From: Chlorokybus atmophyticus
Taxonomy: Eukaryota; Plantae; Mesostigma and Chlorokybus algae
DNA: 64,000 nucleotides
Direction: 5' to 3'
Assembly: GCA_009103225.1 (NCBI GenBank)
Contig: RHPI01001037.1
Span: 1,030,916-1,094,915 of the forward strand
The position numbers and the translations under genes were made by a program. Positions within the stretch are counted from its first letter, which is position 1. Every line of letters starts with the position of its first letter. Shown here piece by piece: positions 1-64,000 of the stretch. The notes under the pieces are model-generated. The model was not told the DNA's origin. It did no database searches and saw only the letters and a list, made by a program, of their open reading frames with translations.

Positions 1-4
1 TCCT

Positions 5-35
<31 letters not shown>

Positions 36-299
36 GCTAGCACATAACGTACCTCATTTAATTGTTATCCAATCTATAAACTATTAGCGTCGGGATCAAA
101 GACTTTGACTCGAGGTTCATTCAACAAAAAAATTATAAAACGTGGAAGGCATGCGCAATTTCAAATTGCTTTTGCTACCAAAACCAAGCATGTTTATAGA
201 AAAGGCTTCTACAACCGTTGCATAGCGCGTATTGAATAGAACGGTGTCGTCTTTCCACGGACAAGTGTAGGGGCTCATTCAAATGTGCTATCGAGTTTC

Positions 300-720
300 A
301 ACCGTTAAATAATTTGGGCTACGAGCCCAAAGACTTACACGCTAGCTTTCCATCATCAGGAGCTAAGAAACCATGTCGCTTACCATGTCCTCTATTTGCG
401 TTAAATAAACCATGAGATTTTTATCCAGCATCTACAACCGTTATGGCCAGCCTCTCCATTAATAACATAAGTTACCACTGTTGCAATTAAGTAAAAGGCT
501 TCAACTTTTCTCCAACTTGTAATTAACGATACACATGTATAGTCAATGTACAATTACATCAAAGATTATTAAGCAAAGTAGCATAAGATGCATAAGCGTT
601 GATCGTTTCCGCCGTGGTGACTTTTACTACTTGAATAATCTCGCTTTTGCTACTACCATTACAAATAAAACAAACGGCTTCAACTTGTCTGCAATCGATA
701 AGTAGCAATTCAACATGATG
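300..720 (-). pseudogene. Possible decayed CACTA/Plavaka-like transposase fragment
   Basis: Minus-strand broken frames read ...LLLIDCRQVEAVCFIC...VKVTTAE...INGEAGHNGCRC..., loosely like the TAD...GHxGxxGCR segment of Tnp2-like transposases. Multiple stops and frameshifts; weak similarity judged by eye. Confidence 0.2.
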
Positions 721-730
721 TTGAAGAGTC

Positions 731-769
731 ATGATAGTTGGACTAAATTGTGTTTAGTCCAACTATCAT
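731..769. repeat. Perfect inverted repeat, 17-bp arms with 5-nt loop
   Basis: ATGATAGTTGGACTAAA-ttgtg-TTTAGTCCAACTATCAT. Confidence 0.95.
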
Positions 770-889
770 TAAAGCATAAGAGACGGCAAGCACGTGACGT
801 ATTACTATATACATCTGTAATAGCATGCAACCATGAGCAATAACGAGCAGGCAGTACATGGCGGCAAGAGCAACAATCAAGAGACAGAG

Positions 890-1020
890 GGCCGGGTGCA
901 AGGATGCCAAGGGAGTGAATGCACATGCAGGGTGCCAGCACGCATATGCAGATGCAAGGATGCCAAGAGAAGGTAAAAGCATGCGCAAGGATGCCACCAC
1001 GCATCTGCCAGGATGCCAAT
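890..1020. repeat. Degenerate tandem repeat with (GCA)AGGATGCCA core
   Basis: About 5 copies of AGG(A/G)TGCCA within 130 bp. Confidence 0.6.
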
Positions 1021-4000
1021 GGAAGGTGAAAGCGTTAGTGAGAGAATGTGTGAGAGAATGCATGCTGCTGCTGCTGCTGTTGCGGAGATATTTAAGTAGT
1101 TATTGGGATTTTTGGCGCTGAGATTCAGCCGGCTCCGGAGTTGTCATGCCTTTAGGTGCTGTATTTCTGCAAAGAAGATTCGTTAAGCATTGGTATTCCG
1201 CTTATGCGAGGAGTGCGCATGGTGCAAATTGAGTTCCAAGCATGCAATCATGAGCAGTCACGCACTGACCAACACCACAACAAGCATGCACAACGAGTTT
1301 AAGTACTACTTACAGTGTTACATTTGAACAGTTCAAGCATTTAAAATCTTTTATACTTACACGCTAATAGTTCACGCCTACCATTTAAAACAAACAACAT
1401 TTCATAGTCAACAAATTATCTATACCAACTGACACCAAGCAACTTGCTTGGTGTCAGTTGAACTGACAACAGTTGGTGAAATCATTGCTTGAGGGGATAC
1501 ACAAACATGCGCCTAGTCTCCTCGAGGTCGGGGCAAGGTCGGGGCAAGGCGCTGGCTCATTGGTGGTGGGACAAGTAGCTCGGCTTGTCTCCCCGCACGT
1601 CCACCAGTTCAAAAACTTCACCCAGCGCCCGTATGTTGCCCTCACCTCCACCCACCACTTGCATCGGGTCTCACTGCTCTCTGGGTTGGTGCATGTGCAG
1701 AATCGCACACAGCAACGTCCGTCAACCCGCTGCTCCCAGCACCTGACGTGCCGTTTGGGTACTGGCGTGTCGAGTCAGACAAAACTCGGCGCCTTCGCAG
1801 AAAATGAAGGCCGTCTCGTTTGACACATCATCCACATCGAAGTAAAAGGGGTGCCACTTCAGCTCGTGAAGGTCAAGCTGCAGTAGGCACGGTGATCGAG
1901 TTCATAGCATTGAGTCATCAATGAGTATTGCGCAGTGAGTTTGCAGTAGACACAGTGATAGAGTAACATAAACGTTTAAGCTTGAAGATGAGGATTGCAA
2001 CATGCACGTGCATGTCACTGACGGGGTTGATATGTAGTTTATGATTGAGATGACTAGCTTAAACACGACAATTGAAACACCTTAAAACATTCAGGGATTG
2101 CATGCATAAGACCAACGGGGTTGATACGGGGTTGATAGCGTATCTGCCGGTAGGTTCGCCTCAGCAAGTTTAGAGGGCAACTGATGTTGCCAAGGTGTGG
2201 ACGCCCCTGCGCCGCCACCCGCAATAATCCAGCGCTTCGCGCTGCACGCTGCTTCCCCTTCGGCATCGTGAAGGCCCCCGCGCCGCCAACGTTAACCTCG
2301 CCCATCCCGCCGACAACATTGCCGCTTAAACTCACCCCACACTAAATATAATGCTGGTTAATGTGGAATAGGCTAAGAAGGGCTTGTGAAGCATTAATAA
2401 GCAATACACAACCTCTCATAGAAGCGTCTTTTGCTACCATGGCCTAGTCGGCCAAGCCCCGCGTTACACCAAATTACTGTTTACAATAAAATATAAAGAC
2501 ATAATCCATAAGAAACTAGCTGTGCTGGGGGCGTGGGCCGCTTATCTTTGTCTTGTCTAGGCGGGGGTGTCAGCCTACTTGGTGGTTTTGTTTTTTCAGC
2601 CCCAGGGGGGGGGGGGGGGNGACAGAGGCGGCAAAAATACTGTGATTGTGGCAACTTGTGGGTGTCGTGCAGGGCTAGCAGAACCCCCAAGGGCGTGGCA
2701 TGCCGCGCGACGCGAAAGGCGGACAAAGGTATGTGTTGTTTTTGTGATTTTCATTTCCACTACTAGTAGCTATGAGTTCGTGCGTCTCGCACTCATGCAC
2801 AGCCTGCGCACTAATGCGCACTCCGAGTGTGCGGTTTTGCATGAGTCATACAAAATCGTGCTAGCATGCTATATCGTACTGGCATTGCTTTGCTTCCATC
2901 ACTGTTCTGCTGGCATGCATGCATCATTCAGCTGCATGACACGCATTGCTTCCATCACTCTGCTGGCATGCATTGCTTGCATCCGCTGTTCTAGTAGTTT
3001 TAATGAGACCCTCACACTTGCCACCACTCTGTTTGCACTTACGCACACCTTGACACCATTTTATTGCCAACTCTGTCTGCACGCATAGTTACAAAGTACG
3101 CAATACGTGTACTAGTACGTGGTATGCAAAGTACGCGTATGGTTTTGTAGTTTTTTCATAATACGTCGGTCAGCACGTATTTTATATCCGTATTCATGCG
3201 TAATACTGATAAATATTAATAACGATTGATGCGATATGTGTGCTACCAAGTGATGGGCAACTCATTGTACATCACAATGCATTATAATACAGTGTTTGAT
3301 TCACCAATGTTATGGTATGATTAAAGTCATTTCTAATGGTAATAACTTACCTAACATGTTATTACGTAATATCATAACACCTTTTACAGATGCTTTATTA
3401 CTTGCAGTGCTGATAGGTGAGGTGGGTCGCACGGCGCTGCCGCGACCTAGCCCGCCGCGTGACAGGTCGCGCGCGCGGCACATCACCGAAGGCCGTTTGC
3501 TGCGCTATCTGCGGTCATTCGGCTGTTGACCATGTTTGATGACGCAGTAACTATAGCGTGTAATCAATTAGCGTTAAAGGGTAGAGTGGATTAGTTAGAA
3601 CGAGGGTGAGTAGTGGCGGCATGTCTTTGGGGTATGGGGCCTGCCCCGACCTCGTACCGCCAAAAACGCGGCCATTTTAACCACCAACTATGCCGCAATT
3701 GCACCAAATCCCTAGCAATATTGGGTCGCCGTTGGTAAGCGATTGCCGCTGAGATATTTTTCAGCATCTTTTACGCATCTTTGCAATGATTGGCCATTTC
3801 GCTGCCTTTTTGAGCAACTGGCTGTTGTCACCGTTGCGATCCCATTTGATCAATCTCATGCGTGACCAAATGGTGGCCTAACGATGCGAGTTTTCGTTTA
3901 GTTGAATCTTAACGTTAAGGTAATTCAGGTTAGCATTATTTTGATGGTCGTAACCTCGGCATTATATACTAAGTACCGCAGCACGTACCGTGGCGTGAAC

Positions 4001-4426
4001 GTTACGTTGAATACTAAGTTTTGAAACACTTAACAGCATTTGCTAATCATATCGCACCAGATTGCACCATATTGCAGCATATTTATCAATAATTAATGTA
4101 ACACTTTAAAGAAACTATCAACATGCAGCCATAAGCGGCCACGTTGCAGAACTGTGCTTACTTTTACATTTATTGGCATGCGCTTAAACAATTGGATGTG
4201 CTTTGGACGGCCAGGATCGTGCTTAGGCAGATCTAACGGTGTAACGCTTGTTCTCGCCGCCTAGCCAATGAGAAGCAGGCGGGCCGCACATACTGCCGCG
4301 CAGCCCGGCAGTCGCGGGTGCCGTGTGATGGCCCTAGCGCGGGATGTGTGATGTAGGTTGAATGCCGACAGGCCGGCCCAACCAATAGGCGTGATGGGCG
4401 AAATGAATCTGCGCTTATAGCATATA

Positions 4427-5143
4427 TATGCTCTTAACGTTCAAGAGCATATTATGCTCTTAGTCGCCAAGAGCATACAATTTTTGAGGATACCAGTATG
4501 CTCTTACAAATGGGTAAACTATATAGTCTACCCCCGTTACAAGACTTCGGTTTATGAAAATAACCCCGTTGAGATCGTGAATTTGCAAAAATCCAATGGT
4601 TTTACAGACTAATATCATCGGTTAGTGGAATAGTTTTGTACGCTATAAGACTACAACAAAGGGTTCAAATTTTGTGTGGGCAGTCTTGTTACGGGGGAAT
4701 ACCTTGTTAATGGCATGTTTATTTTAAATATTATAAACATAAACATATTACAGAACTCATATATAGTTACGTACATAATTGGTATATTGTTGACTATTAT
4801 CAATTTAATGTATGCCACGTTACAACATAATCACGTGGCTTACGATTATTTTGCAATACCCCTGTTAGTAGAATATATATTATGTAAAAAGTAGTATATA
4901 TTATTGTAAACGCCCAGAGAATAACCCCGTTGATGGAATGAAAGATACACGTGATGAATATAGTGGAGGTATACTGTACAGTTAAGGTACATAGTGGTAC
5001 ATACCTAGTTACATTAAAACATTTATTGTACAGTCTACCCCTTTTAAGAGCATGCTGTTTGTTTTTAAAGATAGTTTGCTCCTGGCGGGGTTATGCTCTT
5101 GGCGTTTTTAAGAGCATAATATGCTCTTAAACATTAAGAGCAT
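4427..5143. repeat. Inverted repeat pair made of ATGCTCTT/AAGAGCAT hairpin units (4427-4477 and 5092-5143)
   Basis: The reverse complement of 4427-4477 matches 5092-5143 with few differences. Similarity extends more weakly outward to about 4386 and 5182. Confidence 0.85.
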
Positions 5144-5496
5144 TTGTATGCTACAATGCAGTTCAATACGCCCATCACGCCCATTACATCACGCGCATTA
5201 CGTCACGTATCATGCCATCACGCTCATTACGCTAATTACGCGTGACACTGTACCCATCACGCCTTGTCTATCGCACTCATTACGCCTGATGACACACCCG
5301 TCACGCGCTACTCCCTCAATGTTAAGATTACGCACACTGACATTTGCAAAAATGTCATGAAAAATAATATGCTCTTCGCGGTTAGTCATATTCTCTTAAG
5401 CACTAACATTTGCCTGTAGCATCGTTGGTGATCTCAGAACGTATGCTACAAGCGGGGTTATTCTCTTGAGCAAAGTCTTTTAGCGGGGGTGGACTG
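4524..5496. mobile_element. Tc1/mariner(pogo)-like MITE with TA target duplication, containing a third related terminus at 5031
   Basis: Left end TA|TAGTCTACCCCCGTTACAAGAC...AATAACCCCG. Right end reverse complement CAGTCCACCCCCGCTAAAAGAC...AATAACCCCG, followed by TA at 5497-5498. An internal TA|CAGTCTACCCCC occurs at 5029-5042. No ORF. Confidence 0.65.
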
Positions 5497-8400
5497 TACA
5501 ACGCACACATAACGCATATGTGCACCGTGCATGTTGTGCTCAAAATGAATGGATTCTTTTATTCATTCGCATGTACTTTGTGCAATTGCACGATATGGGC
5601 TTTGGAAGGTTGAAAGTTGTTTACCACAAATCGCATGGCCGATAGCTGATACACGTCGCATAGCCAATAAGAGGCAGGCGGGCTGCTCGGTATGCGCGCG
5701 GCAGGCATGTAGTCTCGGGTGCTGTGTGTGATGGCCCTCAGTGCGCGTGATGTGTCTTTGTGCCCTAATGCCGTCCTCCCCGGCCGACCGGCCGGCCCAA
5801 TCCCGCCCAATCAGCCGCACCGCTAGTTTACAAAAAATGACCTATTTTAGCCCAATACCGTACGATTTCACGTACTTTCAACGTATTACAACTGTACCAA
5901 CAACTGCTTGCTGTACGCGTACCATTACGTATTATTTTGCCAAAAGTCGCGGATTTTGTTACTATGTCTGCACGCACATTGCTAGCTCTTCCAAGATTCT
6001 TTAGGTGGCCGGCCATTGTTTATTATACACATTGGTTATATGCCTTATTTTGTGAAATTCAATTATTGACACTGCAACTAATATGACATGCGCACGCCGT
6101 GGCATTGCACTGCAGCAGTGCAATGCTAGTAATCAATGGTGCTGCAGTGTCTTGGCGCCCCTATATATATATACATATAGAGAGCTGACGGAAGCAGTGG
6201 CCACAGCCTTCGAATCTCAAATTGAGCTTACCAGAAGCTTTGTCGCCTTGAAGTCATCATCGCCGCGATAAATATATACCTTAATGTACACGTCAATTAA
6301 TCAGCAAGTTTTCTGACAGCGCTGTACGGGCGTGGGTACTACGAACCTCGGCCTCCCTGCTCTAGTCGCCGCGGCCGCCGCTCAGCGGTGCAGGCGATCT
6401 GCGCTGTGGATCGAGACCCCTAAATAAGACCGTAGTCGCCGCTGCCATCCACGTACCGCCGGACCATTGCCGCAGCCAAAAACCGACATCCACGCTAGTT
6501 CTCGCCGCCCCTTTCCCGTTGTTTTTACAACACAATCCCGCCCCCATTTGTGTGTAAGTCGTCATTGCAATCATTGCAATGATTGCAATTCATATTGAGC
6601 ATGACCGGCCATTACCGCATGCACGGTTGCATGTGCATTTACTGCTGCATGCACTGTAACATGGGGCCTCACGGACTTGACCGTAAAGTTCAAGTCCTGG
6701 TGTTTTTAAGCTCATAATTACCCACTTCATGACATGCACGTTCATCGATCGCGGTAGTCACCACTTTGTGCAGTGACTTTACCTTTACCGCAGCAATCAT
6801 TGCTGCGATAGGCAGCGAGCTTTATATGCATGACGCATATCAAGCTCGCTGCCCACTTTTATCGCTCATAAAGATGCCACATGGTCAGTTTACGCCATTT
6901 GCAAAGGCGCAAATGAGAGTTCAAGCCGCTCTTGACAATCTGAAATGTTTATTGGGCTTGTTGACAACATAGCTAGCCTTGCCCGCATGCATTAAAAAGC
7001 AACATAATGCAGGCATTTGAATGATATCCATGCATATAAGAGTCAATAAATGATGCAAAAATGAGGACATTTAATTACTGGAACAACCTGAATATGCTGT
7101 GTTTGGATAAGGTTGCAGCGGTTTACCCTCAACGCGCTCGTCAAGAATGTCATGTATATGGTTAGTATAATGATGACCATGATGGGACATGTATTTATAG
7201 TATATGGCTCCTCCTTTGGCAGCGACTTTTACTGCCATCATTACTATGATAGCCTATTGATTACGGCACTGATGTTGCAGCGAGCAACAACACCATGCCA
7301 AGACAAGGGCTTTGGTTTCTATGCTCTTATTCATGTAACAGCGTCTGTAACTTAAGAGGTCAACGACGTTGTGCGTGGATGAATGTGCACGTAACTTGAC
7401 CCTTTATAATGTAAGACCATTCCACGTTGTATACACGATTGATGCCCGTCGTTGTGACTGGGTCATTATATGCCGTGATGCGAGCACTGAAGGCTTGGCC
7501 TTTCAATATGACAAGCTATCCTACCATATTGCTAGCAACCTTTGCAAATTGCGCTAGTAGAGAGCCTCCAACTCGAAGACTCCAAGCCCGGGTGCGAGCT
7601 CCAAAATGTCATCTAGACCATCCATGGTGACCATGTCAGGTGTCGGGCATCATCGGTTGCAATCGCATGTTTAATGGCTTGCTCAGCATCATCAATTGTC
7701 GTCAAGCAACCCGCCATAGAGTGTCAAAAGGCCTTTACATGCGCCAACCTATACAAGGCCTGCGGCATGCGTGCTACTCAAGCTGCCAAAGTCGAAACAA
7801 TTGGCAAGTTTAAAGTTTATATGTTAAAAACTTCTGAATGTCATTTTTTATAGATACTGATAAGTTAAAGACAAGTTGAAGCCTTTTGCTTCATTGCAGT
7901 TTTTTTATCTTTCGTGCAAGTACCTTTTAGCGTGTATTTCTATCATATATATGCGCCCAATTTTTTATTGCTTTTATGAGATTTATATAACAACAGTAAA
8001 TCAATATACCAGTTACCGTTTGCTCATTGCAGTACCGGCATCTTTTAAGCAAGTACTTAGCGTGCATTACAATTATGTATACAATTCAATCGTACACGAG
8101 TTAAAACTGATAGTAACAACATCTATGACATTGTAAATAAAGCATTTACTCATATATAGGAGTGATTCGCATCCAATACCTCCGGGTTAACATCAAAAAT
8201 GTTGTAAAATTATGTATGTAGGAATGTTTTATAGAATTGCTTGTGAGATTTTATCAAAGATTCATGTACGATCTATAAAACATTTTTGCCATTATACATC
8301 GTATTATGATCAATGTCGTCAATTGTGTCTCAAATCGTACATTGCAATTGAATTGGATCTTTTCATCATTTTCTAAAATAGAGGGTTAAGTGGCTTGTAT

Positions 8401-9554
8401 GGCAAGCGCCGATTAATCATCAAGAATCGCACACTCGGTGCGCTGGTGGTACAATGCTTATCAGTATGAGATGAAACATGGAAATGTTGAGTACATCAAA
8501 TGGACTACAACGAGAATAAATTGCGAGGCTGGCGTATAAACTTATATAAGTTAAATGTCTTTATTCGCGGTTGCAGTTTTTCACAACATGCAAGTTCACA
8601 TGCAATGTTTGTGTTACTAGCCATTACAATTTGAAAGCTTGTGGTTGCATGCTTGCTTGCATAAAGGATTGTAAAGGTTGCGCTCACATAATTATAAGCG
8701 CAAAACGCGTGATGTTATGCATTTGATATACTACAAAATGAAGCAATAACATAACGCTGTATTATGTGCATTTTTTGAACCACTTGCACATGTGATTACA
8801 AGCAATGTGTGAATCCTTATTGTCATCTCCCATATACACAAATTGTCATACATTTAGTACATCACGCATGCTTTTTGAACTACCTTTATATGCATGCAAT
8901 TTGCAATAACCGTAAATGCATGAAGGCCACCATATCAGGGAATGATATTGTGACAAACAGATATTGGCAATCACTGTGGTTGTGCACCTCCATGAAAGCA
9001 TGCATGATGGCGCATGTGTGCCACAACTCATTCGATAAATGCAATTGGCCTACCTTTACAGACCTATTCGATGGCTGCCCTAACTCAGATACGAGTCGTA
9101 TCAACTTGCGTTACACTATATGCACTGTGTTGACGGTGATCATGAAGATTCCGCGACACCAGCGCCGCGCACCCTAGTTAGGGTAGCCTAGCCCATCCGA
9201 TCATGCGCGTGGGCACCATCATCGCCGCTGCCCGCGAGGTCGCGTCACCCCCTGCCTGGGAACTCTGCATGATTACCGTATTGGAGATGCCGTATCCCAT
9301 GTTTCACACGCAGCGTAACCCGTAATCGTCGCCGACGTCGACGGCTTATGATACCCTGGTCCTCAACGGTTGCCGCAAAAGTCCCAAACCAAGAAGAATG
9401 CTCCAGCCCACAACGCCCGGTCGCGATCAACGCAAATCACCCATACTGCGCGACGGCGCAGAGCGCGTCCTAACTTCAAATAGGATGTCTTTTACCCGCC
9501 AAGATACTCGGTTCAGGCCTAGACGCCGTCATGACTTTTTGGGGGTATTATTGG

Positions 9555-9920
9555 TTGGGCTGTCAATGACAAGATCTAAACCACTTTCACGAGTTGACGC
9601 GTCGCCATTGCCATCGCCGTCGCCATCGCCATATTCCTTGTGAAATGTCATCAAGGTGGTTTAGGTTTGGGTGGCAACCATTTTCACAAGTTGTTCCGTC
9701 GCCATCGCCATCGCTGGCGCCATCGCCATCGCCATAATACTTATGAAATTGGGCTGTCAATGAGAAGATCTTAACCACTTTCACAAGTTGTCGCGTAGCC
9801 ATCGCCGTTGCTATTGTAAAATGTCATCAAGGTGGTTAGGGTTTGGGTGGAAACAACTTTCACAACGCCATCGCCATCATTCTCGTGAAATGTCATGAAG
9901 GTGGTTATGGTTTGGGTGGA
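9555..9920. repeat. Tandem duplication (194-bp offset) with (GCCATC/GCCGTC)n hexamer tracts
   Basis: TTGGGCTGTCAATGA.AAGATCT.AACCACTTTCAC occurs at 9555 and 9749. GAAATGTCATCAAGGTGGTT..GG(G/T)TTGGGTGG-like blocks occur three times. Confidence 0.85.
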
Positions 9921-10179
9921 AGTAGTAGGGGCAGTGGGGCATACCTTGGGCCGTTCACAAGTTGGGTGGAACTTGGTGGGGTGTGGGCCTCATTGGGGTG
10001 GTGGAGAGGTGGGACAGTAGGGGGTTACAGTATCCTTGAGTAAGGAGCAGGTGGGTGTCTTGCTTGTGCTTGCCATGTGGCAAATGGGTCATGGACATGG
10101 ACATTGTGGATGTTCAAAATAGTTCATGGACTATAGCAACACAACTTCATCCATGAATCGAAGAACAACACATGTTTGT

Positions 10180-13100
10180 TAGAGGGATGCATTGTTGTGG
10201 TCTATGCGGAGTACCATTGTTTGGTAACGCACTTGTGCCAGTATGCGTTCACACAATGCTTATGACGAAATACCGCCTTATGCTATTGCTAATATATTTA
10301 TGAGTACTTATACACATACACCTTCAAAAATGCATTTTTGTCAAACATGTTATGGTGGATCTTTTCGTCGACATCACACGTTCATGTATTCAAGTGAATA
10401 CATGTGTAAAGTATTAGGAGAATATCCTACAGCAATACAATATCTGAGATTACTTAACACATGTATCTGACTCGACAACTAAGGACCTCATAGTTATGGT
10501 GTCAGCATACTGAGTTCTAATTCACTGATTCGCGGGCCGTTGATTGTTTGGGATGATTATCGCTCCAATATTAATGAGGTTCCAGCATTTGTACATGAGT
10601 TATTGAGTGAGCTATTGACCAATGAACATGTCCAATATAATCTAACCATGTTGGAATATCCTTCTATATGTAGTGGTGTACCAGTTGCCAGTTATACCAT
10701 TGTGGAACACATTGTCCAAAAGCAATGTCAACGTGGTTTGCTTAATGTAGTCAATCACATTGAACGATTACATCATGTACATGATGTACTCACAACATCA
10801 CTACTGATTAATAGGCCCACCAACAATATTCCAACGCTAAATCAATTGTTAGCTTGCGGATTGATTCGTCGTGACAATCATAAACTTATCATGTTGTTGC
10901 ATACTTCAGAATCAACTGCATCTTTGGATTTAAGTGTAGAAGATGCATTGTTTCCCATGTTAGTTTCGCAAGGAGTAGGCAGCTATAACGGTGTACATCT
11001 ACGTTAGTGCACTAAGTACCTTCAAATGCGTTGTTCAATGGCATTTCTATGTTTATCTTGTATAAACCTTACATACTACTAATGTATCATGTCCATCAAG
11101 CAATATTATTAGTCAATGTTGTACAATTAAATAAGACTATTGTTAAATATAAAAAAGATAATTCTAATGCTTCAGATGAAGATGCTATCCGTTATACAAT
11201 TGAATACAAAATTCCGGGTTCAATCATTGAATTACTAGCTTGGCATTGTACACAATTGGGTGATTTGCTTACATTTGTAGACTATTTGCGTATGCCTACG
11301 TTGTTTAGGTACATTAACCGCTGATGAATTAAGTCAAATTAAATGGCCTGCAATAGTTGATGTCAGTAGTTTTATTGGTAGCATACATCATCATTTCGCT
11401 TGGCGTGATGCCCCTATAGAATGTGCACGGTTATTTCATTTTCGGTTTACAATATTCTTTCAAGGGTATATACAATACAACATAATATTTTAGGAAACAT
11501 CGAACATTATGTTATCCGTTATGAGACACAACATTGTGGATCCTTACATGCTCATGTTATGCTGTAGTTATCTGAAGATGACATTGAACGGGTCTCCAAT
11601 AAAATTGTTGCATTTATACCTGGTGCTTACGATGATAGTGCACAAGAGGTCATCACTCCTTCAGATGTCCATTAACGTGTGTTGTTTAAGTATGTTCGTA
11701 AGAAACAACTACATGTATGCAGCCCGGTTGGTTTTTGTTGTCGACCATTTAACATTGAATGTCGTTATGGTTTTCCATATGATGTACAACATGAGAAAGA
11801 GGCTAAGTTCAACGCCAACACCAAACGTTATAAATACTATCGCTCGCGTTATAAGGATCGCAACGTTGTACCATATCATACCCATATTATACCCGTCCTT
11901 GCTATTACTATGGGGTGCACATTGTAACGTGCAGAAAGTCATTAATGCTAATTGGTCTTTATATGTTGTCAAGTACACTGTGAAAACGGAACCCATAGGA
12001 GCATTGAACATTAATGCTAAAAACGCACAAGCATTGGGATTGAGCATGTTGTCTGATATTGAATTGCGGTTTGTGAGTGCCATGTACTTATCCAAACCAT
12101 TGGCTTCTGCAGAGGCCGCTTTAACATGCTTGGAAATTTCAGTCATTTATCAATCCAGTCGAGTCATTTATGTTGATTCCCAAATGCCTATGCATAGAAC
12201 TCGCATGTTACAAGGTGCACAACATGTTGTGATTCATTTAATAAACATACATTGTGCTCATCCTCAAGAATTGAAAACGGTGACTTTTTGCAAGTACTTT
12301 CGCAACTATCAGCGTACCAAGAACGCGACATCATCCGCAAGGTTTGTGCTGCCGAAAGAAGTGATAGTGGATTCATTGGGCTTTGTGGTTAATTGTTCAA
12401 AAGACACAAAAGTTGTCACATTTAATAATATAGTAATTCTCATCCAGTTTATAATATTGAAAGATTTGTTTTTTAAGTACTTGTTACAAAAGGTTCATTT
12501 CCGTAACGAACAGGAGTTGTTAAGTGATAAAAACGAACAACGATTATATTAAGATGAATGCATAATACACGGGTAATTAACTGATCATGACAACACCCTT
12601 GAACAACATATCATAACATATTGCATTAAACACTTGTATACCGATTATCAATCCCAACTTTGGCGAACTCAAATGATTGCAAAACAATCAATTGATAACA
12701 CTAAATGGACTACTCACAATGATAACAATGCTCACATGTCAGAGATCATTACACAACAACAAACTGAAACATTAAATATGTTAATGAGTTTCAAGGTATT
12801 GCGCATAAATCGTTAAGTACTGAACAACAAATGGTCTTCGATCAAATAGTCAATGAACATACGGGGTTTTATGTTATGTCAGGAATACCAGGTTCAGGTA
12901 ACTCTAACTAAAAAGATCACATCTTATTCACGTATCAAAGGTCTCAAGGTCATGTTATGTGCATCTACTAGAGCAGCAGCCATACGTTTAAGTACCACAG
13001 CACATACGGTCTATACTGCATTTGCTATACCATGTGCCGGAAGCTTTTTACCTTACCTATCACTAGTGGATAATTGGTATGCTATTATGTGTGCTACTCA

Positions 13101-14083
13101 AGTGTTTAACATCGATAAATACTCCATGTTGACTGCGGAGATTATTAACTTGATATTTTTACGAATACAATAACTGTACACACCATCAACGTTTTACAGA
13201 AGGTACAAACATATTTGTAGGTGATCATAAACAATCACCTCGTATTTGTAAACATAATCAGGGTAAAAACGCGCAACCCTGCGATAGATGTTATAGTGGT
13301 CATAGTCGTTGCTAAAACATTGCTAGCAAACATGTGTTGCAAACATCTATATGTCAAGACAGTGATCAAGATATACCTTTCGTTTCACGGCGTTATTTGT
13401 ACAGAAGTACCGTCATAAAGTTTAAGGGAAGACACGTTACATGATTGCATTATGCATGGTTTATGGGAGGACAACTTCACCACTAACACCATGACCATGT
13501 CTTCACATGTCCAAGATGTAATATCTTACAATGAAAAGGCTATCAGAATGCTATTTCAAAATGTTGAAATCCATGCAATATTATTATATACCAATGCTAC
13601 CAACCAAGCAGAGTTACAAGAATGGGTTTCAGAACAAAAGTTTCATGTGTTGACAACGGTAGCATTACATGCCAAAGTAAACTTACTAGGTGATTTTGAT
13701 CTCAACATTGGTGCAGCAAATGGAGCCATGGGTACCGTAATTAAACTACGCTTTTATAAATATCGTATTTGCTATTAAAATATCCTTGATGGATACTCAA
13801 AAGTCAATTGTTGTCACGAGGTCAACATGTAAAACCTACACTTATAAAGGTTTTTCCTATTATAAATCAACATCTCCATAACAATTAGCATACGCTATCA
13901 CCGGTCATAAGGTACAAGGTGCCACTATAAAAACACCAACAATCATTGACATAAAACATGCATTTGTTCCGAGGTTATGGCATGTTGTCTTATCATGTGT
14001 AACTAACCGCTCTTTGTTGTTGTAAACGGACATCTTGGTATGATACCAAGAGCAATTGACTTGCAACATATACCTTAGTAACA
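10180..14083 (+). pseudogene. Helitron Rep/helicase (HUH endonuclease + PIF1-type helicase), decayed
   Basis: HUH motif YVIRYETQHCGSLHAHVML* (11508-11567). CRYGFP. LLLLWGAHCNVQKV...YVVKYTVK (Y2 motif). Helicase motifs GIPGSG(K) at ~12882, ASTRAAA..AHTVYTAFAIP, IDKYSML, VGDHKQ, GAANGAMGTV, LAYAITGHKVQGAT (13885-13926) and FVPRLWHVVLSCV. Many stops and frameshifts. Confidence 0.92.
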
Positions 14084-14198
14084 GGTAAGTAGTAGTAAAG
14101 AGTAAGTGAGGACGTCAAGATTAATCATTATGATGGCATGAATGTACGCATCAACATTGATTTGATTTTACAACAATAACATCAAATTGCATATGCAG

Positions 14199-14832
14199 AT
14201 GGCTACCTCTGATTTGCGTGCTGGTTCCAACCGCGTCAAGTCCCGGCATGAGGAAAGCAGAACCCCGGACGATAAGCGTCCTCGCGTGTGTACCAAGGAG
14301 CTGACAGGACCTTCAAAACTCCTTTTTGACGACAATGGCATACTTCCCGAAGAATTCGACGGACTGACATTTACCAAGGGCGAAGCGGATGCCTTTATCA
14401 AGGATGCAATGCGCATGAGCGATAAATTCAAGCAAGAACATAATGTCGGCATCACAACAGGTATTATTATACATTGTACATCACACATTACCTCAACTTT
14501 ATATACATGCATGATAGTTGATGACAAATTCCCCTCAGGCGGTTGTCGACACTTCCTCATGAAGATACTGGGTCATGATCTTCCCGCCAACACCAAGCGC
14601 ACCATAGCATTCGCAGCTTAGAATCAGGTCTTTATTGAGCTCAACCTCAAACTCAAGGAATCGGGCCTAAAGCCAATTCGCGCCAATCAAATGGTCAAGA
14701 TTGTGGTTGTGTACAAGGCATGCACCTTCAAAGAGGCCAAAATGCTTTCTAATGGTGAGGCTGCCGACTATTTAGATGCCATTTCTGAAGCCGACCCACA
14801 TTACAAGAAAACCAACACCACCACTTAAATGA
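14199..14832 (+). pseudogene. Unknown spliced ORF directly downstream of the Helitron helicase
   Basis: MATSDLRAGSNRVKS...KFKQEHNVGIT, then DDKFPSGGCRHFLMKILG...AA*NQVFIELNLKL...; flanked by gtaagt (~14084)...tgcag and gtatgc...taatag intron-like signals; internal stops. Confidence 0.45.
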
Positions 14833-15062
14833 GGTATGCAACAATTTCCTTTCAATATTATTATCCATAGCAATAACATTCACAGTGTATTTGGTCATAT
14901 GCTAATTGCTAATCCAATTAACTTGTAATAGGTGGCCGATGAGGTGCGTGGTTTACTTGACAAAAGCCGCATGAGCACTACTTTGGCTCTTCCTGCAACA
15001 CCCTTACTCAAAGCCACACGAAGCAACCGTGCCGGAAGCACAAAACCTTGAAGAGCACTCAT

Positions 15063-15330
15063 GGCTTTATGGATTTCCTCCGACACATACATGAAGGCAA
15101 AGTGTGTCTAGGACAAACCAACAACCTGGTACGAAGGTTTCATGAGCATCGACGTCATCCACCATGCAAGATGTTAAAGGATTTGGATTCAACCCAACCT
15201 TTCACCAACCCAGTTGAGATGCGTTCATTGGGGTGGGCAACAATCATGGAGCTGCATATATTGAAGACTAAGTTTATTCGCAAGTATGACTCGCATGGGC
15301 CAATTGATTACAATATAGATCAAGGCAACC
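15063..15330 (+). pseudogene. GIY-YIG endonuclease relic
   Basis: GFMD-FLRHIHEGK-VCLGQTNNLVRRFHEH (degenerate GIY..YIG plus RxxxH), ending IRKYDSHGPIDYN (resembles the C-terminal GYN motif). Confidence 0.7.
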
Positions 15331-15697
15331 CATCCAAGTTTGGAGGGGGGGGGGGGGGGGANGTTAGCGTAAGAATCCCAATTTTGGTAGATGAAAGCGG
15401 TAACAGGCAGACTTAGTAATAAGCGAACATGTTGTAAAAGTAGAAATATACATCATATTGTACTTATGCGGAGCATGCCAATAACACTTGACAATATGCA
15501 CAACTTAAAACAACTTGTATACATGCATCATTAAATGTATATACATATATCAAGGGTATATACGCAATGCATCACATTTGCTACAAGTATTTAAGCACTT
15601 ACATCTCACACAAATATGTCAAAGCTTAAGCCGTTATCAAACAAGTTGCATTGCTTACGGATGTATATAACCTAATAGATCAAATTGACACACACCA

Positions 15698-15877
15698 CGC
15701 CGTCGCCATGGCCATCGCCATTACCATCACCATCGCCATAATTTTTGCAATCGCCGTCGCCATCACCATTACAACCACCGTCGCCGTCGCCGTCGCCATA
15801 ATTTTTGCCATCGCCGTCGCCATCGCCGTCACTATCGCCGTCACCGTTGCTGCCGCGACACATGCCATCGCCATCAT
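15698..15877. repeat. (GCCATC/GCCGTC)n hexamer minisatellite, followed by (TATAGT)n/(TA)n at ~15895-15942
   Basis: Directly visible. Accounts for the spurious GDGDG/AIAVA ORFs. Confidence 0.95.
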
Positions 15878-16181
15878 CATAAAACAAGTACAAATATATA
15901 TATAGTTATAGTTATAGTTATAGTTATATATATATATATATATCACTATAAACAATCTCAACAATAGCAAAACTACCTAAACAGTTGACTTGCAAAATTG
16001 CACAACCATTAAACTTGCAACCAGCAACACATTAAATCAAACAATCATCGAGCTGATCTCCATCAGCAAAAGTTACCACATTACACAGGAATAGCATTAC
16101 CAATGGTAAACATGTTAAAAATATACACCAAATGAATGGTTCAGCGACAATCAACTAACAGGAACTCCACCGTATTATTGA

Positions 16182-19100
16182 TCATTGTAACCACTTCAAT
16201 ATTACATGTAGCAATACATGTTTAATCTGCAGAAACAACATGTAAGTGACAAGTTAACACGAATTTATATCAACAAACCACATCAACATTTGAAACACAC
16301 CTCAAGTTTGTCCTCTTTATTGCCATGACGTCGGGGAAGAGCACGAAGCTCTTGTGTCATCTTCAAGCACTGACCAACACTTTCCGAAGCAACAAAATCC
16401 ATAGCCATCTTGATACACGACTGATTAAACAACCTAAATAACACACAATCAAAAAGCCAACACCGCAAACTACACAACCAGCATTACCTTGAAGTTGCAT
16501 ACTTGGTGTAGACATCTTGCAGGGATGAAGATAGCGTCTCCATGATATTACACGATTTGCCACGGTACCACACCTGAGAGATGTACTCAATTTAGGAGTG
16601 TCCAACTGAAGACAACGACTGTATTCAACACAAATTTCATTTTGGCTTACCATACTGTCTGTGAAGATCTTGCAAATGCTCCACTTTAAGGAAAAAGCTT
16701 TGGTCATGGATAGGTATGACCACATGCAATATAATATCACGACAAAAGAAACGAATGCACAACTTGTGAGTTGAACTACACTGCTAACAAACCTTCTCAA
16801 GTCCATTGTGACCTTCCTGAAATTGTTGAAGATTCTCCACCACACATGTTCGCAACTTATTCACATCTTCGCGCCGAATCATGGTCCAAACTGCTCCTCC
16901 AACGTCCTTCTACGCAACAACCACATTCGATGCACAACACATGTATGCAAACACATATCGCCTCAACCCCAACCCCAGCCACTATGACATCAACACAAAT
17001 CACCTCTATTTGCCTTTTTGGTCTACGCAGCAACTGGGCAGCCGCTTTCGCATCACTCCCGCAAGAACCACAAGTGAACAGTATCACATTAACCTATCAA
17101 CCAAATTGTGCACAACACACTTGATATACCAACAACAACCATGTTATCAAGAAAAAATATACGCTTACTGCATCTGATAAATCCATACAAAGATGGGTAA
17201 CGGAATTTCATTTCCAACCTCCAACTCTTCCTTGCACCCGTAAGCTATATGGAATTTGGGACCAAAATTAGCAGGTATTTGATCCTGAAAATAAATAACA
17301 TGTTAATCGCAAGTTCAAGGCAAGTACACAAACGTGCAATTCACCAGACCGTACCGAAGGTACACAATTGGCTAAGTTGAAGTCACCCTTGCTAGGGTGG
17401 GTATACTCTTCGAAAGGCAACATACTGATGAAATCAACAAATTGCTCCGGCAACACATCCTTAAAACAAGCCTGATAACTTATTGAATCAACACTTGTTA
17501 ACAATTGCAATTGATAGCAATTACATGCATAACACTAGCACATCACCTCAGCTGATCAATCCTTCATTTTAAGGAACCTACGAACATCTTCCTCTCCAAC
17601 CCAACACCCGTTAGCGAAACCGTGAAAAAACCGGAAAGTGGGCACCATAATTGTGGAAATATGCACCACAACCCGATTAGATTAAGATCCATGTGCTCCC
17701 TTCATAGTGCATTTTCATTGATATACACATGCAAGGAGCCACATGGAGTTACCTCATTAAACCCATCACAACCCAAAACAGTAACAGTAGAAGAGATGCG
17801 CACAATGTCCCGGGACAAGTTGCTTGCACTCCATCTGTCACGATTACTCACAACACCTTTAATCACCTTAGGTTCCCCCCGTCGCCAATGAAATTGAAAA
17901 TGCTGCAACCCAAATTTACCTGCACATCTACATGAGTACACCCACTACACAAGCACACAAGAATTGACAGAACTTACATTTGCTCAGCTGCTTCATAGTA
18001 GGTTGCCAGACATTGAATTCCTATGCAAGATAAACATGGCAATAATGGACACACCTTATTTTAAACTGTAAACGGGAGAACACATAAAACTACATGACAC
18101 AGTACCTCAGATGTCTCGTATAGTCCTTGTACACAGGAGAAACAGCAGCGTGGTAATAATTGCAATAAACAACAATACCTCTGTGGAAAACCCCATAAGA
18201 ACAATCGATAGAAAAGAGCACGCTATAGCAGACAATAAAAAACCCACCGATGCATAGAGCGGAACTTGGTATCCCGTTTTTAAACACAAAAAGCACAGGA
18301 CTGCAAAGCACAAGACATCGTCATATGCAAGAGACAATACTATTGTCTCTTGCACATGTATGATACAAATCTTACAACACAAAACACAAAACACCAAACT
18401 GTTCGGGCCTCTTCAGAGACCTCATTGCCAGCTCGCATTTGCATCAAGCAACGTATCGTGGAGTAATTGAAGCTGAACACACGCTGTATGCATACGGTAC
18501 CAACATGGGCACCATTCTTGCACTGTGGACTCTCATGTGGAAAGCTCCACAAATCATTGCGCACATAAATCGTAACTAATACACAAAGTGCAAGTGCCAT
18601 GCACGTCTTGAATACTGCCACGGCATCGGTGGCTACAAAAGGTACGTTAGCAACAACTCGTACTCATACTGATACCTAGCACGCAAATAACATTTACCAG
18701 AACAGATGTTGCCTCAGAATGACTGCTCACTCTGAGTTGAGTCAACTAGTGCACCTCTGCATGTAACAATTAACAAATCAGTCCACGTCACTTGCCCATA
18801 CTCAAGCAAATACATGAACTTACTTAAGGCCATGGCAGCCAGCTAAACTTTCAGAATGGATAGTACAACCGTACATATATGTTGCAAAATGTAATCCGCA
18901 ACACATGCCGCACCAATGCTGCCGAACTTGCAACTAACAGGACTATGACTATTCACCTGCCACTGACATTCATCACGCCATTACACATACAAGCTAGCAA
19001 AGTCCAACTCATCGCCCAACCTTCCGTTGTAGACGATATAGTACATTATCTCAATTTACATCTGGAGGACGCTTCCCCGTTTTTGGGCGGCGGCGCACCT

Positions 19101-20520
19101 GTGGGCACGGAAACGGATGGACTGGCTTCAAGTTCACCTACACAAGCCAATATAATTCATCAGCATCAACAAGAAATAGCACATGTACTACCCAATAGAT
19201 GGAGACGCAACAATATCGTCAACAAGGAAAACTCCAACAATGCCATCCTCATCTGCATCACTATACTATCAGCACACTCCACCGACACACAACATCCACC
19301 ATCAATATCAACCTGCTATGCCACCATCAACAACCACTTGCGCTGACAATGAAGTCCCAACAACTAGCATTGCACCTGCCACTAACCAAACATAAAATGA
19401 CACACCTACAAAAAACCAACAACTACTCAAAACACAACAAACCTATCAGCAGCATGAGAAGTCACTGCCACAGACTTTGCCACTGCATGAACCCCAGCAG
19501 AAGCCGCGCTCACAAGAGCCTCGAATGGTTCAGGTGCAAGCAAAGAAACTGTACCAACACCAACACACACACCTCATCACAGCAAAGAATACCTTCAGCT
19601 ACAACCACTACCTTGCAAGGCAGGAAACGAAGCTGCAAGTTGCCGTGTGGTAGATAACAATGCAGCAACCACAACAGCAATTTCATCCAATTGCACCTGC
19701 AATTGTCACACCTACAAGAAACTAGCATAAACACATTGCAAAGGCCGGACGTAGAAAGCCTATTAAACATACCTGAGTCTGCAATGGAACCAACCCACTC
19801 GCATTGCTACAACCACAACCCGCCACCGCCACCAAAGGATTTGCTGGCACCCACACTTACATGCCAAAGCAATATAGATTTACAGTGCAAAGAATGACCG
19901 AAACAAATGCAAACAAGTACCTGGCCCATGGCTACTAAGAGCAGCTGCCACGGGGCCACCCGAATCAACCACAGGAGCAGCTCCACGCACATGGCCACGC
20001 TTGCCACAAACCTACATCTACACCATCACTCCAACAACTAGCACAACCAACCAACTACAACCTACCTCCAGGTACTCATCAAATGCTGTCTGAGCTCGTG
20101 CCTAAGTACCCCGACACTGCACGACACACAAAAAGCAAATGTACACACTTAGTTATGCATGTGACATGTATTGAACTTACGAAGTCCGATTGATGCTTAA
20201 TTGCTGATCGTTGCAACACAGTTGCATGTGGAAGTCGATCCCCCTTTAAAAAGACCATAAACACATAATGAAAACACAACCAAAAGAGAAAATAGTAAGT
20301 CAATTAACTTACTTGAATTGCACGTGAGAGCTGCTTCGCAAGCTCATCAAGCTCATCAACAAGTTCCTCTTCGCCCACATTTTGACTAATTTGAAAGTAG
20401 CGGCACCACCGAATCCAAATGCACCCGGATTTGGGGCCAGTTACCCTTGCCATTGCTGAGACCAAAATGACAACCCCATTCTTGATTGGCCATTGCTGCA
20501 AAAGAACAAAAAAAAGATCA
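16182..20520 (-). pseudogene. KDM3/JHDM2 (plant JMJ25/IBM1-type) JmjC histone demethylase pseudogene with introns
   Basis: Exons in order on the minus strand: HRCRGSIQDVHGTCTLCISYDLCAQ*F (zinc finger); HFQFHWRRGEPKVIKGV; FFHGF...FLKMKD*; DVLPEQFVDFISMLPFEEYTHP..FNLA; NFGPKFHIAYG..EEL..N[fs]SVTHLCMDLSDAV|NVIL; GGAVWTMIRREDVNKL; PIHDQSFFL..HL..L..YG; VVPWQIV*YHGDAIFIPARCLHQVCNFK; SCIKMAMDFVASESV...EDKLE; IKHVLLHV...*. The part upstream of ~18640 (CHF.LSNGKG, CNC) is only tentative. Confidence 0.9.
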
Positions 20521-22040
20521 ACCAACGCAACTTACACATTAACCACAATTACGTTGACAACAACGCCAGCAAACAACAATACAAACAACTACTCCATCTA
20601 ACAGCAAAAATGCAAATATATGAACATACTCCCACAAGCACATCCATGCTACACATGCAAGAAGTTACCACACATATCCACAACCACCGCACACATATCC
20701 ACAAGCATTTAAAATGTACATATGCTTACTTGGCAATAACAACTGCCGCCTGCTCCTTGCGCTGCTCTTACGCCGCTACCTAGCGCACGACTTGTGACAA
20801 ACACCATCTAACATACACCTTCACCAACGCCCACATGCACCGCCGCCGTTAACGCCGCTGCACAACGCCACCCACAAGCCCGACACAGAGCACAACCCCA
20901 AAGCCGACAACGCTGCCTACGAAACCCAAACCCTAAAACACAACTGCCGCAGGCTACGTGGTAGGCCAGTAACGGTGCTATGCTAAGTACGCGGACGTGG
21001 GTTATCATACGCAACTGAGACACACTCAGTTACTCACAATCATCCCGAGTTACACCATTAGTGGCATGCATAGTGTGACACGCATAAGACCAGCATTCAC
21101 AGCATAAAAGGTCTTATATTACCCTTTTATGTCACACACCACACATGTTATACTAGGGACCCTACTTATATAAGCAGGTAGGCACTTTAGCTGCCAAAGC
21201 GCAGTCAAAAAGTGGATATGATAACAAGCTAAGACTGCCACTTATATATTCCGCGAACTGATTTTAAGCTAGTCACAAATGCCTGCGTAAGTGCATGCTT
21301 AACTGCAGCTAAGCATTTTAACAAGCGTTTATTTGCCGCAACATTATTACCTTCTATTGGGGTCAGTCAGTTACAGCATATATATACACCGCAGAAAACT
21401 GGTCTTTCCCGGTAAATAACACATTAACTGATACTGCTGTGACGTGTACACAAAACAAAAAGTACGGTGGGTACTCAGTCGCATGAGTACGCCGCGACAT
21501 ACCACAGCTAACGCGCACGAATGCGCACAACAAGTGCGACAATACGCCCCTAACCCTAAATCACGACTGCCGCGCACAAACACGCATGAACGTCTAAACC
21601 AAAATACTTAGGAATGCCGTTCAGCCTCCATCTTAGTTCAAATTTGAGCCTGAGAGCCATCACGGACCAAGGTTTTTGGGCCCGAGTTTTAGGGCGGCCC
21701 TAAAACCAGGTTCTAGGCCCTAAAACTGTTCGAGCCCTAAAACGCAAGCGGCCCGAAAGTTTTAGGGCCAGAATGCTACAATCGGCGGGAAGCGACGTCT
21801 CCTGAGCGCATCCCCGCCAACCGCTGGTCAACACGTGTCCAGACTGTGACGGCGGCGGGGTGGGCGGCGGTGGCGGCGGGGCGGGCGGCGGCGGCGGTGG
21901 TTGTGGCGCCGGGGTTTATTGTGCTATCGAGTGTGATATCAGGGGTTGATTCGCTAGACCCTCCCTGCCATTGGTCACCAACGGCGCCCCTGGCTGACTC
22001 TGACAACAAGTGAGGGTGACAGCCCGCACAGGGGAGCAAC

Positions 22041-24379
22041 ATGCCGCAGGTGTGTTGTGATGATGATTGTGGTGGTAGTGATGCTAAGTGTGTGTGTTCT
22101 TGCAGCTTGCTTGCACACGTCTTGTTAATGTGGACACGTTTTTGCAAACAACTGTGCAAGCCCGCACTCTGCCAGCAGCAGACTGCGGGCTTGCAAAGTT
22201 GACTTTTGCAAGCACGCACTCTGCTGCTGGTGGAGTGCGTGCTTGCACAAGGCTTGTCAATGTTGACGTCACTGTGTGTGCAACTGAGCAGGCTTGTCAC
22301 TGTCGTGTTTTTTACCACAACTGTGACATGTGCAAGCACGCACTTTGCCTCTGTGAGAGTGCGTGCTTGCACATGTCTTGTCAGAGTGGACGTGTTGGTG
22401 TGTGCAACTTGTGCATTACTGTCGTCTTTTTGATTGCAACTGTGCAAGCCCGCACTCTACTACTGGCAGAGTGCGGGCTTGCACGAGTCTCATCACTGAG
22501 TGGTGGACGTGTTCGTGTGTGCAACTGTGCAGGCTTGTGCATGTCTTGTCAATGTTGAAGCGAGTGTACTGTCACATGTGCAAGCCCGCACTCTCATAGT
22601 AACAGAGTGCGGGCTTGCACATGTCATGTCAATGTTGACGTGTTGGTGTGTGCAACTGTGTAAGGGCGCACTCTGCTACTGTCTCAAGCGTGCTTGTGAG
22701 CAGTTGTGCATAATGTTGAATGTGGTATTAACTTCGGCGTCCATTGCAGAGAGGGAGACAAGTGTCGAGAGATGATGCAACCCTCCTGGCCCTTCTAGTG
22801 GTTGTCTTCGTGCACCTTGCGCGGCAATGGCAGCAACGACAACGCCGTAGGTTACAATTGCTGCACCATTCAAGGCAGCACCTGTGGTTGTATATACGTT
22901 CACGCAGAGGGCGGTTGTTGTTGCTAGACAGGGCAAGGCAAACACTGTTTCGGCCAAGGCCGGCTAGATATGTGAGAGAACAGACTTGGTTTAAGGCGTT
23001 TATGGCAGGCAGTTGGCCAGACCAGTTCTGGCTTCATCACTGCGTATGTGTCGTGCAAGTTTCTTGCGGTTGTGTGACTTGCTCGAGCCCATCAGACGGT
23101 CAGATACTTCAGCAGACAACACAGTCCCTTTAGAGATGAGAGTTATAATAGGGTTGCATCGGCTGGCACATGGCAGTGACTACCACACTCTATCATTGAC
23201 GTACGCGGTTGGTGTACAAACAGTCGCAGATATTGTAAAGGAGATATTTGCGTACCTCAGATCCTTGGGCAGGCTGTTTATACAATGGCCTACTGGAGAC
23301 AGGTTGGCCCGCGTCATGACTCAGTTTCAGTTGCCAAAGGGCATGATCGGGTGCTGCGGAGCCATTAATGGCAGTCACATACCTATTTGTAAAACACGCA
23401 ACGAGCAATGCGCGGAGTACTACAACCGGAAGGGTCATTACAGTGTCGTCATACAGGTTGACACGCTTGACTCCCATATGTTCACATCCGTTTTAATTTA
23501 ACAAGAATGTGCTCAACAGGCTGTCTGCGATCTGACTGCACGCTTTCACGACTTGCAACTTGGCTTCCCTGCTTCTGTGCATGACGCACGTGTGTTTCGC
23601 CGCTCATCCCTGTGGGGAAGAATTAATGGTGGAGAGATCTTGAGACATCCCATCATGACGTTACCCGTGGGTGAGTACTATTGGTATTCATGTTGTCACA
23701 TGGCCAGGATTAACTATTGCCCTGCATGGTAGGTGATGAGATCCACCCATACCTGCTTGGAGATTCTGGCTACCCAGCATCGCAGCACTTGGTAGTTCCA
23801 TATCCCGATCCCCGCAACGACTCACGCATGCCCCAATTCAAACGTGATTTCAACTTCAGGCATTCAAGTGCACGTATCATCATTAAGCACGTATTCGGTA
23901 AGCTTCCAAGATGCGTTGTGAGAACGTCACATGCGCACGCATTCGAGACAATGCGCACGCACTCGAGGCAATGCGCACACGCGCGAGGGCTGCGGCAGCA
24001 CTCGCACGTGTGCGCATGCAAGGCTTAGATGAAGCACATTGATGCATAATAAACATGATGTGCAGGGGTGTTGAAGACACGTTGGCGTATACTCATGGTG
24101 CCACAAGGCGCTGCGCTGAACTTACGACGCGACACCATCATCTCGGCTGTAGTGCTTCACAATTTCCTGCTAGACTGCGCTGAGGAGGACCCAGAGATCT
24201 TACTGCAGGCACGACAACCTGAGCATCTGAGCGAAGATAACATACGACCTGAAGACCAAAGCCTATGGCCCAGCAACAATGCCAACTACGTACGCGACTT
24301 GCTTGCTGAAACCCAAGAGGTTGAGTCAATGTCAGCTAGCTTTGGTTCAGCAGGAAGCACTTGGTTGTACTTGTCATGA
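22041..24379 (+). pseudogene. Harbinger DDE transposase (HARBI1-like), 4 introns, inactivated
   Basis: LRMCRASFLRL; GAINGSHIPI...YYNRKGHYSVVIQ|AVCD...GFPASVHDARVF; YLLGDSGYP; FNFRHSSARIIIKHVFG|VLKTRWRIL; LHNF. Frameshift near 23035. Catalytic D>N (GAING) and E>K (IIKH). Confidence 0.92.
22155..22700. repeat. Array of 5 (plus 1 degenerate) long hairpins in intron 1 of the transposase
   Basis: Stems TGCAAGC(C/A)CGCACT(CT)-loop-(AG)AGTGCG(G/T)GCTTGCA at 22155-22195, 22207-22247, 22325-22377, 22442-22484 and 22574-22624. Confidence 0.9.
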
Positions 24380-24449
24380 TGCTCACGTCTACAAAGAGAG
24401 CCACAAGCTCAGGTTGCACACACATGTGTGACAATAAAACAATCGAAAT

Positions 24450-26656
24450 TCAAGTTGCTCTAACATTAACGAGGGCTGCCGCCACTTTGTCAAATGCCGC
24501 CACAAATGCCTCACGGTCAGCTGTCATCTGTTCTACCAATGCTGCTGTGGCCTTACTACTCTGAGCGGTTAACTCCGCCAGTAGTGAGCGACCCAACTCC
24601 TGATCCTCACGTACAAGGTCAATGAAGTTGTCAGCTGTAGCAGCTGCCTTCATTTTGCCCTTCTTCTTGTTGCCAGAGGCTGTTGTCACACCTTCACTCT
24701 GCTGCTCATCTGGTGAGCCCGAGTCCCATGGAGCTGCAGGATCAGCCGTATGACTGTCACCAAGAACCGACACCATCGCTTCATAGAGCTGCGGCACACG
24801 CCCACAGTCAGCACCTGTTACCCTCATGACATGCAACTGTTGCAACTAGAGCTCACCTCAAGGTCATTCAGCAGCAAGTGCTTCTGCCACCCATAGCCCT
24901 CCTTCATCTCAGGTGTGCACTCAAAATAGCTGGCTTTGCCGCTCTCGCCATGTAACCACGCAGCGTCATGTACTGTGCACGCAATTGCTGCCACCTGCAA
25001 GCGAAGCACGAATTAGACTTGCTTGCTGAGCCACATGCAGATCTACAAGTGTTGCTCACTTTTGCTTGCAAGACTCCGCGCTCCGACCCCAGCCAACTAG
25101 TTCAGGTTCATCACCCTCACAGCATTTCACCACCTCTTTCCAGCGCGTCTGAGCAGACTTGATTTTGGCCAGTGCACCACCCGCTTTGATGGCCTGGTCC
25201 ACATCATACCAACCACGCACAAGACTTATGATTTCATCAAGTGTCGAATCGGATTCACGGGCACGCTTGGTCTCATGGCTAGGGGCTGTGGCAGGCTGTT
25301 TTCTTTGGCGACCTACGCACAGTCATGTGAGCCACGACATCGCGCAGCACAGTCACCATCAGCCTGCGTGCATCAACACACGCACCTCTTTTCGGTGGTG
25401 CTTTGGGTTGCTGTTTGCCAGCAGCTGATGTTGCTGGCTAAGGAGTTGTTTGAGGATGAGCAGATGGGTCGGCACCATCTACTGATTGCGTTTGCTGACT
25501 ATCAAACCCAGCACCTCCTGCTGGCACTTGTGTTGATGGAGTTGGTTGTGTAGGCTGAGTTGGTTGTGTAGGCTGAGCTGGTTGGTCGACGTTGGGCGTG
25601 CTGGAGCTGGCCTGGTGCATGCGCCTCAGCCATTCCTGCCCATCGACAACAATATCTATTAATAAGTACAACAACTACTGCATGACAATGCACACATTTG
25701 CTTCGTGCTTGGGAGTGCACAGACACTGACGACAATGCAAGCAGCACCTGCGAGCTTACAAGCATGCGCAGTTGACAACTATGCAAGCAGCAGATGTGTG
25801 CACATGCATGCACATACGGACATGTCAATGCACGCATCAGCTGTGTGCTTAGAACTGAACAGACACTGACGACAATGCAAGCAGCACCTGCGAGCTTATT
25901 AGCATGCACAGTTGACAGCTATGCAAGCAGCAGATGCATGCACATGCATGCACATACAGACATGTCAATGCAAGCATCAGCTGCGTGCTTAGACCTGAAC
26001 AGACACTGACGACAATGCAAGCAGCACCTGCGTGCTTACAAGCATCATTTGCGTGTCAATGCACGCATCAGCTGCGTGCTTAGACCTGAACAGACACTGA
26101 CGACAATGCAAGCAGCACCTGCGTGCTTACAAGCATCAATTGCGTGCTTAAGACTGAACAGACACTGACAGTGGAAGCAGCACCCGCTTGCTTACAAGCA
26201 TGCACAGTTGTCGACAACTATGCAAGCAGCAGATGCATGCACATGCATGCACATTCGGACATGACAATGCACACATTAGCTGCGTGCTTAGGACTGAACA
26301 GACCCTGACGACAATGCAAGCAGCAGACGCGTGCACAGGCATGCACATTCGGACATGACAATGCAAGTTGCAGCTGCGTGCACAAGCATGCAGCAAGCAT
26401 TGTTTACAATGCAAGCAAAACACATGTGCTTGAGCATGCATAAGGAACCTACCTGCGTGCCAAATGAAGGCGCTGCATAGGAAGTGTATGGCACGGAAGG
26501 AGCATCTCCACCCAAGCCGTTGGGTGCTCCTGGCTGCTGCCGAAAACCAACCCCTGGTCAGACACCAGCCTGCGGCATCTGCAAGGGCGCCTGCCACCCC
26601 ATCCGACCACCGCCAGCATCCCCGCCGCCGCCGCCGCCGTCGCCCACACCCTCCAT
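24450..26656 (-). pseudogene. Harbinger Myb/SANT-like (trihelix) DNA-binding partner
   Basis: RWKEVVKCC...GWGRSAESCKQK|WQQLRAQY, then (frameshift) SGKASYFECT..., QLYEAMVSVLG. The 5' exons are approximate. Confidence 0.8.
25720..26400. repeat. ~140-bp minisatellite within the Myb gene intron
   Basis: GAC(A/C)CTGAC(GACAATGC)AAGCAGCA-like starts recur at ~25723, 25862, 26003, 26093, 26161 and 26301. Confidence 0.85.
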
Positions 26657-27159
26657 GCGCCCGCCGCCTACAACCAGGACGGCGGCGCCGAAGCAGTGTG
26701 GCGAAAGGCGGGGAGTCATGAATTGCGCGGGAAACCCTACTGATGAATTGTTCCCCCCCCGCCTAACTGTGCCTTTTAGGAGTGTTACGAAAATGGTACG
26801 AGGTTTTACTACCGCTCTCTAAAACCTAACCCTAAAACCGCGGCGCGTTCGCGTTTTAGGGCCATACGAGGTGTTACATGAGCCGCGGGCCCTAAAACTC
26901 GGGCCCTAAAACCTTGGTCCGTTGTGGCTCTGAATTAGGAGACACGCGCAGTGTGTGAAGTGTATTTTCGCCCGGCACGTACACCCCTCTCTGCCGTGTA
27001 TAGCGTATTGCACGCGCCATAGACAGGAGAGTGAGAGAGCAGTGCACAGAGACGAGTGCAGGGCGGCAGGCACGCATTGAGGGCGGCGGCGGCGGCGGCG
27101 GAAGAGCTGGACGAGTAGGAGTAGGACCAGAGCAGCAGGTTGGGAGGAGTGAGGCGCTG

Positions 27160-27870
27160 GATCACAGACAGCTGCGTGCAGGGATGAGTTTGCTGCACAG
27201 GTGCGTATGTGGCAGGCTCTGTCTTGCTCACTCCGCTGTGCGTTGCGCTGTGTGCATCTCACATCAGGTGAAATTGAAATGGTTTGTGCACTGCACACAA
27301 CCTGTGTGGTAATGCACACCTGAGCGCGCACCTCCCACAATGCAGTGCCTCTTGTCACGTGTGTCCTCACCAGATGTCTCTTGCACTCTTGGCCGGTCCC
27401 TGTATGGTACACTTGGCTCCCAGATCACTACATATACACAATATAGAGTGGATCTACACACAGGATGATGTACGCTATGTAATGACGTGTGCATGGATGC
27501 AGGTGAGAGATCACACGTGTGTGTGGCGGCGTGCGTGCCTGTGAGCACGGAGCACGGAGGGAGAAGTGTGGCGCTGGAGGCTGGAGCACAGACAGCTGCG
27601 TGCGGGGATCAGCTTTCTGCACAGGTGCGTGTGTGGCACGCTCGGTGCTGCTCACTCAGCTGTGCATTACGTTGTGTACATCCCCCGTCAGTTCACACCA
27701 GTCTGAGATGGTGTATGCACTGCACACGACCTGTGTGGCAATGCACACGTGTGTATCCTCACCAGATGTCTCTTGCATCCTTCTTAGCCGGTCCCTGTAA
27801 GGTTCAGCTAGGGCCCAAGATCACTCTGCTGTGTAGAGATGTGTTTGATACAGCATGGATGCAGGTGAGA
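27160..27870. repeat. Diverged ~300-bp direct duplication upstream of WRKY
   Basis: CACAGACAGCTGCGTGC.GGGAT.AG...GCACTGCACAC.ACCTGTGTGG.AATGCACAC...CCTCACCAGATGTCTCTTGCA...GCCGGTCCCTGTA at ~27163 and ~27587. Confidence 0.8.
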
Positions 27871-27940
27871 TCCCGCTGTGTAGCGTGGTGGTGTGCATAC
27901 GTAAGCAAGGAGCGCTGTGCGGCCGCGTGGCCGCCAGCGA

Positions 27941-30900
27941 ATGGCTGGGGGAGGTGTTGTGACGAACGACACCACTGCCGCCATCATCAACCACAACCCC
28001 AACGATCCCAACAACAACCACATCACCGTCATCAGCGATGGCGGCGCGAACGAGGTGGACGTGCTGTCTCTCCCGCCGCCTTCGTCCTCCCGACACAGCA
28101 GCAGTCACTGGATGGATGCGGCCGTGAGGGCCGCAAAGACACACGCAGAGAGCTGCGGCCTCACCGACACCACGCGAACCAACACCAACACCAACACCAA
28201 CGCTACCGACACCTCCGATACCACAGCTCCTGATAACAGCGGCAGCCTGTGGGAGAAGCGCAAGCTGCTGCAGATCAGAACCGCCAATGCAGCACCGAGC
28301 CAGCCCGATGCAAACGAGCTGCAGGTAGTTGAAGGACGACCTGTGAACATGTGGATGTGTGTCCGAGTGACAGGCTGATGTTGATGTGTGTGTTGTACCA
28401 GGTTGAGACCCCTGTTGTGTCGGAGTCACGTGGTGTTGTTACAGCAGCCACGGCGGTGGCAGCGGCAGAGCGCACGTTGTCTTCGGGTGGTGGTGCGGGT
28501 CCGAGCGTAGCCAAGGCGTTTCTCGCGCGGCGTATGGGGATGGGATCTGCTCTAAAGCCTCCCGCGCGCCTCTCACTCACGCACAACACCGCGCCTACGA
28601 CCGCCGCCACTGCCGCTGCTGTGGGCAATGCCAACAGTCAGAACCACCACGGTGGCCACAATCACCACAAACACGCAAGTGCAGCACCATCCATCAGCTC
28701 GCTCGCAGCATTGCTGGAGTCACCTGTGCTGATGCCATCACACGAGGTGAGTGTTGCAACATTGTTGTTGCAACGTATACACCCACACACGCGCACGCAC
28801 GCGCGCACACATGCACATGCACACACACACACGCTGGCACACACACACATAACGACCCACGCACACGCAGCTTTACGCTGGCATGTGCTTTGCACAGGCG
28901 GAGCCATCGCCCACCACGGGCACATTCTCCCTGCCCTTGGGAGTGATTACACACACACACATAAAGAAGAAGTCGTCCTCATCGAAGCTCGACTCTACCC
29001 TCGCCGTGCGCAAGACCATCGCGAAGGCCATGCTCGCAAAGTCTTCCGTGCCAGCGAGGATGTCACCGTTGTCGCTGCCTGTGAGTTGTTGTTGATGTTG
29101 TTGTTGTTGCAAGTGCTGCAAGGGACTTGCACATGCTGATGTTGGTATGTTTGTGTGCTCACAGGAGAAGGCGGCAGTTGTTACGGCCACGGATGTGATC
29201 GCAGACGACGGGTACAATTGGCGCAAGTACGGGCAGAAGCACGTGAAGGGCACCGCCACGCCACGAAGCTACTACAAGTGCACGCACCCGTCCTGCCCCG
29301 TCAAAAAGAAGGCAAGCAATTGCAGACACACTATAGACAACATTACCAAAACCACCAACCACCACCACCACCACCACCAACAAGAGAAGAACATGCACTT
29401 ACACAGGTGGAGAGGTCGATGGCCGGGATAGTGTTGGGTTGCACATACAAGGGTTCGCACCTGCACGCCCCACCTAAGCATCGCCAGAAGCCCGCCGAGG
29501 GTGTCAATAAAAACAACAACAGCGCTGCGGGCGACACGTCGTCGAGTGTGTCCACGCAGGGGGGGGACGACGTGAGCGAGGCTTCCGGCGACACCCTGCG
29601 AGAGGACGTCGAGGAGGAGCAGGAGGAGGAGGTGGTTGTGCCTGAAAACAACAGCAACATCCCCAACGTTGAGGAGGAGTGCGTCACCACGCCGGCGGGA
29701 TGGCGCGCCCTCGTGAGCCAGGTGAAGGCTGAGGCAGATCACACAACTGCTAACGCCGCGCACGTTGCATCCAGCATGATGGCTGTCGTCATCGACCATG
29801 ACAGCGAGTTGCCCTCCCCGCTGAACAACTTCCACCCCGACATGATGATGTTCGGCCTGTCGTCCACCCCGACGGGACTGACCCCGCCGCCGATGGGGGC
29901 GGCGTGGACACCCACACTGGAGTTCGCCTTCAGCCCCGACGCACTCAGCGCCCTGTACAAAATAGGCCAGTTCGAGGCGTTCTTGGAGTCACCTCGACCC
30001 ATGCAAACAATCAATCACAACCACAACCACTTCAGCACTGCCGACAACATGCACGCGCAGCAGCACAGCACGGGTCAGCCTCTGAGGGTCAAGATTGCCG
30101 AGGGCGGGGCGCCTATTGTTATTCATCCACCCGCCCAGAGCAGCCGCGTCAACATCTTGCACGACGAGTTCCCGCCCGTCACGCCGCAGAAGCTGCACGA
30201 ACCCTACACGAACACGCCCTTCAGACCGATCATCGCGATGCAGCGGTCGTCCAGCACGGAGATCGATGTGGTAGTGGAGGGACCACCTCCAGCAAAGAAA
30301 AGGTCTGGTTGTAGAGAAACAACTCTTGCATGACGCACTTTCCTGTAGCAATAACACACACATGTGCGCGTGCACACGCACAACTAACACGCTCATTGAC
30401 ACGCACACCTGCACACACCTGCACGCACGCGTACATATACGTGTGATATATGTAGCAGGCGAAGCAGTGACATATCGAGTGCGAGCCTTGAGCAGCAGCT
30501 TCATCGGCCGCACACGGGTCAGTCCTCGTCATCCACGGCGACAGCGGCGGTGGTGGCGGCGGCTGCCAATGCTGCCGCGAGTGCTGCTGCAGCTGCTGCC
30601 GCTGCCGCAGCAGCAGCTAGCGCCTCTCAACAGGCGCCTGGCTCGGGCACGGGTGGCGCACGTGAGCCGCGTCTTATCCTTCGCACCAACACGGAGGTGG
30701 AGGTCCTGGACGACGGGTACCGGTGGCGCAAGTACGGTCAGAAGATGGTGAAGGGCAACCCATTCCCGCGGAGCTACTACAAGTGCACGGCGACGGGGTG
30801 TCCCGTCCGCAAGCACGTCGAGCGCGACTCCACGGACCCCAAGTTCCTCGTGTCCACGTACGAGGGAGCGCACACGCACGGACCACCCGCACAGAGCAAC

Positions 30901-31555
30901 CCGAGGCCCATCACCGTGTCAGCCCCACCCCCCGCAACCACACTATCATCAGCCGTCCCACAGCCGAGCCACGTGCGCATACCGCACACGCCACCTCAGC
31001 ACGCTCAGCACAGGCCGCAGACCCTCACACCGGCCAGGCCATCACAAGCACAACAGCAGCAGCAGCAGCAGCAACAACAACAACAACAACAGCAGCAGCA
31101 GCAGCAGCAGTTACGACAACTTCAGCAGCAGCAGCGCGACGATGCCATGGAGCAACAACAGCAGCAGCAGCAGCATAGGTTCAGACCTGATGCCACCAGT
31201 GCAGGCGGCGCCACCGTTTCGACCAATGTTGCAGGATTGACGCCAGCCGTGTCATCACTGACTGAAAGGGGCAATGACCGAGACAAGGGCCCTGCTGCGT
31301 GTGACGGAAGCCTGCCGGCGTGTTTGAGGGTGAGCACAGCACATAGAATGTTGCACCAACACCACCTCACGTGGCAACGTTGCATCCCGACACTAACAGT
31401 GGACAACTTTACCGATGCAGGGCCCCACAGAGATTGTGAGTCCGATGGGCGGGATGGGTGCGTTTGGCATCGATTTCCAGTTGTCCCCGTCGGAGCCCTT
31501 CCTGCTGACCTCGCCGTCTGTGCTGTTGAGAAAGTTCAACTTCCGCCCGTTTTAG
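27941..31555 (+). CDS. WRKY: Group I WRKY transcription factor (two WRKYGQK domains, C2H2 fingers), multi-exon, poly-Q/poly-A tracts
   Basis: [33 protein letters not shown]|VERS...YKGSHLH and [39 protein letters not shown]...YEGAHTH. Start and last exon inferred. Confidence 0.93.
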
Positions 31556-32085
31556 GCGTTACAACGCATCCACACATATTGCAAGCAAGCACCCGCGCGT
31601 GTGCGTGGCCAGTCAGTCATGTCTGCGCACGCAAGTTGATACTGCTGTACTTTAAATGCAGCTTAGACGTGTAATGTAACTCGGTTATAGAGAGGGGAGC
31701 ACGCTAGTGCAGTGAAGGGTAACAACATAGAGTGTGGTAAGGTGTAACACGCGCAGTGCAAGGTGTACCGTATTGAGACGCGGGCCTTACCTTACACGGG
31801 GTTGGCAGTCCATGCCTACTTTTACAATAGTAGGCGAAGAGGCTACCTGGTCTAGGCAGAAGCGTCCATTGATAATGCAAACTCTCTGGGGATGATAATC
31901 CCCAAGTGTCTGTGAACTGTCGTGACGCAATCTGTCGTGCCGACCCGAGTATAGTGCGCATACGACAGCAGTAAAACCAACCTGCACACACGTTCGACAC
32001 ACCACAACAAACAACACGCACGACATGCACAAAGCGCCAATCCAGCAGAGAACAGTACAAAAGGTCGTATAAGTCAGCATGATTG

Positions 32086-33490
32086 CTACAAGTCCGCCCT
32101 GTCTGCGTCATCCTCAGTCTCAACAGAATCGACATCAACATCAACATTATCACCGTCAATGTCCACATCCACATCGACATCAATACCGTCGTCGTCGTCC
32201 CTATACTCCGCTTTGGAGAAGTCCCCGCGCGCGCTTGGATCGGATGCGTGATCACTCGTATCGCCCCTATGCAGGATATCCTCAACCCCACCCTCACCCT
32301 CGCCTTTGCTGGCAAGCTGCAGCGGGTTCCACTCGAACCATTTTTGCAGCGAGTTGGTCATGCGGCCCCTGAACGCTGAGCGCTGGGCTTCGGTGGGGCC
32401 ATGGTAGCGCAGGACCAGCACGAGGGCGACGATGGTCACAAGCACCAGCGCGCGCGAGGCCAGCGAGGGCGGTGGGTCAACATTATTGGTGTCGCCACTC
32501 TCGGCGCTGGTAGCTGTTGTTGTTTTAGTGTCTTTGCTGCTTTTGCTGCCACCGTTGCTGCCGCCCTCGTAACCGATGATCGGCTGAAACGCCTCCAGTA
32601 TGGTCGCATCCTCCGCAAAGAGGTTGGGAAACATCCACAAGCGCTTGCCGAGAAGAGTCCAGATGGCCAGAAATACCAGCCAGCGCACTGCACAACAAGA
32701 CAACGAGGAAAACATTTATTTCAACATTGCCTACGTATGAACAAAACGCTGACAACAACAGCAGCAGCAACCACGGCCATAACAGCAGCTTGCCTGCGCA
32801 GAAGCCGACGATGAGGGTGAGAAAGGTGAGGCAGAAGTAGAGTACGCATAGCTTGGCCCATATGGGAAAGATGGGGAATAGGCAGCACCCGATGGTGACA
32901 GCTGGGAGGCCGGCCACGGCGAGGGCATGCCAGATGGAGTGCGGGCGGTTGTACGAGAACGCAAAGAAGCCTTCCTCGCAGAATGTCTGCACCGGGTATG
33001 GCACCAGCCTGTACGGCCACTTGGACAGCTTCTTCCTCCCGGGCTTGATCGCATGCGAGTAGCGATCGCAACGCACAATGAAGCCATTATCAATCAACCG
33101 CGTGCCCACCGCGTCCGCAGTCAATGGCGTTGCTACTGCAGGCTGCTGCTTGTTGTAACCCGCTGTTACCTTAGCCAACCTCTCAGGATGCTCCTGCGCA
33201 AACCTGTAGAAATCCTTCCCCCGAAAGTACTCCACGCTGCCACAGACAACACTTTCTCAACCACGTTACCATACACAAGTCCACACACACCCATATGCAA
33301 GCTTAATCAAGTAACCAATGTGACATGTGAATGGTGTATGTGGCAGCTTGCGTAATGCATGCATACCGGCTTTCTCGCAGCAGCCCCGTGCGGTATTCAA
33401 TGCCGTGGCGGCCACGTACATCCTCGCAGAAGCGCGTGAGGGCGTCCAGTTCAGCATCCGCCGCGCGGTCCTTGTCCTGGTTGTTGTCAA
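32086..33490 (-). CDS. SEC62: Translocation protein Sec62 (5' end unresolved)
   Basis: LRESR|VEYFRGKDF; FFAFSY..P; TIGCCLFPIFP...; LWMFPNLFAEDAT; two TM segments and an acidic tail. Confidence 0.85.
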
Positions 33491-36294
33491 TGTGACTCGG
33501 GGTTAGCACGCAGCTGTGCATGCCACATGCTTCACACTGCATGAATCGGCTATGCGAATAGAAGCCACTTCTGCTGAGCGCTAGTTGATTTGCCCATGCA
33601 GATTGTTGAAGTGTTCAGGTAACTCTGCAGCAGTTTGCAGCAAGCATACATATACTGGCGCATGCAAAACCATGGCACATCATGGTACAGATCAACAGTG
33701 ACAGCAGCGAAGCGCAGCAGAAAAGCCCATGCTAGTATGTAAGCATGGTGACTCGCTGGTACAGCGCATGGCGGTTCTTCAACACATAACAAGCAAAGGC
33801 CAACCGCGGAACATCATGCTACATGACGCGTTTGCACTCCAGCAACTGGCCGGTCACATATCAAAGGCAACCGTTAGAAATGACATTACGCAGTCCGTCG
33901 GGCTTAGACAGACAAGCCGATGCACACACCGTCCAGCAAGCTACTGCTCAATGCGTGTATACATGTGCATGAATGGCAATGCTCAGCTTGTGTTGCACGA
34001 AAGCTTAACGAAAACGGCGGAGCGTAAACGTCGAACCCTACCTGCTTGCCGCGCTTCATTCTGTCCCCAAGCTGCTTGCCGCAAAGCTAGCAGAAGGCCT
34101 GACGCTGACCTGCCGTTTTGCTGCTTCTAGCAGCTACCTTCCTAGCATACACACCCTCTTTTCCACCAAGGCTTAAGCCCAGCCGCCGCTCTGCCAATCT
34201 CTCTCGCCGCCGCCTTCCACGCTGGCACAACCCAACGGCAGGTGCTGAAGCGCCAGTGGCACAGATTCCACATGTTCAATGCGTTGCATTAGGCAAAATC
34301 TATAGTCTTGCCTCGTTGTTGTGCTGCTTTAAGAACACTTAAACAACCTCCGTGTAAGTACACATTTACCAAAGGGCATTGGAAACTCCAATGCCCTTTG
34401 GTAAATAGACATTTCAATTTGGAATGTCCCTCTTGCCCCCCTTTGCGCTTTAAAGAAATATTTTAAAGTACACGTTTGATTGGATGTCGACAACGCTTTG
34501 TCAATATACATAATGTTTTCCTATACTTTACGCAACAAGTTGTTTGACATATAGCCTTTGGTGTGCGTACTATGATGTATACATATAGAAAGTATACATA
34601 CACATAATCGGTTAACGTTCACTATAAGTGCATGACAACATGTGTAACGAGGCATGCATCTGAATGGAAATCATTGTCGATTTTGATAATTATAATATAT
34701 GATGACATGCGTTGTAATGGACGACGTTATTACATCGAATACACTGTAACGCCTATAAGGCTGGCAAAAGTCATTCTCTGTTCCTTATGTTAGTAAGAAG
34801 GACCAAGTGGAGATTCCGGTTGTCACGTGGTGTAGTGCTTGGCAGCTGTGTTCATGCGGTCGTGTTCATGTCTTTTTAATAATCATGGGCACAGTACTAT
34901 ACAAGGAATTGATGCGAGGCTAGCACAGAGCTGGTCAATGCCTATGGCATGTGAGCCTTTGTTATTGCAAGTAGTGCGAGTTACCACATGAAGTGGCAGT
35001 TACAAGGTTGTGAGCCAAGTTGGCAAACAACACGATCTGCTTTTTGGTAGTGCAATTTGCCACGATGTGACCATCGCAAGGCAAGTGGTGCCTGTGGGCA
35101 ATCCGCAGGTACATATGTACTAAAAGAGCTTGAGTTTGGGATTCCGAAGTAGGATCGTTGTTCCTATGAGTATCCGAGGTGTTTGATACTCCCGAGGTGG
35201 AGTTTGTTGGTTTTGATGTTGGACAAAGGTCAGCGCATAGTGACAAGGTCTTGGTGGCCTTGGACATCCTGTGTGCCAGGTCGGGAGAGCAGCATGTGGT
35301 ATAAATGCTAAGTTACATCTTTGAGTAGGGATTGGCTCGGTGTTGATCAAGACATCGGAGTGTGTTCGCCTTACAAGAGGGCCACTTGTGCGTGGGGTGC
35401 CTGATTGTTAGCTGTTGAAGGGGCTCTCCCTCTCATCCCTTGTGGGATGTGGTGTTGTATGTGTGTGTGTATGAGTGTGGGTGTGCCTGGGGCTAGAGCT
35501 GTGTGGAGAGGTTGGTGGTCGTCCTCTTGGTCCTGGGTGCGCTGCTGCAACTTCCCCTGCGCCGTGGTGCTGGTGGGACTTCTTGTAAAGCATTAGGGCT
35601 TGTGCACAAGTTTAGCAAGCCCCGACCAGCAAGAAAGTAGTGGATCGTTACACATACACTGTACATCAAGGTAGTCAACATATGTACATTAAGGTAGGCT
35701 CGTGTAATACCTTTGATAACGAGTCAAAGCGTGTATATGTGTATGATTCCTGTTAATGAAAATGCAGTGTAGGGCAAGCTATAGGGTAAGGTTCTAAGAG
35801 AACATTAAGAAATGCAATAACTTTGTGGGCCATGAAGTCAACCATCTCAATGCAACTGTGTTAGTTCAACCGTTAAACTTGTGGCTTGATCAATTGTTGC
35901 ATGCAGAATAAATGCATTGCGAATACACAAAAGGTCATATGTACATCTTGCTAGCGAACAATACTATACAACAAGTATGAAGCTGTTGCGTCTTTGGTTG
36001 CATTTTTACCATATGTATATTTGTATAGGTGTTGTTCGACACGTGGTGCCATTGCTTGGGAATCAACGCACAAGGTTGTTACAATTGAAGGTTGTATGAT
36101 AAACAGCACAATGCTCCAACCAACACCCCACACAGATAACTTCCTAGTGATTGACCGATGCATCTAATAATAATGTGTACAAAAGAACGTTGAGGGTATT
36201 GTGCGCAAGCGCAGTCTGCATGTGCGTGGGACAATTGTGTGCGCGCAATCATTGTTGCTTAACCCGGAGATGCAACGCAATCACCACACAACAC

Positions 36295-39200
36295 TTAGCG
36301 CGTTTGTTTCCTAAACGGCTTCACATGCCGCTGCACTTGCTGCCGTTTCTTCTTACCCATGCCTTTCTGTTGCAGCGGCTTTGGTGCAAGAGCACCCGCA
36401 GAATCTGCGCGATCCATCTCATCATGCTCGACGCCCATTTTTTCTTCTCCGTCACCGGTCTCCAGCTCGTACTCCGCCTCAGACAACTTGCCCTTCTTCA
36501 TCTTCTTCAACAGCTTGTACTCGCGCTCCATCTGCTCCTCGTCGTTCTGCTGGCGCTTCTTCTTGCTCGAGCCCTTTGGCAGCTCCATGCGAGCCGGCTG
36601 CACTGAGCCTTTGTGCTGTTGGTTCTTGCTGTTGCCTTTGCTGTTAAATCCCTTACCGCTCGTGGTGGCTCCCGCGCCGCTGTTCACCCTTGCATCGCTG
36701 GCTGCAACAGATGCCTGAGCTTTCTTCAGATTCTGTTGCCTTTGTTTCTCCCGCAACTTGTCCCTGCAAGGACGCGGGGTTGATACAACCTATACCATGC
36801 AAGAGGGCAGCTGCTGTAATGCCTTGATGCAGTGGCTTACTTGTACTTGATAGTGGCTAGATCAATGTCGAATGGTATGAATGCGGACGTGTCCACTCGC
36901 CCGCGCTTCAACTCGGACATCGTGGGCAGCCGCAACAGCCCGAAGAGCATGGCCAGCGCTCCGAAGTTGAGGTCCTTGAACCTGCAGCACGTATATATGT
37001 TTGTGCTGCTCTATCAAATCTCTGTTTGTCTTGATTGCAGTCCTTGTATCTCTAACTGACAAGCATGAACACCGAGTGCTTGCTGCTGCCGAAAGACTCT
37101 GACCTGAAAATGTACTTGCAAACATGCTCCTTGTAACCGCGCACGAAGGACACAAAGGCGCGCAAACCTTTCTCCATGACTGCCCTGTCTGCTGCAGTAA
37201 TCGTACGAATCTGTGCGTACATTCTGAGTCAGCCTTGCGCAGCAACCACAGTGCCCAACAAGCATACCTGCGACAGCACTTCAGGCGCGTTATCATCCGG
37301 CGCCATCTCCGCCAGCCCCACTCCTCTCAGTCTCAGAAACTCCACGTACGCATCCTCCTTGGGCAGCAAGTACACCAACGCCGAGCCGGAGCGGCCCATG
37401 CGCGCAGTACGGCCCACGCGATGTATAAACGCGTCCGGGTCTTGCGGAGGGTCGAACTGGATGATCCAGTCGACTCCGGGGATGTCCAGCCCGCGCGCGG
37501 CCACATCCGTGCATAGCAGCACGCCAGCTGGCCACTCTGTGTACTCTGCCAAAGCCTTCTCTCGCTGAGACTGCGCGTGCATGAGTTGACATTAGTCTCA
37601 CAGTGTGATACGACATCCATGACACAACTGTGGCTGTAAGCTCACATGCCTGCTTCATCTTCCCATGCAAGGCTTGCATCTTCAAGGACTTCAACTCGCG
37701 AAGCTGCTGAAGGACCATGGCCCAGTAGTCCACGCTAGCACATGTGAGAAAGTACCTGATGCATGCAATGGTTTGGCAATGCATGCATGGCGATAAGACT
37801 TCAGTCCATGGGTAGGGAGCACTTACACAATACACTTTGCGCTGGAGTGGAATGTAAGGAACTGCACCAGTTGCGACATCTTGCGGTCCACTTCACAGCG
37901 CACAAACTGCGCGTCAGCACGCATTGAGCCACCTCTGCGCAGAATCCAAAACTCTGCTTTGAACTCGATAGGATGGTATACATAAAATTGCTATGCAACG
38001 CACGATCACCCACGTGCAGAGAAAGTGTCGAGGGCGTCTGCGAAGCGGTTGTGCTCTGCTTGCCAGAAAGCTGCGACTTGCCCTGCTGCTTCACCTCGAC
38101 GCGAACCGGGTTCCGCATCCCCGCTCTGGCCAGCTCTACCACCTGACATGATCGCATGCAAATGTCAGCCCAGCACAGCAGTAGCGTAAGGTTGGACAGC
38201 TGCACAGAAACTGCTGCTCATGACGATTGGCAAGAACAAACAAGCGGTGCTTCACAAACATGTCAGGCGCCTACAATGGTTGTGCAAGACACAAGCCATC
38301 ATTGTTTCACATGCGTATATGCAAGATGGAATGCATGATTAGTGCTGTTTCTCACCGCGCTGGTCTGTGTTGCAGAAAACAGCCCGGTCCGCCGCTGCTT
38401 GGGCAGGCGTGCTAAGATAGATGACAGCTGTTGCCTAAACCCCATGTCCAACAATCGATCCGCCTCATCCAACACAAGGACCTGCAGCCAGCATCCCAAC
38501 CGCTCATCCCTCAATTCAAGTGTCAACCACGTGTCACAAACTACTTACATCAAGCTCCTTCACATCCATGGCAGCAGAGCGGGTCAGCACGTCATCGAGC
38601 CGTCCCGGCGTGCCAACGAGGATATTGGCCCCATTAGACTGGAAGCGTGCCACGTCCGCGGCGACCTCCGTGCCACCGACAAGCAGCATCGCACGCAGAT
38701 TTGGGCGCTCTGTAAGAAAAAGCTGCAGGACAGCAAAAATCTGCAAAGCGAGCTCGCGCGTGGGTGAGATGATCATCGCTCCAACCTGCGAGTGACAATT
38801 GGATGTGTAGAGTGTGAGCACGTTTGCACTGGCACGTGTATGAATGTTGGACGGATGACAGCGCAACCGCAATCACCTGATATTTGCGCAGCGCGTGTTC
38901 TCGCCTCGATAACAGCTCGACAACGGGCACAATGAATGCAAGGGTCTTGCCTGAACCCGTGACGGCATCGACAGCAACGTCCTTATTGCTCATAAATAAA
39001 GGTATCGTCGCTGCCTGGCATTCAATACAACTAGTGACATGCATGTGTATGGACTGCAACTCTGCCAACCAATCCACTGCGATCTTGATCTTGTTTGGGT
39101 TTTGGCTTGAATTGGAGAGCAATCCGCATGCTGCAACAGGCGAGACAGCCAACGGCATAGCTTTCCCTTTTCCTATCAACAGCACACTACTCGCAAACTG

Positions 39201-39557
39201 GTTGGCATGAGTGATTCTGACTATTGTACAGGAACGCGACAGACCGCCAAAGGCAGGGACTTCAACAGTGCAACAAAGCGCTGCTTCAACAATTAAGTAT
39301 GCGCAGTTGCAATGCAGCTTGTTGCATGCAAGCACTCAGCAAAAAGAATTGCCAAGAACGAGCATATACTGCAGGAATGATGGAAAGGACAAGAGAAAAC
39401 TTAAAATCAGATCAGTCCATCATAGACCAACCTGCACAGGCGTGAGATGTGTGAAACCCTGCTGCCTCAAAGCAGCCAGCATCTCCTCCGACAAGGGCGG
39501 CTGCAGCTCCTCAAACGTCCTATCCGTCGTCGCCGCAGACTCCATACCTGAACCCAT
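36295..39557 (-). CDS. DDX55: DEAD-box RNA helicase, DDX55/Spb4/RH18 type
   Basis: TPVQ|[23 protein letters not shown]; SPTRELA; GTPGRL; [13 protein letters not shown]; RRTGLFSAT; [11 protein letters not shown]; [11 protein letters not shown]; [10 protein letters not shown]; [16 protein letters not shown]; Lys-rich C-terminus. Confidence 0.93.
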
Positions 39558-39791
39558 AATCACCCCCCACCCCTCAACCCCTCTCTGCCAAGAGCGTAAC
39601 CCCAGACCGGCCGCCGCCGCCGCCGCCACCGCCGTCGCCTGGCTGCACTTGCAGCGGATCCGATATCAGCTCGTACGCGATATACAGGTCTGGTGCACTA
39701 CATCGACGGGACCAAACGTGTTGTTCATCACTAGCTTATTCTTATATCGCATACTGCAGGTCTGGGTCAGGCGGAGTGCGGTGGGAGGAGG

Positions 39792-40573
39792 ATGGCGGTG
39801 GGAGGAGGAGGCGGGGGGCGGCGCCCCAGTCAGGCGGTGGTGGTGACGCGGTTCGCCGCGACATCCGCCGCCTTGTGGTGCTTGCCGCTCTGCCTCTTCT
39901 TTTTCCTCAACGGCCAGGGCCTGGACTGTATCCTGCACACGCTTTTACTCACTTCGCACTCACACTCGCACACACGCACGCATGTTGTCTGGAGCGTATC
40001 CCCCTCCCAGTCAGCTGTGCGCCTGCGTGCATGATGCGTATGCTGGCATTCCACACAATCCTAGCATGTCTTGTCGCAACACAACGCTCGTTCGCAAGTG
40101 TTTGTTTGGTTTGTTTGCTTGCTATGACAACAGAGATGCGCTCAATGCAGGCTGACGACAGTAAAGGAAAGAGAGGCTTGGGATTGTACTGTCTCAAACA
40201 GCTAATCGCACCTGTTGATTCAGTGTTGCTTGCATGTTGTCGTGCATGCTTCGCATGTCGCAGCCTCGTGCATGGGACTGTTTCCTATGTGTGATTGTCC
40301 CTTCCCGAACTCCCGAGCGGGTCATTGCCTTGACCCATTACTCTCCCCCACCCAGTGCTGTCCGCCAGTCTCGGCTTCCCTCCTCTCGACAGATCAACCA
40401 AGACGACGTTGAGCGGCGTCGCGGCGGTGGTGTCAGTGAACGTCGTCATCGCGTGGTACGTCGCCATGGCCATGCGGACCGAAACGCCATCGGGAGACCC
40501 GCGGCCCGACGCGTCTATGATGCCACCGCCATTGCAGCAGCAGAACGGCGTCGCGGACAAGAAGGAGGAGTGA
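39792..40573 (+). CDS. VMA21: V-ATPase assembly factor VMA21-like
   Basis: Exons 39792-39927 and 40356-40573 give 117 aa with two TM segments, SGVAAVVSVNVVIAWYVAMA and a C-terminal KKEE ER-retrieval motif. Confidence 0.8.
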
Positions 40574-41001
40574 AGTGCTGGCAGAGGAGGTCAAGGTGGT
40601 CCTCCTTAGTCGAGGGTGGTCATGTGATGGAGGTTTGGTGAACGTGCTGAGCATGCTCACACATGACAACGGCATGCAACGGACACTGCGCATACAGCAG
40701 CTTAGACGATAACCCACTGTGCGGACATGCTTACTGCATTTGAGCAGCTATTGCCACTGGTCTGCTAGGCTAGTGCGTAGATTGTGGACTGTAAGGTCAA
40801 CATGTGATTGCAGTTGGTGCAACTGAAGTTGCCCCGCTGCTGATCTACCAGTGGCGTATTGTCAAGTTCTCATGTTAGCTTTCATCATGGCAATGTTGTT
40901 CTGAATGTTATGTTCTTGTAGCAAACTGGTACCCGAACGCTCCAACAGATCCAACACAACCAAGACCAGCCAAGCCGCGCTCATAGCTAATGTACATCGA
41001 C

Positions 41002-42770
<1,769 letters not shown>

Positions 42771-43175
42771 ACTGCTTTTTTCGCAAACAATTAAACGACA
42801 ACAGCCCCCCGCACCAAGCACAACACAGTCGTACACACAACCAAGGACTGCTCCACCTGCTCCTTCGCCTCCTTCGCCGCCGCCACCGCTCTCAGTAACC
42901 AGCAGGCCAACACTATGGCAAGTTGTTGGGCTAGGGTTTGCAACAAACGCGTTCACTGAACCTCCTGCTTTGCTGAACGTCAAGATCACTGAACTCCCGT
43001 TTTCGCTGTGTTCGTCAAGTCTCAGGGTATCAGTTGAGCTCATTGAACGTGTGAGCACTATCCAATGGCACACGTGGAATTGCTGGCAAGATCCCAGGTG
43101 CAGGCGGAGGTGAAGCGGCGGTGGCGGCAGAGGCGGAGGCGGAGGCGGGGAGTTGTCGTCGCATATGCTGTCACC

Positions 43176-44769
43176 ATGAACGTAAACAGTAGTATTCTGT
43201 CGTCGGCGCAGTACCCTCTCCGCGGCTTCGCCTACCTGCTGTCGCACCGGCGCCTGTGGGGCTATGTGGTAAGCTTTCCTGGCAGGCTGCTGGCTGCTGT
43301 TCTTGCTGCGTTGCTTCTCGCTCTGCTGGGTGCACGGATGTTATGCATATGATTGTGAAACATGCAGACTGCTAGCTCGCATCAAACCTATGTGTATGTT
43401 GCTTTGTCACTAGCATGGCGTCCAGTGTCAGACTACTCTGTTCACCATGCGCTGCTTGTACAGTAACAGGACCAATCAGCTCCTCATGCCATTGTGCAAA
43501 GTTTGCCTGCTTGTAACTGACTGAGTAGGCCATAAACGCGGTGGCTGCAACCGCAGTGATCGCACTGTAATGTCAGCACATGCTTGCCGTAGTCTGCTGT
43601 GCGCGTCACTTCAGTTAGTTCAGCTCAGCTCAGCGTGCTAAACAACCTTGCCGAAAACTTGCGATCAACAGTTACGCTCTTGCAGGCACAGCCGCTGCTG
43701 GTGACCCTCGCCATAGATGCCGCCGCTCTGGTTGTCCTGTTAATCTTCGCGCTGCCCGTGCAAGCGTCGCTGCTTGAGAAGCTGATGCTACCCCCATGGC
43801 TGGCTCTCATCGCTTCCTTGATTCTTGTCCTTGCAGAGACCGCCGGCATAGCACTCGTCATATTGGACTGTAAGCTGAGCTTTGCATTGCATTTCGTGCG
43901 TTGTTTTTGCAACCGATGTGTTGTTGGCTTGCAGACGTCTTTGCGTATGTCAAGGACGCGCTGTTCCAGAAGGTGTACTCTATGGAGCTCAGTCAAAGAA
44001 CTGGGTATGGTTGGTCACACCTGCTATTAAGCTAATTAGACGGTTACCATATGCTGACTTGGCCTTTGTCACCAGGCAACCACAATCCGTGCGCCCCAAA
44101 GATGAAGCTAGTGCAGTTGTGCAGGCGGCGAAGACCGAAAACACGCCGCTCTTGAGCGGGTTTAGGCGACCGGCAGCATTGAGAACCAATCGCGGAAACG
44201 CGGGCACAGGTCTGATCCGGCGCATTACCGGCGAGCTGACCACGATGACGGTGGTTCGGCCGGTGGTGTACCTTGCAAGCACTGTTCTCAATGCCGTCCC
44301 CATTGTTGGAACCCTGGTATGTAGTGCATTTACTGGTGGACCTCCTGTTGCTGATGTTGAGCACGGCTTGACCTTGCTTGGATGCAGATCTTTGCGCAAG
44401 TGAATGGCTTGCTGTATGCGTGGGATCTTCATGAGAAGTTTTTAAGAGAAGAGCTGGGGCTCCGTAGCAGAGAGCAGCAGGAGCGATTCATCAACGCTGT
44501 TGGCGGCTACAGTAAGTGCACGCTTGCCATGCACAGCCATCTTGAAAACACCATACTGAACCATGTCATCGTGCCGAGCAGACACGTTTGGGCGAGTTGC
44601 TGTCCTACTTGAGCTGCCTCCAGCGATTGGCTTGTACTTTAAGTTAAGCAACGTGGTGGGGGCTGCTCTTTGGGCTGTTGATCTACGAGAGCATTACGGG
44701 GATGAGCCGGACAGCAGGGCCGATCCGCCTGCTTCAGCATTGGATCCTAGCAAAGCCAAGGTGAATTAG
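43176..44769 (+). CDS. EI24-family (Rrt8/Lds-like) multi-pass membrane protein
   Basis: [16 protein letters not shown]; LNAVPIVG; [33 protein letters not shown]; multi-exon. Confidence 0.65.
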
Positions 44770-45720
44770 TCGAGCAACACAAGAAGTTAGTGATCAGCTT
44801 GCGTGTACATATTTGCCCACTCCCTTTAGCTCGCACATGTACACAGTCACCTTTGGCCTCCTGTCAGTTGCTGTAGGCATGAGTACAGGCAGTGGTAAGC
44901 AGAAAGTTTATATGTTGCTTACAAGCTGTATTGCGCCGTTTGTTCTGTATTCTTGCAGTCACTGCGGCCCTTCTCCGCAGTTGACAGCAACCGGCCCTTC
45001 GCATGTATGACCGACGGCATCAGAGGCAGCTGCACTCCGGTGTACAGAAAGCCAAGCAGTCTCTTGCTGACAGCCAAACCTCTACCTATCACAAAGCTGT
45101 CTCGGGCTGGAAGGGCTCATGGGGAAGCCCGTCACATACAGCGCCGTAAGCTTAATGTACATAGCTACAGACAACAAGCTGGCCGGTCAGCGGTGCCACT
45201 GCTGACCAGCATGGCTGGTTGGTGTTGAGGTTGTGCTGGACTGTGACACTGTGATTGTGAATAGAAGCTGTGTGGTGGTATCTTGCAATTGTAGTTTACT
45301 AACAGCTAGCTGGTGAAGTTGCGCAACACCTTGCAGTGTGCCCAAGCCACTGTGCATTTGCTTGTTGATTGGAGCATCGCGGCGAGGACTGCATTGGCAC
45401 CGCTTGCGAGACCTGTCTGTCGGCTGGGTTGCGTTGAAGGAGGTGCAAAACTCGACTGCGCTCTCATTAACAATATATGTAGCAAGTGCATCACAGTGCA
45501 AATCACATCACCTCTGCGGACCAACATCCGCGAGCCATCTCTCTCCACTATGTGTAAGGGCATCACAGTGCAGCGCATGACCTCTGTGCACCAATATCTG
45601 CGAGCCATCTCTCTTGCTTAACATGAACATGACCAGTGGGAAACAGACCAAAGTGCGCACAGTGACACCGCGTTAGGACGCCATGAAGACTAGTTAATCA
45701 ACATGAACAAACTGTGGTAA

Positions 45721-46552
45721 CTAGTCTCCTGACGGCAGCTGGACGCCCTCTCTGAGTCGGCGCCTTTTCTGCTGCTTGATGGAGATCTTCTTCTTCGGCC
45801 GTTTAGGGATCGTCTGCTGCGCGTAACACCACAGCCCCACGTGCACCGCGATGAAGAGGAAGAGCGTCCCGAACACCACTATCAGCACGATCAGCGTCGG
45901 GCTGACTCCGCCTGCCGACTCTTCCCCAGCGAAACCACCCTTGGCGAACGAATGCTGCGAGCATGCAAGACACGCATTAGCACTTGCACAAATACACACA
46001 CTGACTACTGAACGAATACCAATTGGAATATCAATAACGTCAAGATTGGCATTGAGTGCGTCATTACTGTATGCGCATAGACTGAGACCATGTACGCTGA
46101 AGTACGCATCACTAGCGTGTGATGCGTACTTCAGCGTACATGGTCTCAGTCTATGCGCATACAGTAACACCATGGTACCAGCCGCTTGGCACTGCTTGCC
46201 ACATACATCCAGGCAGCGTATGTTCACGAACAACCAAGTCAGATATGTCTCAACAATGTGCGCAGGGGATCTACTGCATCACCCGGCCAAAATGCCAGTC
46301 GTCACGCTGTGCATGCACCATACCTCAGCTACGCACAAGGAAACTCCTCCAAGCCAAAGCAGCTATCATTGCACACAATGTGACATCATGCACCACCACT
46401 CATCACTCTATCAGCCCCACAGCATCGAAGCAGCATGTACAACCAAACAACCGAGAGAGCATCCCCACCTCGTCGAAGCCGTCAAAGTCCTCCGTCGGGA
46501 TGTTGACGTCGGCGTCCACGTCGTCCGCGTCGAAGAACTGCGAGGTGTCCAT
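45721..46552 (-). CDS. S1FA: S1FA-like small protein
   Basis: Two exons give ...GVSPTLIVLIVVFGTLFLFIAVHVGLWCYAQQTIPKRPKKKISIKQQKRRRLREGVQLPSGD*, matching the S1FA hydrophobic-then-basic pattern. Confidence 0.8.
46064..46167. repeat. Perfect 49-bp-stem hairpin (6-nt loop) in the S1FA intron; possible TA-flanked foldback MITE
   Basis: 46064-46112 is the exact reverse complement of 46119-46167. Confidence 0.95.
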
Positions 46553-47592
46553 CCCCTCAGCGCCGCAGGCGAAGACGACAGCGGCGGCAGCGGCCTCGCC
46601 GCGGAGCACAGCGCTGAGCAACGCACCTTGCACAGTTAGGGTTTTAATGATACCGTCACAGGTATTGCGTCACGCTGTCGCTTGGAGACTGAGCGTGACG
46701 GCGGGGGTCACGTGACTCACACGGCTATCAAACGCACTGCCGATAATCATTGAGTTTGTGGCCACTTGGGTTTTTTTGCATCCTGCTTTGTCCGTGTCGC
46801 CGGCGCTGCCGTGCGTAGGAGGACAGCTTGTGTTTGAGAGATCCTGAAAAAGCGAGCTGGTTGAGTAAGTGTTGGCTGGTTGATCACGCCACTCCTCTGT
46901 CAAGCAGGTTGAACCGTGGCAGCAAGGCGCCACACTCTTGTGTGTGTTAGACAGCCATCTGGTTGGTGTGAAACAGGGATCAGATTTGGGTGGGTACGCG
47001 TAAGCAGGAAGTTACATTATTAAAGGGTGAGCTGGTTTGAAGGAGGATCTGTTGTATATACGTGAGTTGAAGGAGGAGAGAAAGAGGGAGACACTGCGCA
47101 GTGGGCTGGATGCGGTAAAGGCTCCTCCTGTGAAGGTAAGATAATAAAAAAACAGCCACCACACGGATGCCAAGGCGGTGCCTGTGTTGTACTTTTGTGT
47201 GAGCCTGTGAGTGATTGGGTCTTTCAGGGGTGATGGAGGGGTTCGGTCACTTGCTGATCCTTTAAGAGAGATAATGTATTTGTGCTGTTTTCTTTTTGCG
47301 AAGTTCAATACTTCTTTGGTTAGCTTAGGTTGATGGAGGCAGCCAATCACGCAAGTACGTGACACAAAACCAAATAGCACAGCCGACCATTCTAGTAGCT
47401 CGCACGGTTGGTGCTGCACAGGTGCATACCTTGTGTCAGTTGTTGCTCTGAAGCTTCATCGCACTGAGAACTGCCACTATGTATCTTTCGCACACATTCC
47501 TCTACATTAGTACACAAGCCTCACTGATTGGCTTGTTGACTCGCACAGCAGACGCATCTCTATCCCCTCGCTTGTCCCCCCCGCCCGGGGGA

Positions 47593-48365
47593 ATGCCCCA
47601 CCCCACCCACACCCATCACTCCACACGCTCCCTCCTGCTGCTGACGCTAACAACAACAGTACTCTTGCTATCCACCCACCCAACACCATGTCTCGCCGCA
47701 TCTTACTACACCCTCGACGGCCGCGGCAACAACCTCAAGAACCCAGACTGGGGGTACGCATGTTGTTGATAAGTAGGTTGCCATGCATCGGACATGCGTG
47801 ATTGATGGAGGTATGTGTGTGTGTGTGTGTGTGTGCAATTGTAGGAGTGCGCCGAGAGAGTATCTGAGGAGGCAGGCGCCGGTCGCGGCGGTGGATAGCA
47901 GCAATGGGCGGCCGAGTGCGCGTGCTGTCAGCCTCGCCACGCAGCTACCCATCAACCAGACGTGAGTAGTGTTTCTTGTTGTGGGTGGTGGTCTTGTGGT
48001 GGTGGCGGTGGTTATGGTTGCTCGATGTGCTCGTGCGCGTGCAGGGCGCCGAGGTCAGAAAGGAACACGACGGACATGGTGACATACATGGTGAGCGCAC
48101 GCGCATACCCACGCACGTCATTTCATTGAATCACGCTCAAACGATGATCACACCCTCAATGAGAAGGGGGTCAACATCAGTCACTCTCCTATATATCGCC
48201 TTCTTCCCCTCACCTCAGGGCCAGTTTTTTCACCTCGACATCGACATGACAGTCCCCAACCGGTAAGCACACCACTTACGCCATCCCACTACACTACACC
48301 ACACCAGACCCACCACCCTCCCACACCCAATTACCAACCAACCCAACATCCTACTACTCCCCCCC

Positions 48366-48409
<44 letters not shown>

Positions 48410-48757
48410 NNNNNNNNNNNNNNNNNNNNNNNNNNNNNNNNNNNNNNNNNNNNNNNNNNNNNNNNNNNNNNNNNNNNNNNNNNNNNNNNNNNNNNNNNNN
48501 NNNNNNNNNNNNNNNNNNNNNNNNNNNNNNNNNNNNNNNNNNNNNNNNNNNNNNNNNNNNNNNNNNNNNNNNNNNNNNNNNNNNNNNNNNNNNNNNNNNN
48601 NNNNNNNNNNNNNNNNNNNNNNNNNNNNNNNNNNNNNNNNNNNNNNNNNNNNNNNNNNNNNNNNNNNNNNNNNNNNNNNNNNNNNNNNNNNNNNNNNNNN
48701 NNNNNNNNNNNNNNNNNNNNNNNNNNNNNNNNNNNNNNNNNNNNNNNNNNNNNNNNN

Positions 48758-48832
<75 letters not shown>

Positions 48833-49868
48833 TCTCTCTCTCCCTCCGTGCAGCTCCGACCCCCTCCGTATCGCCGTCCCCCTCTGCGACCCCGTCTTCG
48901 ACCGCGCCTGCGCCGGAGGAACAAGCCTCACGTTTAATCGGGCGATGTGGAACGTCAGTGCGGGGCAGACTGGTGAGGAGAGGGGATGAGAGGTTTTGAT
49001 TTGATTGTTGGTTTGAGTGACAGAGTGAAAGTGAGGGGAGGGAGAGTGGGAGAGTGGGGGTGGTGGGTGGGTGGGGTGTGGGTGTGGGTGTGGGGAGAGG
49101 GAGGGGGAAGCCACTCACCCACTCACCCGCACTCACCCTCTCCGTGTGCGCGGGTGAGTGGCTGAGCTGTTGAACTGTTGAGCGTTTGAGTCAGCACTAG
49201 TTGGTGGAGTGGTATGGCAGGCAGAATTCGACCACTTACTCACTAACAGAGAGTGTACCGCCTCATTCACGAACACCCAATCAACTCTGTGTGTTGCAGG
49301 CCTCCCCCGCCAGCCTCTCAACTTCGTCACCTCCTACCTCGACGCCGGCCAGCTCTACGGCAGCAACTCCACCTCGTCCTCCTCCTCGTCCTCATCCATG
49401 GGGATGCTTCGGTCGCGGCGGAACGGGCGGCTGTCCACCGACGGGGACGACATGCTGCCGTGGGACTGGGACGGGACGGTTATGATGAATATCGGGCGGG
49501 AGACGGTGAGAGTTGGGGTTGTTGGTGTGGTTGTTGTGGTCGTTGATGTGCGTAGGTAGTATTGTTGTTGTTGTTGTCATCCGTGTTGTAACATCATTAT
49601 GTGCGCAGAACATGAGGCTTGCTGGTGATCCGAGGATGAACATGGCGCCGGGACTGCTGGCGATAGCGGTAAGGGTGTTTGTATCCCTTTGCTTGTTATG
49701 GTTGGTTAGGGCCACCTTTGGTGTGATTGTGTGTCTCTGTCACTGCAGACACTGTTTGTGCGGGAGCACAATCGCCTCGCTGCCGCTTTTGCCGCCGCCC
49801 ATCCCTCGTGGCAAGATGAGGACATCTTCCAAGCCGCTCGCAAGTGGAACACGGCCCAGCTACAAGTA

Positions 49869-49901
<33 letters not shown>

Positions 49902-52852
49902 GCGCGCGCCTTCACAACTCCCGCCCTCCCCGCCCTCCCTCCCTAACAAACACGCACAGATGCATGCNNNNNNNNNNNCCCCCACCCACCCACACTCTCA
50001 CCCACACTCCCTTCCCCCCCCCTCCCCCAGTCCATCTTCTTCACGGAGTACCTCCCCTCCCTCGGCCTCCCCCTCCCCTCCTTCTCCTCCTACGACCCCT
50101 CGACCAGCGCGGGCATGGACGCCCTGTTCTCCGCCGCCGCCGCGAGAGCGATCGCGCACTCCGCCGTGCCGGACGTCGTGGCGAGGGTGGGAGGAGACTG
50201 GGGGGAGAGCGAGGACGGACACCTGATGCTGAGTGACGTGAGTGGGGGTGGGGGAGGTGGGAGGAACAACGTGATGTTGACTTTGGGGCTGTGTGTATCT
50301 GGCTGGCTGTAGGCGATGTTTAGGCCACAGGTGGCGTTGGCGGAAGGGATCGATACGTTGATACGGGGCATGGTGTGGCATGTTCAGATGAAGGTGGGGT
50401 GGGTTTTGAGACTCTTTCTGTGGGACTTGACTCTGTGTGGGACTTGATTCGCACAAGTGGATTGATGGTGAGACAAACTCGAGCTTCTTCTTCTTTGGCA
50501 GGTGGACTTGCAGTTTGAAACCGCGTTGAGGAGTTACCTTTTTGGTAATCCGGGGGCGGGAGGGTCCGACCTGGCGGCGCGGGACATACAGCGAGGACGA
50601 GACTTCGGCTTACCGGACTACAACAAGTAAGGCAAAGACTGTGACGAGTCCTCACACAACAACAACAACGCACGCAAGCACGCACGCACGCACGCACGTG
50701 ACAGTGACCATCATTGCAACTCTATTTTAATTTCATCATTGCAGGTGTCGGAAGTACCTTGGGCTTGCGCCGGTAGCCACCTTTGCCAACATTTCTTCAG
50801 ACCCGTGGGTTCAGGTACGCGGTGATACGATCTTGCTTACATGCATAAGAGTGGAGTCGCTTACAAGTGTTGTCCTCCGTTAGGGGGTGTTGTCTGCGGC
50901 GTACAACGGGAGCGTGAACAACATAGACGTGTATGTGGGCGCCCTGGCGGAGGATCACGTCCCCGGAACCAGTATGGGACCCCTCCTACGTGCTTCACTC
51001 CTCGACCAGTACAGACGCCTCAGAGATGCTGACCGCTTCTACTTTGAGAATACAAACAATGGGTACTTACACGCATACAGAAACACATGTACAGACGTGT
51101 CTGCAGGCATACACGCCCATGCACGCGCTTACATGCACACACACACTCACGCACTCCTGCGCACGCATGCCCTCACACACACACGCGTGCACCCAGCAAG
51201 CAAACATCCATCCACGCACACCCCCACCCCCACCCACTCTCTCCCCCCCAAACAGTCTCTTCACCCCCGGCGAGATCCTGCAGCTCCGTGCCACCCGTCT
51301 CCGCGACGTGATCCTGCGCAACTCCGGCATCTCCTCCCTCCCCCGTTCCGTCTGGATCAAGCAGGACTCCTCTTTGGCGAGGTGCGCCGACCCCACCGTC
51401 GACACGGGGTCCGTGACCGACGCGCTGGATAGTGAGGTGGAGACGGGGGTGGATGTCGAGAATGGGATGCACATGACCGTCGTGCAGGGGGGACTGTACA
51501 ATGTGTCGTGGATCGTGGAGGTAAGAGGGGTGGGTGTGGGTGTGGGCGTGCGTGCGTGCGTGTATGTGTTGCTCGCGACGATGCCATCATGGGCATGACA
51601 ATGTTGTTATGTTCTTCTTGCAGGGCAGCAACATGCGGTTCGTCATCAGCGCCCGCACCACGGGTTGGGTCGGCTTCGGACTCGCCGGCCCCTTAGGCGG
51701 CATGGTCCAGGTAAGTCAACCACCTCTCTTGAGACAACCCAACACCCCCACCCCCTCACCTTACCCACCCACCCACCCATCCTCCCCTCCCTCTCCAGGC
51801 CGACATCATCATGGGTTGCGTCCTCCCCTCCGGCCTCGTCTCCCTCGACGACTACTGGTCCGTCGGCTACCACGCTCCCGTCCTCGACACCTCCCTCCCC
51901 TCCGGCACCTCCGACGTCACGCTCTTGTGGGGCAAAGAGGTTGACGGCGTGACAACTATAGCTTTCTCACGGGCGTTGCGCACCCCGGATGCGGCATACG
52001 ATCACGCGCTGGATGGGGCGATCGACTCGGAGCCGACGGCGTTCCTGTGGGCGATGGGGGTGGGGGATGAGATGGGGGAGGGGCTGGACGGGTACCATGG
52101 TGGGGTCAACCGAGGAACGGGAGAGGTGAGTGTGTGTTGCAACCAGCAAGGAGCAGACCTCATGTCAGGCATGCAAGCATGACACGTCACATGCATGCAC
52201 GTATTAGCATGCACTTTGATGCATAAGTGCGCATTGACGTATGCATGCATACACATATGCACACGCACACGCAAGCGCACATATGCACACGCATGCAGCT
52301 CACACTCGCACGCATACAGGCGCGTGCACCCACGCACGCACCCACGCATGCAAGTACATGCGCATGCTCGTCCGCACACGCGCACACGCACTCACACTCG
52401 CACTCGCACACGCAAATGCACACGCACATCCCCTGACCCACACAGGTGGTGTTGACGGCTGTCCCGCCCGTTCTGCCCGCCTCGTCTTCTTCCTCAGTCA
52501 AACTGCAAGTGAGTTCGACGACGTCCACCACACCAACCGCACAGGCAGCCAACAGCGGGAAGGTCACATTCACCAGCGGCTACATTCTCCAGTGGGAAAT
52601 GTAAGTCAACTCAACACTGTACAATTAACTCCTCGAAACCATCCCAACATGCGTGTACGCTCACACATGTACGCACGGGTGGGTCATCTTGGGCCAGTGT
52701 GACTGGTAACAAAGTAGTAGTGGGACGACTTTCTTCTACTCATGCCCCAGTCAATCGACTTCAACACGCACGCACGTGTTGGATCATTTATTCCTTCAGC
52801 CAACATGCAACACACACAACCCATCGACACAACCTGACACACACACACACCA

Positions 52853-52944
<92 letters not shown>

Positions 52945-55900
52945 ACCNTCACCCTCACCTCTCCCGGTTCCGGTTGGGTCGCCGTGGGTTTCAACAGCGT
53001 TGGCGGCGACCGCATGGTCGGGGCGGACGTGTACGTGGGTTACGTGGATGGGGACACGGGTAAGGGTGTGGTGGACGATCGTTACGCAACCGACTTCGCC
53101 ATGCCGGATGTGGATGTTCATCAGGATGTGTTGAGTTATGCGGTGGATACGGATGGGGAAGGGCATACCAGGGTGATGTTCACGAGGTTGCTGGATACGG
53201 GGGATGCGGTGGGGGATCGGGTCATTACGCTTGGGAGCAACCAGGTGAGGATGCAAGCAAAGGCAAATGTGCGTGTGTACAGGGATGCACAGACAAGCGA
53301 GAGTGCGTGCCCGTTTTGTTGAGTCGTGCGCGTGCATGTGTGCCTGCATGTGCCAGCCTGCGTGCGCGCGTGTGTACGCACGAATGCGCATGTGGTCATG
53401 CATGCATGCGTGTGTGCGTACGCGCGTGCCTGCCCGTGCGCAGAACACATGGACTCCATATTGTGTGTGTTGCGCTTCGACTGGTTGACACCATCAACCC
53501 TGCATGATGGCACGCAGGTGATATACGCGTGGCATCCCGACTCGATGGTCTTCCAATACCACGGCGCATCGCACCGAGGCTACGCCACAGTGGACTTCAG
53601 CATCACACTCACTAATGTTGTAAGTGCCTTACTCATCATGCCACGGCGCAAAGACCGTGACTGAGACCAACACATGTGTACGTGTGTGCGTGTGTGTCAC
53701 AGACGGTGCATCACGGGGGCGTGGACATGTTGGCCGTCCACGGCGGTATCATGTTGGTTTCGTGGGCCGTCCTTGCCGTGGTGGGCGTATCAATCGCACG
53801 TTGGGGTCGCGGTTGGCGTCACTGGATGAAAGCACACAAGTACTTGCAAAGCGCCATCACGCTTGTCGCGCTCGCTGGCGAGATCGTTGGTTCGGCATAC
53901 ACGCACGCTCCCTTCACGTCGTCTCACGCCATCACAAGCATCATCGTGGTGGTGTTGACGATCCCTCAGGACTTCACCGGCGTGTTGGCTTACCGACACC
54001 GCAACAATTCAAACTACCGACGCCTCCACCGCGCCACGGGTTACTTCCTCATGGGCATCGCTTTCTTGCAGATATGGAGTGGGCTTTCCACCCTCGGCGT
54101 GACGACACGTCTCGTAGGCGTGTACTTAGCGTGGGCTTTGTCTCTTGTGGGAGCCTTTCAGTTCAGTGGGGACCTTCTCGCCAAACAGGAGATACAAGAC
54201 ATGTTTGTGCGGTTCATTGGCACGAACGATCATCAGCTTGAAGAGGAGAGCAAGCGCAACTTCAACTTGAACAACAGCGGGTACTATAGTGGGTATGGTG
54301 ATGACCATATCCAACAGCAGCAGCCTCAGCACTACATGTATAGCGACGACGACATGCTCAACAACGGGGATATGAACGGCAATAGTGTCCACGACGTGCG
54401 CTCCAACGCGTCGAGTTACTCGGAGCGTCTCGCCTCACCGTCGCGTGGGAGCAGCGGGACGGGAACGCCAATGTCCTCTACATCACCCAACATGCTGCTC
54501 AGTCCATCCGGCGGCGCAATGACCTTCTCTCCCTCGCACCAACAACAACAACAGCCACCGCAGAGACATCTATTAGACTACTCACTCCCGACGACTCCCA
54601 CGCAACAATCGCCGATGGCGCAAGCGAGAGACAGGCTTCGCGCCATTGCAACTGAGGCTCGCAATGTGCTCGCAGGCGGCGTGCACGACGTGAACGGCTC
54701 GGACACAACAACATTGTTGTCGATTCCGCCACGCTTAGCGTTGGGATCTCTCTCTGTGTTGAATGCAGCGCAGCCGTCACCGCGCTCGCCATCCGTGCTG
54801 CCAACACTCTTTCCACTCGACAACGACAACCACACCGCCACCACCGACAACAACAACAACACAGAGAGTGATGCCGATCGCAAGCGTGCTTTGCGTGTGA
54901 CTGAAGGCGAAGCTCTCCTCGCTGCGATGGTGAACCCGGCTAAGAATGCCGCGAAGCCGCGCGACGCTGCCTTTGCGGAGAAGTGGTCAGCTGCGGTCTC
55001 TATAGTCAACAGGAGCCAGTCCTTAGTAAAACGCAAACCCGCCAACGATGAGAAGAGTATGTCAGGCGATACAAAGGCTTCCGCCAACACAAGTGGAGAC
55101 AAGTTTGCTGCTGACATCAGCAGCAAAGCGACCAGTGCTGATAGCACCAAGAGGCGTGTACGCAAGTCTATCGCCGATGAGAAGAAGCCTGGTGAAGACA
55201 AGGACAGAGATAGAGACAGAGACAGGGACAAAGACAACAATAGCGGCAGCAACAGCAACAGCCGCAGCAACAGTCCGAAGGGTACCGAGCCCAACTTGGA
55301 CAAGGCGCCCTCTCAGCACGCATCCGCATTGGACGAAAGGTCCAACACAACAACGACGGATGGCAGCAAGTCCACCTCGAATAGTTCAGCCCCATCCAAG
55401 AGTCGCATGCCGAGGGCGAGCGAGATGTTCTCCGGCGTGTTCTCCATCGCGGACGCGCTGCAGGACAAGCTCGGCGGCGGCCGCAAGAGCACCAACACCA
55501 ACAATAGCACCAATAGCAATGAGAAAGAGTCCTCGACCTTTAAGCCTGCATCAGGTCAGCCCGCAAGAAAGCCAAGGCAAAGCGAGATGTTGAGCAGTTC
55601 GGAAAGAGAGAAAGAGGCAGCTTTGGCTTCTGGAGGGAAGAGGCCCGGGAGAAAGAGCGAGCACTTCACTTCTCAGGGAGGGAGCAAAGAAGGAGGAGGA
55701 GGTGGGGGAGGAGGAGGTGGTGGGGGTTCAGGGGAGAAGGATGGCTCTGGAGAGAAGGCGTCCACGTTGGATACGGCGCCGGAGGACAGGATGGCGAGGA
55801 CACGAGCGAAGAGCGGCAAGCTCGACAGCGTGATCAGCAACCTCGCGCAGGTCTGTTTGACAGGACTTCACTTGCTTGTGTGCGTGTGTGTGGCAAGAGA

Positions 55901-57555
55901 GAAGGTTTTACTGACTTCTGTTGTCCCTTTTCCTTTCTTGCAGATGACGCCCGCAGCAGTGCGCAAGCAACTAGCAAAGGGAAAGAAGCTGACGGTAAGG
56001 AAGAAAGTACTACTGGCTCGTGAACAACCGACATGCTGTGCATACTTTATGCGTGCCTTGTAACACACAAGCCATGTTTCAGATCATCAAGGGCTTCATT
56101 GTCGACATCACCAACTTCATGAGCGTACATCCCGGCGGCCAGAGCGTCCTTAAGGCCGAAGTGGGCCAGAACGCCACATCGGTACGTGGACTTCGTGCGT
56201 CGTGTTGACTCTGAGACGGCGTCACACAACTAATGCGCGATCCCATGCTCAGAGCTTTGCGGATGCGCACGGAGACGACCCGGCCGTCTGGTCCAAGGTG
56301 ACGTCCCTCATGGTCGGGAAGCTCGTCGAGGAGGGCGCCAGCGGGACGAGCACGAGCGGATCCACAGGACAGCTGCTCAGGACAAACACGCACAAGATGT
56401 CCGATCCCAATGGTATGCATGGTGTTAGTGATTGTCACTGGCCATGACACAAATTGAACCACTGATGTGTATGTGTGTGTGTGTGTGTGCGTGCGCGCAC
56501 GTGTGTATGCATGTGCGCGTGTGTGTATTCACGCGTGCGCGTGTGTGTTTACCGCAGGGCCACCAGGCTTGTTGGACCCAAGTGAGTGGCGGGCGTTCGT
56601 TCTCAAGAAGAAAACCGATCTCCAGCAAGGCGTGCGTCGTTTCCGCTTCGCTCTCGCTGTGCGGCCGCCCGAGAAGGCTGGCGTCGCGCTGGTTGGTATC
56701 CCAATCGGTTCTTACGTGATCGCTCGCGCGAGTATTGGCAACAGCGGGGACAACTACATCTCACGCTCCTACACGCCCGTGCGCTCGGGACCCGAGGACC
56801 TCAGCTTCGACCTCGTCGTGAGACTCGTGCCCAACGGCAACGGCACCATGACCAAGCACCTGTTCACGCTCCAGGCGGGAGACACGCTGCAGTTCAAGGG
56901 ACCCATTGCAAGCGGGTTCACGTACCAACCCAACAAGTACAAGCACATAGCCATGATTGCCGCCGGCACGGGGGTCACACCCATGTATCAGGTACTTGTT
57001 GTGGACTTTTTTTTGCTCACATGCAAGCTTGTGTTGTGCTTGCATCTGACTTGTATCTGATGTGACCAGATGATCACGGCAATACTGCCCAATGCTGAGG
57101 ACAAGACGAAGCTATCGCTTGTATTGGCGAGCAAGTGCGAAGATGACATTGTGTTGGGTAAAGAGGTGGACGCGTATGCTGCAAAGTACCCCAACTTCAC
57201 GGTGAGAGCCTTCATGAGCCTTGGCAGCACTCTTGCTTACGTATACATCTGCCATGTTGTTTCGATGACACTCTAACCATACTCTTACCCCCTGTTTCAG
57301 GTCTGGCACAACTTGAAGAACCCGACAAGTTCGTCCTGGGCTGGCGGTCGCGGCACGTTGACAAAGGAGTCCTTGACCGAGCATGTGCCTGCTCCCGCAA
57401 AGGGCTCCATCATGGTGTTGGTGTGCGGTTCGCCCGACTTTAATGTGGCCATGGCCGGCGTGGGAGTGGCTGGCGCCGCGAAGAATGGCCCTGCATTTAA
57501 AGAGAGCATGCTCGGAAAGATAGGGCATTCAGCGGAGATGGTGTTTATCTTCTAG
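47593..57555 (+). CDS. Multidomain redox protein: signal peptide, animal-type (DUOX-like) heme peroxidase, DOMON x2, cytochrome b561, disordered linker, cytochrome b5, NADH-cytochrome b5 reductase
   Basis: YTLDGRGNNLKNPDWG; GQFFHLDID; IAVPLCDPVFD; PRQPLNFVTSYLDAGQLYG; GDPRMN; LFVREHNRLA; DLAARDIQRGRDFGLPDYN; IDVYVGALAE; DQYRRLRDADRFYFEN; two GWV(G/A)xGF..GGM/RM..ADI/V DOMON domains; b561 with four His; HPGG; RSYTP; AAGTGVTPM; CGSP. Inter-domain splice phases are compatible except across the poly-C run. Confidence 0.88.
48410..48757. other. Assembly gap (N run) within a (CT)n microsatellite, intronic
   Basis: N run flanked by CT repeats. Exons on both sides join in phase (PNR|SDPLRI). Confidence 0.95.
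52854..52944. other. ~91-nt poly-C run, probable sequencing/assembly artefact
   Basis: Homopolymer next to an n. Similar poly-G+n runs occur at ~2605 and ~15344. Confidence 0.75.
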
Positions 57556-58191
57556 CCCCATTCTTGTAGACATTTTTTAAGCCAGTAAGGATGTGTTGAT
57601 AGGCATATATAAGCTTGTGAGGTAGAGTGGTATGCAAGCGATATTCTGTCAATGAGCACACGCTGTGCTCTTAACTACTTTTTGAGGCCACACCGCAGGT
57701 GTTGCTGGTAGTTACTGCCTCACTTAAGTGTGGATACATGTACACTGCACATACATATGTGCGTGTGACACCCATGACATGCAGTTACAATGACTGACGC
57801 GTATGCTGTATAGCACAACCGATACCTTGGCACTGACAAGGGTCTAGGCAGGGGAAAATTCACGAAGGCACAATGCCACGAAGCCAGCACGTGCGCACCT
57901 ACTAATGCACACACAAAAGCACACGCACAGTGCACAAACCCCACACATACACGGCACGCCCACATGCGGCACGCCCATGCACTGTGCCAAGCTTGTGTGC
58001 AAAACCTCAAGCATCACACCAACAGAAGGTTACCGAAACCTCTTACCAAAAATGGAACAGCTGCACTACTGCCAGTACACACGTAAACTAACTAGCTACC
58101 ACGCCCGCCAAAAACCAAACTCAAAGAGAACACCTCTGCACCATCGCGGCTTGCAAGTCACTCACTAACCAATAAGGGATTCGGGGATTGT

Positions 58192-59042
58192 CTAAACCTC
58201 TTCCGGAGGCTCCTTGGGCTCCTGTGGGCTCTCCTCCTCCTCGTCAGGCTTCTCCTTCTGCTCCTCTTCCTCATCCTCATCATGATCCGGATCGGGGTCG
58301 CCAGGGGGCGGCGTGGGCAGGATCGGCTTCATCGGCGCGAACGAGGGGAAAATGTCGGGGCGTTTGCTGGGTCGGGGCTTTACAATTTCCTGCAATTATG
58401 CAAAATAAGACTGGCAGCCTGCAACAGAATGCAGGCCTGCAGTGGACTAGATACGTACTGCGTCACACGCGCTCGCATACCAAGTGAACCACTAGACGTC
58501 TGGCAAACTTTTGTTTACAAAGACGTAACACATCTACTATGGGCCGATGTTTATGCAGCATCAACCTTCACAATGCAGCCTTGACTGACAAACGCTTACT
58601 AAAGTCCACAACAGTTTCCTAAAAAGCACAACCCAAGAGAGAACAGACCGCTAAGATGGATTGGTTCTTGAATGAATGCTGTATGTAGCATAAAGATGAT
58701 CATGAAGCGCGAGACTTGTGTGCGTGCATTCAAAGGATGAGGGTAATATGCAAGAAAGGTTAGGTTGACACTTACATCCGGAAAGTCGAGCGGACTTTTC
58801 TTGGTCATCTTCTCTTCCTGTGGGGCTGCCCTGGCGGGCGCAAAGGCTGGTGCGCGCAGCGGCCTGGACAGCTGCCGCCTCGCGGGCATGGCGCACCTCA
58901 CCGGCACCGCGGCCCTCGCGCAGCATGCCCGAGCCCCGCTCTGCCGCCTGGTAGCCGACGCCGCCGACCACTCCTCTGGCGACAGAGACGCGGCCGCCGA
59001 CGACACCGCCGCCGCCGCCGGCGCCATCAAGGCCGCCGTCAT
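58192..59042 (-). CDS. Small protein with plastid-transit-like leader, Pro-rich core and acidic tail; function unknown
   Basis: Two exons: Ala/Arg/Ser-rich N-terminus ...KKSPLDFPD|EIVKPRPSKRPDIFPSFAPMKPILPTPPPGDPDPDHDEDEEEE...; canonical GT-AG intron. Confidence 0.65.
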
Positions 59043-60403
59043 GGCCGCAAACCTCTCCACTACCACAACCACAGTGCAGCTTGCCTTACCGCTGCAACCG
59101 CAATCACACTAAGCCCAAGGACGACGCCACTTACCACGCCACTACAACACCACAGCCTCCAACGCCGCCGCCGCCTTCCCTGCTGCGGTGCTGCCGCGGC
59201 CACTTTACAGCTAATTCGCTGAAGCTGTATGCCAGTCGGCCATCGGATGCTAGGCAGCTGTGCACGTTGCCAATCTCACGGCTGACACCTAGTGTAGCCA
59301 AAAACGCGATAAGCGCATATCCATGAACTCAACAAGTGCATGCCAAAGCCTGTTCCAAATGGGTACTTTGTGGATCCCAATGTGTGATTCCAACAATAAT
59401 CGTTTATAATGTTGGGTGATTATTCCATCACCATAGCCGCTTGTGTTGGTCAATGCTTGTACATAGTATTGTTATATGCAAGAGATGATGCATTACACGT
59501 TGCAGATGCACACTGTCGTCTTGTAAGTATGCACGCGAACATTGCATGTCTGTAAGTATAATTTATGTCGATATGATGCGGCCATATAAATGCAAGTAAG
59601 AGGGGGCGGGAAGCGTGCGTTTGTCTATATGTGTGCTCATAGATGCACCGGTGTTTGTAAGCAATGCGCGTGGCCACGTGCAAAGCTGTTGACATTCACA
59701 ACTTGTTTATACTTGCTGTCCATTCCACCCCTATTGCATTACATCTATTACACGAGTTTGCGCATGCGTAGTAGAAGACCGCAAAGATGTCATAATGATT
59801 GTTATCGTTGACATTACTAACAAGGCCGTCATTTACACTGCCTTAACCTCCGCTTTTGCTCTCTTGCGTGCCTCTACATGTATCTTGCCAGCATTCTTCT
59901 TAACTGTTGTGCAACGTCCTATGTTTGTATTATTGGGCCTTATGGATTCGATTAAACCGACTTTGTTCTCAGATTCAAATTCTGGGTTTTCATCAGCTGA
60001 TAATGATTTATTTTGTAACATTACTGGTGGTCCTATCATTTGCGTCCATATAACAACTACACTCGTATGCTTTAACATTGCCTTTTTTAAATTATTAACA
60101 TGATGCATTATAATAGGCCAACTTGAAATTCACTTGCTATGCTTGCTCTGATGTGCCCGCTCCGCTATGCTTTGTGGCCCTTTCGTTTTACCAAATTGAA
60201 CGAGGCAGCTGGAGGAGGAGGGGGCCACGGGGCGGGGGAGGGGGCTTTTATACACGATTCCTTACAGACTTGTGTGCCCCGGGGCACACAAGTCGCTTAA
60301 CGCGTGACGCACCTTGATTGTGCGTGATGCGAGATGGCCGCATATTCCTTCGCTCGTTTGTTAGGGTTGCGTTACCGGCCGTACCGGTAGTCAGCAAAGG
60401 GCA

Positions 60404-60440
60404 GCCGTGTTGCAGTCAGCTGAGCTGACTGCAACACGGC
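60404..60440. repeat. 37-bp near-continuous palindrome upstream of the ORP gene
   Basis: GCCGTGTTGCAGTCAGCT-g-AGCTGACTGCAACACGGC. Confidence 0.95.
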
Positions 60441-60846
60441 ATTCCATCTACGCCATCTGTGCCACCTGCCTTACTGGCGGCGGTGGCGGCGGCGGAGCAG
60501 GAGGGCGGGCATTGCCATCATTGTAAGCGGAGAACTACTTTGTGTATCTCAATTGCCACTGGCCTGATGGCAAGCAAAGCTTGAGCTGTCAGGCGCTGGT
60601 GGTAGTAAATTCCCGCCTGCTTTGCTATTTTTAGTACGTGTACTGCTGGCTTTGCTGGTGAAGTCAGTGAGAAGGGTGGAGACAGACAGCTATCCCCTGT
60701 TGGCCCCTGTCAGGTGGTCAGCCTGCTTGGGGGCATGGTGAGTCCAGGCGTCCGAGGCGGTGGTGCATGAGGCGTTGCTGTGAAGGTTGTTGACGTGCTG
60801 TCAACTGTCTCTTTCTCTTTGAGTGTGGGCATAAGCGCCGGTAGCC

Positions 60847-63800
60847 ATGCTGGGACAGCAGGCGCAGCGGATCCGGCGCGTACCCGGCATGGTGAAGCGC
60901 TATGGCCAGCGCAGCCGCCAGCGCCGCAGGGAGAAGAGGGAGGAGGCGGCGGCAGCAGCCGCCGCTTCGGCGCCGGAGCAGGAGAGCTTCGCCGATAGCC
61001 CAGGTTGGCCTTTTCAATACACCGTTGTGCAGTGAAACTAGCTTGAGATAGACTAATTCAGCACAAGCCTCGTATGAATGTCGTGTATTTAGCCAATGCG
61101 TGGCACACCGTTGTAGCACAGGCGGCCTGAAGTTTGCATGTTGAGTCATAGCTATGCCAACTCGGTCTACGTCAGTCAGTTCAAGATTCGTGGGTTATCG
61201 CATGCTGAGTTCCATTCAATCAGTACAAGTTGGTCACTTGATTTGTGATACGTGGTTGTTTACTGGTCCAAACTGTGAAGCTGTGTACATGTCACTGGCC
61301 TCCTGTTTCGCAGACGCACTTGCTGTGTAATTGTGCTGTGCATGCAATTTAGAAAAGCTTGGAGGTACACAATCCCAGGCAATGGGTCAGTCACAGCATC
61401 ATAGTCACTGTGGTTCGCTACCAAACATACGGATTGTCATTTTTATTAGATAACAGCAAGTTGCATGCTTTGCCCCTTCCTCATATGTGTAGTCTTCCAA
61501 TGAAGAAAGTCAATCATGCAGTCGTGTGCAATCCAAACTCATCAAATGTCAAGCTTGTTCTACTTCAAAGGCAGAAAATTTGTCATCAATGTGAACACGT
61601 CCCAGGCGACAGTCAAGACAGCATGAAACCACTGCGTCATCGCCATAAGTATGACCCGAGGCGCTGGGCGATAAAACACTACACAGAGTCCGGGTCCGGA
61701 CCACCGGAAGGGTACCTGCTGATATGGGTGGGAATGTTTAAGCGCTGGCAGAAGCGCTTCTGCGTTGCAGACCGTCCAGGCGTGCTCATCTACTACAAGC
61801 ACAAGTCCAAGAAGGGCACCTGCTGGACCATTAACCTGCAGGTATGACCGCTTCCAGTGCCTGCGCTCCGTGTGGACAAGCGCACTCTGTGCTGGACATG
61901 CATTGGGTTCATCTTTGCAGGAGGCCACAGTGAGCGATTCCGATGCAAATGAGCGACAGTTTGTTATCAACAATGGCGCCACGACTTACTTTTTTAGGAG
62001 TTTCTCAAAAGAGCAAAGAGAAGTAAGTAAGCAGCTGCATAGGGTGCTTATGCGTTAGGTCCACATTTTTGACATGTGGATTCACAACTGTTTGTTTGCT
62101 GCTTTTGTGTAGCCTTGGATTGCGTGTCTTCGGGAGTCTATCAGGACCTTTGCAGACGTCATCGTGAAAGCGAAAGAGGTCAAAGCCAATGCACTGTGGC
62201 CGCGTCATGCAGACGGCACCCTGAGCGAGGTGGGTTCCATGATTCAATAAGATATCCCCCCCCCCCCCGGGGCATTGTACAAAAACAAATACAACAGATG
62301 GCTAGAACAAATGAACAAGGGGACAACTGGCCATATATTAGCTTATGACCGCAGACTGATGAGGAGGAAGAAGACTTTCAGAAAGAGCTGCAGGCACGCT
62401 GCGAGGCACACAAAAAGGTGTTCGAGCCAGACATGCGAGGTACCTAGCTGCAAGCAGGGATGGAAGATTTGCATGCACTCTTTTCGTTTATGCCTCAGTG
62501 TGGTGCGCCATCGACTTTGTTGTACAGCTTTTCTGGGGGAGATCAGGCGGCTGCAGCAATCGCTAGCAACAATGGTCGGGGCACTGGATATGGGAGAGGG
62601 CGCTGAGACGGAATTGCAAGAGCCGGTGTCCCCGGCAACGAGTGTGGGCGTAGAGTCGGGCACTCCTTCCCGTCCTTCTTCTCCTTTGCATCCTGCGTCA
62701 CCATTGGCATCTCCTAAGCAACCAATATCACCACTTGGGTCAGAAGCAAAGTCTGACAGTCAGCAGGTACTTGGCTCATCACTTGTTTGCATGCCGATAA
62801 CCACAGTTGTTTTGCCGGAAGGGTACGGATAACAACTACACACATACATGGGCGGAAGTGAGCACTGGCTGTATAGCCTTTGCAGTCCGTTGTAACTGCG
62901 AAGTGTGCGTGTTGTTCACCAAAGCGCAGCAAGCACACAGTTAGCGATATCCATACCATAAATTTACATACACGCGCATGCATTGGGTAACAATTTTACA
63001 GTATCAACGCATGGCAGATGTGTGCACCATGTGTGTTAAAAGCCCCAGGGCAGTCTGTACCTGCAAGCATGCATGTGCTGTTAGGTTTGGGTGCTGGTGT
63101 GTAGATGCTGACGCCTTTTTTCTTTCAGACCCCCAAGTTGGGAACTCCCATGCGAGCCACACCCCAGGGCGGCACGCCGAGCAAAGGAAAGTTCACATTG
63201 TTCTCGGTGCTGCGTGACAGCAATGACTCTCCTCGCACTGTGCAAAGCAAGCTCGCCGCTGCTGCGGTTGACGCAGTTGCAGAGCAGCCCTCACAGATGC
63301 ATACAGCAGAAAGCATGGGCTCCATCGCAGTCAGAAGGAAAGGCTGGTTGATGGATGCTTGGAAGCGTGTGCAGGAGGCTTATGATGATCAGATTCGCTC
63401 TGAGGTCCGGAGATGCTTGCTGGTTGAGACGGAGAACGCCGCGCTGCAGAAACGCATACGCTCACTGGAACAACAAAATGCAGCATTGCTGAGTTTGCAC
63501 CCCAACTCGCACGGAAGCACAAGGTCCATGCAACCGATCCCTACTGTGGAGGTGCCTCCAGCGGAAGATGAGGATGCCGACAGCAATGTCTCGAGCGACG
63601 AGGCTAGCAGCGAAGCCACCAACGGCTCAGAAGAGTATTTTGAAGCATTGGAAGCCCTGAACCAGTATGAGTACTATGTTAAAACCACCCCTGCTGACCG
63701 CCAGGTAGGAAAAACCGCTGCTGTGGCAGTATTGAAAAGCTGTTGGGTCAGTTTAGCTGACATGTTTTGTGTGCTCTCAGCTTGCAACAAGTGCATCGTC

Positions 63801-64000
63801 GTTGAGACTAATGGAGTTAGCTCCTAAAGATACAGAACCAGATTTAGCATCGGAGGAATCATCCGACGAGGGCGACGGAGTCAGGCAACCCCGCACCCGT
63901 TTGCCTGCCCCTCGCCCTTTGAATCGAGGGTTCAAGCTCTGGAGCATCCTGAAGAACATGATCGGGAAGGATCTTAACGCCATCACTCTGCCCGCCACTA
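60847..64000 (+). CDS. PH-domain oxysterol-binding-protein-related protein (ORP), truncated by the window end
   Basis: PH domain EGYLLIWVGMFKRWQKRFCV...GVLIYYK; coiled coil; FFAT-like EEYFEALE; start of the OSBP domain PRTRLPAP...KLWSILKNMIGKDLNAITLPA. Start codon uncertain. Confidence 0.88.

Follow-up and report, generated by a model that had tools for sequence, protein, structure and literature searches.

Does the 64,000-nt window of Chlorokybus atmophyticus DNA analysed here encode a complete trans-membrane redox system in one polypeptide? An initial annotation had proposed a single ORF of roughly 2000 aa, joining a peroxidase, two DOMON domains, a cytochrome b561, a cytochrome b5 and a b5 reductase into an analogue of DUOX. 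Our hand-built model (Table 1) comprises 26 exons that splice into one ORF of 6192 nt, encoding 2063 aa plus a stop and containing no in-frame stop. The 25 introns are all GT-AG and all phases are compatible, including those at the DOMON2-b561-b5-reductase junctions, as had been claimed. The peroxidase does run into DOMON1 within a single exon (exon 14, 51256-51520). The encoded order is a signal peptide, an animal-type haem peroxidase, two DOMONs, a five-helix CYBDOM-type b561 core, a linker, a cytochrome b5 and an FAD/NAD module.

Table 1. Features of the locus, in positions of the window
Feature	Position	Strand	Details
Whole coding region	47593..57555	+	26 exons; 2063 codons + TAG stop at 57553-57555
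Predicted signal peptide (MPHPTHTHHSTRSLLLLTLTTTVLLLSTHPTPCLA/AS)	47593..47700	+	Read by eye from sequence
Animal-type haem peroxidase domain	47701..51403	+	Exons 1-14; PF03098 on five exon pieces; family/PDB alignment
Assembly gap, 348 N	48410..48757	.	In intron 4, inside (CT)n microsatellite
Assembly gap, 11 N	49968..49978	.	In intron 8
DOMON 1	51461..52125	+	Ligands M626 (51702-51704), H728 (52096-52098); Pfam DOMON 42.9 bits
DOMON 2	52545..53619	+	Ligands M861 (53014-53016), H952 (53560-53562); Pfam DOMON 56.6 bits
His/Thr-rich segment, 91-nt C run and single N	52801..52950	+	First hairpin loop insertion of DOMON2
Five-helix CYBDOM-type cytochrome b561 core	53703..54194	+	H984, H1016, H1046, H1080; AF2 model and fold matches
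Cytosolic low-complexity linker, about 550 aa	54195..55850	+	Ser/Thr/Asn/Gly-rich; same exon as b561 core
Cytochrome b5 domain	55944..56351	+	Exons 21-23; H1720 (HPGG), H1743 (DAHG); Pfam Cyt-b5 32.6 bits
b5-reductase-type flavin module	56572..57552	+	FAD_binding_6 (RSYTP) 60.3 bits; NAD_binding_1 (GTGVTP, CGSP) 29.2 bits; ends ...MVFIF

The b561 core, the linker and the first b5 exon form one 800-codon open frame, read through a 93-nt GT-AG intron (intron 20, 55851-55943) that has a strong pyrimidine tract, keeps the phase and is itself open in frame. No Pfam family matched the linker (54195-55850). It is coding, as indicated by 517 stop-free codons, where the two alternative frames contain 13 and 20 stops (P about 1e-8, with none of 2000 simulations reaching the same length), and by a GC3 of 0.67 vs 0.52-0.54 for GC1/2.

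The peroxidase reading of the N-terminal head stood in part. The An_peroxidase family (PF03098) matches five of the stop-free exon pieces submitted to Pfam, with E-values from 5e-8 to 5e-17 over profile positions 123-496. Alignment with family members and, via the Cymbomonas homologue P0002, with PDB 8s6c/6erc placed Q110, H113, L114 at the distal-His column, R240 and the proximal H333. The head is thus non-canonical: the distal His is displaced (GQFFHLD, with Leu at its column and His one residue earlier), the ester-forming Asp/Glu is absent and one residue is inserted ahead of the proximal His. The displaced His had gone unremarked in the initial annotation. Across the family, the algal relatives P0002 and P0062 retain the complete Gln/His/Arg/His set, and in the fungal branch (about 30 homologues) Phe/Tyr stands in place of the distal His and the catalytic Arg is lost. 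Given the displacement here and the fungal losses, the head is probably not a classical peroxidase. The displaced His, the missing ester residue and the insertion mean that its catalysis may be weak, or that it may fail to bind haem in the expected way; almost every family member keeps the proximal His, however, which speaks for a head that is still haem-binding.

The DOMON ligands, the four b561 His and the b5 and reductase motifs quoted in the initial annotation are all present. The Pfam cut-off for DOMON is 32.7 bits. The core scores under the cut-off for Cytochrom_B561 (PF03188; 17.3 vs 23 bits), a family matched by 48 of the 55 homologous cores. Its identity was upheld by structure prediction: the AF2 model (pLDDT 89.6) has five helices, its best PDB folds are the b561 crystal structures 4o7g, 4o6y and 5zle, and the best ones in Swiss-Prot are Arabidopsis CYBDOMs and FRRS1. 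Five algal-type relatives conserve all eight haem ligands of the DOMONs and the b561, and the b561 and b5 His are conserved over 43-46 family members. The protein is predicted to be N-out/C-in, with the peroxidase and DOMONs on one side of the membrane and b5/b5R on the other, as had been proposed. This topology follows from the signal peptide, the odd number of trans-membrane helices (five) and the Arg/Lys-rich loops (ARWGRGWRHWMKAHK and YRHRNNSNYRRLHRA) on the predicted cytosolic side. The signal peptide was called heuristically, on the basis of Arg12, a hydrophobic core of 15 residues and the small residues that precede the start of the mature peroxidase, YxxDGxGNNxxxPxWG.

The earlier caution about unstudied homologues was well placed. 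The same six-domain order (An_peroxidase, DOMON, b561, Cyt-b5, FAD_binding_6, NAD_binding_1) occurs in uncharacterised proteins of the prasinophyte Cymbomonas tetramitiformis (KAK3239360.1, P0002, 1610 aa), of all sampled Glomeromycotina, the arbuscular mycorrhizal fungi (about 30 proteins from at least 10 genera, for example Gigaspora margarita P0096, Rhizophagus irregularis P0106 and Paraglomus occultum P0125) and of one EukProt protist (g11801.t1, P0134, 2061 aa). Our literature search found no paper on this architecture or its homologues, and the Glomeromycotina proteins are named only 'heme peroxidase'. Identity to the model is 34-36% for P0002, which is collinear across all domains, and 20-29% for P0096, also collinear. 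The Glomeromycotina proteins have one DOMON where the present protein has two, and the b561-b5 linker spans about 40-115 aa in homologues vs about 550 aa here. Several junctions are also spanned by intronless contigs of relatives, probably transcripts from metatranscriptome or other assemblies: P0001 covers POX-DOMON-DOMON-b561, P0005 covers DOMON-DOMON-b561-b5 and P0062 covers POX-DOMON-b561-b5. The last two are b5-only variants.

The phases, the canonical splice sites, the stop-free coding linker and the collinear six-domain homologues agree on a single chain, and the locus is real and probably one gene, spliced as predicted. Were there at least two genes, one would encode POX-DOMON-DOMON-b561 with a long tail and a separate b5-b5R gene would begin at the ATG with which exon 21 starts (MTPAAVRKQLAKGKKL..., 55944); the contig P0001 does end after b561. 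However, the upstream frame is open until 56061, inside the next intron, so an upstream gene of its own would necessarily extend into the b5 exon. Together with the well-formed intron 20 and with homologues of three lineages that hold b561, b5 and b5R in a single predicted protein, this makes a split locus very unlikely. It is more improbable still that the locus is an assembly artefact, with pieces of paralogues joined at the N gaps or the C run, or a decaying gene whose frame is broken in the C run, even though three places inside it are uncertain. The 348-N gap is flanked by the same repeat on both sides ((CT)20 left, (CT)44 right), exons 4 and 5 have phases 2+1, and the spacing from GQFFHLD to IAVPLCDP is that of solved peroxidases. 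Across the 11-N gap, the exon 8/9 junction (...AQLQ/SIFFTEYLPSLG) matches AQMQAVFFYEYVPSLG of P0002 with nothing missing. No exon appears to be hidden in either flagged gap, since the protein is collinear with its homologues and has the expected spacing. The third place, which had not been flagged before, lies within exon 18, where a (C)91 run detected by TRF (52854-52944), reading as about 31 Pro, is followed by a single N at 52948. All three single Ns in the window follow G/C homopolymers, and the reads of the low-coverage genomic DNA run that holds the locus, whose contigs are unspliced, are cut at this C run. No AG dinucleotide occurs between 52799 and 52995, which leaves 52798/99 as the sole canonical acceptor with which the GWVAVGF strand is preserved. 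Nowhere is the gene model less certain than in the segment from 52801 to 52950, and the frame through the C run and N is provisional. Against an artefact or decay, exon phases agree across all three places, no segment is duplicated or missing relative to homologues and the whole coding sequence is free of in-frame stops.

On balance we favour the reading that this single gene encodes a type-I-like membrane protein acting as a self-contained outward electron wire, from NAD(P)H to the peroxidase-type head. Cytosolic NAD(P)H would reduce the FAD of the b5-reductase-type module, with NADH the likelier donor, given the likeness of the LVLASKCEDDIVLGKE segment to NADH-type b5R and nitrate reductase. 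Single electrons would then pass from FAD to the tethered b5, which would dock at the strongly basic cytosolic face of the b561 core and reduce its inner haem (H1016/H1080) and, through it, the outer haem (H984/H1046). From there they would reach the Met/His haems of DOMON2 and DOMON1 and end at a five-coordinate haem bound via H333 in the head. The chain would thus hold six haems (five cytochrome haems and the head haem) and one FAD, a built-in NAD(P)H dehydrogenase replacing the diffusible ascorbate of ordinary CYBDOMs and a catalytic haem domain being added at the outer end. We infer the direction of electron flow and the product, for which ROS, wall cross-linking and iron reduction had been proposed. 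The terminal chemistry would most likely be a reduction at the head haem, either of H2O2 to water, with the DOMON cytochromes supplying electrons from within the chain much as cytochrome c supplies cytochrome c peroxidase, or of O2 to superoxide/H2O2. Classical halide or phenol peroxidation seems less likely, given the rebuilt distal pocket here and the loss of His and Arg in fungi. A thermodynamic argument speaks against a wire to the head: with potentials of about +50 to +150 mV, DOMON and b561 haems reduce O2 or a ferric peroxidase haem poorly. Outward transfer has a precedent in the CYBDOM HYP1, where electrons pass two His-pair haems and one Met/His haem in the DOMON (PMC10784544).

The same chain and outward wire could instead find its outlet at the DOMON haems, which would pass electrons to extracellular Fe(III), Cu(II) or a partner enzyme, the head being structural, regulatory or a sensor. 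In mammalian DUOX the peroxidase-homology domain is catalytically degenerate, and plant CYBDOMs and cellobiose dehydrogenase cytochromes reduce external acceptors or partner enzymes. HYP1 reduces ferric and cupric substrates via its DOMON haem (PMC10784544), the cellobiose dehydrogenase cytochrome family PF16010 also matches the P0002 DOMON, and the altered distal residues here and in the fungal homologues fit such an outlet. Yet the near-invariant proximal His, the Q110 and R240 kept here, the full catalytic set of P0002 and P0062 and the retention of the head over a very wide phylogenetic span point the other way, and we consider a DOMON outlet rather unlikely. Doubtful to a greater degree is that the b561 is still fed by cytosolic ascorbate, with b5/b5R having another task, for example monodehydroascorbate re-reduction close to the site or service to a cytosolic partner. 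Ascorbate is used by all characterised b561 and CYBDOM proteins (PMC10784544), the Lys/Arg kept around H1016 and H1080 on the cytosolic face could bind it, and the long linker here means loose tethering. However, b5-only variants exist, and the fusion of b5 and b5R behind b561 in distant lineages, with much shorter linkers, indicates direct functional coupling.

Among known systems, DUOX1/2 (PDB 6wxr, 7d3e) resemble this protein at the N terminus, where an extracellular domain belongs to the animal haem peroxidase family; the match of DUOX1 to the P0002 head has an E-value of 1e-53. Both also have a membrane core with two haems and a C-terminal cytosolic flavin dehydrogenase of the FNR superfamily; a further likeness is that many members have a head with degenerate catalytic residues. 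The DUOX core, however, is a six-helix ferric-reductase domain instead of a five-helix b561, and the present protein lacks EF-hands and the NOX-type FAD_binding_8/NAD_binding_6 while having three extra cytochromes (two DOMON, one b5). No NOX-family Pfam match was found on any exon piece. The comparison with DUOX therefore holds as analogy; membership was rejected for want of a ferric-reductase trans-membrane domain, EF-hands and a NOX-type dehydrogenase. Ncb5or/CYB5R4 (NADH-cytochrome b5 oxidoreductase) and the C-terminal half of eukaryotic nitrate reductase likewise place Cyt-b5 before FAD_binding_6/NAD_binding_1 on a single polypeptide and share the RxYT, GxGxxP and CGxP motifs as well as an aromatic residue at the C terminus, but they are soluble and pass electrons to a molybdenum centre or soluble partners, whereas here the pair is attached to a membrane cytochrome by its cytosolic tail. 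The cytochrome domain of cellobiose dehydrogenase shares the DOMON-like beta-sandwich, the Met/His b-haem and transfer from flavin to an external acceptor; that enzyme is secreted and soluble, with its flavin on the same side and no membrane crossed. Closest to the membrane core, for which they are the best fold matches, are the plant CYBDOMs (HYP1/CRR; for example At5g47530 and At3g25290) and the animal ferric-chelate reductase 1 (FRRS1/SDR2), which share the signal peptide, the Met/His haem of an extracellular DOMON and the five-helix b561 with two His pairs. These proteins have 370-600 aa, take free cytosolic ascorbate as donor and carry no peroxidase, b5 or flavin module, whereas the Chlorokybus protein has one more DOMON, bears a peroxidase head and carries its own tethered feeder, NAD(P)H-FAD-b5.

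Stop-to-stop translation of the plus strand between 47.3 and 57.8 kb yields many short protein-like open segments and one segment of 800 codons. In a Pfam scan of the stop-free pieces, the animal-type haem peroxidase family (An_peroxidase, PF03098) has colinear matches on five pieces that cover profile positions 123-496, and four of the five (32-62 bits) pass the cut-off of 25 bits. The same scan finds two DOMON matches over the curated cut-off, Cyt-b5, FAD_binding_6 and NAD_binding_1 (all over their own cut-offs), and a weak Cytochrom_B561/DUF4079 match in the membrane segment. The pieces were joined by hand into a model of 26 exons. The introns are all GT-AG and rich in pyrimidines at their 3' ends, all phases are compatible, and the spliced product of 6192 nt encodes 2063 residues without an internal stop, ending with TAG at 57553-57555. 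This agrees with the single ORF of about 2000 aa proposed in the initial annotation. As stated there, the peroxidase/DOMON1 junction lies within one exon (exon 14, 51256-51520, in which the final helices of the peroxidase are followed by the first strand of DOMON1), and the DOMON2/b561, b561/b5 and b5/reductase junctions are all in phase.

The ligand motifs previously quoted for this gene were all recovered. The two DOMON domains carry the pairs M626/H728 and M861/H952, in columns that are conserved in five relatives, and the b561 segment carries H984, H1016, H1046 and H1080. The Met-His spacing of the DOMONs is about 90-100 residues; it is 84 residues in HYP1, a characterised plant CYBDOM (cytochrome b561 plus DOMON) (PMC10784544). 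The b5 domain has HPGG (H1720) and DAHG (H1743), and the reductase has RSYTP, GTGVTP and CGSP. Together, the b5 and the FNR-type FAD/NAD(P)H module fit an Ncb5or/nitrate-reductase-type fusion (two His ligands and the RxY(T/S), GxGxxP and CGxxx motifs). The PF03098 pieces are collinear with a protein of the alga Cymbomonas tetramitiformis (KAK3239360.1, hereafter P0002), whose peroxidase domain scores 394 bits. The study protein itself was not found in either of the protein libraries searched.

Two assembly gaps and a long homopolymer fall within the gene (see table). Exons 4 and 5 join across the 348-N gap in phase 2+1 (GQFFHLDIDMTVPN-R-SDPLRIAVPLCDP), and the CT repeats on both of its sides indicate that the gap is the unread middle of a single microsatellite. 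A hidden exon in this gap was rejected because the distal motif and IAVP(LCDP) are spaced as in solved peroxidases and relatives: 13 residues in the study protein and in 8s6c, 11 in 6erc (both solved structures) and 18 in P0002. The three single Ns of the window (2620, 15362 and 52948) each lie at, or at most 3 bases from, the 3' end of a run of G or C, and they behave like short gaps in the assembly, not like individual ambiguous bases. Since single Ns follow homopolymers and reads break at the C run in exon 18, the length of that run is not trustworthy. In the assembled sequence, the AG at 52798/99 is the sole canonical acceptor that keeps the conserved GWVAVGF strand; another acceptor that skips the run was ruled out, as there is no AG between 52799 and 52995. 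With the 52798/99 acceptor, the open frame crosses a CA-rich His/Thr stretch and about 31 prolines, which lengthen the first hairpin loop of DOMON2 by about 45 residues. No part of the model is less certain than this stretch; DOMON2 as such is secure.

Judged from the sequence, the study locus is real and very probably a single gene. A look-up of sequencing runs for 52000-57600 listed none of RNA. The only run found to contain the locus (X1) provides eight short contigs, which are unspliced wherever they lie at introns or exon borders, so X1 is low-coverage genomic DNA and uninformative on splicing. The DOMON2 exon has no possible start codon, and the b561 core and a 550-residue linker are encoded by a single exon. 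The linker includes 517 stop-free codons, while the other two frames have 13 and 20 stops (composition-based P ~1e-8; none of 2000 Markov-1 simulations was as long), and its GC3 is 0.67 versus 0.52-0.54 at codon positions 1 and 2. No EF-hand and no other Pfam family was detected in the linker by the Pfam scan. A split into an upstream gene and a separate gene that starts with b5 exon 21 has one point in its favour, the ATG with which exon 21 begins. However, the b561/linker frame is open across a 93-nt GT-AG intron into this first b5 exon and meets no stop until the next intron; any separate upstream gene would thus necessarily overlap with the b5 exon.

The rest of the window encodes further proteins. 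The WRKY gene product is a transcription factor of green-lineage type, and an alga of the green lineage is what both this gene and the nearest homologues point to. The Sec62, DEAD-box and PH-domain genes are ordinary neighbours without an obvious link to the redox gene. The tract between 7000 and 21000 has a G+C content of 0.36-0.42, compared with about 0.55 elsewhere, and is possibly a repeat or a mobile element. Strand asymmetry is strong at 16-21 kb (GC skew about -0.3, AT skew up to +0.34).

Features of the window and uncertain stretches of the study gene
Feature	Position	Strand	Remarks
WRKY DNA-binding domain, open segment	30400-31671	+	Pfam E 2.4e-27; poly-Ala/Ser low complexity upstream
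Sec62 translocon subunit, pieces	32528-33256	-	
DEAD-box helicase, pieces	38637-39335	-	
JAB1/MPN metalloprotease (RPN11/CSN5-like)	41118-42191	-	Pfam JAB E 2.3e-27; at least 2 exons
Assembly gap, 348 N	48410-48757		within intron 4; (CT)20 on the left, (CT)44 on the right
Assembly gap, 11 N	49968-49978		within intron 8; AQLQ|SIFFTEYLPSLG matches AQMQAVFFYEYVPSLG of P0002
91-C run	52854-52944	+	in exon 18; single N (52948) three bases on; not flagged in the initial annotation
PH-domain protein, pieces	61353-61844	+	

The b561 core was modelled with AlphaFold2 from an alignment of 54 homologous cores. The model has five helices (mean pLDDT 89.6), and its best matches among solved folds are Arabidopsis cytochrome b561 (4o7g and 4o6y, TM 0.62-0.66) and human Dcytb (5zle); among Swiss-Prot models, eight CYBDOM proteins of Arabidopsis and the animal ferric-chelate reductase 1 come first, with E values down to 5e-5. 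PF03188 is matched by 48 of the 55 homologous cores, the study core itself scoring 17.3 bits against a cut-off of 23. The four histidines, which form two pairs, are conserved among the homologues. The core agrees with the description of HYP1, in which five helices with two His pairs are combined with a Met/His DOMON haem on the apoplastic side (PMC10784544). The signal peptide and the five helices predict that the N-terminal half, with the peroxidase and DOMONs, would lie outside and the C-terminal half in the cytosol. Both predicted cytosolic loops are rich in Arg and Lys, and the outer loops are almost devoid of them (a single Arg, in the short loop between TM4 and TM5).

When 1.8 billion proteins were searched exhaustively by HMMER with the b561 core as query, only 92 matched at E <= 0.001. 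The two best matches are both long: P0001 (1136 aa), which reads peroxidase-DOMON-DOMON-b561 on an intronless contig that is probably a transcript assembly, and P0002 (1610 aa), which has all six Pfam families in the order of the study protein. P0002 and the study model are collinear, with identities of 34% over the peroxidase and DOMON1, 36% over DOMON2 and b561, and 28% over b5 and the reductase, and the model itself has the six families in order. With a Gigaspora protein as query, precomputed domains revealed about 30 proteins with the six-family set, which belong to the genera Gigaspora, Dentiscutata, Cetraspora, Scutellospora, Racocetra, Acaulospora, Entrophospora, Rhizophagus and Paraglomus. 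Each of the arbuscular mycorrhizal genera seen has more than one copy, so the family is multi-copy across Glomeromycotina, and its members are labelled only as 'heme peroxidase' or hypothetical. A EukProt protein of 2061 aa is built from the six families too, and two shorter variants were found: P0005 (DOMON-DOMON-b561-b5, on an intronless 2.5-kb contig) and P0062 (peroxidase-DOMON-b561-b5, from a marine metatranscriptome). Conservation of the whole domain arrangement thus spans very distant lineages. By its domain order, the study protein can be assigned to an unnamed, uncharacterised fusion family that is already present in public databases, and the caution in the initial annotation that unstudied homologues may exist was justified by the proteins of Cymbomonas, Glomeromycotina and EukProt. 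A full-text literature search, with most subscription journals outside its reach, yielded no publication that describes this architecture.

A quick tree built from the DOMON+b561 module groups the study protein with P0001, P0002, P0005 and a further relative, P0007, in a well-supported clade (99% SH-aLRT). The peroxidase-fused proteins are all separated from the rest by one branch, whose support of only 35% SH-aLRT is too low to establish or reject a single origin of the fusion. The exhaustive HMMER search and the Gigaspora query were the productive searches. A word-indexed search with residues 560-1300 of P0002 found six proteins only, and with its b561 part only P0002 itself; our guess is that Pro-rich words crowding the candidate list may be behind the six-protein yield. 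Three other proteins have unusual arrangements. P0094, the second-best match to the Cymbomonas DOMON region, is a 1216-aa protein of a Thermoplasmata archaeon MAG with at least six tandem DOMON/CDH-cytochrome-like domains. In P0016 (Cymbomonas KAK3282883.1), an Ion_trans match separates the b5 domain from the FAD domain, and P0006 (EukProt) has the domains of the fusion family in scrambled order; both may be gene-model errors.

The catalytic columns of the peroxidase head were read via P0002, which can be aligned to 8s6c and 6erc. The study head retains Q110 as distal Gln, R240 as catalytic Arg and H333 as proximal His (within ...RAIAHSAV, aligned to RYGHSEV with a one-residue insertion before it). 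The distal-His column is occupied by L114, with a His one position earlier (H113; GQFFHLD versus GQFFSHD or GQFLDHD), which may reflect a local register shift. The Asp and Glu that form ester bonds to the haem are absent, their positions being occupied by H113 and a Met (RMNM). Many non-animal members of the peroxidase-cyclooxygenase superfamily also lack these residues. The peroxidase domain described initially stands as to its family and three of its catalytic residues, but not as to the distal Gln-x-x-x-His pattern or the ester-forming residues. Two algal relatives, P0002 and P0062, keep the full canonical catalytic set. In the Glomeromycotina homologues (P0095-P0133), every protein has another residue in place of the distal His, usually Phe or Tyr and rarely Ser, Ala or Lys, and the catalytic Arg is lost, while the proximal His is kept almost invariably. 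What the family conserves is thus a proximal-His haem at the chain's end and not the acid-base machinery that forms compound I, and this pattern suggests a chemistry other than classical peroxidation.

These features lead us to a tentative proposal, which we consider plausible, if somewhat short of probable: the protein would be a convergent counterpart of DUOX and the first NAD(P)H-fuelled membrane cytochrome of b561 type, a single-chain wire of seven cofactors (FAD and six haems) that powers a rebuilt extracellular peroxidase-type haem for O2 or H2O2 reduction. It would be common to green algae and all arbuscular mycorrhizal fungi, where it is multi-copy and could shape redox exchange at the symbiotic interface. 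In the electron path that we consider most likely, NAD(P)H would reduce the FAD of the reductase module, whose LVLASKCEDDIVLGKE segment and C-terminal ...VFIF are similar to nitrate reductase and to b5 reductase of the NADH type. From there, electrons would pass through b5 to the inner b561 haem (H1016/H1080), on to the outer b561 haem (H984/H1046), and through DOMON2 and DOMON1 to the haem of the head. Judged by the architecture, a tethered b5/reductase dehydrogenase would replace the cytosolic ascorbate of ordinary CYBDOMs as electron donor.

For the last step we favour a reduction at the head haem. H2O2 could be reduced to water, with the DOMON cytochromes as a built-in reductant as in cytochrome c peroxidase, or O2 could be reduced to superoxide or H2O2. 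The fungal loss of the distal His and Arg counts against classical peroxidase turnover, and O2 reduction is not easy for haems at about +100 mV, which counts against a ready transfer to O2. As a serious alternative, the outlet may be the DOMON haems themselves, with a partner enzyme, Fe(III) or Cu(II) as acceptor and the head as an accessory, as it is in mammalian DUOX.

If the protein works as proposed, it would point to a multi-copy and unstudied redox enzyme family in arbuscular mycorrhizal fungi, in whose symbiosis apoplastic ROS and iron chemistry matter. The fusion family is relevant to both redox biochemistry and mycorrhiza research, and would offer a natural single-chain six-haem wire for studies of long-range electron transfer.

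The study protein qualifies as a CYBDOM by its DOMON ligands and b561 fold, with three modules added. With DUOX it shares a logic, in that a head of the peroxidase family and an FNR-type dehydrogenase are joined to a membrane core with two haems. The head of P0002 matches DUOX1 structures at E 1e-53. However, membership of NOX/DUOX was rejected: the six-helix ferric-reductase domain (PF01794) has no match on any piece at E <= 0.1, the dehydrogenase matches FAD_binding_6/NAD_binding_1 best instead of the NOX-type pair FAD_binding_8/NAD_binding_6, of which NAD_binding_6 reaches only E 0.096, EF-hands are absent, and the core folds as b561. The initial description of a DUOX analogue built from different parts is therefore apt. 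Two designs are known by which eukaryotes export electrons across membranes, NOX/DUOX/FRO, in which NADPH feeds FAD and two haems in a ferric-reductase fold, and b561/CYBDOM, in which ascorbate feeds two or three haems. If our proposal is true, the fusion family would represent a third design, in which a CYBDOM core is coupled to a built-in NAD(P)H dehydrogenase on the inner side and to a peroxidase-type haem on the outer side, and the logic of DUOX, a peroxidase head on a powered membrane core, would have arisen more than once.
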